Positions 1-35,564 of a DNA stretch of 35,564 nt are shown here, piece by piece. Positions within the stretch are counted from its first letter, which is position 1. Each line of letters opens with the position of its first letter. Source of the stretch: an uncultured Clostridia bacterium (GTDB lineage Bacteria > Bacillota > Clostridia > TANB77 > CAG-508); the NCBI GenBank assembly GCA_944392435.1, contig CALXWQ010000002.1:1-35564 (forward strand). The letters are read 5' to 3'. Below the pieces are notes generated by a model. The model was not told the DNA's origin. It was given only the letters and a program-made list of their open reading frames with translations, and did not search any database. The translations under genes were made by a program, and so were the position numbers.

Positions 1-100
1 CTCCGTCGGGACGTAGCGAGGCTATTTTAATTAGAACTACCGTTGCAGGACATGCTTAATTCGAAGACCATTATCTACTAACTTTTACGGTGTTACAGGA

Positions 101-266
101 GTTACTGTTCAGTGTAATTTATATAGAATGCTCGCATAATTCATGACAATAATGTAGTTCCACGTGGTAGATATATATTTTGTTCGAATACCTGGAGAAC
201 ACAATATATATCTACCAGCAAGATGGAACGGACTTTTCTGTAATATTTTTTATACTGAACAGTAAC
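101..266 (+). repeat. Family X element, copy 1: core hairpin 149-236 enclosed by outer inverted repeat 101-116 / 251-266
   Basis: Core: ATAATGTAGTTCCACGTGGTAGATATATATTTTGTTCGAATACCTGGAGAACACAATATATATCTACCAGCAAGATGGAACGGACTTTT. Closing helix GTTCCA/TGGAAC, inner helix GGTAGATATATATT/AATATATATCTACC. Outer arms GTTACTGTTCAGT / ACTGAACAGTAAC are 13 bp perfect. Confidence 0.8.
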
Positions 267-272
267 GTAATT

Positions 273-287
273 GTTACTACTCACGGC
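273..287 (+). repeat. Solo family Z-like arm next to X copy 1
   Basis: GTTACTACTCACGGC compares with GTTACAATTCACGGC. No convincing partner arm was found. Confidence 0.35.
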
Positions 288-373
288 TTGTCTATTGTAA
301 TTTATAAATAAAGCATTTTATAAAAAATACGAGAATATTTGATAGAATTTAAGCAGTATACTTCTAACCTAAA

Positions 374-727
374 TTATATAATCTGCTTTATATGATTTAC
401 TTTAATTGATTTATTTTTTAAATATATTTCTATTACATCAAATCTTACAAACTCATTTTCTAAGTGCTTAGAATACAAATAATATTTTGCAGTACTTATT
501 AAATGTTCTTGTTTTGGCTCATTCACCGCTTCCACAGGCTTTCCATATAAAGTATTTGTTCTAGTTTTTACTTCAATAAAAACTAGTTCTTGCTTATCTT
601 TTGCAATAATATCTATTTCGCCTTGTTTTGCTACAAAATTCCTTTCAATTATTTTATATCCCAACTTTTCAAGATATTCTGTTGCCTTATCTTCTCCAAT
701 CTTTCCTATTCTGTGTCGTAAGTACAT
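374..727 (-). CDS. yraN: YraN-family (UPF0102) predicted endonuclease
   Basis: 117-aa ORF. The string IGKIGEDKATEYLEKLGYKIIERNF...GEIDIIAKD...LVFIEVKTR fits the UPF0102/YraN pattern. Confidence 0.85.
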   Translation of the reverse strand: MYLRHRIGKIGEDKATEYLEKLGYKIIERNFVAKQGEIDIIAKDKQELVFIEVKTRTNTLYGKPVEAVNEPKQEHLISTAKYYLYSKHLENEFVRFDVIEIYLKNKSIKVNHIKQII

Positions 728-848
728 AATATTATCCTTTCTACATAGTCAAACCAAAATTCAAATTACATATTTTAACTTTTATTAATGTCGCTTATTG
801 TATTATCTTTTTTACATTATGTCAATATATTATTTTTTAATTTTCTAT

Positions 849-876
849 TTGCAATTCAAAATTTATGATTTATAAT
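849..876 (+). promoter_or_regulatory. Possible sigmaA promoter of the NUDIX gene
   Basis: TTGCAA-16 nt-TATAAT. The AT-rich context makes chance matches likely. Confidence 0.35.
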
Positions 877-955
877 ATTAGTACTACTATAAAACATAAT
901 TTTAGTATCATAAAATGTAGTGGTAAAAAATTATTAATTTATAAGGAGGTATTTT

Positions 956-1456
956 ATGGAAATTGTTGACAAATTCGATAACAAAAGGCGCCCATTACAT
1001 AAAACTTCTGAAAGGCACGACAAAGTTGACGGTGAATATCGTCAATCTGTTCATACTTGGATACAAAACAGCAAAGGAGAATTTTTAATTCAAAAAAGAA
1101 CACCTAATAAAAAATTTTTTCCCAATATGTGGTCTCAAACTGGCGGTGGAGTTGATACAGGAGAGACAACTTTACAAGCAGCTTTAAGAGAGTGTAAAGA
1201 GGAATTGGGCATTGATATTAATCCTAATAATATGGAGCTAATTTTATCTTTCAAAAGGAAATATGACTTTGTAGATGTTTGGCTAGTAAAACAGGATATT
1301 GATATTTCAGAATTAGTTTTGCAGGAGGATGAAGTTGCTGATGTTAAATGGGCAACAATAGACGAGATAAAAGATTTAATGAATTCTGGAAAATTAGCCA
1401 AAAGCATAGAAGTTTATTTTAATATGTTTATTGAATTACTTGATTATCCTTTTTAA
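956..1456 (+). CDS. NUDIX hydrolase
   Basis: 166-aa ORF with Nudix box GGGVDTGETTLQAALRECKEELGI (G-x5-E-x7-REUxEExGU). AAGGAGG lies 6 nt upstream of the ATG. Confidence 0.85.
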   Translation: MEIVDKFDNKRRPLHKTSERHDKVDGEYRQSVHTWIQNSKGEFLIQKRTPNKKFFPNMWSQTGGGVDTGETTLQAALRECKEELGIDINPNNMELILSFKRKYDFVDVWLVKQDIDISELVLQEDEVADVKWATIDEIKDLMNSGKLAKSIEVYFNMFIELLDYPF

Positions 1457-1670
1457 AATAATAAAGGATTTAAACTTGTTCTATATCGAGTTATAAGAAG
1501 TACTAAAATTTCAAAGAGAAAGTCGATTATTCCTATACATTAAATAAATGATAAATTAGGAAGTATCTCCTCAATTCATCATGGTTTTATATAATTCTAA
1601 TAGAATCTTTCAATTGTCTCTGACCATTTAATATAATCATCCGTTCTCAGCCATTAAAAGGTCTGGCAAG

Positions 1671-1710
1671 AAAAATTGACAAAAAGAAGTGTCCTTTTTG
1701 TCAATTTTTC
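1671..1710. terminator. Bidirectional intrinsic terminator shared by the convergent NUDIX and HK genes
   Basis: AATTGACAAAAAG-aagtgtc-CTTTTTGTCAATT is a 13-bp stem. An A-run on the 5' side and a T-run on the 3' side give a U-tail on both strands. It overlaps the last HK codons. Confidence 0.7.
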
Positions 1711-3815
1711 TTAAATTTTATTGTTACTTTAAACAAATCTCCATCTAAGTATATATTAAACTTACCTTGTTGTAATTCTGTTAGGCTCCTTGCTATAGAA
1801 AGTCCAAGTCCGCTTCCTTCTGTATTTCTTGATGCTTCTCCTCTCACAAATCTCTGCATTAATTCGTCCGCACTAATATTTAGTTTTTGTTTTGATACAT
1901 TTTTTATCTGTATTATAACATCTCCATCTTTTTCTGCTATATCTGTATATACTCTTGTTCCTTCCATTGCATATTTTGATATATTTGAATACATATTTTC
2001 TAGTACTCTATACATATATCTACTATCTGCATTTATATATACATCGCTTTCTGGGAATGTAATTATTTCGTGCAAATTATGAGATTTGAATTTGTCTTCA
2101 AATTCTCCAGATACTTGTTTTATAAGTTCATTTACATTTAATCTTTCTATGTTTAATTTTATTGCTCCTGATGATGCTTTTGATGCCTCAACTAAGTCTT
2201 CCGTAAGCTTTTTTAATCTTTGAGATTTACTATCTAATATGTCTAAATATTCTTTTGCTTTTTCGCCTTGTGCATCTTCTTTCTTCAATAAATCCACATA
2301 GTTAATTATAGATGTAAGTGGTGTTTTTATATCATGTGATACATTTGTAATAAGTTCTGTCTTTAATCTTTCGCTTTTTAATTTTTCATTTATCGCATTA
2401 GACAATCCACCAGCAATGTCATTTATTTGCTTTCCAGTTTCTTGCATTTCTTTGCATAATTCTTTTTCGTCCAAACGCATATCAGTGTCGCCTTTATATA
2501 GTTTACTAATAGCATCTTCTATTTTTGAATATGACTTTATTCTTTTAGTTATATAACTAAATGCTATTACATAAAGAATAATTGTTAAAACTATTCCAGG
2601 AAATCCATCAGACCACATAATTGCAAAGGTAAATAAATTAGCTAGTATGAATGCTATAAAATATAGTACAAATCTTTTTGTTATTTTTAGTTCTAACATA
2701 AATCCTTTTATTTTTATATAAATCCAATATGCAAATGTCGTCTTAATAAATGTATGTGTTTTTACTCTTTTTACAACTGTTTCGAAAAATAAGATGCAAG
2801 CTAGGTACATAATGAGTATTCCAACAGCCATAATTGAAATAGCAAGTGTAAAAGTAACTATTGTAGATGCTCCTCCAATACTAACAGTAAATACTGCTCC
2901 TATACATCCTATAAATATTGAAATAGACGCTGCAAATTCAATTAATATTTTATCAAACCAATTTAAGTTAATACCTTCTTGCTTTCTTGTTCTTCCAATT
3001 CCTATTACAATTATAGGTATTAGTGCTATTATTAAACCAATTAAAAATGGTATTAAAAATACTAAATTTTGATTTACTATAGATAATGTATTATACAAAA
3101 GTCTATCTCTATAAATATTGTCAACATATTCCATGTCATCTAAAAGTGCTGTGTAAATAGTGTAATTATTTTTTAAGTTGGCATTCTGACCATTACTTGC
3201 TGTTTCTGAATCTATTACATTGTTTTGTTTATTATTAGACTCACTACTTTGCTCTGTATTTCCTAGCATCTCTATATCTTCTTGATTTAAAGTACTATCT
3301 ATATATTCTATATTTTCATTGCTTAATTTTTCTATTGTTGTTTGAATACTTCCATCATGATATTTCCAATTTTGGCTATTTCCCATTATTTTATTTTTTA
3401 TATTATCAATGGTACTTGTATCTAATGAGTAATTCAAATTAGTATACGCTATTTTTGTGTCATTATCTAAAACAAGCCAAACCACATTGCTTCCATTATA
3501 GTCTGTATAATAGTTTATACTTTTTACTTCATCATTGTTTTCCACAGTTTCTGTATGTGAGTAATAGTAACTATATGCATCAGTTTGGTAATTATCTTTT
3601 AATACATCTACTGTTGTTAAACTTCCAAATATCTCTTTTGCATAATCTTCTGCAAATGTGTTAGTATCATAGAAATCTACTCCTGCTTTTATTGATTCTC
3701 TTTCAAGTGGATATGATAAACAGAATATTAAAAGTACCAGTATTGTAGCAAATATTGGAAATAGAACATATGCAATATTTTTTAGAACTCGTGGTATACA
3801 AATTTTTTTCTCCAT
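1701..3815 (-). CDS. Membrane sensor histidine kinase (HisKA + HATPase_c) with a large extracytoplasmic N-terminal region
   Basis: H-box SHDIKTPLTSII, N-box RVLENMYSNISKYA, G-box GSGLGLSIA. One N-terminal TM, then ~230 aa of polar N/S/T-rich sequence, then a multi-TM block. The ORF track starts at 3851; I prefer the ATG at 3815 (MEKKICIP) because GGAGG lies 5 nt upstream. Confidence 0.88.
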   Translation of the reverse strand: MEKKICIPRVLKNIAYVLFPIFATILVLLIFCLSYPLERESIKAGVDFYDTNTFAEDYAKEIFGSLTTVDVLKDNYQTDAYSYYYSHTETVENNDEVKSINYYTDYNGSNVVWLVLDNDTKIAYTNLNYSLDTSTIDNIKNKIMGNSQNWKYHDGSIQTTIEKLSNENIEYIDSTLNQEDIEMLGNTEQSSESNNKQNNVIDSETASNGQNANLKNNYTIYTALLDDMEYVDNIYRDRLLYNTLSIVNQNLVFLIPFLIGLIIALIPIIVIGIGRTRKQEGINLNWFDKILIEFAASISIFIGCIGAVFTVSIGGASTIVTFTLAISIMAVGILIMYLACILFFETVVKRVKTHTFIKTTFAYWIYIKIKGFMLELKITKRFVLYFIAFILANLFTFAIMWSDGFPGIVLTIILYVIAFSYITKRIKSYSKIEDAISKLYKGDTDMRLDEKELCKEMQETGKQINDIAGGLSNAINEKLKSERLKTELITNVSHDIKTPLTSIINYVDLLKKEDAQGEKAKEYLDILDSKSQRLKKLTEDLVEASKASSGAIKLNIERLNVNELIKQVSGEFEDKFKSHNLHEIITFPESDVYINADSRYMYRVLENMYSNISKYAMEGTRVYTDIAEKDGDVIIQIKNVSKQKLNISADELMQRFVRGEASRNTEGSGLGLSIARSLTELQQGKFNIYLDGDLFKVTIKFKKN

Positions 3816-3856
3816 TTTAACCTCCATTAAAGATAATATTAGTTCTAGCAAAAATT

Positions 3857-3948
3857 AACGAAAGTGTATAGAATAATGTGTTTTAATCTTTTAAAATGCT
3901 GAAATACTTAAGAAATTTTTAATTTAACACAATAAAAAATACATAGTC
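3857..3948 (+). repeat. Family Y repeat, copy A (inside the RR-HK spacer)
   Basis: AACGAAAGTGTATAGAATAATGTGTTTTAATCTTTTAAAATGCTGAAATACTTAAGAAATTTTTAATTTAACACAATAAAAAATACATAGTC. Confidence 0.7.
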
Positions 3949-4003
3949 TTTTTAATTTAAAACGAAGTATAAAAATGCTAAAGCGACTATCTTTCGAATT
4001 TTT

Positions 4004-4705
4004 TCAGAATTTCTCAATCTTGTACCCAATCCCCCAAATAACTTTCAAATACTTTGGTTCTCTTGGATTTATTTCTATTTTTTCTCTAATGTGCCTAATA
4101 TGTACAGCTATTATATTTTCCGCTCCATAACTTTCTTCTTCCCATACATTTTCATAAATTTGTTCTATAGAATATACTATTCCTTTGTTCTTTGTAAGAA
4201 ATTTTAATATGTTATACTCTGTAGGAGTTAGCTTTACTTCTTTTCCATCAACTTCGACCACTTTAGTAGAATCATTTATAACTAAATCTCCTGAACTATA
4301 AATATTATTATTGTCTTCTTTTTTTACCATAGAGCCTAAGCTAGTATATCTCCTAATTTGTGAGTTCACTCTAGCAATCAATTCTAATGGGTTGAAAGGC
4401 TTAGTCACATAATCATCTGCTCCATTGTTTAGACCAGATATTTTATCATAATCTTCTGACTTTGCAGATAACATAATAATTGGAATTGACTTATCTTTCC
4501 TAATTATATTGGCTGTTTCAATTCCATCTAGCTTTGGCATCATAATATCTAAAATTATTAATTGAATATCATCATTTTTCTTAAGTATTTCTAAAGCTTC
4601 CATTCCATCATATGCTTTTAAAATATTATACCCTTCTTTACTTAAATATATTTCTATCGCTTTTACTATTTCTTTATCGTCGTCACATACTAATATGTTA
4701 TACAT
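4004..4705 (-). CDS. OmpR-family response regulator
   Basis: Receiver domain (LVCDDD..., LIILDIMMPKLDG, LSAKSE) plus a winged-helix C-terminus (LTPTEYNILKFL...IWGIGYK). Confidence 0.92.
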   Translation of the reverse strand: MYNILVCDDDKEIVKAIEIYLSKEGYNILKAYDGMEALEILKKNDDIQLIILDIMMPKLDGIETANIIRKDKSIPIIMLSAKSEDYDKISGLNNGADDYVTKPFNPLELIARVNSQIRRYTSLGSMVKKEDNNNIYSSGDLVINDSTKVVEVDGKEVKLTPTEYNILKFLTKNKGIVYSIEQIYENVWEEESYGAENIIAVHIRHIREKIEINPREPKYLKVIWGIGYKIEKF

Positions 4706-4742
4706 AAAAATCTTCCCTTTCTAAAACTAACATTATACATCT

Positions 4743-4763
4743 ATTATATCATGAATTATACCA
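4743..4763 (-). promoter_or_regulatory. Two tandem extended -10 boxes upstream of the response-regulator gene
   Basis: The minus strand reads TGGTATAAT (4755-4763) and TGATATAAT (4743-4751), 38-58 nt upstream of the ATG at 4705. Both overlap the Z-like hairpin. Confidence 0.45.
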
Positions 4764-4780
4764 TTGTTACAGTTCATGAT
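4748..4780. repeat. Family Z-like hairpin upstream of the response-regulator gene
   Basis: ATCATGAATT-ataccattgttac-AGTTCATGAT. GTTACAGTTCATGAT resembles the Z TIR. Confidence 0.5.
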
Positions 4781-4822
4781 TTGCATTCTTTACAATATGC
4801 GTTGATATTTTATTTTGACATG

Positions 4823-4905
4823 GTAGTTCCATGTCGTAGATTTATATTTTGCTCGAAAACATGAATAACGCAATATATGTCTACCGACAAGATGGAACTG
4901 ATTTT
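4823..4905 (+). repeat. Family X element, copy 2 (core)
   Basis: GTAGTTCCATGTCGTAGATTTATATTTTGCTCGAAAACATGAATAACGCAATATATGTCTACCGACAAGATGGAACTGATTTT. Same architecture as copy 1. Flanking complementarity is weaker and interrupted (about 4793-4815 / 4906-4929). Confidence 0.8.
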
Positions 4906-5001
4906 AATAGATATTTTCAAATATGCATTATAACTAAGTATTAGTATAGCAAACTATTATTAATAAAAAAGGAAAAATTTATTAATTTTTTATTAATGAA
5001 C

Positions 5002-5042
5002 AAAAAAACAGCAATTGGTTTCTGTCCCCAATTGCTGTTTTT
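5002..5042. terminator. Intrinsic terminator downstream of the AI-2E transporter gene (usable on both strands)
   Basis: ACAGCAATTGG-tttctgtc-CCAATTGCTGT, flanked by AAAAAAA (5') and TTTTT (3'). Confidence 0.75.
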
Positions 5043-5044
5043 AT

Positions 5045-6151
5045 CTATTCAATATAATCTGTAATTAATACTTTTATAACAGCTACTATTGGAACTGATA
5101 AAAACATCCCCCATACGCCAAAATATGTTCCTCCTAATGAAACAGCAAAAATCACGAGTAATGGACTAATTTTTAGTTTATCCCCTAGTATTTTAGGATT
5201 TATTATATTAGCATCTATTTGTTGAAGTATAGTAACAATTATAACCATAATAAGTGCTTGCCAGAAGCCACCTGTTAATAAAGTTATTAAAGCTGCAATT
5301 ATTACTGCAATTATTGCTCCAAAATATGGTATAAGATTAAATATTCCTATCATAAATCCTAATAATATTGCATATTTCACTCCCAATATAGACATAGCAA
5401 TAGAGGTTATAATTCCTATTACAATTCCGTCTATCAATTGTCCTGCTAAGAAGTTAAAGAATATATTGTTTGATCTATCAAAATATTTTCCAATATTCTT
5501 GTATGCCTTTTCTTTAAATAATACTTTCACTAATTTTTTTATAAATTCCATTATTTCTTTTCTTTGCAATAGCAAATATATTGAAACTATTATTGCTACA
5601 AAAAAGTCTAATATTCCTCCTGCTACATTTATTACACCTTGTGCATATTCTGCGAGTTTATTCATGTTAAAAAATTGTTTTAAGTCAATATTTTTTATAC
5701 TATCTATTATGTCTAAAAATATTTCATTTTTAAAAATTGAATCTTCTGGCAAAGTATCTATATTTGTCATTAGAGAATTATAGTATCCTTGTATATTTGT
5801 AGCTAAATCTATAATACTGCTTGCTATTATTGGTAACAAATAGTTTATTGCTATTACAAGAATTAATATAGCTATTAGATAAACTGTTAAAATAGAAAGA
5901 CCCCTTGCTCTTTTGCTAATGAATTTTATTTTCCTATTTTTCTTATATATTCCTTCTATTTTTCTACAAGGTATGTAAAATAAATATGAAATAAGTAGAC
6001 CAATTATAAATGGCATAATCGCATCCAAAAAATTTTTTATCCAATTACCTATTGCAGAAAAATTGTCTAATGTTTTATATACTAAGATTATAGCAACCGC
6101 AAATAAAAACCAATAAAGCCACTTAGTTATTTTTTTCTTGTTGTTTTCCAT
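5045..6151 (-). CDS. AI-2E family (PerM/YtvI-like) transporter
   Basis: Multi-TM protein with the family-typical FNLIPYFGAIIA and ISPLLVIFAVSLGG segments. Start moved to the ATG at 6151 (MENNKKK), which has GGGAG 6 nt upstream. The track start at 6193 has no RBS. Confidence 0.85.
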   Translation of the reverse strand: MENNKKKITKWLYWFLFAVAIILVYKTLDNFSAIGNWIKNFLDAIMPFIIGLLISYLFYIPCRKIEGIYKKNRKIKFISKRARGLSILTVYLIAILILVIAINYLLPIIASSIIDLATNIQGYYNSLMTNIDTLPEDSIFKNEIFLDIIDSIKNIDLKQFFNMNKLAEYAQGVINVAGGILDFFVAIIVSIYLLLQRKEIMEFIKKLVKVLFKEKAYKNIGKYFDRSNNIFFNFLAGQLIDGIVIGIITSIAMSILGVKYAILLGFMIGIFNLIPYFGAIIAVIIAALITLLTGGFWQALIMVIIVTILQQIDANIINPKILGDKLKISPLLVIFAVSLGGTYFGVWGMFLSVPIVAVIKVLITDYIE

Positions 6152-6292
6152 TTGCATCTCCCTTCTTATATTATTTAATTCTCTTATTTTCACCTTTCAA
6201 AAGCAAACTATTTTTAAGTATTGTTTGTAAATATTAGCTTAACCAATAGCAAGCTTTTTAATTTTCTATGCAAGAGCACTATAACAACTACA

Positions 6293-7060
6293 TTATATTT
6301 CTAAATCTAAACCAACAGGGCAATGATCACTTCCCATAATCTCAGAGAAAATATAACTTTCCTTTATTTTATTTTCAATTGATTTAGATACTATAAAATA
6401 GTCTATTCTCCATCCTGCATTTTTTTCTCTCGCCTTAAACATGTATGACCACCACGAATACACACCTTCTTTATTTGGGTACAAATACCTAAAAGTATCA
6501 GTAAATCCTGAATTTAATAGTTCAGTCATTTTTCCTCTCTCTTCATCAGTAAATCCAGCATTTCCTCTATTCGTTTTTGGATTTTTTAAATCAATTTCCT
6601 CATGAGCCACATTTAAGTCCCCACATAATACAACAGGTTTTTTCTCGTTAAGTTTTAATAAATAATTCCTAAACTCATCTTCCCACACCATTCTATAATC
6701 TAATCTCTCTAATTCTCTTTTTGCGTTAGGTGTATAACAATTTACTAAATAAAAATTTTCATATTCTACTGTTATTACTCTTCCTTCTTTATCATGCTCT
6801 TCTATACCAATTCCATATGTAACATTTAATGGCTTTATTTTAGAAAATACTGCAGTTCCAGAGTAACCTTTTTTCTCTGCACTATTCCAATAGCAATAAT
6901 ATCCATCAAAAATGTTTTTTAATTTATCATCTACTTGTTCTTCTTGCATTTTTGTTTCTTGCACACAAAAAACATCAGCATTTATATCTCTAAAAAAATC
7001 TTCGAATCCTTTATTTACTACTGCTCTTAATCCATTTACATTCCATGACACTAACTTCAT
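6293..7060 (-). CDS. xth: Exodeoxyribonuclease III (AP endonuclease, EEP family)
   Basis: MKLVSWNVNGLRA...FCVQETK...LCGDLNVAH...GWRIDYF...SDHCPV are canonical Xth/ExoA motifs. ATG at 7060 is preceded by GGAGG. Confidence 0.9.
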   Translation of the reverse strand: MKLVSWNVNGLRAVVNKGFEDFFRDINADVFCVQETKMQEEQVDDKLKNIFDGYYCYWNSAEKKGYSGTAVFSKIKPLNVTYGIGIEEHDKEGRVITVEYENFYLVNCYTPNAKRELERLDYRMVWEDEFRNYLLKLNEKKPVVLCGDLNVAHEEIDLKNPKTNRGNAGFTDEERGKMTELLNSGFTDTFRYLYPNKEGVYSWWSYMFKAREKNAGWRIDYFIVSKSIENKIKESYIFSEIMGSDHCPVGLDLEI

Positions 7061-7136
7061 TTTATCCTCCTTTCGAGCGAATTTACGCTCTAACAAAAAT
7101 TTTATTTAATAACCTCTATATAATTCCTTTTCAACT

Positions 7137-7160
7137 AAAAGGAGATGGTCTCCCATCTCC
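7137..7160 (-). terminator. Intrinsic terminator downstream of the G5/SleB-like hydrolase gene
   Basis: The minus strand reads GGAGATGG-gaga-CCATCTCC followed by TTTT. Confidence 0.7.
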
Positions 7161-7189
7161 TTCCACCAATTTATTGTTCTTTGTCTATA

Positions 7190-8197
7190 TTATAATGAGT
7201 TGAAATATACATTTCCACCTATAATTTCTCCTGAATGACTTCCTGCTGCTCTAAATGACAAATAATTATGATTTCTTTTACCATTTAGTGCATCTAAGAC
7301 TGCTTGCTTTACATATGATGGATAATTACCATTTAATCTTTTTCTCCAATGACTATCTATTGAATAACAGAACTGACTTGGAGCCTTATATTGACTTAAT
7401 GGGTCAGTACCATATCGTCTCCAACTACTACTTTTTGTTCTATTGCATGCTGTTGTTATAACTGCTAATGCACCTGTATAGCTTGAGCTACATTCTTGTG
7501 CTGTTATAGCACACAATAAATCTATTTCGCTAGATGAATATGACCATTTTCCACCGTTATATGTTGTTCTTGAAGTACTACTACTTCTTGTTGTAATTTG
7601 TTTTGTTCTAACTTCTATTATTTTATCAACTGGTTCTTTTACAACTTTAGATGACATCTTTGTTTTTTCTATTTCTTTGCCATTTTGATATTTTATTTTA
7701 TATGTTATTTCTCTTAATCCATTTTTACCTTGTTGAACCACTCTATCTTGTTTACTTCCACTACCTGTTGTAACATCTTTTGTAATTGTTTCGTAAGGTA
7801 TTGTCTCTTGTTCTACAACAATCTTTTCAATTATTTTAGAGTAATTATCCAATATGTCTTCAGTTGTAACCTCAGAAGATTTTTCTACTTTATCACTTAC
7901 TTCTACATCTTCTGACTCTTTTGATATTGTAATAGTATTATTATCTGAAAGTTCTTCGCTTGTATCTGGTGTTACCTTTTCATCTTCTAATAATACAATA
8001 TGGTTTTCCTCTAAAATCTCTTTTACACTTGTTTTAGTTGTTAAAATATCCATTTCATAACCACTTGAAAGTACTATTTTAACATTTCTTAAGCTGACAT
8101 TGCCTGCCATTACGCCTACACTTAGTATGAATATAAAGATTATACTAATACATACTATTTTTCTCAGCGATATGGACGCTTTATCATTACCTCTCAT
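7190..8197 (-). CDS. Secreted cell-wall hydrolase with DUF348-like, G5 and SleB/Hydrolase_2-like domains
   Basis: N-terminal TM/signal. G5-like block ETIPYETITKD...GKNGLREITYKIKYQNGKE. C-terminal LLCAITAQEC...ALAVITTACNR resembles the SleB-type hydrolase core. Confidence 0.75.
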   Translation of the reverse strand: MRGNDKASISLRKIVCISIIFIFILSVGVMAGNVSLRNVKIVLSSGYEMDILTTKTSVKEILEENHIVLLEDEKVTPDTSEELSDNNTITISKESEDVEVSDKVEKSSEVTTEDILDNYSKIIEKIVVEQETIPYETITKDVTTGSGSKQDRVVQQGKNGLREITYKIKYQNGKEIEKTKMSSKVVKEPVDKIIEVRTKQITTRSSSTSRTTYNGGKWSYSSSEIDLLCAITAQECSSSYTGALAVITTACNRTKSSSWRRYGTDPLSQYKAPSQFCYSIDSHWRKRLNGNYPSYVKQAVLDALNGKRNHNYLSFRAAGSHSGEIIGGNVYFNSL

Positions 8198-8233
8198 ATT
8201 TAAATTGTTCCCTCCTTTAAAAGCAACAATGTT

Positions 8234-8262
8234 ATTATACCATAATTATTCTTTTCTGTCAA
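8234..8262 (-). promoter_or_regulatory. Consensus sigmaA promoter of the G5/SleB-like hydrolase gene
   Basis: The minus strand reads TTGACA-17 nt-TATAAT with TGg immediately upstream (TGGTATAAT). Both hexamers are perfect. Confidence 0.7.
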
Positions 8263-8433
8263 ATTTTGGGTAGAATCCGCTTTTAGTTGCCCCTGTTGAA
8301 TTTGATAATTTACATTTATGTTACCTATGTCTTTACCCCGCTTCATTGTTGTAATTAATTTAATTTTTCCCTAATTTATATTACTTTTCATCTTATATTT
8401 TATACTCTTACTAACTCTATTGTATAGTAGAAG

Positions 8434-8456
8434 ATATGTTCACCAGCAAGATTAGT
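8434..8456 (+). repeat. Family X remnant (right-arm fragment only)
   Basis: ATATGTTCACCAGCAAGATTAGT compares with ATATATCTACCAGCAAGATGGAAC in copy 1. No left arm is present. Confidence 0.45.
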
Positions 8457-8545
8457 TTATATACAAATTAACAGTCATATTATATTATATGCTGCTTGTA
8501 CCAAAAATATTACTAATTTCTATGCTGAATTGTATAAAATTACTA

Positions 8546-8641
8546 GTTACAATTCACGGCTATCTTTACAAAATAACGGTTGTAAATTATAGTAAAATAG
8601 TTACAATTTTTCACATACTTTTCACAAATCCGTTGTATAAT
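8546..8641 (+). repeat. Two tandem diverged family Z-like units
   Basis: Unit 1: GTTACAATTCACGGCTATCTTTACAAAATAACGGTTGTAAATTATAG. Unit 2: GTTACAATTTTTCACATACTTTTCACAAATCCGTTGTATAATAT. Each can pair GTTACAA with TTGTAA. Confidence 0.5.
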
Positions 8642-8692
8642 ATAAATAATTATGTTATTATAATATATATTAAAAAAGGAGGAAGCAAATTT

Positions 8693-9247
8693 ATGTGGTG
8701 GATTGTACTTATTATACTAGCAGTTATAATTATAGCTTTAATAGCATTATATAACAGCTTAGTTACAATGAGACTTAGAGTAAAGAACGCTTGGAGCCAA
8801 ATAGATGTCCAATTACAAAGAAGATTTGATTTAATTCCAAACCTTGTTGAAACAGTAAAAGGATACATGGCACACGAAGCTGATGTACTTACTAAGGTTA
8901 CAGATTTACGTTCTTCTTGGGCAGATGCAAAAACAGTTGATGAGAAGGCTAAACTTGATAATGAATTATCTGACACTTTAAAAACAATTATGGCTGTTGC
9001 TGAAAATTATCCAGATTTAAAGGCAAACCAAAACTTTTCAGAATTACAAACAGAACTTACAAACACAGAAAATAAGATTTCATATTCAAGACAATTTTAC
9101 AATGATACTGTAACTAGATATAACACAAAATTAGAAGTTTTCCCTTCAAATATTATAGCATCAATGTTCCACTTCACTGCTGAAACACTATTTGAAGTAG
9201 ACAATGCCGAAGCTAGAAAGAATGTAAAAGTTGATTTTAGCAAGTAA
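8693..9247 (+). CDS. lemA: LemA family membrane protein
   Basis: [11 protein letters not shown]...[35 protein letters not shown] is the LemA signature. AAGGAGG lies 9 nt upstream of the ATG at 8693. The track extension back to 8489 has no support. Confidence 0.9.
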
Positions 9248-9252
9248 GATTG

Positions 9253-9295
9253 TTTTTTAAGTTATAGGAAATCCAATTTCCTATAACTTAAAAAA
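9253..9295. other. Perfect 20-bp stem / 3-nt loop palindrome just downstream of lemA
   Basis: TTTTTTAAGTTATAGGAAAT-cca-ATTTCCTATAACTTAAAAAA. No free U-tail on either strand, because the T- and A-runs pair with each other. It may still terminate lemA. Confidence 0.5.
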
Positions 9296-9514
9296 AGCTT
9301 AAAATCGTTATTGTTTTTGAGATATTCTACACACTTTATAGTACAAAGTATATTTCTCAATTTTTTATTTATTGGTAACGCACTCGCCATTTATAATGGC
9401 TCGGTTAGGTGTTTACACAAAATTCAATTTTTTTCAAATATACTTTTTGTGCTAAAGCTATAATCTAGCTAATTCTTCTTAATAGCAATAATTATAAAAA
9501 GGAATTGATTAATT

Positions 9515-10411
9515 ATGTATGAAGATATAAGAAATAATAAAATAAAAACAGGTGTAATTATAGCAATCTTTTTAGTAGTAATTACACTAATTGTATATTA
9601 TGTATGTATGGCATTTGATTTAGGCGAATTTTCAATTGTAATAGCCATGATTTTTTCAATTAGTACCTCATGGGCATCATATTATTATAGTGATAGAATA
9701 GTTCTTTCTGTCAATAGAGCTCATCCAGCGGATCAAGAACAATATGAAAAATTAAATAATATTTTGGATGGTTTGATGGTTGCATCTGGACTAGAACACA
9801 GACCAAAATTATATGTTGTGGACGACCCTCAACCTAATGCTTTCGCAACAGGTAGAAATCCAGAGAACTCAGTTATATGTGTCACAACAGGATTATTAGA
9901 TAAAATGGATTATTATGAACTTGAAGGTGTTGTAGCACATGAATTATCCCATATAAAGAACTATGATATTAGACTTTCAGCAGTAGTTAGTGTAATGGTT
10001 GGTTTTATTGTAATGCTAGCAGATTTTGTAAGCCGTGCTTTGTTTTGGGGAAGAGGCAGAGATAACGATGAGAAAGGAAATCCAATCCTAATGCTAATTG
10101 GCTTAATCTGCTTAATATTAGCTCCAATTTTTGGTCAATTAATGCAACTTGCATTATCTAGACGTAGAGAATTCTTGGCAGACGCCAGTGCAGTAGAACT
10201 TACAAGAAACCCAGATGGTTTAATATCAGCACTTCAAAAATTAGATAGTGACCCAAATGAACTTAGAACTGCAAATAATGCTACTGCATATATGTATATA
10301 GTAAGTCCATTTAAAGCAAATGCAAAAGATGGGAAGAAAAGAAAAACAAGTTTATTTTCAACTCACCCTTCTATAGATGATAGAATTGAGGCAATAAGGA
10401 ATTTGAAGTAA
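9515..10411 (+). CDS. htpX: HtpX-like M48 zinc metalloprotease
   Basis: HELSHIKNYD (HExxH), four TM segments, downstream REFLADASA. A LemA-HtpX neighbourhood is common. Confidence 0.9.
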   Translation: MYEDIRNNKIKTGVIIAIFLVVITLIVYYVCMAFDLGEFSIVIAMIFSISTSWASYYYSDRIVLSVNRAHPADQEQYEKLNNILDGLMVASGLEHRPKLYVVDDPQPNAFATGRNPENSVICVTTGLLDKMDYYELEGVVAHELSHIKNYDIRLSAVVSVMVGFIVMLADFVSRALFWGRGRDNDEKGNPILMLIGLICLILAPIFGQLMQLALSRRREFLADASAVELTRNPDGLISALQKLDSDPNELRTANNATAYMYIVSPFKANAKDGKKRKTSLFSTHPSIDDRIEAIRNLK

Positions 10412-10418
10412 GTCTACT

Positions 10419-11210
10419 TCAAATTCCAAAAATTTTATTAGTATTCTCAAATGTAATTCTAGCAATCTCATCTAGGCTCAATTGTTTTACATTAGCAATT
10501 TTTTCTGCAATATACTTAACATTCCTAGAATCGTTTCTTTTCCCTCTATGTGGCTCTGGTGACAAATATGGGCTATCAGTTTCAATTAAAATTTTATCTA
10601 ACGGAACCATTTCTATTATTTCATTTGCATTTTTAGAATTCTTGAATGTTACTGGTCCTGCAAAAGAAATATAAAATCCTAGCTTTAGTGCCTCTTTTAC
10701 TAATTCTCTATTCAATGGACAACAATGAAATACACCATTCTTTTTGACAATATGTTCTTTTAGTATTTGCAAAGTGTCCATAACAGCTTCTCTTGTGTGA
10801 ATTACAATAGGTAATTCATATTTATTAGCTAATTCTATTTGCTTTATAAAAGCATCTCTTTGAAGATTTCTTTTGTTTTCATCCTTTTCCCAATAATAAT
10901 CTAGTCCTATCTCTCCAATTGCTACTATTTTATTTGTATTTAATTCTTTATGTATAAATTCTTCTAGCTCTTTTAATTGTTCTTCAAGATTGCTTTTTTC
11001 TCCTGGAATATCATTTGGAGAAATTCCAGAAATTGTATACATCCAATCATACTTCTTTGCAATCTCTAAAGCATATTTTGAAGATTCTAAACTATACCCA
11101 GCATTAATTAATCTGGTTACCCCAGAATCATAAATATTTTGAATTAGCTCTTCTCTATCCTCATCAAATTTCTCATCATTGTAATGAGCATGTGAATCAA
11201 AAAGCTCCAT
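10419..11210 (-). CDS. tatD: TatD-family metal-dependent hydrolase/DNase
   Basis: MELFDSHAHYND..., GEIGLDYYW, VIHTREA, ETDSPYLSP motifs. Confidence 0.9.
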   Translation of the reverse strand: MELFDSHAHYNDEKFDEDREELIQNIYDSGVTRLINAGYSLESSKYALEIAKKYDWMYTISGISPNDIPGEKSNLEEQLKELEEFIHKELNTNKIVAIGEIGLDYYWEKDENKRNLQRDAFIKQIELANKYELPIVIHTREAVMDTLQILKEHIVKKNGVFHCCPLNRELVKEALKLGFYISFAGPVTFKNSKNANEIIEMVPLDKILIETDSPYLSPEPHRGKRNDSRNVKYIAEKIANVKQLSLDEIARITFENTNKIFGI

Positions 11211-11233
11211 TTTCCACGTTCACCTCTTTTTCT

Positions 11234-11632
11234 TTATTTCGCAACAAGTACTGCACTTGCCACAGCTACTTCCCCCACATGCGACAAACTAACATCTATA
11301 CTTTCCAAAGTAAAATCATCCACAGTTTTACTAATATTTTCTCTTAACTTATCCACATTAATATAAGGTTTTCCACACTCATTATTTAAAACTTCAATGT
11401 TCTTCCACAAAGCATCTTCTCTTCCATTAATAAACTCAGATATTGCTTTAAAGACTGCCTCTTTTGCAGCAAATCTTGCTGCATAATGTTGGTATTTCAT
11501 TGCTTTTGAAGCTTCACAATATTGTATTTCTTTTTCTGTATATATACGATTTAAAAAGCTATCTCCTAAATCCTCAATAGCTTTCCTTATCCTATCTACT
11601 TCAATTATATCTATACCTGTTGTAATTCTCAA
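11234..11632 (-). CDS. acpS: Holo-[acyl-carrier-protein] synthase
   Basis: (M)RITTGIDIIEVDRIRKAI...FAAKEAVFKA is the AcpS pattern. I place the start at TTG 11632, where GGAGG (11639-11643 on the plus strand) lies 6 nt upstream. The 38-aa hydrophobic track extension to 11746 looks spurious. Confidence 0.8.
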   Translation of the reverse strand: MRITTGIDIIEVDRIRKAIEDLGDSFLNRIYTEKEIQYCEASKAMKYQHYAARFAAKEAVFKAISEFINGREDALWKNIEVLNNECGKPYINVDKLRENISKTVDDFTLESIDVSLSHVGEVAVASAVLVAK

Positions 11633-11774
11633 ACTTTTCCTCCATTTTTTATTTATATACTCGAAAATAATTGGTGCTTGGGCTAGGCAAACGAACAAAA
11701 AAGCCAAAAGAGCATACTTCATGTAGTACTCTAAAGTTTTTTTCACATGTAAAGTTTACAACGCCAAAATCCAA

Positions 11775-13022
11775 TTATTTTTGAGCTATCCAAATTGCGA
11801 TAAGATTAATAACTAATATCACTGCCACGATTACCAAAGTAACTATATTATTCTTATTTAATTCTTCTACATTATGCTTTTTATATGTAACATCATATTC
11901 ACTTTTAAGCTTTACAAATGTATTTTCTATGTCCAATTTTTCATTCCATACTTTTTCAAGTCTATTTCCAAACTCTTCATTTGTAATATCTTGTATCCAA
12001 AGCCTTTTTGTAAAATCCAAAAAGCCTTTTTCTGCTTCTTTAAATTTATTTTTGAATTGATAATTTAATTTATTCAAGGTCATTTTTTTGTATAAAATTA
12101 ATATATACATATATAGATATTCACTTTCAAATTTTTGAGGTACTACTGTAAAATTCGTAGTATTTATATTTGATGTAAATAATACTGTACTAGACATTGT
12201 AAATCCATATCTTATATATTGATTTTTATAAATATTTTTTATCTCATCTATATTGCTATTTCTAGTTGCAAATTCATCATCTACCATCTGTGAATTTGCT
12301 GGTTGCACACTTCTATATTTCTCAAAAAGATTATTTAAGCTATCATTTTCTGTGTTCTCATTCCAATCTTTTTGATCCAAACAAGTATATGAATATACAA
12401 AGAACTTATCATTTCCGATATTTGCCTTTTTTGAGATATTATCTTTGCCTGTCAATTCTTTTATTAACATTGATATATCTTTTACATTCTTAAAAGAACT
12501 AGATTGTATTTTTATATTCTCATATTCTTTCAAATTATATGATATAGAATTAATTTCCCTAAATTTATAATTAAAATTTAAAATGTCTGAGAAATTGCAG
12601 TTGTCTTCTAAGTTAGTCTTAAACATTAAGAAGCATACACCTGATTTAAAACATATTATTTTTATCTCAGATATTTCGAAAAAAATTCCATTTTCTTCAT
12701 CAACTTTACCTTGCAAATTTTCTGTAAGCTCATAATTAAATATATTGCAATCATGTTCTGATAACAATGTAGATTTAAGTGTTGAATCCATTTTTTCAAA
12801 ATCTCTAATACTTTTTTTGTCTAGTCCAAAAGACCAAAACATATACTCTCGTATACTTGGTAAAAAATATGTGTATAAATGTATGTCTTTTTGCTTATCA
12901 AAAAATCTTATTTTGCATTTTTTGTTACGAAGTAAACCTTGTAAATATTTTTTATAGTTTTTTTCATCAATTACATATGGATAAATAAAATACGTATATT
13001 GATATTTTGTCATAAGTTCCAA
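11775..13022 (-). CDS. Hypothetical protein with a single C-terminal TM anchor
   Basis: 415-aa ORF. TTG start at 13022 has GGAGG 7 nt upstream. The C-terminus IVTLVIVAVILVINLIAIWIAQK is a TM helix. I recognise no family motif. Confidence 0.6.
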   Translation of the reverse strand: MELMTKYQYTYFIYPYVIDEKNYKKYLQGLLRNKKCKIRFFDKQKDIHLYTYFLPSIREYMFWSFGLDKKSIRDFEKMDSTLKSTLLSEHDCNIFNYELTENLQGKVDEENGIFFEISEIKIICFKSGVCFLMFKTNLEDNCNFSDILNFNYKFREINSISYNLKEYENIKIQSSSFKNVKDISMLIKELTGKDNISKKANIGNDKFFVYSYTCLDQKDWNENTENDSLNNLFEKYRSVQPANSQMVDDEFATRNSNIDEIKNIYKNQYIRYGFTMSSTVLFTSNINTTNFTVVPQKFESEYLYMYILILYKKMTLNKLNYQFKNKFKEAEKGFLDFTKRLWIQDITNEEFGNRLEKVWNEKLDIENTFVKLKSEYDVTYKKHNVEELNKNNIVTLVIVAVILVINLIAIWIAQK

Positions 13023-13041
13023 TTTAATTCCTCCTAGTTAA

Positions 13042-13070
13042 ATTATATGATAAATAGTTCCACATGGCAA
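13042..13070 (-). promoter_or_regulatory. Promoter-like element overlapping the end of X copy 3
   Basis: The minus strand reads TTGCCA-17 nt-TATAAT. The -35 lies inside the X core. The predicted start falls 1-2 nt before the GGAGG of the 415-aa ORF, an unusually short leader. Confidence 0.4.
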
Positions 13071-13135
13071 ACATATTTTTTATGCAAAACTTGGAGCAGA
13101 CAAAATATGTCTGCCAGCAAGATGAAACGAATTTT
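13055..13135 (+). repeat. Family X element, copy 3 (core)
   Basis: TAGTTCCACATGGCAAACATATTTTTTATGCAAAACTTGGAGCAGACAAAATATGTCTGCCAGCAAGATGAAACGAATTTT. It occupies most of the 128-bp spacer between two minus-strand genes. Confidence 0.8.
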
Positions 13136-13150
13136 ATAAATAATTCTATT

Positions 13151-14683
13151 TTATTCACTATCTGTAAAGTAATACAAATTCAAGTCTTCTCCTAAATGCC
13201 ATTTTCCAATAAACTGCACTAATATATTGTTATCCAAATTGTATGATGGTGACATAGCTACTTGCCCATTAGAATCTACTGCTCCCCATAATCCATTTTG
13301 TTTTACACTAGCATATCCATAATCATTTTGTTCTCTTGCTTCATCATATATATAATTAACAACGACATTACCATTTTTATCTACAAATCCATATTTTCCC
13401 TCATCGTTTTTACTTAAGTAAATAGTATTTGTAGAAAAAATATCTTTAGCAGTTTTTTCTTCAAATCTAAAATTATAGTATTTATCAATATCATCTACTC
13501 TTACTTTAATATAACCTTTTTCTTCATTTAATTCAGAAACTATTACTTTAGATAGCTTTACGGACAAATCTGAATCTATTAAATCTGAGGTATAATCATC
13601 ATTCATAGCCTCGTAAAAATTTCCTGCTCTTCTATAAACTATGTTTGAATAATTAAAATCTATAGGTGTATTTCCTTCTGAATTCATTATTCCGAATTTT
13701 CCATTATTATTTACTATATAATTGTTGCCAGTAGCATAAGTTATATTATCATATTTTATATCTATTATATTCTTTTCATCAGTTATTCCTACAACTCCAT
13801 ATTTATCATTCTTTATAACAATTGCATTCTCACCGTTTACAGAAACAATATCATCATATTCTCCTGATAAATATTTCTTTCCTTCAACATCAATAACTTC
13901 CCAATTGTCTCCTTCTTTTACAATATAATATTTTCCATTTCCATATACATTCTTGATGTCGTCATAATTTGTTTCTATTGCTACTGTTTTTGTATAGTTT
14001 ATAACTCCATATTTTCCTTCTTCATTTTTAACTATATATCCATTCTCAAATTGATTTGAAACTGGCTCTATAGCTTCATATTGGTTATCTATAATTACTG
14101 TACCTACATTATCAACTAGACCATACTTTCCATTTTTTTGTGTTAATAAACTATTTGTAACACCTTTTAAAGCATTTATTGAATCATAATCGCAACCAAC
14201 TATTTGTCCTCCATTTGTATCTATTATTCCATATTTTCCTCCTTTAGATACCTTAAGAATTCCTGACTCATACCACAAATTATTACTACTATCGTAATTT
14301 TCTATTGCCTCTACAGTATCATAATCTGTAAATAGTTCCTCGTTTTTTTCATTTAAAACCTTTGTCTTGTATGTACCATCTTCATAATTCACATCAGTTG
14401 TACATATAAATAATCCCTTTGTATTATCTGGAATAACTATATATTCATCATAATTTGGAGTAATTATTGTATTACCTCTTGAATCTATAACTCCCCACTT
14501 TCCTTCTGTATAAACTGGAAAGTATTTTAATGCTACTGCCTTTTCTACTTTATTGCCATCTGATTTAAATAATTTGCTTATTCCTATAAAAAACATAATT
14601 ATTACTGCAATTGCTATAATTACTGCAAATACTTTTTTTAAATTTAGCTTTTGTTCTCCCTCAAATCTTCTGCCTCTACTCAT
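13151..14683 (-). CDS. Membrane-anchored WG-repeat (KWG-type) protein
   Basis: N-terminal TM followed by at least 10 repeats of the type GKWGVIDSRGNTIITPNYD / GKYGIIDTNGGQIVGCDYD / GKYGLVDNVGTVIIDNQYE. Confidence 0.8.
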   Translation of the reverse strand: MSRGRRFEGEQKLNLKKVFAVIIAIAVIIMFFIGISKLFKSDGNKVEKAVALKYFPVYTEGKWGVIDSRGNTIITPNYDEYIVIPDNTKGLFICTTDVNYEDGTYKTKVLNEKNEELFTDYDTVEAIENYDSSNNLWYESGILKVSKGGKYGIIDTNGGQIVGCDYDSINALKGVTNSLLTQKNGKYGLVDNVGTVIIDNQYEAIEPVSNQFENGYIVKNEEGKYGVINYTKTVAIETNYDDIKNVYGNGKYYIVKEGDNWEVIDVEGKKYLSGEYDDIVSVNGENAIVIKNDKYGVVGITDEKNIIDIKYDNITYATGNNYIVNNNGKFGIMNSEGNTPIDFNYSNIVYRRAGNFYEAMNDDYTSDLIDSDLSVKLSKVIVSELNEEKGYIKVRVDDIDKYYNFRFEEKTAKDIFSTNTIYLSKNDEGKYGFVDKNGNVVVNYIYDEAREQNDYGYASVKQNGLWGAVDSNGQVAMSPSYNLDNNILVQFIGKWHLGEDLNLYYFTDSE

Positions 14684-14849
14684 GCTATAACATCATTCCT
14701 TCCTTCAAAAGTTAGTATTTTGCATGTATACTATATCATTTTTTGAGACTAATTACAACATTTTTTGCACAATTTTCACAAAAAAGGGGACTGTTTAGAG
14801 CTTTTCGTTTTTTTGTTGTATACAGCTTTAAACAATAATAAAATAGACA

Positions 14850-14960
14850 CTACTTTTTACACTTCACGACTGACCTATTTACACTTGTAAGGCAAGAAAT
14901 AACATTTTCTTGCCCTATATTTATGAATAGCAATTGGCAAGTCTTGAAGTGCAAAAGTAG
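14850..14960. repeat. Family Z-like long hairpin (21-22-nt arms) with an internal 9-bp hairpin
   Basis: Arms CTACTTTTTACACTTCACGACT / AGTCTTGAAGTGCAAAAGTAG give 19 paired positions. Internal hairpin GGCAAGAAA-taacat-TTTCTTGCC is at 14891-14914. TTACACTTCACGACT resembles the Z TIR TTACAATTCACGGCT, and the A-to-C change is matched in the partner arm (GAAGTG versus GAATTG). Confidence 0.6.
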
Positions 14961-15005
14961 CAAAAAAACACACCCAAAAATGTCATTCCACATTCCAGGT
15001 GTGTT
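14961..15005 (-). terminator. Probable terminator downstream of spoIIE
   Basis: The minus strand reads AACACACCT...(21-nt loop)...GGGTGTGTT followed by TTTTTTT. The large loop lowers confidence. Confidence 0.5.
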
Positions 15006-15055
15006 CCTTTTGCCAAAAAGCTTTTACCAAAAGAAGTGTTCCCTTTGTTAAAGTC

Positions 15056-17542
15056 TCATTTTTTTGTTATCTTAGCAACTATTACACTCATGTCGTCTTT
15101 TTGGTTACCAAAGTCGTTGTCTATAGCTTCTCCTATAATAATGTCTGCTATTTTTTGTGCATCGTTTGTTTCAATATCTTCTAATAAATATCGTAGCCAT
15201 AATTGTTTATTTACAAATTCTTTATTTGAGTCTATTACTCCATCTGTGCACATTACTAATATGTCTCCATCTTGCAAGTCATAGTCATATACAACCAAAT
15301 CTACATCATTTAAAATTCCTGTTGGTAATGACATTGATTTTAGCAATTGTATATCTCTGCCTCTTTTTACATATGTAGGACAAGCACTGTTTTTTATGAA
15401 TTCCATATTACCATTGTATAGGTCTAATATTTCTATATCTAATGTAGCAAACATATCATCTTCTGTATTTGCTGACAAAGTAGAGTTTATTAATTTTAAA
15501 GATACATCTTTGTCAAATCCTGCTGTTAATAATCTTTCTAGCATTTTTACTGCTATTTTACTGCTTTTCATTGCTTCTGGCCCTGAGCCCATTCCATCAC
15601 TTAATGCTAACAAGTATTTTCCATCTTCTAATTTTATTTGTAATATACTGTCTCCTGAAACAGCTGATCCAGATTTTGTCGATTTTGCTGTTCCTATTTG
15701 TATATTGTAATTATCATCAGATATATATGTAAATTTACATATATCTTTATTTAATCTTATTCCGCATTCTTGTTTTTGCATTACCATTTTTTGATCTAAT
15801 GCTTTACTAAGTATCTTACATATTTTCTTTATATCGCACTCTGTACCATCTGGATTAGCACATTTATCAGTATATACTTCTACTATATATCTTCCAGAAT
15901 CTTTTTGTTCTATTTCAATATTCTTTATTTCGATTTCTTTTTGTTCAAGCAATTTCATGATTTCTTTCTTTTTATCAATGAATTGCTCCTCTTCTTTATT
16001 TATATCTTCTGCAACTTTTGATATTACTTGTGAAACTCCTTTTAGTTGCTCTGATACATTCTTTTTGCTCTCGTCTAGTTTCTTTTTCCATATGAAGTTG
16101 ATTTTGCTTACTCTATATGAGTAGTTAATTGCTTTTACAATTTGGTATACATCTTCTTTTGCCTGTGTTTTTGTATTATCAAATCCAACTATGTAGTTGT
16201 TATTCTTTTCTAGTATTTTTATAAATTCTTTTTCTGTTATAATGTCGTTTTCTAATAAATAGTTAAAAAGATCCGTAACTAGTTGTTCTGTAGGATAATA
16301 CATTTCATCATAAAGCATATTATCTTCTAAATTTTCTATGTTCTTTTTAAGCTCTTCCACAAAAATATCTATATTATTCTTTTCTTGCTCTTTTAATTCC
16401 TTTTCTGTAAGTATTGTTGCAGCTGCTTCTCTATAGCTTTCTGCCATGTCAAATATTGTTTCTGATATACTGTTTAACTTGTATATTGTATCTTTGTTTC
16501 CTTCTAAGTCTCTTTCTGTTGTCTCTGGTAAAAGTTTTGTACTTCCCACCAAATCTTCTATATTAATCTCAATATTTTTAGGAATTGCCAGTAGACCAAG
16601 TGATGCAATTAGTATTTCTTGAAACATTATTAACTGTGTTGTATTACCATTTGTAACATATGCAAATACTACATTTCCAATAGCAAATCCTACTATTACA
16701 CCTATTCTTCCAAATCTGTTTAGAAGCCCTGCAATTAATCCAGATATAGCATAAGCTGCAATCATTATAGGTTCTGAACCTGTAATTACTCCAAGTACAA
16801 CTCCTATGGTTATTCCTCCAGTTGCACCAACAAGCATCCCATTTTTCCAGCCTAATACCAAAACAATTAATATGCTAAGTATATTTTTTATGCTATAACC
16901 AAATATATTTAAATCTCCAAATACTGTTACAGCAATTGATAGTAAAAGGCTTGTACCTATTACTTCCTCTATTGTAAATGCCCTTCTAGTTCCAAAATCT
17001 ATTATCATGGTTATTGCATTTACAAATATTTTATAGAATATGTATGATGTCATTCCAAGCATTATGCTTGTTAATACATCAAATACTAATAATGTACCAA
17101 AAAATTTAGGTATTATTTGAACAATTACCACTGCAAAGAATAAATGTGGACCAATTCTTTTTTGTTCATTAACTCCATCTTGTAATCTTGGCCTAATTAT
17201 AAGTACTGCTACAAAAAATACAAGTGAAGTTATAAAATATACAAGAAGGTCATTAAAACCAAACCTAATAAATGTACCTATAAGTGTTAAAACATACATT
17301 ATGCCTATTGGCCTATTGTTGCTCAGAGCTCCTGCAATAATAGCCAGTCCAAATGGTGCTATTGTAAACATAAGGCTACTATCATCCAGCCCTACCATTG
17401 ACACCATAAATGTAACTATATATAAGAATATATTTTGCTTTGCAAATAGTCTTTTTAACACATCTTTTGTACTAACTTTTTTATTTTCTTCGTCATAATC
17501 AAATTGATTATTTACTCCATCCCTACTTATATTTTGAAACAT
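15056..17542 (-). CDS. spoIIE: Stage II sporulation protein E (multi-TM PP2C phosphatase)
   Basis: About 10 N-terminal TM helices, a central coiled region and a C-terminal PP2C domain (SGDSILQ...LSDGMGSGPEA...CTDGV...DDMSVIVAKI). ATG at 17542 has AAAGGTGA 8 nt upstream; the track start at 17617 has no RBS. Confidence 0.92.
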   Translation of the reverse strand: MFQNISRDGVNNQFDYDEENKKVSTKDVLKRLFAKQNIFLYIVTFMVSMVGLDDSSLMFTIAPFGLAIIAGALSNNRPIGIMYVLTLIGTFIRFGFNDLLVYFITSLVFFVAVLIIRPRLQDGVNEQKRIGPHLFFAVVIVQIIPKFFGTLLVFDVLTSIMLGMTSYIFYKIFVNAITMIIDFGTRRAFTIEEVIGTSLLLSIAVTVFGDLNIFGYSIKNILSILIVLVLGWKNGMLVGATGGITIGVVLGVITGSEPIMIAAYAISGLIAGLLNRFGRIGVIVGFAIGNVVFAYVTNGNTTQLIMFQEILIASLGLLAIPKNIEINIEDLVGSTKLLPETTERDLEGNKDTIYKLNSISETIFDMAESYREAAATILTEKELKEQEKNNIDIFVEELKKNIENLEDNMLYDEMYYPTEQLVTDLFNYLLENDIITEKEFIKILEKNNNYIVGFDNTKTQAKEDVYQIVKAINYSYRVSKINFIWKKKLDESKKNVSEQLKGVSQVISKVAEDINKEEEQFIDKKKEIMKLLEQKEIEIKNIEIEQKDSGRYIVEVYTDKCANPDGTECDIKKICKILSKALDQKMVMQKQECGIRLNKDICKFTYISDDNYNIQIGTAKSTKSGSAVSGDSILQIKLEDGKYLLALSDGMGSGPEAMKSSKIAVKMLERLLTAGFDKDVSLKLINSTLSANTEDDMFATLDIEILDLYNGNMEFIKNSACPTYVKRGRDIQLLKSMSLPTGILNDVDLVVYDYDLQDGDILVMCTDGVIDSNKEFVNKQLWLRYLLEDIETNDAQKIADIIIGEAIDNDFGNQKDDMSVIVAKITKK

Positions 17543-17859
17543 AATCACACTCACCTTTCTTAGGTAGCGATACAATACTGTGTAATTTTTTGCACATAAC
17601 TCTTTTTCATGTATCATACCTTTATTTATGCATTAATGTCTTTTCTTCATGTTTCTCTTTTGTGTATGTAGCTATAACTTTAATGCTACTTAATTATAGT
17701 TCATTTGAAAATACTTTTTTGTCACATTTAATCCATAATATAAAAAAGTTTTTTACAAAATGTGATGTGTTTTTTTCTTTTATTTTCTTTTTTACCAATT
17801 AACCATTATTATTTTACCGCAAAATGGTGCTTTTTTCAAGATTTTGCGGTTAAAAACCC

Positions 17860-17895
17860 AAAAAAGAGAAAGATACTTTAAAAAGTATCCTTCTC
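17860..17895 (-). terminator. Intrinsic terminator of the giant surface-protein operon
   Basis: The minus strand reads GAGAAGGATACTTT..AAAGTATCTTTCTC (one mismatch) followed by TTTTTT. It lies 27 nt after the stop at 17922. Confidence 0.7.
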
Positions 17896-17921
17896 TTCAT
17901 ACTTATTATACTAATCTATCC

Positions 17922-20900
17922 TTACTCTGTTTTGTCTTTTCCTTTAAGTACTTTTCTTCTTATTAGTATAATTCCTCCTATTAACATTGCAGCTATTACT
18001 ACACCTAAGATATAGTAGATACGTACCTCACCAAATGGTGGCAATATAACTATTCTTTCTGCTATGTTTGCATCAACTTCTGATGCATCTTGTAGTGATG
18101 GATCTTGGTTACCTACTACAGAGTAAGCCATTCTTCTACCAACTGTGTTAGATGTCTTAACAATTTCAACCATATTTCCATATGTTAAATCGTCATCTGT
18201 ATTTTCTGGGTTGATTAATTGTGATAATATCAATGTTCTTGTTGTTTTAGCACCAGGTTGTAAATTATCATTTCCATAGCTTTCAGTATGTACTATTGTA
18301 TTGAATGCAGATAACTTTTTAGTTGCTCCACTTTCAAGTTTCTTATTAACCAAATCTTGATTTACATCAGAATGATTTGTTAAATCTTGTACATTTATTA
18401 CCTTCCATCCATCTGCCTTGTTACTTCCATTATTAGCTTCATTATTCTCATCAAATGTTAAATTGTTTTGTACATAATCTACTACTTGGTTAGCAGTAGT
18501 CGTTACTATGCTTGTGCCATTGTTTTCACCTTTATAATAGAAGTCTTTAGTATCATCATCTGCATAATCTGTCTCACCAACGTTTGTTATTTTTATAGTA
18601 TATGTTATTTGAATTGTAGCACCATGCATTATTTCTTGATCCATTGTAAGTTGTATTAAGCCTTTGTCTGTTCCTGATACGTCCTTATCAATTTCTTCTC
18701 TGAATGAATATCTATGTTTGTCATCTTCTCCATAGTATTCGTCATATTTTCCGTCTTTCATATGTTCGTCTATACTATACTCTTTATGGACTTGCCATAA
18801 TGCATTGTTTGCAGCTTCGTTTATATCAAATAGTATAGTTCCATTTGCAAGTGTTACTTTCACGTTTGCAACAGATTTGTCTATCTCAAGTTGTGCCTTA
18901 GGTCTTTCAACTAATCCGAAGTCTATATTGCCTAATACATAGTTACCATTATATTTGTTATCTCCAGTATAATAGTCTTTGCTTGAGTTTTCTCCATTAT
19001 TTTCTGTTTCTTTTAAGCCATCAGTTTGTTGTCTATCATACTCAAACTCTACAACTATAATACCTGTTTCAGCTGTCATTTTAGTTTTGTCAATTAATTC
19101 ATTATATAAATCTCTCATTTCTTCATCGCTATATTCAGTTCCATTATATGTTGGTACTTCATATGGTGATGCTAAAACTTCAGCCACATGGTTTGTAACA
19201 TTATTAGCACTATAATCTATTACACCTTGTCTTATGCTCCAAATATCCTTAGCATCCGAGTAGTTATTTCCCCCTTCTGTTGCTTTGTCTGTTGTATATA
19301 TATCATATCCAAATGTGTCATTAGTTGGACTTCCTTTATTAGGATTATATTTTCCACTTTCATTTTGATTTTGAGTATCTTTATATCCTTGGTATCTGTG
19401 GTCTATATCTGTGTAGTCTGATTGTTCAAGTTCTATTTGATATTGCGTTGACTTAAAGTCTTGACCATTGTAAGATACAATATTGCTTCCAGTACTTCCT
19501 TTAGATTCTGTGCTTAATGCTGTTGCATCAGTGTCACCATATCTAAATCTTATAATATAATCACCTGGAATATATCCTTCATTGAACTCGTATCTTCCTT
19601 CTCCGTTAGTTGTAGTAGTATACCATACATATTCTTTTCCGTCTCTACCCTTTTCAACTAAATCTACAGTAACACCACTTACTTTTGTCTCTTTTTCTTG
19701 TCTTATACCATCACCTATTAAAGCACCATCTACATCTTCAGTTCTTTCATCTTCCCATACAGTACCATTTGCTTTTCTTACTGCATTAGGATCTACAAAT
19801 ATTCTTATTCCTGGAGCTCTATCTGTATCGTCTTCAAAGTTCTTTTCGTATTTTTCTCCTTCTAGGTCTTGGCTTACCAAATTACCTGGGTTAGAATCTC
19901 TATCTAATAATCCCGCTATGTCTCCAGAACCTTTTGTAACTCCATTTGGAAGCTGTGTTCCATCTTTATAATATGTTGCATATCCATTTATTTCTGCAAT
20001 ATTTTCTTTAGGATCATCTTCTCCGTCTGTTATTACTTTTCCAGATCCATCTTTATTCACTTCGAATGTCAAATAAATATCTGCATACTCTCCACTTGCA
20101 AGTTTCTTGTCTGCCAATCCATTTATGTATAAATTCTTATAACCTTTATCAGTTAAATCCTTTTCTGTAGTTGGTCTTTCGGCATCTTCTGATGCTTTTA
20201 CATCAAATGCATTTACACTTGTTATAAATTGATTAGCTGAGGTTGATTCTGCATCTATTTCAGATTGTTCTTGAGACATCATATTCGTATATTCGTCTTC
20301 ACTTACTGCAAAGCTATTGTTTCCGTTTTCTCTATAAGTAATCCAAGATAAGTTTGGCTTATATGTATAGTCTTTGTCATAATAGTCTACTACTTGTTTT
20401 ATTTGGGTTAATGTAGACATTGATTGATTTCTTACTGTAACTTTATATGTTATATACACCTCTAGTGGCTCTCCTGGGTGTCCTTCCATTATTCCTCCAG
20501 ATGTATTAAATTTATAATCTGTATCATAAATTTCTCTGTTATAACCCATACCATAATAGTAATCATAATCTGACATTCTTACATTTATGTCCCAATAAGT
20601 TTGGTTATCTTGACCATCAGCCTTGTTTGTAGGATCTTCGTCTGAATTTCCTGGTGCAGTAGCATTTCTCTTATCATATTTGTATACTACTGTTTTACCA
20701 TTAATCTTCAATGCTGCTCTATAAACATCTTTTCTTAATGTAGCATCAAATTCTTGTCTTCTCCATAAACCTAAGTTGATGTAATATTCTCCATAGTACA
20801 ATGCCTTATATTCGACACCATCTACTATTTCACTTTCTATGTCAAAATATCCATCTATATTGCTATTTGGATCAAAGTCTATCTCTATTCCTTCATCCGT

Positions 20901-23126
20901 AACGTTTATAACAAATTCGTCAAATACTGGATACAAGTCTATTTCTTGACTTTTTGGTGAACCTGAGTATGCTTGTATATATGAGTCTTCAATAAATTGT
21001 ATTTTTCTTTGAAGGTCTTCATCTCCTCCAGCTATTTGTGAATATATACCTTTCATTGCGTTCTCATCTGGGAATGCTTTGTTTGCATTTATATATTCTC
21101 TAACAGCTTTTGAAATTGCACCTTCTGCAAATTCATCTGTCTCTAATCCTAGCTCATCATATAGGTATCCATCAACTAATTGTGTTGTTGTTTGACTATA
21201 TGTTCCATCATCTCCTAAAGTGTATCCCATTAAGTCTATTTGAGAATATGAAGCATTGTATCCATTAGTTGCCCAACCTAGATTGTTTGTAGATGGGTAA
21301 TTTTCTGGATAAGCAGTTATATGACTAAATCTTTGGTCATATGCTTCTCTCGAGATTTCTACACCTTCTATAGTAGAAGAAGCTGATTCTGTACCTTTTG
21401 AAGTTACTTTCCATTCTGTAGTATTAAACAATCCTGCATTAACCATCTCTTCTGCTGATGAATATTGTCCACTACCAGTATTCAAATATTCTGTTGGCAA
21501 ATATCTTTGTCCATTATATTCAAATATTACATAGTATTTTTCCATTGGATTTATTCCTTGGAATAAATATCTACCTTCTTCATCAGTATATGTAGGATTT
21601 ATTCTATGCATTAAATCTTCTTCTGAAATTCCTGCTTCATTAGGGTCTTTTGATAGTTCTGCTATTGTGCCATCTTCTTTATATAGTGTAACTTTTACAT
21701 TCTTTAATCTCTTGTCTATGTTATCTCCGGTTGTATTTATTACACCATCTGCTTTGTCCTCTTTTGTAGCAACTCCATCTTCCCATACATATCCACCTAA
21801 TTCCATCTCTAATTTTATTTTTGGAATATCCTCTGGTGGTTGTCCAGGTGGCCATCCGCCTGGAATCATAATTTCTTGCTCATAGATTGATCTAATAGCA
21901 TCCATTGTTGCAACCCATTGTTGTTTTTCTTCTTTTATCCAACATGTTGCTAAGTTATCCCAACATTTTCTATGATTTTTTCCATGCTCATGATGATTAA
22001 TTTCGTCTATATCATATTTTACTTGATATTTTATACCTTCAAATAATCTATACTCACCATTTGCTAACATATATTTGAATTTAATTTTTAAATATACTCC
22101 TGTAATATAGTTTGGATCTTTTGGTGTTATTCCTTCATTTGGGTCAGATATAATTATTTGGAATCCTTGACCTGGTTCTGGGTATACTTGTTCAGTTTCG
22201 TCAATTTTTAAAGTATCATCTGGTTCAAAGTATTCTGGTTCAACTGAACTACCATAAGAGCCATTTTCTTCTAATACAATTTTCTCTACTTTTATATTGT
22301 CATTTACTAATTCTCCTGCTTCATTATAGCCATAAACCACCATTTCAGAAATTCCTGAAAATGCTGTGTCTCCATATATACCATTTGTGTAATTAATTCT
22401 AAAAGGTCCTATTGTGTATTTACCTGTAGTTGTATTTACTTTAACTCTTACTTTGTCTTCCCCTTCTAATACTGTTTGGTCTTCTGGTTGCAAACCTTTG
22501 TCTCTAACTAGTTCATCATATTCTGCATAGTCAGCAGCTACTTTATCATAGCTAGAACTTCCACCTGATGTAGAACTCATCATAATTCCACCATCTAATC
22601 CTAACTCTGCCATATTCCACATACCATATTGCTTATCTAAAGAGTATTCCCCTATAGGTTCTCCAGAAACAATATATGCAAGTGCAGGAGATAATTTTCC
22701 TCCTCCTCTTTGCCAGAATACAGGCCAGCTATACTTATCTTTATAAGGTTGATCAGGTTTTCTTCTACAAGATTTTTTATATTGTTTACCGTCTAATTCT
22801 TGTATTTGGTCATATGTAAGAGTAGAATCGCTATATCTTATTTCTCCACCTGGTTGTACACAATATATTTGGTATCCTCCATATATTGGTATAGCATGTG
22901 GTGGTGGTTGATGTTCGTGTGCTTCAAACATTCCTGCGTCAACATAATAGTTATATGAGTTTGGGTCTTCTTCTCCTTCTGCTAATTCTCCTATGGAGAT
23001 ACTAGATGTTCGTAAGATACCATCATTAGCATTAACTTCATGGTCGGAAAGTAAAAGCATGCACATTAGTATTGCAATTATTGCTACGAATATCGTCGAT
23101 ACTATACAAACTATTCTCTTACTCAT
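17922..23126 (-). CDS. Very large surface protein (~1,734 aa): signal/anchor, Cys/Gln thioester-domain-like N-terminus, two SdrD-B-like domains, DUF11-like C-terminal domain, C-terminal TM plus basic tail
   Basis: Start ATG at 23126 with AAAGGAGG upstream. SdrD-B-like blocks are GGYVWEDG...GVINT...VKVTLYKEDG...TDEEGRYLFQG and GTVWEDERTEDVDG...VTVDLVEKG...TNGEGRYEFN. The tail is ...VILPPFGEVRIYYILGVVIAAMLIGGIILIRRKVLKGKDKTE. Confidence 0.85.
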   Translation of the reverse strand: MSKRIVCIVSTIFVAIIAILMCMLLLSDHEVNANDGILRTSSISIGELAEGEEDPNSYNYYVDAGMFEAHEHQPPPHAIPIYGGYQIYCVQPGGEIRYSDSTLTYDQIQELDGKQYKKSCRRKPDQPYKDKYSWPVFWQRGGGKLSPALAYIVSGEPIGEYSLDKQYGMWNMAELGLDGGIMMSSTSGGSSSYDKVAADYAEYDELVRDKGLQPEDQTVLEGEDKVRVKVNTTTGKYTIGPFRINYTNGIYGDTAFSGISEMVVYGYNEAGELVNDNIKVEKIVLEENGSYGSSVEPEYFEPDDTLKIDETEQVYPEPGQGFQIIISDPNEGITPKDPNYITGVYLKIKFKYMLANGEYRLFEGIKYQVKYDIDEINHHEHGKNHRKCWDNLATCWIKEEKQQWVATMDAIRSIYEQEIMIPGGWPPGQPPEDIPKIKLEMELGGYVWEDGVATKEDKADGVINTTGDNIDKRLKNVKVTLYKEDGTIAELSKDPNEAGISEEDLMHRINPTYTDEEGRYLFQGINPMEKYYVIFEYNGQRYLPTEYLNTGSGQYSSAEEMVNAGLFNTTEWKVTSKGTESASSTIEGVEISREAYDQRFSHITAYPENYPSTNNLGWATNGYNASYSQIDLMGYTLGDDGTYSQTTTQLVDGYLYDELGLETDEFAEGAISKAVREYINANKAFPDENAMKGIYSQIAGGDEDLQRKIQFIEDSYIQAYSGSPKSQEIDLYPVFDEFVINVTDEGIEIDFDPNSNIDGYFDIESEIVDGVEYKALYYGEYYINLGLWRRQEFDATLRKDVYRAALKINGKTVVYKYDKRNATAPGNSDEDPTNKADGQDNQTYWDINVRMSDYDYYYGMGYNREIYDTDYKFNTSGGIMEGHPGEPLEVYITYKVTVRNQSMSTLTQIKQVVDYYDKDYTYKPNLSWITYRENGNNSFAVSEDEYTNMMSQEQSEIDAESTSANQFITSVNAFDVKASEDAERPTTEKDLTDKGYKNLYINGLADKKLASGEYADIYLTFEVNKDGSGKVITDGEDDPKENIAEINGYATYYKDGTQLPNGVTKGSGDIAGLLDRDSNPGNLVSQDLEGEKYEKNFEDDTDRAPGIRIFVDPNAVRKANGTVWEDERTEDVDGALIGDGIRQEKETKVSGVTVDLVEKGRDGKEYVWYTTTTNGEGRYEFNEGYIPGDYIIRFRYGDTDATALSTESKGSTGSNIVSYNGQDFKSTQYQIELEQSDYTDIDHRYQGYKDTQNQNESGKYNPNKGSPTNDTFGYDIYTTDKATEGGNNYSDAKDIWSIRQGVIDYSANNVTNHVAEVLASPYEVPTYNGTEYSDEEMRDLYNELIDKTKMTAETGIIVVEFEYDRQQTDGLKETENNGENSSKDYYTGDNKYNGNYVLGNIDFGLVERPKAQLEIDKSVANVKVTLANGTILFDINEAANNALWQVHKEYSIDEHMKDGKYDEYYGEDDKHRYSFREEIDKDVSGTDKGLIQLTMDQEIMHGATIQITYTIKITNVGETDYADDDTKDFYYKGENNGTSIVTTTANQVVDYVQNNLTFDENNEANNGSNKADGWKVINVQDLTNHSDVNQDLVNKKLESGATKKLSAFNTIVHTESYGNDNLQPGAKTTRTLILSQLINPENTDDDLTYGNMVEIVKTSNTVGRRMAYSVVGNQDPSLQDASEVDANIAERIVILPPFGEVRIYYILGVVIAAMLIGGIILIRRKVLKGKDKTE

Positions 23127-23142
23127 GTTCTTCCTCCTTTCT

Positions 23143-26100
23143 TTATTTATTTTTTCCATTTAGAACATGTTTCTTTATCTCAAATATACCAAATCCAATT
23201 AGTGCAATTACTACTAATGAAATTGAAGTATACATTACTATTTTACCTGTTACTAATGATACAACTACTGTAGCTTGTGACATATCGTCTTCTGATTCTG
23301 CTTCATTAGCTGGTGTAGAATCTATGTCTTGTAATCCTTGATCATTGTATGCTTCATATATTTCTGCATCATTGTACATTGAACCAAGTACATCTTGTGT
23401 AATTTGTAAGCTAACTATTAAAGTTACTTCTTTTGTTTCTCCTGGTTTTATAACCTCATTTGCTAAACTTGAATTATATATGTTTCCATTATCTGACAAA
23501 TACCAATCTGGGTTTAACTCTGTATTAAATGAAACTTTTTCTGGTAAATAGTCTACTATTTTACTTACATATCCTGGAACAGAACCTTCATTTTTTACTG
23601 CTATTTTATATTCAATTACAGCACTGCTCTTTCCTACGTTTTGTCCTAAAAGTTCTACTTTAGCAAGGTCATGATTGTATTCATAAGTTTGTGTGCCTAT
23701 TGTTGGCGTTGCTAATGTTATTTTACTTACTGTCTTGTCCAATCTTAAGTCAAATCTATTTGCTGTATATAATCCGATGTCTATGTCTCTTGCGTTATCA
23801 CCATTTATTGTAATAGTATCTGTAATTGCTGCAATTCTTCTTTCTCCATTTATTGTAATATTTACATCTATAACATCTGAATTATAGCTTTCATCTACTC
23901 CAGCTTTTTTATACTCTGTTAAGCTGTAATTTGATGAATCATATACAAATACTACTAAATATTCTCCATTAGGTAAATTGTTAAATTGGTATGATCCACT
24001 TTGAGAAGTAGTTGTTATTTTATCTTCATTTGAGTCTGGATCTTTTACAATACTTCCCGTAGTTTTATTTAATAGAAATACTTGAATATCTGATACTCTT
24101 TGCTCTCCTGTATCCCTCTTACCATTCATGTCTGAATCTATCCATGCTGTACCAGAAATTTTGTGCCTATTATTACCTGAAGTTCCTCCTCCAGTATTTC
24201 CATTATGTGCATCTTCATAATATTCTATAATATTGCTTACTTCATTTGTTTGTACCTCATCAAATGATATTGCACTAACAGAAACTCTGTTTATTACTTC
24301 TTTATCGTTTTTGTCTGGTAATAAATTAGCTTTAGCAATAATTGAAATTTCTATAGTTTGTCCTGGCTCTAACACACTTATTGTAAATTCAACTTTTCCA
24401 TTTTTTAATGTTGTTACTTTTTCTTCTTGATTTGCATATGTATATTTTGCCTCTACAAAATCTAATCCTTCTGGTAATTCATCTACTATTTTTACTCCTC
24501 TTGCTGTAGACTCTCCATTATTTTTTACTGTAAATTTGTATGTAACATTTTCTGTTTCTTTTACATATCTTGGTGATGAAGTTAATTCTGAAATTTCTAA
24601 ATCTGGTTTTTCTGCTTTATTTTCTAGTATGTTTGAATATTGTTCTTCTATTCCATCTGCTGTTGCTGTTGGCATTACTGAGAAATTACCCTCTAAGTTT
24701 TCTACTTTTGCATTTAACTCTATAACTTTCATTCTTTCTAATGAGCCAACATTTATTGTAAGCATATTTGTGCTTTCATCATAACTAATTCCATCAGATA
24801 CTTGCTCTTCGCTTGACCATGTATCTTTTACGTATCCACTTTCATATTTCATTCCTTGTGGCAATTGCATTTTTACAGTTGTATTGTTTAGTGTTTTTTC
24901 ATCTGAAATATTTGTTAATTCAATACAATAAATTACTGTATCCCCTGTTTTTAGTACTTGGCCATCTGTTATATATGAAAATGTTTGCATTGAAATAGAG
25001 CCATCTTGTATTTGCAACTTATATTCATTAGATTTTATTTGTCCTTCAAATCCATTAGCTGTAGCAGTAAGTACATTTGTTATTTCTTTTGGAAAACTCT
25101 CTGCTTTTTCAATTGCTTCTTCTTCTTCTGGTGTTAGATTCTCTTGATCTTCTATATCTATAGTTAACATTGTTGTATCATCATCTATTTTTATATAGTA
25201 ACCAATTTCTTTGCTTTCACCTGCTTTTAAGTTACCTACATCTAATGTAATTGAATCTCCCTCTACCTCATAATATCCATTTCCTACTCCGTACTTAAGG
25301 AAAGTTGTATATTCTGGTTTTTGTGCTGTCAATTTAATACCTTCTACGTCTGTTGAGCCAATGTTCTTTACATTTGCTCTCATTTTTACGTATTGTCCTT
25401 CTCTAACAACATCTGCTGTTGATGAAAGTTCAATTTCAAGTTCTGGTCCTTTTCCAGTATCAACTCCCATAACTGGTGATACTTTACTTTCTGGCATAGT
25501 TCCAATTTCTGAATTATTGTCATAGTATACTTTGTACATTGAATATGACTTTTGGTTTGGTTCTAGGTTTTCTGGTATTTCTACATTATATTCAAATTCA
25601 AATTTACTTCCTTCTTGCATTTTAAAGTCATTATTGAATACTATCATATATGATTTAGAAGATGTTTTAGCTTCTGTAGACCATCCATTGTTTGCATCTT
25701 GTAAATCATTTGTTGCATTTTGATTGTCTGAATAGTAAATTGTGTAATTTGAACTATCTATTCCTGCTACTCCTATAGCTGTAGATAACATCATATTAAA
25801 TGTTGAACCTAGTTCTTCGTCTGCATCTATTTTTTTATTTCCTTGTGCTGGTATTCTTCCTAATATTACTACGTTTCCTATTTCGTTTTGATAATTGTTT
25901 ACAATTGTACCATCTATAGTAGCTGTTCTTTTATTAGAATATGTGTCTATTTCTACAGTTTTTGTTTCACCTGAAATAGATGTAACTGATGGCATGTTGT
26001 CTTTGTAATTACTAATTTCATTTGCTGCAATTACTCCAACTGGAGCTACGTAATTTACATCTTGTTCTAATGTTCCTTGTGCATTTGTAGCAACATCATT

Positions 26101-28137
26101 TGCATTTGTATACTCAAGTTTTACTTTGTTTATTCCTGTTGGTGCTAATGTATCTAATGTAATATCTGTATTTAAAACTACTATTGCTCCCTTATATTCT
26201 GCATTAATTGCATATTCTGTTTGATTTCCTTCTAGTTCTACATTTATAACATATCTACCATTTTCTTGTGTAACATTTGAGCTCTTTATTTTTAATCCAT
26301 TTGCTAATAATATGTTTGAACTCTTTAAATTAAATTCTTTTATGTTTTCTGGTAATGTTATTTTTAATGTAGGATTTTTAAATAAAGCATTATATTCATT
26401 TGATGTATCAAGTATTACTCTTATTTCTACATTTTCATTTTTTACTACTGTTGTTAAATCTTTTTTACTTACTTCTAATTCTACTTTTGTTTCTGTTTCT
26501 TTTAATAATGTTTGCGCTTTAGATGTAAAGGTAGTTGTATTTGTTTTTCCTTCCAATTCCATTTCTAATTTTTTGAAGTTTTTCATTTGGTCTTTAGAGT
26601 AATCTATGTTTCCCTTAAAAGCTTTTACAATATTAAATTCTAGTTGTCCCTCTGTTTTAGGTGCTGTTGTTTCTATTATAATATTGTTATTGTTTTTGTC
26701 ACTTATATCTATTGAATATATTCCATTTGTTAATGTAGTATCTTTATTTATTACTCCTAATTCTTTTCCATTACTATCTTTTATTGTTATTTTTCCATCT
26801 TCGCCTAATATTTTATTAAATATTGCTTGACTAATTTCTATTCTTTTATTATATGCATAATTACTTTCTCCAACAGTTGTAGCTCCTTTTGACTCATCTT
26901 CTGTTAAGAAGTTGTCATATTTTTGAATGAATTGTATTGTACTTACTAATTTTGAACTACTTATTGTTGCTACATATTTATAGCTGTATTCTTGTTCTAC
27001 TTTTTTATCTGTGTCATAATTTGCATATATAAATCCTTTGCTTATACTCTCTGGTGCAGATACTGCAAAATCTGTTATAGCTTTATAGCTTTCTGTATAT
27101 TTTACTGGTACTTGTACTTCTTGGTTTTTAATTAAGTCTTCATTATTATATAATGTAACATTTGCTTTTACTGCTACTGTACTGTCTATTCCATTTGTAT
27201 TTGCAAAGTCATATACCTCTTTTCCCTCAAAAAGATATGTAACTAGATATTCATCAGTTTCTCCTGACTTCCATGAAATACTATCTGGTAAATTTGAAAC
27301 ATTTATATTTACTATTCCACTTTCTTGATTGTATGTGTAATTAGTATTGTTAAAATCTAGTCCATTATTTTTTCCATTTGTAGCTTCTGTTTTATTTGCA
27401 ATTACAGTTACTAATGTAGGTTTAAGATTGTTGATTGTTGGAGCTGTTACTTCTATATTAGTATTTTTTACTGGTAATATAGCATCTTTTATGCTTGTAT
27501 TTACCTTAGTTTGTACTAATACTCCATATTCATCTCCTACTATGTAAGGAACATATTTTGTGTTTTCAGCAGTTAGTAATAATTCTGCATCACCTTTCCA
27601 CGCTAATTTATTGCTTACTTCTTTGGTTATGTCCTTTTTATTTCCTTCACCATCAATATATGTAGCTGTAAACTTTGCTAAGCTTTCTTTGTTAAAATAA
27701 TCAATTGCTACATTTTCTTCTTTTAATATTTGTATTGGAAGTTCCATAGTAATATCTGAGCCATTTTTTATTTTGTTTAGTATAATCTTATTTCCTTCTA
27801 TGCTTTGTATATTTTCATTTGTAATTCCATCTTTAAGTTTAAAATTTGCATTTTGGAATTCTACTATACCATTTTCCAAATACCCTTCACTATTAACTTT
27901 AATTTTCATATACAATTTAGCATTATCACTGCCTATATCTAATGTTTGAATGTGTGTGTCACCTTCAAAAGAAACATTAAACTCAACATTTTTGTTGTTT
28001 GTTTTAGAGTCTTGTGTACTTAACTCTTCATCACTTAGTGCATATGCCAATGTATATTCTCCTAACAGCAATAAATTTGCACTTGTTAGCACCATAACTA
28101 AAATTAATGCAATTACTTTTTCAAATAGTTTACTCAT
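23143..28137 (-). CDS. Very large surface protein (~1,664 aa): signal peptide, Ig-like repeats, at least three DUF11/CARDB-like repeats, one SdrD-B-like domain, C-terminal TM plus basic tail
   Basis: Start ATG at 28137 with GGAGG 5 nt upstream. Signal peptide ...LLLLGEYTLAYA. DUF11-like example: VTYKFTVKNNGESTARGVKIVDELPEGLDFV. SdrD-B-like block: ISGTAWIDSDMNGKRDTGE...VFLLNKTTG...SGSYQFNNLPNGEY. The stop is 16 nt before the next gene's ATG, so the two form an operon. Confidence 0.85.
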   Translation of the reverse strand: MSKLFEKVIALILVMVLTSANLLLLGEYTLAYALSDEELSTQDSKTNNKNVEFNVSFEGDTHIQTLDIGSDNAKLYMKIKVNSEGYLENGIVEFQNANFKLKDGITNENIQSIEGNKIILNKIKNGSDITMELPIQILKEENVAIDYFNKESLAKFTATYIDGEGNKKDITKEVSNKLAWKGDAELLLTAENTKYVPYIVGDEYGVLVQTKVNTSIKDAILPVKNTNIEVTAPTINNLKPTLVTVIANKTEATNGKNNGLDFNNTNYTYNQESGIVNINVSNLPDSISWKSGETDEYLVTYLFEGKEVYDFANTNGIDSTVAVKANVTLYNNEDLIKNQEVQVPVKYTESYKAITDFAVSAPESISKGFIYANYDTDKKVEQEYSYKYVATISSSKLVSTIQFIQKYDNFLTEDESKGATTVGESNYAYNKRIEISQAIFNKILGEDGKITIKDSNGKELGVINKDTTLTNGIYSIDISDKNNNNIIIETTAPKTEGQLEFNIVKAFKGNIDYSKDQMKNFKKLEMELEGKTNTTTFTSKAQTLLKETETKVELEVSKKDLTTVVKNENVEIRVILDTSNEYNALFKNPTLKITLPENIKEFNLKSSNILLANGLKIKSSNVTQENGRYVINVELEGNQTEYAINAEYKGAIVVLNTDITLDTLAPTGINKVKLEYTNANDVATNAQGTLEQDVNYVAPVGVIAANEISNYKDNMPSVTSISGETKTVEIDTYSNKRTATIDGTIVNNYQNEIGNVVILGRIPAQGNKKIDADEELGSTFNMMLSTAIGVAGIDSSNYTIYYSDNQNATNDLQDANNGWSTEAKTSSKSYMIVFNNDFKMQEGSKFEFEYNVEIPENLEPNQKSYSMYKVYYDNNSEIGTMPESKVSPVMGVDTGKGPELEIELSSTADVVREGQYVKMRANVKNIGSTDVEGIKLTAQKPEYTTFLKYGVGNGYYEVEGDSITLDVGNLKAGESKEIGYYIKIDDDTTMLTIDIEDQENLTPEEEEAIEKAESFPKEITNVLTATANGFEGQIKSNEYKLQIQDGSISMQTFSYITDGQVLKTGDTVIYCIELTNISDEKTLNNTTVKMQLPQGMKYESGYVKDTWSSEEQVSDGISYDESTNMLTINVGSLERMKVIELNAKVENLEGNFSVMPTATADGIEEQYSNILENKAEKPDLEISELTSSPRYVKETENVTYKFTVKNNGESTARGVKIVDELPEGLDFVEAKYTYANQEEKVTTLKNGKVEFTISVLEPGQTIEISIIAKANLLPDKNDKEVINRVSVSAISFDEVQTNEVSNIIEYYEDAHNGNTGGGTSGNNRHKISGTAWIDSDMNGKRDTGEQRVSDIQVFLLNKTTGSIVKDPDSNEDKITTTSQSGSYQFNNLPNGEYLVVFVYDSSNYSLTEYKKAGVDESYNSDVIDVNITINGERRIAAITDTITINGDNARDIDIGLYTANRFDLRLDKTVSKITLATPTIGTQTYEYNHDLAKVELLGQNVGKSSAVIEYKIAVKNEGSVPGYVSKIVDYLPEKVSFNTELNPDWYLSDNGNIYNSSLANEVIKPGETKEVTLIVSLQITQDVLGSMYNDAEIYEAYNDQGLQDIDSTPANEAESEDDMSQATVVVSLVTGKIVMYTSISLVVIALIGFGIFEIKKHVLNGKNK

Positions 28138-28169
28138 AATAACCTCCATTTTTTATAACATATAAATAT

Positions 28170-28198
28170 ATTATACGACATTTTTATTGTTTTTTCAA
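28170..28198 (-). promoter_or_regulatory. SigmaA-type promoter of the giant surface-protein operon
   Basis: The minus strand reads TTGAAA-17 nt-TATAAT (plus-strand tttcaa 28193-28198, attata 28170-28175). It lies ~33 nt upstream of the ATG at 28137. Confidence 0.6.
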
Positions 28199-28227
28199 TA
28201 TTTTTGCCAACTTTTTATGTAGATTTT

Positions 28228-28267
28228 GTTACTCTTTAATTCAGTTTACTGTTTTATAAGAGTAAAC
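28228..28267. repeat. Compact hairpin resembling the outer arms of X copy 1 but without the X core
   Basis: GTTACTCTTTAATTCAGT-tt-ACTGTTTTATAAGAGTAAAC. GTTACTCTT/AAGAGTAAC and CAGT/ACTG pair. Compare GTTACTGTTCAGT...ACTGAACAGTAAC around X copy 1. Confidence 0.5.
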
Positions 28268-28533
28268 ATGTATTTTTTATTTATGTTTTTCTTTTTTATT
28301 CCTTATAATTTTCAATAATATAGGTTTATTTTAGCATCTTTTGTCTAGTATTTCAACAAATTCTTCTAGGTGTCTACCTTTTATACTTTCATTTCTTTTT
28401 ACGGAAATAAAGTATTTAAGCGAAATATTAAATTTATATTACATTTTTGTTACAAGCATGTAAATTGTCACACTTTTTAACTTTTTGAATATTATATTAT
28501 AGTTTTCTAACATATATTATATTAAGGTTAATA

Positions 28534-28709
28534 GTTTGAAAGTAACAACTCAGGAGGTATTAATTTATAATTCGTTCTATTTCGCTGGTAGATATATATT
28601 GTGGTCTCCATGTATTCAAACAATATATATGCCACATGAAACTACATTATAGTAATATTATAGCAAACTTTTTAGAGTTTACTATCTTCTGAGTTGTTAC
28701 TTCCGAAAC
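28534..28709 (-). repeat. Family X element, copy 4 (opposite orientation): core 28567-28650 enclosed by outer inverted repeat 28534-28553 / 28689-28709
   Basis: The reverse complement of 28567-28650 is ATAATGTAGTTTCATGTGGCATATATATTGTTTGAATACATGGAGACCACAATATATATCTACCAGCGAAATAGAACGAATTAT, which matches copy 1 at roughly 73 of ~90 positions by hand alignment. Outer arms AAGTAACAACTCAG / CTGAGTTGTTACTT are 14 bp perfect, extendable to ~20 bp with one mismatch and one bulge. Confidence 0.8.
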
Positions 28710-28730
28710 TAATTTTGCCTTAGGAAGGAA

Positions 28731-28739
28731 TGATATAAT
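28731..28739 (+). promoter_or_regulatory. Extended -10 box upstream of the small-ORF cluster
   Basis: TGATATAAT lies 22 nt after the outer arm of X copy 4. Confidence 0.35.
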
Positions 28740-28778
28740 TTGAAAAATCAAAATAATAATATGAATATGGGTGAACTT

Positions 28779-28907
28779 ATGAGTATGCTTGCGAAAATGG
28801 ATAAAAATCAATTGGAGCAGGGGTTAAATCAAGTAAGCAAAATGTTAAATTCTAAAGATGCTGATGCTATAATAAATCAGATTAAAAAGAATAACTTTAC
28901 AGAATAA
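28779..28907 (+). CDS. Possible small protein (42 aa; 48 aa if started at 28761)
   Basis: Hand-translated ORF not in the track: (MNMGEL)MSMLAKMDKNQLEQGLNQVSKMLNSKDADAIINQIKKNNFTE. GGGTGA lies 5 nt upstream of the ATG at 28779. It follows an extended -10 box at 28731-28739. Confidence 0.3.
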   Translation: MSMLAKMDKNQLEQGLNQVSKMLNSKDADAIINQIKKNNFTE

Positions 28908-28944
28908 TAGTTAAAAATATATATATCTTGAATTGGAGGTTATT

Positions 28945-29373
28945 ATGAGTGATAATGATATGAATAATATAATGAATCAAATTAATAATATGATTAAAAA
29001 TAATGAAATACCTGATGATTTAAAAAGTATTATAAATGGTTTCAAGCCTTCTTCAAATTCAAGCAATAAAAATACTAAACTAAATGGTTCTGGTAAAAGC
29101 AATTACAGTCAAAATAGCTCTAGCGAAAATAGCAAAGATAATTCTTCTGAAATTCCTGACATAGACATTAATACTATTTTAAAAATGAAACAAATAATGG
29201 ATTCAATGAATTCAAATAAAGATGATCCTAGAGCAAATCTCTTGATGTCTTTAAAACCTTATTTAAAGGATAGCAGAAAACAAAAAGTAGATCAATATGT
29301 AAAATTGTTTGGTCTTGGAAAAGCTTTTGAATTGTTTGGTTCCCTAGGTGGTGAAAATAAAAATGACGTATAA
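28945..29373 (+). CDS. Hypothetical protein with an N/S-rich linker and a conserved-looking basic C-terminal segment
   Basis: ATG at 28945 with GGAGG 5 nt upstream. The C-terminus DPRANLLMSLKPYLKDSRKQKVDQYVKLFGLGKAF resembles small uncharacterised Clostridia proteins I recall only vaguely. Confidence 0.6.
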   Translation: MSDNDMNNIMNQINNMIKNNEIPDDLKSIINGFKPSSNSSNKNTKLNGSGKSNYSQNSSSENSKDNSSEIPDIDINTILKMKQIMDSMNSNKDDPRANLLMSLKPYLKDSRKQKVDQYVKLFGLGKAFELFGSLGGENKNDV

Positions 29374-29668
29374 TTATCCTTTATTTCCCCAGTTTTACCC
29401 AAGACCTTACTATGGTTATACACAAAAAAGCAATTGTAACGTGAATAACAATCATATTAATCATATTAAAAGTTCAAATATTGAGCATGAGAAAAATAAT
29501 TCTAGATCTAAGAATATTAATATTGAAGATGATGTTTTATTTGAAATTTTCGGAATAAAACTGCATCAAGATGATATTTTGCTTATTTGTTTAATTTTCT
29601 TTTTATATAACGAAGGTGTTAAAGATGAGTTTTTGTTCATTGTACTAGTCTTACTTCTATTATCATAA
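29363..29668 (+). CDS. Hypothetical small protein: Tyr/Pro-rich N-terminus, hydrophobic C-terminus
   Basis: ATG at 29363 has GGTGGTGA 8 nt upstream and overlaps the upstream stop by 11 nt, suggesting translational coupling. Sequence: MTYNYPLFPQFYPRPYYGY...DDILLICLIFFLYNEGVKDEFLFIVLVLLLLS. Confidence 0.5.
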   Translation: MTYNYPLFPQFYPRPYYGYTQKSNCNVNNNHINHIKSSNIEHEKNNSRSKNINIEDDVLFEIFGIKLHQDDILLICLIFFLYNEGVKDEFLFIVLVLLLLS

Positions 29669-29673
29669 AAAAT

Positions 29674-29831
29674 AACGAAAGTATATAGATTAATGTGTTT
29701 TAAATTTTAAAAGATGGTAAAGTATTACAATTCACGGCTTGTTAATTATATTTAAAATTTGCGATAAGCAGGCCATGAATTGTAACGGTAAAGTGCGTAA
29801 TTTTTTTATTTAACACGCTAAAAAACACATT
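29674..29831 (+). repeat. Family Y repeat, copy B (interrupted by the Z insertion)
   Basis: AACGAAAGTATATAGATTAATGTGTTTTAAATTTTAAAAGATGGTAAAGT[Z insertion + duplicated GGTAAAGT]GCGTAATTTTTTTATTTAACACGCTAAAAAACACATT. Confidence 0.65.
29724..29786. mobile_element. Family Z: 63-bp MITE-like (miniature inverted-repeat transposable element) insertion with 15-bp TIRs and an 8-bp flanking direct repeat
   Basis: ATTACAATTCACGGC...GCCATGAATTGTAAC (13 of 15 complementary). It is flanked by GGTAAAGT at 29716-29723 and 29787-29794. It interrupts family Y copy B at a point where copies A and C are continuous. Confidence 0.6.
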
Positions 29832-29845
29832 GCCAAAAGGTGAGC

Positions 29846-30463
29846 CTATTCTAAAATAAGCTCATCTTTATCATTAATATATGCTGATGTTTTTACTTTA
29901 CGTATTGTATCGGTATCTTTCTCTATTTCTTTTACTTTGTCTGCAATTCTAATTTGTACTGCTTCTATTTCGGATGCCTCTATAACTGCGTCTTTATTTC
30001 CTTTAGCTCCCGCATGCGCTAGTCCTCGCAATATGCCAAGTACTACTATGTTTTCACCTGCTATAACTTCTGCACCTGCGTTTACATCCCCAATAATAAC
30101 TAGGCTTCCCTCAAATTCTATTCTTTGACCTGATCTTAAAGAACCTTTGTGGAATTTTGTCTCTGAAGTTGCAACTTCTTTATAAAATGTCTTTTTTATT
30201 CCGTGTAGCCCTAGTACTTTTGGGCTGTCAAAATCTATTTGCACATCTATAAATTTTTTTATTAGATTTTGAATTTCATCCATTTCCTTATTTTTTAGAA
30301 TTTTACCTGTAATTAAGATTGGTGTTTTATCATCTTTGTACAAGTTTTTAAGTTCCATCATCTTCTTTTTTAGTTCCCCTATAATTTCTTTTTGTTCAGC
30401 ATTGTCATCAATCTTAATTTCAACTTGATTCTTTTTTATACTAATACTTATACAACTATTCAT
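29846..30463 (-). CDS. minC: Septum site-determining protein MinC
   Basis: C-terminal beta-helix signature GSLRSGQRIEFEGSLVIIGDVNAGAEVIAGENIVVLGILRGLAHAG. GGAGG lies upstream of the ATG at 30463. Confidence 0.9.
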   Translation of the reverse strand: MNSCISISIKKNQVEIKIDDNAEQKEIIGELKKKMMELKNLYKDDKTPILITGKILKNKEMDEIQNLIKKFIDVQIDFDSPKVLGLHGIKKTFYKEVATSETKFHKGSLRSGQRIEFEGSLVIIGDVNAGAEVIAGENIVVLGILRGLAHAGAKGNKDAVIEASEIEAVQIRIADKVKEIEKDTDTIRKVKTSAYINDKDELILE

Positions 30464-30507
30464 CTTGACCTCCAGTTTGTTTCATTTTCTATTTAAGTAC
30501 TCTTTTT

Positions 30508-30600
30508 GACCATTTATTTTTTAGTGTGATAATTTGAAAATTTCTTAAGTATTTAGCATTTTCTTATATTAAAAACGCACTATTTTATACACTTTCTTCA
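30508..30600 (-). repeat. Family Y repeat, copy C (PBP2-minC spacer, inverted relative to copy B)
   Basis: The reverse complement reads GAAGAAAGTGTATAAAATAGTGCGTTTTTAATATAAGAAAATGCTAAATACTTAAGAAATTTTCAAATTATCACACTAAAAAATAAATGGTC. By hand alignment about 75 of ~90 positions are identical to copy A. Confidence 0.7.
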
Positions 30601-30613
30601 TTAGTATATTTTA

Positions 30614-32704
30614 CTACCTAACACTTTCTACGCCAGATTGTGCATTTTTATCTTCTGTAACTTCCTCTGCGTTCATTCCAAAGTACTCTTCCATTATTGC
30701 TTTTGCAACTGAAGCTGTGTAACCTCCAGAGCTTGCTTTTTCTACTAATACGACAACAGCAATTTCTGGTTTATCATATGGTGCAAAACCAACAAACCAA
30801 CCATGTGCTTCTTCTTTTCCATCAGGCATTATAACTTGTGCAGAACCTGTTTTTCCTGCAATGTCCATATCGAAATCTGCAAATGTAGAATAAGCTGTAC
30901 CTCCGGCTTCGCTTGTAACTCCTCTCATTCCTTTCTTAATTGCATCCAAGTTTTCTTTCGAAATTTCAATGTCTTCTTTTACTTCATTTTCAGTGTCCAA
31001 TTTTTCTTTTACAAATTTATCAATTTCTTCTTTTGATACTTCTGTTCCGTCTGGATTTATTATAGATTTTACTATACTTACATCTATATTTTTTCCTCCA
31101 TTAGCTAGCATGCTTACATATCTTGCCATTTGAATTGGAGTAAAATTATTATATGATTGTCCTATTGCTGCTGATAAAGTATCTGATAAATACCATGTGT
31201 ATCCTATGCTTTCTGCATACGCTGTGCTTGCAAGAGTTCCTGAGGCTTCTCCTTCCAATTCTATTCCTGTTCTTTTTCCTAATCCGTATTTTTGCGCATA
31301 TTCTGCAATTTTATCAATTCCTAATCTGTATCCCATTTCATAGAAGAAATAGTTACAAGAATATTTTATTGCTTGTGTTACATTTAAGTATCCATGTCCT
31401 GTTCTATAACTTCTATAATACCAGCAAGCTGGATGGTGTCCATACGGATATACTCCAGTATCATTTATTTTTGTTGTAGGTGTTATTTTTCCTTCTGCCA
31501 ATGCAGCTGTTGCGACTGCCATCTTAAATGTTGAACCAGGTGGCTGTGCACTAGATATTGCTCTATTATTATATCTTCCTGAATTATCGTCAGCCGAATA
31601 TTCCTCAGAGTATCTTTCAGGGTTATAATCTGGATAACTTGCCATTGCTAGGACTTCTCCTGTGTTTACATTCATAACAACTACTGCTCCAGCATCTGCA
31701 TTATGCTTTTTTCCACCATATTTTCCTGCTGCAATATCTTCAATATTTTGTTTTAATGCATCTTCTGCTACTTTTTGTAGATTAGCATCAATTGTTAGCA
31801 CTACATCAGACCCAGCTACCGCTTCCTCTGATATATATTCGCTAGTTATTGCTCCGTCAACGGTCATATCAACTTGTTTTATACCATCAGTTCCTTTTAA
31901 ATATTCTTCAAAAACTTTTTGTATTCCTGACTTTCCTATTATATCGTCATTTCTATACGTATCTTTTCTAGTTTCATATTCTTCTTTGTTTATTGCACCT
32001 ACATAGCCTAATACATGTGAAGCTAAATTTCCTGACTTATATGAAACAGTTGGTTCTGTGACAACATTCATTCCTGCAAGACTTGCATTTTGTTCTCTTA
32101 TCTGTACTGCAGAAATATCACTTATATTTTTTGCAATTGTTACAGACCTTGTACTACTATATCCATTTCTTGATATTTCATATCTAACAGCCATAATTTT
32201 TCTTGCTACTTGTAGGTCATCTGCTGTTATTTTGTATTTATTTTTTAAATAATAAAATACCTGCTCAGCATTATAATTCTCGTCTATGTTATTATTTTTT
32301 TTCCAACTTTTTTGTTCTTCTTCAGACTCTATAGTAAATTCAAATGGTTCAACTTTTATTGGTAAATTGTCTACAAACTCGTCCTTATTTGATTCCAATA
32401 TTTGTACAAATTTTTGTATTGAAGTGTTAAGACCTTCATCATCTACTTTTGTACTATATATTTCAACACTATATCCTGTGTCAGTATTTACTAAATCCAC
32501 ACCTGTTCTATCTTTAATAGATCCTCTAGCAGCTTTTACAATACTCTCTCTAGTAAGCCTTGAGTTAGAAGTTTCTCTATATTCAGCCCCATGTATAATC
32601 TGTAAATTAAATAATTGTATAAGAAGTATTATACCAACTATGTATGTAATTGTTGTAATTATATTATATCTTATTCTTTCTCCAGCTCCACCATTCTTCC
32701 CCAA
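30614..32704 (-). CDS. mrdA: Penicillin-binding protein 2 (elongation transpeptidase)
   Basis: N-terminal TM, PBP dimerisation region, SxxK (GSTFK), SxN (YSCNYF), KTG (AGKTGSA). No in-frame ATG near the start. TTG at 32704 has GGTGGTGA 4 nt upstream. Confidence 0.9.
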   Translation of the reverse strand: MGKNGGAGERIRYNIITTITYIVGIILLIQLFNLQIIHGAEYRETSNSRLTRESIVKAARGSIKDRTGVDLVNTDTGYSVEIYSTKVDDEGLNTSIQKFVQILESNKDEFVDNLPIKVEPFEFTIESEEEQKSWKKNNNIDENYNAEQVFYYLKNKYKITADDLQVARKIMAVRYEISRNGYSSTRSVTIAKNISDISAVQIREQNASLAGMNVVTEPTVSYKSGNLASHVLGYVGAINKEEYETRKDTYRNDDIIGKSGIQKVFEEYLKGTDGIKQVDMTVDGAITSEYISEEAVAGSDVVLTIDANLQKVAEDALKQNIEDIAAGKYGGKKHNADAGAVVVMNVNTGEVLAMASYPDYNPERYSEEYSADDNSGRYNNRAISSAQPPGSTFKMAVATAALAEGKITPTTKINDTGVYPYGHHPACWYYRSYRTGHGYLNVTQAIKYSCNYFFYEMGYRLGIDKIAEYAQKYGLGKRTGIELEGEASGTLASTAYAESIGYTWYLSDTLSAAIGQSYNNFTPIQMARYVSMLANGGKNIDVSIVKSIINPDGTEVSKEEIDKFVKEKLDTENEVKEDIEISKENLDAIKKGMRGVTSEAGGTAYSTFADFDMDIAGKTGSAQVIMPDGKEEAHGWFVGFAPYDKPEIAVVVLVEKASSGGYTASVAKAIMEEYFGMNAEEVTEDKNAQSGVESVR

Positions 32705-32731
32705 TCTATCACCACCTGTCTTGACTAGTTT

Positions 32732-33277
32732 TTAAAAATATCTTGTTAGTATTTTCTTTGTTTTGAATGTGTCTTCTAATGCATGTCCTGCCTTTTGGAT
32801 TAATGGATATATTATTATTGTAATAATTAAATTATATATAATTTCTACTAATAAAATTTTTATAAACGCTATAATTTCTAGATTCATCTCAAGTGTTATT
32901 ACATTAAATAAATAGCAACCAATTTCATAAATTGCTGTACAACTTGCTATCATTAACATTATAGTGACTCTACTTTCCTTTGAGAAATTTTTATCTAAAA
33001 GTTCTCCTATTACCCCTACAATTCCGAGCATTATCCCCGATATTCCTATTTGTCGTCCTATAATAACATCTATGTAAAATCCAAAGATTATTCCCAATAT
33101 AATTCCTAATTTTTTACCTGCAAATAATCCAATCATTAAAACATATATTATAAATAAATTAGGTTGAATTCCTCCTATAGTAAACCATGTGAAAAAATTG
33201 GATTGTACAAAATATAATAAAAAAAATGTTATTATCAATACAATAATAGATATTACTTTTCTCAATTTTTTCACCAT
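32732..33277 (-). CDS. mreD: Rod shape-determining protein MreD
   Basis: 181-aa polytopic membrane protein located directly between mreC and PBP2. Confidence 0.85.
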   Translation of the reverse strand: MVKKLRKVISIIVLIITFFLLYFVQSNFFTWFTIGGIQPNLFIIYVLMIGLFAGKKLGIILGIIFGFYIDVIIGRQIGISGIMLGIVGVIGELLDKNFSKESRVTIMLMIASCTAIYEIGCYLFNVITLEMNLEIIAFIKILLVEIIYNLIITIIIYPLIQKAGHALEDTFKTKKILTRYF

Positions 33278-33296
33278 GCCTTTCTATTTATGTTTT

Positions 33297-34124
33297 TTAT
33301 TCACTTACACTATTTGTAATTACTAAAACTGTGTTTAGCTTTGTAAAATTAACTGCTGTCTCTACTATTGCATATCTATCTGTAATATTGCTTGTATTAA
33401 CTACTTCTTTAATTGTTCCTATATGAATTCCTTTTGGATAAATTCCACCAATTCCTGATGTTTCTACACTATCTCCTTGTAAAACTACTGCATCCGTAGG
33501 TATAAATGTAGCTCTTAAAGTTGCTTTATCGTCCAATGTACCTTGTACTATAATTGTATCATCTGTTGTGCTAATTGTACTTGTAACAGCTGATGCTGTA
33601 TCTACTATAGTTTGTACCTGGGCTGTGTTTGATGAAACAGAAATTACATGTCCTACTAAGCCACTATCTGCAATTACTGTCATATTTTCTTTAATGCCAT
33701 CATTAGAGCCAACATTTATAACAATTGTACTACTATAATTACTAATATCTCTGTTTATTACATCTGCTGGAATTGTACTATAATCTTTATATTTATCTTT
33801 TAAATTGACATATTCTTTTAATGTTTCGTTTTCCGCTTTAATAATTTCTAATTCTCTTAAAGATTGCTCAAGTTCGCTATTTTTTTGCTTTAATTCTTCA
33901 TTTTCTTGTTTCAAAGTATCTAAATCAGCAAAAAAACTATCGTTTCCTGTTATTTTGTTTTTTAAATAGGCGAATCCGTTTTGTACAGGCATTACAAATA
34001 CATTACATATATTTTCAATATATGACATTTGGTTTCCATTAGTATTTGTAAATATTACTAGCAATACTAATATTATAATTGTTATTATAATTCCTATAAT
34101 TCCTTTCTTTTTGTTTTTATACAT
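33297..34124 (-). CDS. mreC: Rod shape-determining protein MreC
   Basis: N-terminal TM, coiled coil (LKQENEELKQKNSELEQSLRELE), beta-rich domain with GLVGHVISVSSNTAQVQTIVD. Confidence 0.9.
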   Translation of the reverse strand: MYKNKKKGIIGIIITIIILVLLVIFTNTNGNQMSYIENICNVFVMPVQNGFAYLKNKITGNDSFFADLDTLKQENEELKQKNSELEQSLRELEIIKAENETLKEYVNLKDKYKDYSTIPADVINRDISNYSSTIVINVGSNDGIKENMTVIADSGLVGHVISVSSNTAQVQTIVDTASAVTSTISTTDDTIIVQGTLDDKATLRATFIPTDAVVLQGDSVETSGIGGIYPKGIHIGTIKEVVNTSNITDRYAIVETAVNFTKLNTVLVITNSVSE

Positions 34125-34214
34125 ATTTGCTAATCATTCCTTCTATTTTTCTTTATAGTTTAGGTTCGCAAATTTATAACTTGCAAACACAACCGGCTTT
34201 TACATAAAAATATT

Positions 34215-35240
34215 TTATCTTCTTTTTCTAGAATTAATTAGAACAGTCTTTAATCTTTCTAAATCTTCCAATGTTTTTCCTGTTCCTTTTACAACACATT
34301 CAAGCGGGTCTTCTGCAACATATACAGGCATTTCTGTTCTTTCTGCTATTAATTTATCTAAATTTTTAATTAATGCGCCACCACCTGATAAAATAATTCC
34401 CTTTTCCATAATGTCAGATGAAAGTTCTGGTGGTGTTCTTTCTAGTGTTTGTTTAACTATTTCGACAATTTTATCCATAGATTCTTGTATTGCTTCTTCA
34501 ACTTGTGCTGAAGTAATAGTCTCAGTTTGTGGCAATCCTGTAGCTAAATCTCTACCGCTTATTTCCATGCTAAGTTCTGTAACTAGTGGCATAGCACATC
34601 CTATTTCTTTTTTTACCTGTTCTGCCGTAGTTGCACCTATAGCTAAATTCATTTCTCTTTTAACATAATTAATTATTTCTTCATCTAATTCATCCCCAGC
34701 TATTCTTATAGAATTGCTTACAACAATTCCACCTAAGGATATAACTGCTACTTCTGTGGTTCCCCCTCCTATATCTACTATTATGTTTCCACTTGGCTCT
34801 GCAATCTCTAAATTTGCTCCAATTGCTGCAGCCATTGGTTCTTCTATTAAATATACTTCTTTTGCACCTGCTTGTAAAATTGCTTCTTCCACTGCTCTTT
34901 CTTCTACTTCAGTTATGCCAGAAGGTACTCCAACAACTACTCTAGGTTTTCCAACACTATATCTTTGACATATTTTATATATAATATTTTTAAGCATTAA
35001 TTGTGTTGCTGTAAAATCAGCAATTACTCCATCTTTCATGGGTCTTACAGCTTTTATTTGTTCTGGTGTTCTTCCCAACATTTCTTTTGCCTCATGCCCT
35101 GTTGCTAATATTCTTTGAGACTTTCTATCTATAGCCACAACTGATGGCTCATTTAAAACTATTCCCTTTCCTTTGATTGTAACTAAAATATTTGCTGTGC
35201 CTAGGTCTATCCCTATATCTTTTGAACCAAAATTAAACAT
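34215..35240 (-). CDS. mreB: Rod shape-determining actin homologue MreB
   Basis: MFNFGSKDIGIDLGTANILV...DIGGGTTEVAV... are canonical. ATG at 35240 has GGAGGG 7 nt upstream; the track start at 35255 adds 5 unsupported residues. Confidence 0.95.
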   Translation of the reverse strand: MFNFGSKDIGIDLGTANILVTIKGKGIVLNEPSVVAIDRKSQRILATGHEAKEMLGRTPEQIKAVRPMKDGVIADFTATQLMLKNIIYKICQRYSVGKPRVVVGVPSGITEVEERAVEEAILQAGAKEVYLIEEPMAAAIGANLEIAEPSGNIIVDIGGGTTEVAVISLGGIVVSNSIRIAGDELDEEIINYVKREMNLAIGATTAEQVKKEIGCAMPLVTELSMEISGRDLATGLPQTETITSAQVEEAIQESMDKIVEIVKQTLERTPPELSSDIMEKGIILSGGGALIKNLDKLIAERTEMPVYVAEDPLECVVKGTGKTLEDLERLKTVLINSRKRR

Positions 35241-35336
35241 TATTTTTCCCTCCATTTAAGCCTTTTGTTTTGTAATTTCACATGGCATACTTACCACCTG
35301 AATATGTAACTCTATAATTTTAGTTATATTGCGCAT

Positions 35337-35564
35337 TTATACTGTTTTACTTCTTAAGTAAAAGATGCTACAAAATCCATAATCTCCAATTACAATATGG
35401 TCTAATAACTCTATTCCCATTATTTTTGATGCTTGTACCATTCTTTCTGTAAAATCAAAATCAGATCTGCTTGGTGTTGGATCTCCGCTTGGGTGATTAT
35501 GTACTAAGATTATCTTTGGTGCTCCTAATTTAATTGCTTCTTGTAATACATCTTTAGGTTTTAA
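35337..35564 (-). CDS. radC: RadC-family JAMM-motif protein, C-terminal fragment (truncated by the window edge)
   Basis: Hand translation of the minus strand from 35564: LKPKDVLQEAIKLGAPKIILVHNHPSGDPTPSRSDFDFTERMVQASKIMGIELLDHIVIGDYGFCSIFYLRSKTV*. The HNHPSGDPTPS motif is diagnostic, and a position upstream of mreB is typical. Confidence 0.85.
   Translation of the reverse strand, partial: LKPKDVLQEAIKLGAPKIILVHNHPSGDPTPSRSDFDFTERMVQASKIMGIELLDHIVIGDYGFCSIFYLRSKTV

Follow-up and report, generated by a model that had tools for sequence, protein, structure and literature searches.

What is the hairpin of about 85 nt that recurs between the genes of an uncultured Clostridia bacterium? The stretch in which it was noticed, contig CALXWQ010000002.1 (35,564 nt, referred to throughout as the window), derives from an AT-rich, spore-forming member of the Clostridia, and its genes include SpoIIE, MreBCD, MinC and a penicillin-binding protein. 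An earlier note, drawn up from the window alone, had considered a mobile or otherwise DNA-level hairpin as plausible as a non-coding RNA. To choose between these readings of the repeat, here called family X, we examined its copies and their fold, the boundaries and turnover of the elements that carry it, its position relative to genes, and the uneven conservation of its parts.

Copies, distribution and fold of the hairpin

Four copies of the hairpin are present in the window, as originally described: a degenerate pattern for the right arm of the core (CAAWATATRTCTRCCRRCRARATRRAAC) matched four times, compared with 0.00 matches expected from 100 dinucleotide-preserving shuffles, and a covariance model (R1, 85 positions and 26 base pairs) recovered these four and no further copy when run over the window. 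Copy 1 has a core of canonical sequence at 153-237 on the plus strand (112.5 bits), set within a 166-bp element with arms of type A1 (101-266, plus strand) that begins with the repeat GTTACTGTTCAG (101-112) and ends with CTGAACAGTAAC (255-266); it folds as a single long hairpin (z = -7.4), and over 173 nt it shares 97.7% identity with the copy at another site, L027 (loci outside the window carry L numbers). Copy 2 is a decayed, complete element with type-B-like arms (4766-4934, plus strand; core 4822-4906, 81.4 bits) that retains remnants of the inverted repeats at 4766-4778 (GTTACAGTTCATG) and 4923-4934 (ATGCATTATAAC), and it is orthologous to the copy at L002, whose core is canonical. Copy 3 is a core with arms of at most ~20 nt (13053-13136, plus strand, 89 bits), wedged into a gap with a stop codon on one side (13151) and a start codon with its ribosome-binding site on the other (13022), while copy 4 is a complete 159-bp element of arm type C on the minus strand (28542-28700), with a decayed core at 28566-28646 (minus strand, 67 bits) and inverted repeats GTAACAACTCAG (28689-28700) and CTGAGTTGTTAC (28542-28553). 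The right-arm remnant that had also been pointed out is real: ATATGTTCACCAGCAAGAT, at 8434-8452 on the plus strand, is an exact match to ATATRTNNRCCAGCAAGAT, for which the chance expectation is 0, and model R1 misses it because the right arm alone survives. The intergenic location was borne out for all copies, and no open reading frame of at least 80 amino acids overlaps any of those in the window.

The earlier note had proposed that the family be counted in relatives and compared with Rfam. A search of 185,579 species-representative genomes returned 26 exact matches, all in five MAGs assigned to uncultured Clostridium or Clostridia, and metagenome contigs contributed nine further matches to a pattern in which the ends of the core were fixed and the stem was left free. 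Model R1 counted 44 copies in 251 kb of sequence from five related Clostridia MAGs and metagenome contigs. No Rfam 15 family matched the window at gathering thresholds, and lowering the cutoff to E <= 10 for positions 1-400 and the family Z element described below gave only chance matches to miRNA hairpins (13-22 bits, against thresholds of 71-195). BLAST with a 175-nt unit found no match in 72,556 plasmids and 50,697 phages, viral contigs, scanned twice, gave no match, and when the literature was searched in full text with sequences of the core and the ends, unrelated primers were all that came up.

The shared fold is as the earlier note had it. A closing helix, GTTCCA/TGGAAC, gives way to an asymmetric internal loop (CG opposite GCAAGA) and then to an inner stem of 15 + 5 bp with one conserved T·C mismatch, capped by an 11-nt loop that contains GGAG in three of the four window copies. 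The compensatory changes reported between copies 1 and 3 are correct and generalise across 37 distinct copies, in which 98.2% of the pair cells hold a standard pair and both partners have changed in 11 of the 26 pairs; none of 500 shuffles reached this level of pairing, and partners slid by 1-3 columns pair at 30-54%. The closing helix occurs as GTTCCA/TGGAAC, GTCCCA/TGGGAC, GTCTCA/TGAGAC and GCCTCA/TGAGGC, and the inner stem as GGTAG.../...CTACC, GGCAG/CTGCC, GGTAAAC/GTTTACC, GGTATAC/GTATACC and GTCACAT/ATGTGAC. Fixed across copies are an unpaired CACGTG, the 3' internal loop AG(C/T)AAGA and the T·C mismatch, and CACGTG, the mismatch and the AG(C/T)AAGATG internal loop are kept even in variants with seven changed stem pairs, a conservation which suggests that something may recognise a folded or sequence-specific core. 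Strong covariation of the stem in a dispersed hairpin is not in itself proof of an RNA gene. The non-Watson-Crick pairs, read on strand A, include 11 G·T and 8 A·C, with no strand asymmetry, and therefore the covariation tells neither which strand folds nor whether RNA or DNA does so. The wobble pairs of single copies had been called contradictory as to the transcribed strand, and across the 37 distinct copies such pairs assign no strand.

Element ends, insertion and decay

Although the hairpin is real, a repeat unit of ~85 nt is too small for copies 1, 2 and 4, each of which is enclosed in the window by terminal inverted repeats of 12-14 bp with the form GT(T/A)AC-N3-TCA.... The full unit measures 159-169 bp and is of near-constant length in arm types A, B and C, with a left arm of ~42 nt, a central hairpin of ~80 nt and a right arm of ~20 nt; in most copies the left repeat lies ~54-56 nt before the core and the right repeat ~24-30 nt after it. 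Type A units end in the two repeats already given for copy 1, type B units in GTTACAATTCACAG (left) and CTGTGAATTGTAAC (right), and type C units in GTAAC(A/T)ACTCAG (left) and CTGAGT(T/A)GTTAC (right). The interval 101-266 that the earlier note had singled out is exactly the full element of copy 1, but the outer repeats and the duplications had gone unrecognised as its boundaries.

Perfect 8-bp direct repeats abut the ends of the units at L012 (ATTTATTT), L020 (TTAAATAA) and L011 (ATTAGGAC). Such perfect duplications were found in 3 of 15 units and in none of 210 control pairs, which were made by pairing flanks between different units. The flank repeats at L015, L023 and L032 match at six of eight positions, and the mean match over the 15 units is 4.9 of 8, compared with 2.65 for the mismatched pairs, in which a match of six or more has a probability of 0.024. 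Around copies with no clear arms, where the flanks are almost all A + T, no duplication could be told apart. The 8-bp flank repeats are the signature of insertion by a transposase whose cuts are staggered by 8 bp.

Presence and absence at orthologous sites, another comparison that had been proposed, revealed both filled and empty sites. In L028, the orthologue of window positions 28480-29000, copy 4 is wholly absent; L028 carries a different copy ~200 bp from the copy 4 site, and the window is devoid of that one. The genes that flank the L011 unit are separated by 17 nt in L020 and by 152 nt in L024, and neither of these loci has the element. Other insertions are held in common by species pairs (window copy 2 and L002, L010 and L021, L001 and L008, L020 and L024). 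Within the species of the window, copies 1 and 2 are present in all six assemblies, which come from different samples, and no polymorphism was seen among these; contigs from three of six independent assemblies stop within or at copy 1, the kind of break that a genomic repeat would be expected to cause. Once in place, the copies differ in their state of preservation. Of the 28 non-Watson-Crick pairs counted in the 37 distinct copies, 16 fall in window copies 2-4 (seven in copy 2 and three in copy 3), the L001 copy has no apical loop while L008 keeps half of its orthologue, and at L016 there is a left half only, cut off by the end of a gene. Nesting was also observed: at L003 the apex of one core contains a variant core, and the L011 unit lies inside another palindrome; a 2024 review of MITEs describes pneumococcal repeats that likewise insert into one another (PMC10969869). 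A search for "mini" cores that consist of the closing helix only returned one locus pair, L020 and L024, and was judged uninformative.

Further elements share this style of end. The 3' part of family Z occupies positions 1-82, where it is cut by the start of the window, 18 nt from copy 1; the element is complete in L035 (~10647-10805), and other copies lie at L017 (722-883) and L009 (237-396). It measures ~160 bp, has 18-bp inverted repeats (GTTACTGTTTAATGGTTT) in the same style as the ends of family X, and encloses a different, GC-richer long hairpin. A mini element of 63 bp at 29724-29786 is delimited by the type-B'-like ends ATTACAATTCACGGCTTG and CAGGCCATGAATTGTAAC, and solo motifs resembling the inverted repeats occur on the plus strand at 273-286 (GTTACTACTCACGG), adjoining copy 1, and at 8546-8559 (GTTACAATTCACGG), the latter 14-mer being found also in L025 and L027. 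Several passengers with shared ends point to one transposase active in the lineage.

A non-coding unit of ~165 bp with inverted repeats, an 8-bp duplication and many dispersed copies, which is filled or empty at orthologous sites, targets AT-rich intergenic DNA and nests, is therefore probably a non-autonomous transposable element, a MITE. Judged by published descriptions of the class (PMC11602168, PMC10969869), family X has the size, inverted repeats of at least 10 bp, the duplication and dispersed copies with presence and absence. Its closest parallels are MITEs with a hairpin interior, such as Correia/NEMIS in Neisseria, RUP in S. pneumoniae, bcr1 in the Bacillus cereus group and QMITE in Coxiella. 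The duplication distinguishes them, being 8 bp in family X compared with TA in Correia and RUP elements and TTTAT in bcr1. What is shared with bacterial MITEs is a length within 50-800 bp, the absence of coding capacity, inverted repeats with duplications, AT-rich intergenic sites, long stable stem-loop transcripts, nesting and possible processing by RNase III (PMC10969869, PMC11602168, PMC2229807), cleavage by that enzyme having been shown for Correia elements (PMC10969869). In contrast to these MITEs, family X has no sequence similarity in Rfam, plasmids or phages, and its interior is far better conserved than its repeats.

Among the options that the earlier note had hedged, the MITE is the one upheld by the inverted repeats, the 8-bp duplications, the filled and empty sites, the decay and the absence of an Rfam match; no such support was obtained for the readings as an IS200/IS605-style element, a terminator, a promoter or a non-coding RNA. 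The PATEs derived from such elements are, like family X, short non-coding passengers with hairpins as their conserved parts, but they have neither inverted repeats nor duplications and insert next to a fixed tetra- or pentanucleotide, whereas family X has both, and the bases 5' of its core or unit vary with no fixed target; the reading as a PATE is not supported. The IS256 family makes 8-9-bp duplications, a range that the 8-bp duplication of family X fits. The complement of the core's 3' edge (ATAAAGTCCGT) has an 11-nt identity to the IS256 terminal repeat (GATAAAGTCCGTATAATTGTG, from primers in PMC4207318). The identity is a lead to a candidate parent family. In both X and Z, however, the motif sits 28-29 nt inward of the tip, which reads GTWAC, and membership in IS256 is therefore not claimed.

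In the mechanism that we propose for the MITE, a transposase encoded elsewhere in the genome would bind the element ends, and the unit would insert in AT-rich intergenic DNA with cuts staggered by 8 bp, which would leave the 8-bp direct repeats. Copies persist vertically at some sites, where they later degenerate by point changes or lose either the loop or one half. An all-against-all comparison of 203 open reading frames in the 251 kb revealed no frame repeated within a genome, only orthologues between MAGs; a regular-expression search of the same 251 kb for paired ends separated by no more than 2.5 kb yielded nothing the size of a gene, and no transposase of the Y1/RAYT or IS256 type was seen there.

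Relation to genes and transcription

The ten downstream genes that we tested are functionally unrelated, and include those for a cohesin protein, an SMC-like ATPase, endonuclease III, uracil-DNA glycosylase, a pseudouridine synthase, CysRS, an LD-carboxypeptidase and rubrerythrin; a riboswitch-like or regulon role is therefore unlikely, and was set aside on this ground. With crude ORF calls, and with sense defined by the gene that reads into the element, the sense strand is the complement of orientation A at ~15 of 20 informative copies and orientation A itself at ~5 (two-sided binomial p ~0.04); a stop codon precedes each of the five sense-oriented copies by 15-150 nt. The bias could stem from selection against a hairpin plus T tract within transcription units or from strand-biased insertion; the case for such selection is weak because a consensus scan calls no terminator in orientation A. 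The -10 box that the earlier note had placed just beyond or overlapping the element is convincing at copy 3 alone, where a hybrid promoter combines a -35 TTGCCA inside the element with a -10 in the flank; it is not a property of the family, and consensus scans found no outward promoter common to its members.

Two readings would give the hairpin a role in transcripts. One takes it for a functional RNA that travels with the element or was exapted from it, either a stem in 5'-UTRs and intercistronic regions that would control mRNA stability or translation, with an anti-Shine-Dalgarno CUCC loop on the complement strand, or a multi-copy small RNA. Both helices covary strongly, the complement of orientation A is the sense strand at three-quarters of the informative sites, regulatory stems and small RNAs derived from MITEs are documented (PMC10969869), and at L010/L021 the element sits in the 5' leader of nth (endonuclease III), between a TGnTATAAT promoter box and the start codon, with a core that is 100% conserved beside a start-codon-side arm that is only ~73% identical. 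Yet the genes downstream share no function, the non-Watson-Crick pairs favour neither strand, window copies 2-4 are decaying with no constraint visible, one persistent copy has lost its apical loop, neither a promoter nor a terminator belonging to the unit emerged from consensus scans, and Rfam holds no matching family, so that we regard a functional RNA as very unlikely; the equal weight that the earlier note had given to a non-coding RNA is not upheld, given the unrelated downstream genes and the absence of strand asymmetry. The other reading, a portable intrinsic terminator like the pneumococcal SPRITE that in orientation A stops transcription at the 3' ends of genes, would agree with the 3-4 T that follow the orientation-A hairpin in copies 1-3, with the placement of all five sense-oriented copies shortly past a stop codon and with the under-representation of orientation A on the sense strand. 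Against it, the T-run that had been called terminator-like amounts to those 3-4 T, set 3-4 nt from the stem, and is missing from copy 4 and the L010/L021 copies; the scan makes no call at three copies; the core, with its 11-nt loop, lacks the G+C-rich stem, short loop and directly following run of at least 5 T of an intrinsic terminator; and three-quarters of the copies face the other way, where a SPRITE-like element would be co-oriented just downstream of a gene. We regard a terminator as highly unlikely. Family X adds a new family to a familiar kind of selfish DNA, and is not a new RNA class. Its effect on the host is probably incidental: a co-transcribed unit would place a stem of ~26 bp in the mRNA, a possible substrate for RNase III.

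A uniform core between drifting arms

The MITE reading leaves a question, namely how the interior stays near-uniform while the ends diverge, and gene conversion, selection on the fold-back and a second mode of mobilisation are the candidates. Among 19 full units, mean pairwise identity is 92.7% in the core, 66-72% in the terminal inverted repeats and 46-58% in the arms, so that conservation is highest in the core and not in the inverted repeats, contrary to what is usual for MITEs. Arms of types A, B and C are nonetheless homologous, with no change in length from type to type. The core accordingly has its ancestry in common with the arms, and did not just invade carriers unrelated to it. At orthologous insertions the outcome depends on the pair compared. 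At L010/L021 the core is identical at 85 of 85 positions, with arms at 73-88% and coding flanks at 90-92%, and at L020/L024 the core matches at 81 of 85 positions, with arms at 59-77%. For window copy 2 and L002, the core is 86% identical and the arms 87-91%, and all departures from the canonical sequence fall on the window side; uniformity has therefore been kept in some genomes and lost in that of the window. The L020 and L024 copies represent the same orthologous insertion with the same left arm, and the right arm is of type A in L020 and of type B in L024, and sequence must therefore have been exchanged between copies.

From these comparisons we infer that the uniformity of the core results from gene conversion between copies, selection on the fold-back, or both. 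Gene conversion across the long identical core would keep it uniform, while arms too diverged to recombine would drift; element-level selection for a foldable centre may add to this, and template switching within the palindrome may restore pairing with no need for selection. The 100% identity of the L010/L021 cores would equally be explained by purifying selection at that site, and host selection site by site, or a protein that recognises the folded core, is possible. A better-conserved interior does not by itself call for a new mechanism.

Two related proposals would assign the core a life of its own. In the broader one, the core is a selected module recognised in folded form, as single-stranded DNA or RNA, by a dedicated protein; this would account for the retention of the internal loop, CACGTG and the T·C mismatch, for a core identity of ~93% and for a core in the apex of another, and we consider it rather unlikely. 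The narrower one, which we hold to be quite unlikely, makes the ~80-nt core the replicating unit, a fold-back of the REPIN kind that a HUH (Y1) transposase, present in single copy, would recognise as single-stranded DNA; the inverted-repeat units would then be DDE-type carriers of greater age, invaded or homogenised by the core. REP sequences start with (G)TAG, as does the core of family X. Like family X, REPINs (PMC3116915, PMC8266576, PMC8049555) are long imperfect hairpins kept paired by compensatory changes around one dominant master sequence, with intergenic copies that persist vertically at orthologous sites (PMC3116915, PMC8049555). The proposal would further explain why the core remains 93% identical while arms and inverted repeats drift, why the asymmetric internal loop and the T·C mismatch outlast seven compensatory stem changes, and why the apex of one core houses a variant core, and strand-specific insertion could produce the 15:5 orientation bias. 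Copies such as window copy 3 and L005, which have hardly any arm or none at all and occupy very narrow gaps between genes, point the same way, in that the core may be moving alone by a second mechanism. REPINs, unlike family X, consist of two GC-rich REP units of 20-40 nt, with no target duplication and no inverted repeats distinct from the hairpin, and flank a single-copy RAYT (Y1 HUH) gene; the core of family X is a single AT-rich hairpin of 80 nt with a GC content of 33-36%, bounded in full units by inverted repeats and 8-bp duplications, and does not fit REPINs or REP-RAYT systems proper. Neither the flanking ORFs examined nor the 251 kb as a whole contained a Y1 or RAYT gene, no fixed target motif precedes the core, clean insertion boundaries were observed only at the outer inverted repeats, and the homologous, constant-length arms of types A, B and C speak for shared ancestry and against repeated invasion.

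Family X is a MITE family not described before, with sister families that use its style of ends, and its range is limited to one small clade of uncultured Clostridia. It explains why contigs break at copy 1 in these uncultured gut bacteria, and the covariance model, together with the end motifs, gives annotators the means to mask a repeat that is absent from the databases. Families X and Z may illustrate how different hairpins can travel as cargo between a single set of ends. Should the core prove to be a selected module, it would represent a REPIN-like or "guest module" system in the Firmicutes, layered on a DDE-type MITE chassis that also bears at least one other hairpin cargo, family Z, and recognition of the core by a protein of its own would extend REPIN-type systems to that phylum.

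A second element family

The family Z element at the window start (1-82) is partial; its complete counterpart lies at about 10647-10805 of L035, one of the loci fetched from related Clostridia MAGs, metagenomes or same-species assemblies, and further elements occupy L017 722-883 and L009 237-396. Family Z is about 160 bp long and carries inverted repeats in the same style as those of the family X MITEs, but it encloses a different long hairpin, which is GC-richer, folds as RNA with a z of -10 and has no match in Rfam. The copies differ from one another by compensatory changes. In L035 the stretch after the element, 10806-10892, lies beyond the window start and carries a strong promoter-like TTGACA-17-TAATAT. 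Past this promoter-like sequence every contig stops; an operon present in several copies, for instance one for rRNA, may have its edge here.

Nested insertions

At L011 5683-5990, a family X unit of arm/end type C, accompanied by the duplication ATTAGGAC, has inserted into a larger, GC-richer palindrome (GGACAATTGGGGATGGGCTTGTTTTGTCCTAAT ... ATTAGGACAAAACAAGCCCGTCCCCATTTGTC), which is possibly yet another repeat family. Nesting of core within core is seen in a type-B unit at L003 1506-1744, where the inner stem of the hairpin core is split by a complete variant core that has the closing helix GCCTCA/TGAGGC and the same orientation as its host.

Other repeats and solo ends

About 110 nt from a family X element, L020 (about 1140-1175) and L024 (5041-5063) carry a small hairpin, ATAGTTCCA-N9-11-ATGGA(A/G)CGCCGGAT, that resembles the closing helix of the core without its inner stem, the sole such case in 251 kb of fetched sequence. 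A further repeat, about 100 nt long, recurs between genes (window 3850-3948, 29667-29712 and 30508-30596; 87% identity; one copy direct, one inverted), at a response-regulator/histidine-kinase junction and on either side of minC; its sequence shows no relationship to that of family X.

The 63-bp mini element at window 29724-29786, in which two 18-nt inverted ends (ATTACAATTCACGGCTTG / CAGGCCATGAATTGTAAC) flank a 27-nt spacer, has ends similar to the type-B inverted repeats of family X. The motif GTTAC-N3-TCACGG also occurs alone, at window 273-286 and 8546-8559, L025 2195 and L027 1738 (-), and its 14-mer GTTACAATTCACGG is identical at three unrelated loci; each solo copy is probably an end that a related element has left behind.

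What the first reader, a model, noticed from the sequence alone, without database searches (positions are those of the whole stretch)
29716..29794. A 63-bp element with 15-bp TIRs and an 8-bp direct duplication, inserted into another repeat: evidence that family Z is or was mobile
- **Structure:** the sequence reads GGTAAAGT | ATTACAATTCACGGC ...33 nt... GCCATGAATTGTAAC | GGTAAAGT.
- **Terminal repeats:** they match at 13 of 15 positions.
- **Flanking duplication:** the 8-mer is exactly duplicated at 29716-29723 and 29787-29794.
- **Paralogous empty sites:** family Y copies A (3857-3948) and C (30508-30600) run straight through the equivalent point (AAAATGCTGAAATACTTAAGAAATTT). After removing the element and one 8-mer, copy B realigns with them.
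- **Size:** this TIR-plus-TSD signature belongs to a non-autonomous transposon (MITE), yet the element is far smaller than typical bacterial MITEs. No transposase is in the window.
- **Related arms:** they occur at 273-287, 4748-4780, 8546-8641 and 14850-14960. The outer boxes of X copies 1 and 4 and the compact hairpin at 28228-28267 (GTTACTNTTCAG type) look like the same or a sister family, which suggests nested insertions.
Basis: seen in the sequence. Interest (0 to 1): 0.65.

Follow-up and report, generated by a model that had tools for sequence, protein, structure and literature searches.

The report
Tiny IS66-type MITE nested in repeat
The 63-base segment is a real miniature non-coding transposon that landed inside another repeat; it borrows the ends of an IS66-family insertion sequence found in a sister species, so it is ordinary selfish DNA at the very small end of the size range.

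Summary
**Observation.** It is exact: GGTAAAGT | 15-bp end ... 33 nt ... 15-bp end | GGTAAAGT at 29716-29794.

**Not chance.**
- The end motif GTTACAATTCACGGC occurs 64 times (up to 2 mismatches) in this 1.1-Mb chicken-gut Clostridia MAG. The reversed control gives 0.
- There are 29 inverted pairs, 61-272 bp long.
- 11 pairs have an exact 8-bp flanking duplication and 8 more match at 7 of 8. Offset controls gave 0 exact in 899.

**Inserted, not ancestral.**
- Eight other copies of host repeat Y in this genome lack the 71-bp insert.
- The same spacer in the ten congeneric species examined has neither Y nor Z.

**Likely driver.** A sister species carries a 1,934-bp element with the same 15-bp ends and an 8-bp duplication. 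It has one intact 530-aa IS66-family transposase gene (single-ORF ISBst12 type). No such gene is in this 70%-complete assembly.

**Age.** All eight metagenome runs checked carry the filled site, with point changes. The insertion is therefore old and fixed, and no empty allele was seen.

**Size.** The element matches a 99-bp family member minus its central hairpin. Related copies go down to 55 bp. Two 68-bp twins with different duplications suggest such tiny forms can transpose.

**Verdict.** New member of a known kind, modest interest.

The parts
29716..29723 (.). Left copy of the 8-bp target-site duplication, GGTAAAGT.
   Evidence: Read directly. Exact 8-bp flanking duplications occur in 11 of 29 family copies, against 0 of 899 offset controls.
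29724..29738 (+). Left terminal inverted repeat, ATTACAATTCACGGC. The first base is G, the family consensus, in some strains.
   Evidence: The strain variant 29724 A>G is seen in runs X19 and X20. Apart from that first base, it is identical to the end of the IS66-family element in G008.
29739..29771 (.). 33-nt AT-rich interior with no coding capacity. It corresponds to the subterminal arms of the 99-bp Z type with the central 36-bp hairpin missing.
   Evidence: Alignment with C76:23269-23367, C47:5978-6045 and others. The whole element folds as a hairpin at -21.8 kcal/mol, z = -6.3. No Rfam match.
29772..29786 (-). Right terminal inverted repeat. On the minus strand it reads GTTACAATTCATGGC.
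29787..29794 (.). Right copy of the 8-bp target-site duplication, GGTAAAGT.
29677..29834 (+). Host repeat Y, copy B, interrupted in its central and least conserved part by the Z element plus one duplication copy (71 bp).
   Evidence: Alignment of 9 genomic Y copies; only this one has the insert. Y is absent from the same spacer in the 10 congeners examined.
3860..3948 (+). Y copy A, a paralogous empty site.
30508..30596 (-). Y copy C, a paralogous empty site in inverted orientation.
273..343 (+). Truncated Z copy. The end is GTTACTACTCACGGC, followed by about 55 nt that match the left arm of the 271-bp Z form.
8546..8560 (+). Solo Z end, an exact GTTACAATTCACGGC with no recognisable partner end.
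14856..14954 (+). Decayed 99-bp Z copy. Its ends are TTTACACTTCACGAC and TTTGCACTTCAAGAC, and its architecture matches C76:23269-23367.
102..266 (+). Sister-family X element with ends GTTACTGTTCAG ... CTGAACAGTAAC. It is not part of Z, but it shares GTTAC..TTCA and the 8-bp duplication habit.
   Evidence: An X copy is nested in a 56-bp mini-Z at C38:7539-7766 with its own duplication TATTTATA.

Best explanation
The 63-bp segment is a miniature inverted-repeat transposable element (MITE) of family Z.

**How it works**
- It has two 15-bp ends of consensus GTTACAATTCACGGC and a 33-nt non-coding interior. It inserted into the middle of a copy of another dispersed repeat, Y, in the spacer between two convergent genes, one of them minC. 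The insertion duplicated 8 bp of target, GGTAAAGT.
- It cannot move by itself. It is mobilised in trans by a DDE transposase of the IS66 family, single-ORF ISBst12 type. That enzyme recognises the 15-bp ends and makes staggered cuts 8 bp apart in the target. Repair of those cuts gives the duplication.

**Shown here**
- The anatomy of the element.
- The family-wide 8-bp duplications.
- The empty paralogous Y copies.
- A 1,934-bp IS in a congeneric MAG with the same ends, an 8-bp duplication and an intact 530-aa IS66-family transposase gene.

**Inferred**
- That this enzyme, or a close relative once or still resident in this species, moved Z.
- That the 15-bp ends are sufficient. They are all that the IS and the MITEs share.
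- The copy-and-paste mode, which is reported for ISDge4 only.

**Origin and effect**
- The 63-bp form arose from a roughly 99-bp form by loss of the central hairpin. That form is itself a shortened or fold-back derivative of the 271-bp form.
- The insertion is old. It is fixed in all strains sampled and carries point mutations.
- It most likely has no host function. It lies 56 and 60 nt beyond the two stop codons, and the scan found no terminator-like site.
For: **Anatomy and family**
- Anatomy read directly.
- 64 motif hits against 0 controls, and 29 inverted pairs of 61-272 bp.
- Flanking duplications are exact in 11 pairs and 7 of 8 in 8 more. Offset controls gave 0 of 899. Exact matches occur only at length 8.
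- All 29 copies are intergenic.

**Insertion**
- Eight other Y copies are empty at the site.
- The same spacer in the ten congeners examined has no Y and no Z. In G044 it is only about 2 bp long.

**Autonomous partner**
- It lies at G008:C11:33031-34964. The ends are GTTACAATTCACGGCC and GTTACAATTCACAGCC, and the duplication is AAATTTGA.
- It has a single 530-aa ORF with no stops. The ORF matches Pfam PF03050 DDE_Tnp_IS66 (E = 1.7e-18) and NCBIfam NF033517 IS66 transposase (190 bits, cut-off 180).
- A second IS, 88% identical in protein, has the same ends in another uncultured Clostridia MAG. A third, 74% identical, has ends GTTACTATTCACAGC.

**Match to the known group**
- The ISBst12-group member ISDge4 has one ORF, ends GTAACTGCTCAGCA and an 8-bp direct repeat, and behaves as copy-and-paste (PMC12898284).

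**Short forms**
- Two 68-bp twins, C10:22824-22891 and C10:24042-24109, are identical at 66 of 68 positions. They have unrelated flanks and different duplications.
- A 55-bp copy in G007 has the exact duplication TAAATTTT.

**Lineage-specific expansion**
- 54 ends with up to 1 mismatch in this genome, against at most 12 in any of 40 relatives.
Against: - No IS66-family transposase is present in this genome's assembly (tblastn; the genome search; PF03050). The assembly is only 69.6% complete and breaks at repeats, so absence is not proven. Even so, the partner is documented only in other species.
- No empty allele of this site was found in 8 metagenome runs. Mobility at this locus therefore rests on paralogues and on the duplication, not on a filled/empty polymorphism.
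- The IS and the MITEs share only the 15-16 terminal bases and no subterminal sequence.
- Ten of 29 pairs lack a recognisable duplication.
- One related IS, L014, has a 9-bp rather than an 8-bp flanking repeat.
Confidence: 0.88

Rival explanations
1. This rival has the same family and the same enzyme, but the element did not land as a 63-bp unit. A longer Z copy of about 99 bp or more inserted here. It later lost its central hairpin in place, through replication slippage across the palindrome. On this reading the extreme smallness says nothing about what the transposase can move.
For: - The 63-bp sequence aligns end to end with the 99-bp copy C76:23269-23367, apart from one 36-bp gap that removes the central hairpin.
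- No second copy of this exact 63-bp variant exists in the assembly.
- Long palindromes are known to be prone to deletion (general knowledge).
- A flanking duplication survives an internal deletion, so it cannot discriminate between the two histories.
Against: - Two 68-bp twins with the same internal structure sit at unrelated sites with different duplications.
- A 55-bp copy has a perfect duplication in another species.
- A 56-bp mini-Z hosts an X insertion.
- Several independent short copies therefore exist, and at least one short form has two copies. All 8 strains sampled have the same 63-bp length, so any deletion predates their divergence.
Confidence: 0.35
2. The element is a REP/REPIN-like hairpin repeat spread by a tyrosine (HUH, RAYT-type) transposase and not by a DDE enzyme.
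For: - It is a strong 63-nt hairpin in intergenic DNA.
- The genome encodes one Y1_Tnp protein, at C25:6580-6912, with a 271-aa open frame.
Against: - REP/RAYT systems make no target duplication (general knowledge). Z copies, by contrast, have exact 8-bp duplications.
- The Y1 gene's contig has no Z end. The gene is flanked by a different inverted repeat, GGGACAGG....
- The Z ends are identical to those of an IS66-family IS.
Confidence: 0.03
3. The segment is an ancestral or internally duplicated part of repeat Y, or a chance inverted repeat, and not an insertion.
For: Within the species, every strain sampled contains the segment.
Against: - Eight other Y copies lack it.
- The duplicated 8-mer does not extend into a longer Y duplication.
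- The same ends occur about 100 times elsewhere in the genome, outside Y.
- Chance expectation is far lower.
Confidence: 0.02

Closest known systems
ISBst12 group of the IS66 family (ISBst12 of Geobacillus stearothermophilus; ISDge4 of Deinococcus geothermalis, PMC12898284)
   Same: - The autonomous element with Z's ends has a single transposase ORF that matches DDE_Tnp_IS66 and NF033517.
- It makes an 8-bp target duplication.
- Its short imperfect ends begin GTnAC...TCA. ISDge4 has GTAACTGCTCAGCA and Z has GTTACAATTCACGGC.
   Different: - The finding itself has no ORF and is 63 bp long, against about 1.5-1.9 kb for the IS.
- It shares only the 15 terminal bases with the IS.
- The end sequence matches ISDge4 at only about 7 of 14 positions.
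- No resident IS copy was found in this genome's assembly.
IS-derived bacterial MITEs, e.g. MITEPsy1 of Pseudomonas syringae (100 nt, 18-nt ends, 4-nt duplication, ends like ISPsy2; PMC3189936). From my own knowledge: Correia/NEMIS of Neisseria and RUP of Streptococcus pneumoniae
   Same: - Non-coding and intergenic.
- Terminal inverted repeats plus a target duplication.
- Multicopy.
- Ends shared with a transposase-bearing IS that acts in trans.
- Hairpin-forming.
   Different: - The partner is of IS66 type. My one literature search listed 10 of the 11 papers holding the terms, and the two I opened described no IS66-derived MITE.
- The duplication is 8 bp.
- The family includes unusually short members of 55-68 bp, alongside 271-bp forms.
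REPINs / REP elements mobilised by RAYT transposases
   Same: Short hairpin-forming intergenic repeats in high copy number.
   Different: - By general knowledge, REPs make no target duplication and are tied to an HUH tyrosine transposase.
- Z has 8-bp duplications and DDE-type IS ends.
- The genome's one Y1 transposase gene is flanked by a different repeat.

Membership tests
MITE (non-autonomous DNA transposon) | Terminal inverted repeats | tested here: met
   The 15-bp ends match at 13 of 15 positions. With the strain variant 29724 G they match at 14 of 15.
MITE (non-autonomous DNA transposon) | Target-site duplication of fixed length flanking independent copies | tested here: met
   GGTAAAGT on both sides here. 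Across the family, 11 of 29 pairs are exact and 8 more match at 7 of 8, each with a different sequence and only at length 8. Offset controls gave 0 of 899.
MITE (non-autonomous DNA transposon) | No coding capacity; multicopy family | tested here: met
   The element is 63 bp. The genome has about 100 ends and 29 paired copies. All copies are intergenic.
MITE (non-autonomous DNA transposon) | Ends shared with an autonomous, transposase-encoding element | tested here: met
   G008:C11:33031-34964 has the same 15-bp ends, an 8-bp duplication and an intact transposase gene. It lies in a congeneric species, not in this genome.
MITE (non-autonomous DNA transposon) | Filled and empty alleles of the same site (direct evidence of insertion) | tested here: inconclusive
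   - Paralogous empty sites: 8 of 8 other Y copies.
- Other species lack Y and Z at this locus.
- All 8 same-species runs are filled.
- The metagenome-contig scans found neither allele.
IS66 family, ISBst12 group (as the mobilising partner) | Transposase with a DDE_Tnp_IS66 catalytic domain | tested here: met
   PF03050 at E = 1.7e-18 over profile positions 4-282 of 284. NF033517 at 190.4 bits against a cut-off of 180.
IS66 family, ISBst12 group (as the mobilising partner) | Single ORF, without the tnpA/tnpB accessory genes of classical IS66 | tested here: met
   The 530-aa ORF is the only substantial ORF within the 1,934-bp element. The only other ORF of 80 aa or more there is an 82-aa frame lying antisense inside it.
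IS66 family, ISBst12 group (as the mobilising partner) | 8-bp direct repeats at insertion sites | tested here: met
   AAATTTGA flanks the G008 IS. Z copies have 8-bp duplications. ISDge4 has the 8-bp repeat CCTCGATG. One relative, L014, shows 9 bp.
IS66 family, ISBst12 group (as the mobilising partner) | Partner transposase present in the same genome as the MITEs | tested here: not met
   No hit by tblastn, by protein search or by PF03050 in the 69.6%-complete assembly. Fragmentary contigs about 86% identical to the IS occur in the same chicken-gut metagenomes, but their host is unknown.
IS66 family, ISBst12 group (as the mobilising partner) | The transposase actually binds and moves Z ends | not testable with these tools
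   This needs a transposition or binding assay.
REP/REPIN (RAYT-mobilised) | No target duplication; association with a flanked RAYT gene | tested here: not met
   Z has 8-bp duplications. The only Y1_Tnp gene has no Z ends nearby.

The most novel reading that the evidence does not exclude
Palindromic mini-elements of only 55-68 bp, that is two 15-bp ends separated by 25-38 bp, may be genuine substrates of an ISBst12-type IS66 transposase. They would then be among the smallest functional DNA transposons known. So short a duplex cannot loop to bring its two ends together. Transposition would therefore have to use the extruded hairpin or cruciform, a single-stranded form, or ends from two different copies. 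That would give a handle on the poorly understood IS66 mechanism.
Probability: 0.2. Interest if true: 0.5.

Novelty: new member of a known kind. Interest (0 to 1): 0.3.

Why it matters
- **Annotation.** This is a useful but conceptually ordinary result. It names the enzyme family behind one of several dense repeat families that litter the intergenic DNA of these small-genome, uncultured chicken-gut Clostridia. It also explains why their MAGs fragment: several contigs end inside Z copies.
- **Literature gap.** It adds IS66/ISBst12-type elements to the IS families that spawn MITEs. The one literature search I ran did not turn up a description of this link.
- **The unusual aspect.** Size is the only mildly unusual feature. 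Copies of 55-68 bp with intact duplications, and one twin pair, hint that very short palindromes can be moved. That is testable with a simple length series.
- **Host effect.** No effect on neighbouring genes is indicated.

Tried and rejected
1. **Known RNA families.** Rfam found nothing at gathering score in the window. Around the element and in a 271-bp Z copy there were only sub-threshold hits of generic hairpin type. No tRNA or tmRNA genes.
2. **Transposase in the own genome.** None found.
3. **Empty allele in strains.**
   - Eight runs are all filled.
   - The two exact-pattern scans of metagenome contigs found neither the empty nor the filled junction. That collection apparently lacks the species, so the scans are uninformative.
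4. **Polymorphism at a young 271-bp copy (C7:2289-2559).** Logan contigs break at the repeat, so nothing can be said.
5. **Terminator role.** The scan found no terminator-like site in 29300-30700.
6. **Y as a structured hairpin.** Its folding energy is no better than shuffles, z = 0.0 to 0.5.
7. **Y as an oriented promoter module.** It contains TTGACC-16-GATAAT. By my reading of the copies' orientations, it points towards a downstream gene in only one of the three window copies.
8. **More copies of the 68-bp twin form in the genus.** Only the two known copies were found.
9. **The G017 pair of Z ends 895 bp apart.** It encloses an ordinary 199-aa gene, not a transposase.

Full report
**1. The observation**

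The two ends match at 13 of 15 positions. The duplicated 8-mer is exactly 8 bp long.

The window is contig C2 of a 1.1-Mb assembly of 99 contigs, 69.6% complete, with about 28% G+C. It carries spoIIE, mreB, a PBP2-type gene and minC. Sequencing runs that hold the stretch are chicken-gut metagenomes. A congeneric MAG is titled 'uncultured Clostridium sp.'.

**2. It is a family, not chance**

- The consensus end GTTACAATTCACGGC occurs 64 times with up to 2 mismatches, against 0 for the reversed control. With up to 3 mismatches it occurs 108 times against 9.
- In the window alone it occurs 6 times, against 0.45 expected from shuffles.
- Neighbouring plus/minus hits form 29 inverted pairs. Most fall in two size groups, about 61-100 bp and about 270-272 bp. 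Six more are 185-247 bp long and carry other cargo.
- The flanking 8-mers are identical in 11 pairs and match at 7 of 8 in 8 more. Each copy has a different 8-mer. Offset controls gave 0 of 899 exact matches, and exact matches appear only at length 8.
- All 29 copies lie between genes.

This is the signature of a transposon family that makes 8-bp target duplications.

**3. The element is an insertion into repeat Y**

Y has at least 9 copies in this genome, and only the copy at 29677-29834 carries the 71-bp insert (element plus one 8-mer). The other eight run straight through the equivalent point. The insert sits in Y's central, least conserved part.

In the ten congeneric species examined, the spacer between the conserved upstream ORF and minC has neither Y nor Z. 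It holds different sequence in each species, and in G044 it is only about 2 bp long. Y therefore arrived in this lineage, and Z then landed inside it.

**4. Age**

Eight metagenome runs with contigs of this species all have the filled site, with no gaps. They differ by point changes:
- 29771 G>A in seven of the eight runs.
- 29724 A>G in runs X19 and X20.

Both changes bring the element closer to the family consensus, GTTAC... and ...GGCTTGC. The window's strain therefore probably carries derived mutations. The insertion is fixed and not recent, and no empty allele was seen.

Two scans of the JGI metagenome contigs found neither the empty nor the filled junction, so they are uninformative.

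**5. The autonomous partner**

A search of 40 relatives for the end motif found one pair 1,934 bp apart, at G008:C11:33031-34964.
- The element has ends GTTACAATTCACGGCC and GTTACAATTCACAGCC, and an exact 8-bp duplication, AAATTTGA.
- It has one substantial ORF, of 530 aa with no stops.
- The protein matches Pfam DDE_Tnp_IS66 (E = 1.7e-18, nearly the full profile) and NCBIfam NF033517 'IS66 family transposase' (190 bits, cut-off 180).
- Two more full elements lie in other uncultured Clostridia MAGs. One is 88% identical in protein and has the same ends. The other is 74% identical and has ends GTTACTATTCACAGC.

A single ORF, an 8-bp direct repeat and ends of the type GTnAC...TCA are the features reported for ISDge4, which its authors place in the ISBst12 group of the IS66 family and describe as copy-and-paste (PMC12898284).

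The IS and the MITEs share only the terminal 15-16 bases.

This genome's assembly contains no IS66-type transposase. That may reflect incompleteness. Several contigs end inside Z copies, and short contigs about 86% identical to the IS are present in the same metagenomes, although their host is unknown.

The end motif is far more abundant here than in relatives: 54 hits with up to 1 mismatch, against at most 12 in any of the 40 relatives.

**6. Why it is so small**

- The 271-bp copies share a nearly invariant interior of about 170 bp. Their subterminal arms vary, but are often complementary within a copy.
- The short copies are made of these arms only.
- The 63-bp element aligns with the 99-bp copy C76:23269-23367, minus a 36-bp central hairpin. 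It has the same architecture as the 68-bp copy at C47:5978-6045.
- Still shorter copies exist. One of 55 bp in G007 has the perfect duplication TAAATTTT. A 56-bp mini-Z at C38:7539-7766 hosts a sister-family X element with its own duplication, TATTTATA.
- Two 68-bp copies on C10 are identical at 66 of 68 positions. Their flanks are unrelated and their duplications differ, GTGTCAGT and AGAATGTC. No further copies of that form exist in the genus.

The C10 twin pair is the only evidence that such short forms transpose as units. For the 63-bp copy itself, landing short and shrinking in place cannot be told apart.

**7. Function**

The element folds into a strong hairpin (-21.8 kcal/mol, z = -6.3). 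It lies 56 and 60 nt beyond the stops of the two convergent genes. The scan found no terminator-like site, and there is no Rfam match. I read it as selfish DNA with no demonstrated host role.

**8. Rivals**

- A REP/RAYT-type origin is unlikely. Z makes target duplications, and the genome's single Y1 transposase gene (C25:6580-6912) is flanked by a different repeat.
- Chance, or an internal Y duplication, is excluded by sections 2 and 3.

**9. Comparison and verdict**

Z is a new family of a known kind: an IS-derived bacterial MITE, here of the IS66/ISBst12 type. Earlier notes of this scan reached the same reading for other repeat families in gut Clostridia. The small size is real, but it is the low end of a 55-272-bp family.

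Noticed in passing
window 3860-3948, 29677-29834, 30508-30596; also C42:1222-1307, C3:27794-27839, C7:21400-21468, C39:3996-4063, C31:6190-6226, C1:13411-13436: Repeat Y is a dispersed intergenic family of about 90 bp with at least 9 copies. I could see no clear terminal repeats or target duplication, and it gives no folding signal. It is absent from the same locus in congeners, so it is probably mobile by an unknown route. It carries a promoter-like TTGACC-16-(TG)GATAAT.
   Followed up: partly
G000 C38:7539-7766: An X-family element (ends GTTACTGTTCAG) is nested inside a 56-bp mini-Z and has its own exact 8-bp duplication, TATTTATA. The two sister families therefore insert into each other.
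   Followed up: partly
G000 C7:2289-2559, C7:5890-6160, C13:4794-5064, C13:13533-13802, C34:5060-5330 and others: - The 271-bp Z copies are up to 99% identical to one another, with a nearly invariant interior of about 170 bp.
- The subterminal arms differ between copies, yet are often complementary within a copy.
- Summed contig depth over the interior is roughly 50-90 times that of the flanks in four metagenomes. This is a rough figure, because other organisms may contribute.
   Followed up: partly
G000 C25:6580-6912 (minus strand): This is the only Y1_Tnp (HUH, RAYT/IS200-like) gene in the assembly, with a 271-aa open frame. It is flanked by an inverted repeat, GGGACAGGCCTTTTTGCGACA / TGTCGCGAAAAGACCTGTCCC, which is unrelated to Z.
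   Followed up: partly
L018-L028 (spacer downstream of minC in congeners), e.g. L021 versus L019: The convergent spacer downstream of minC is an insertion hot spot, and each species holds different repeats there. G007 differs from G023 by an extra segment of about 170 bp. That segment creates a long inverted repeat with ends CTGTTACAAGTTAATGG.
   Followed up: no
L014 1243-3178: The related IS (88% identical transposase, same ends) is flanked by a 9-bp direct repeat, AAAAATAAT, rather than an 8-bp one. A third relative, L015, shows no clean duplication.
   Followed up: no
G000 C4:6151-6342, C59:4775-4967, C17:1981-2165; G007:C5:54964-55179: Z-type ends also enclose a different palindromic cargo of about 160 bp (…CCGGCCCCCAAC…GTACAAACTGT…). 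The same ends therefore carry at least three unrelated interiors.
   Followed up: no
window 28228-28267: A compact 40-bp hairpin, GTTACTCTTTAA...TTATAAGAGTAAAC. It has GTTAC-type ends but no flanking duplication, and may be a remnant of a further sister family.
   Followed up: no
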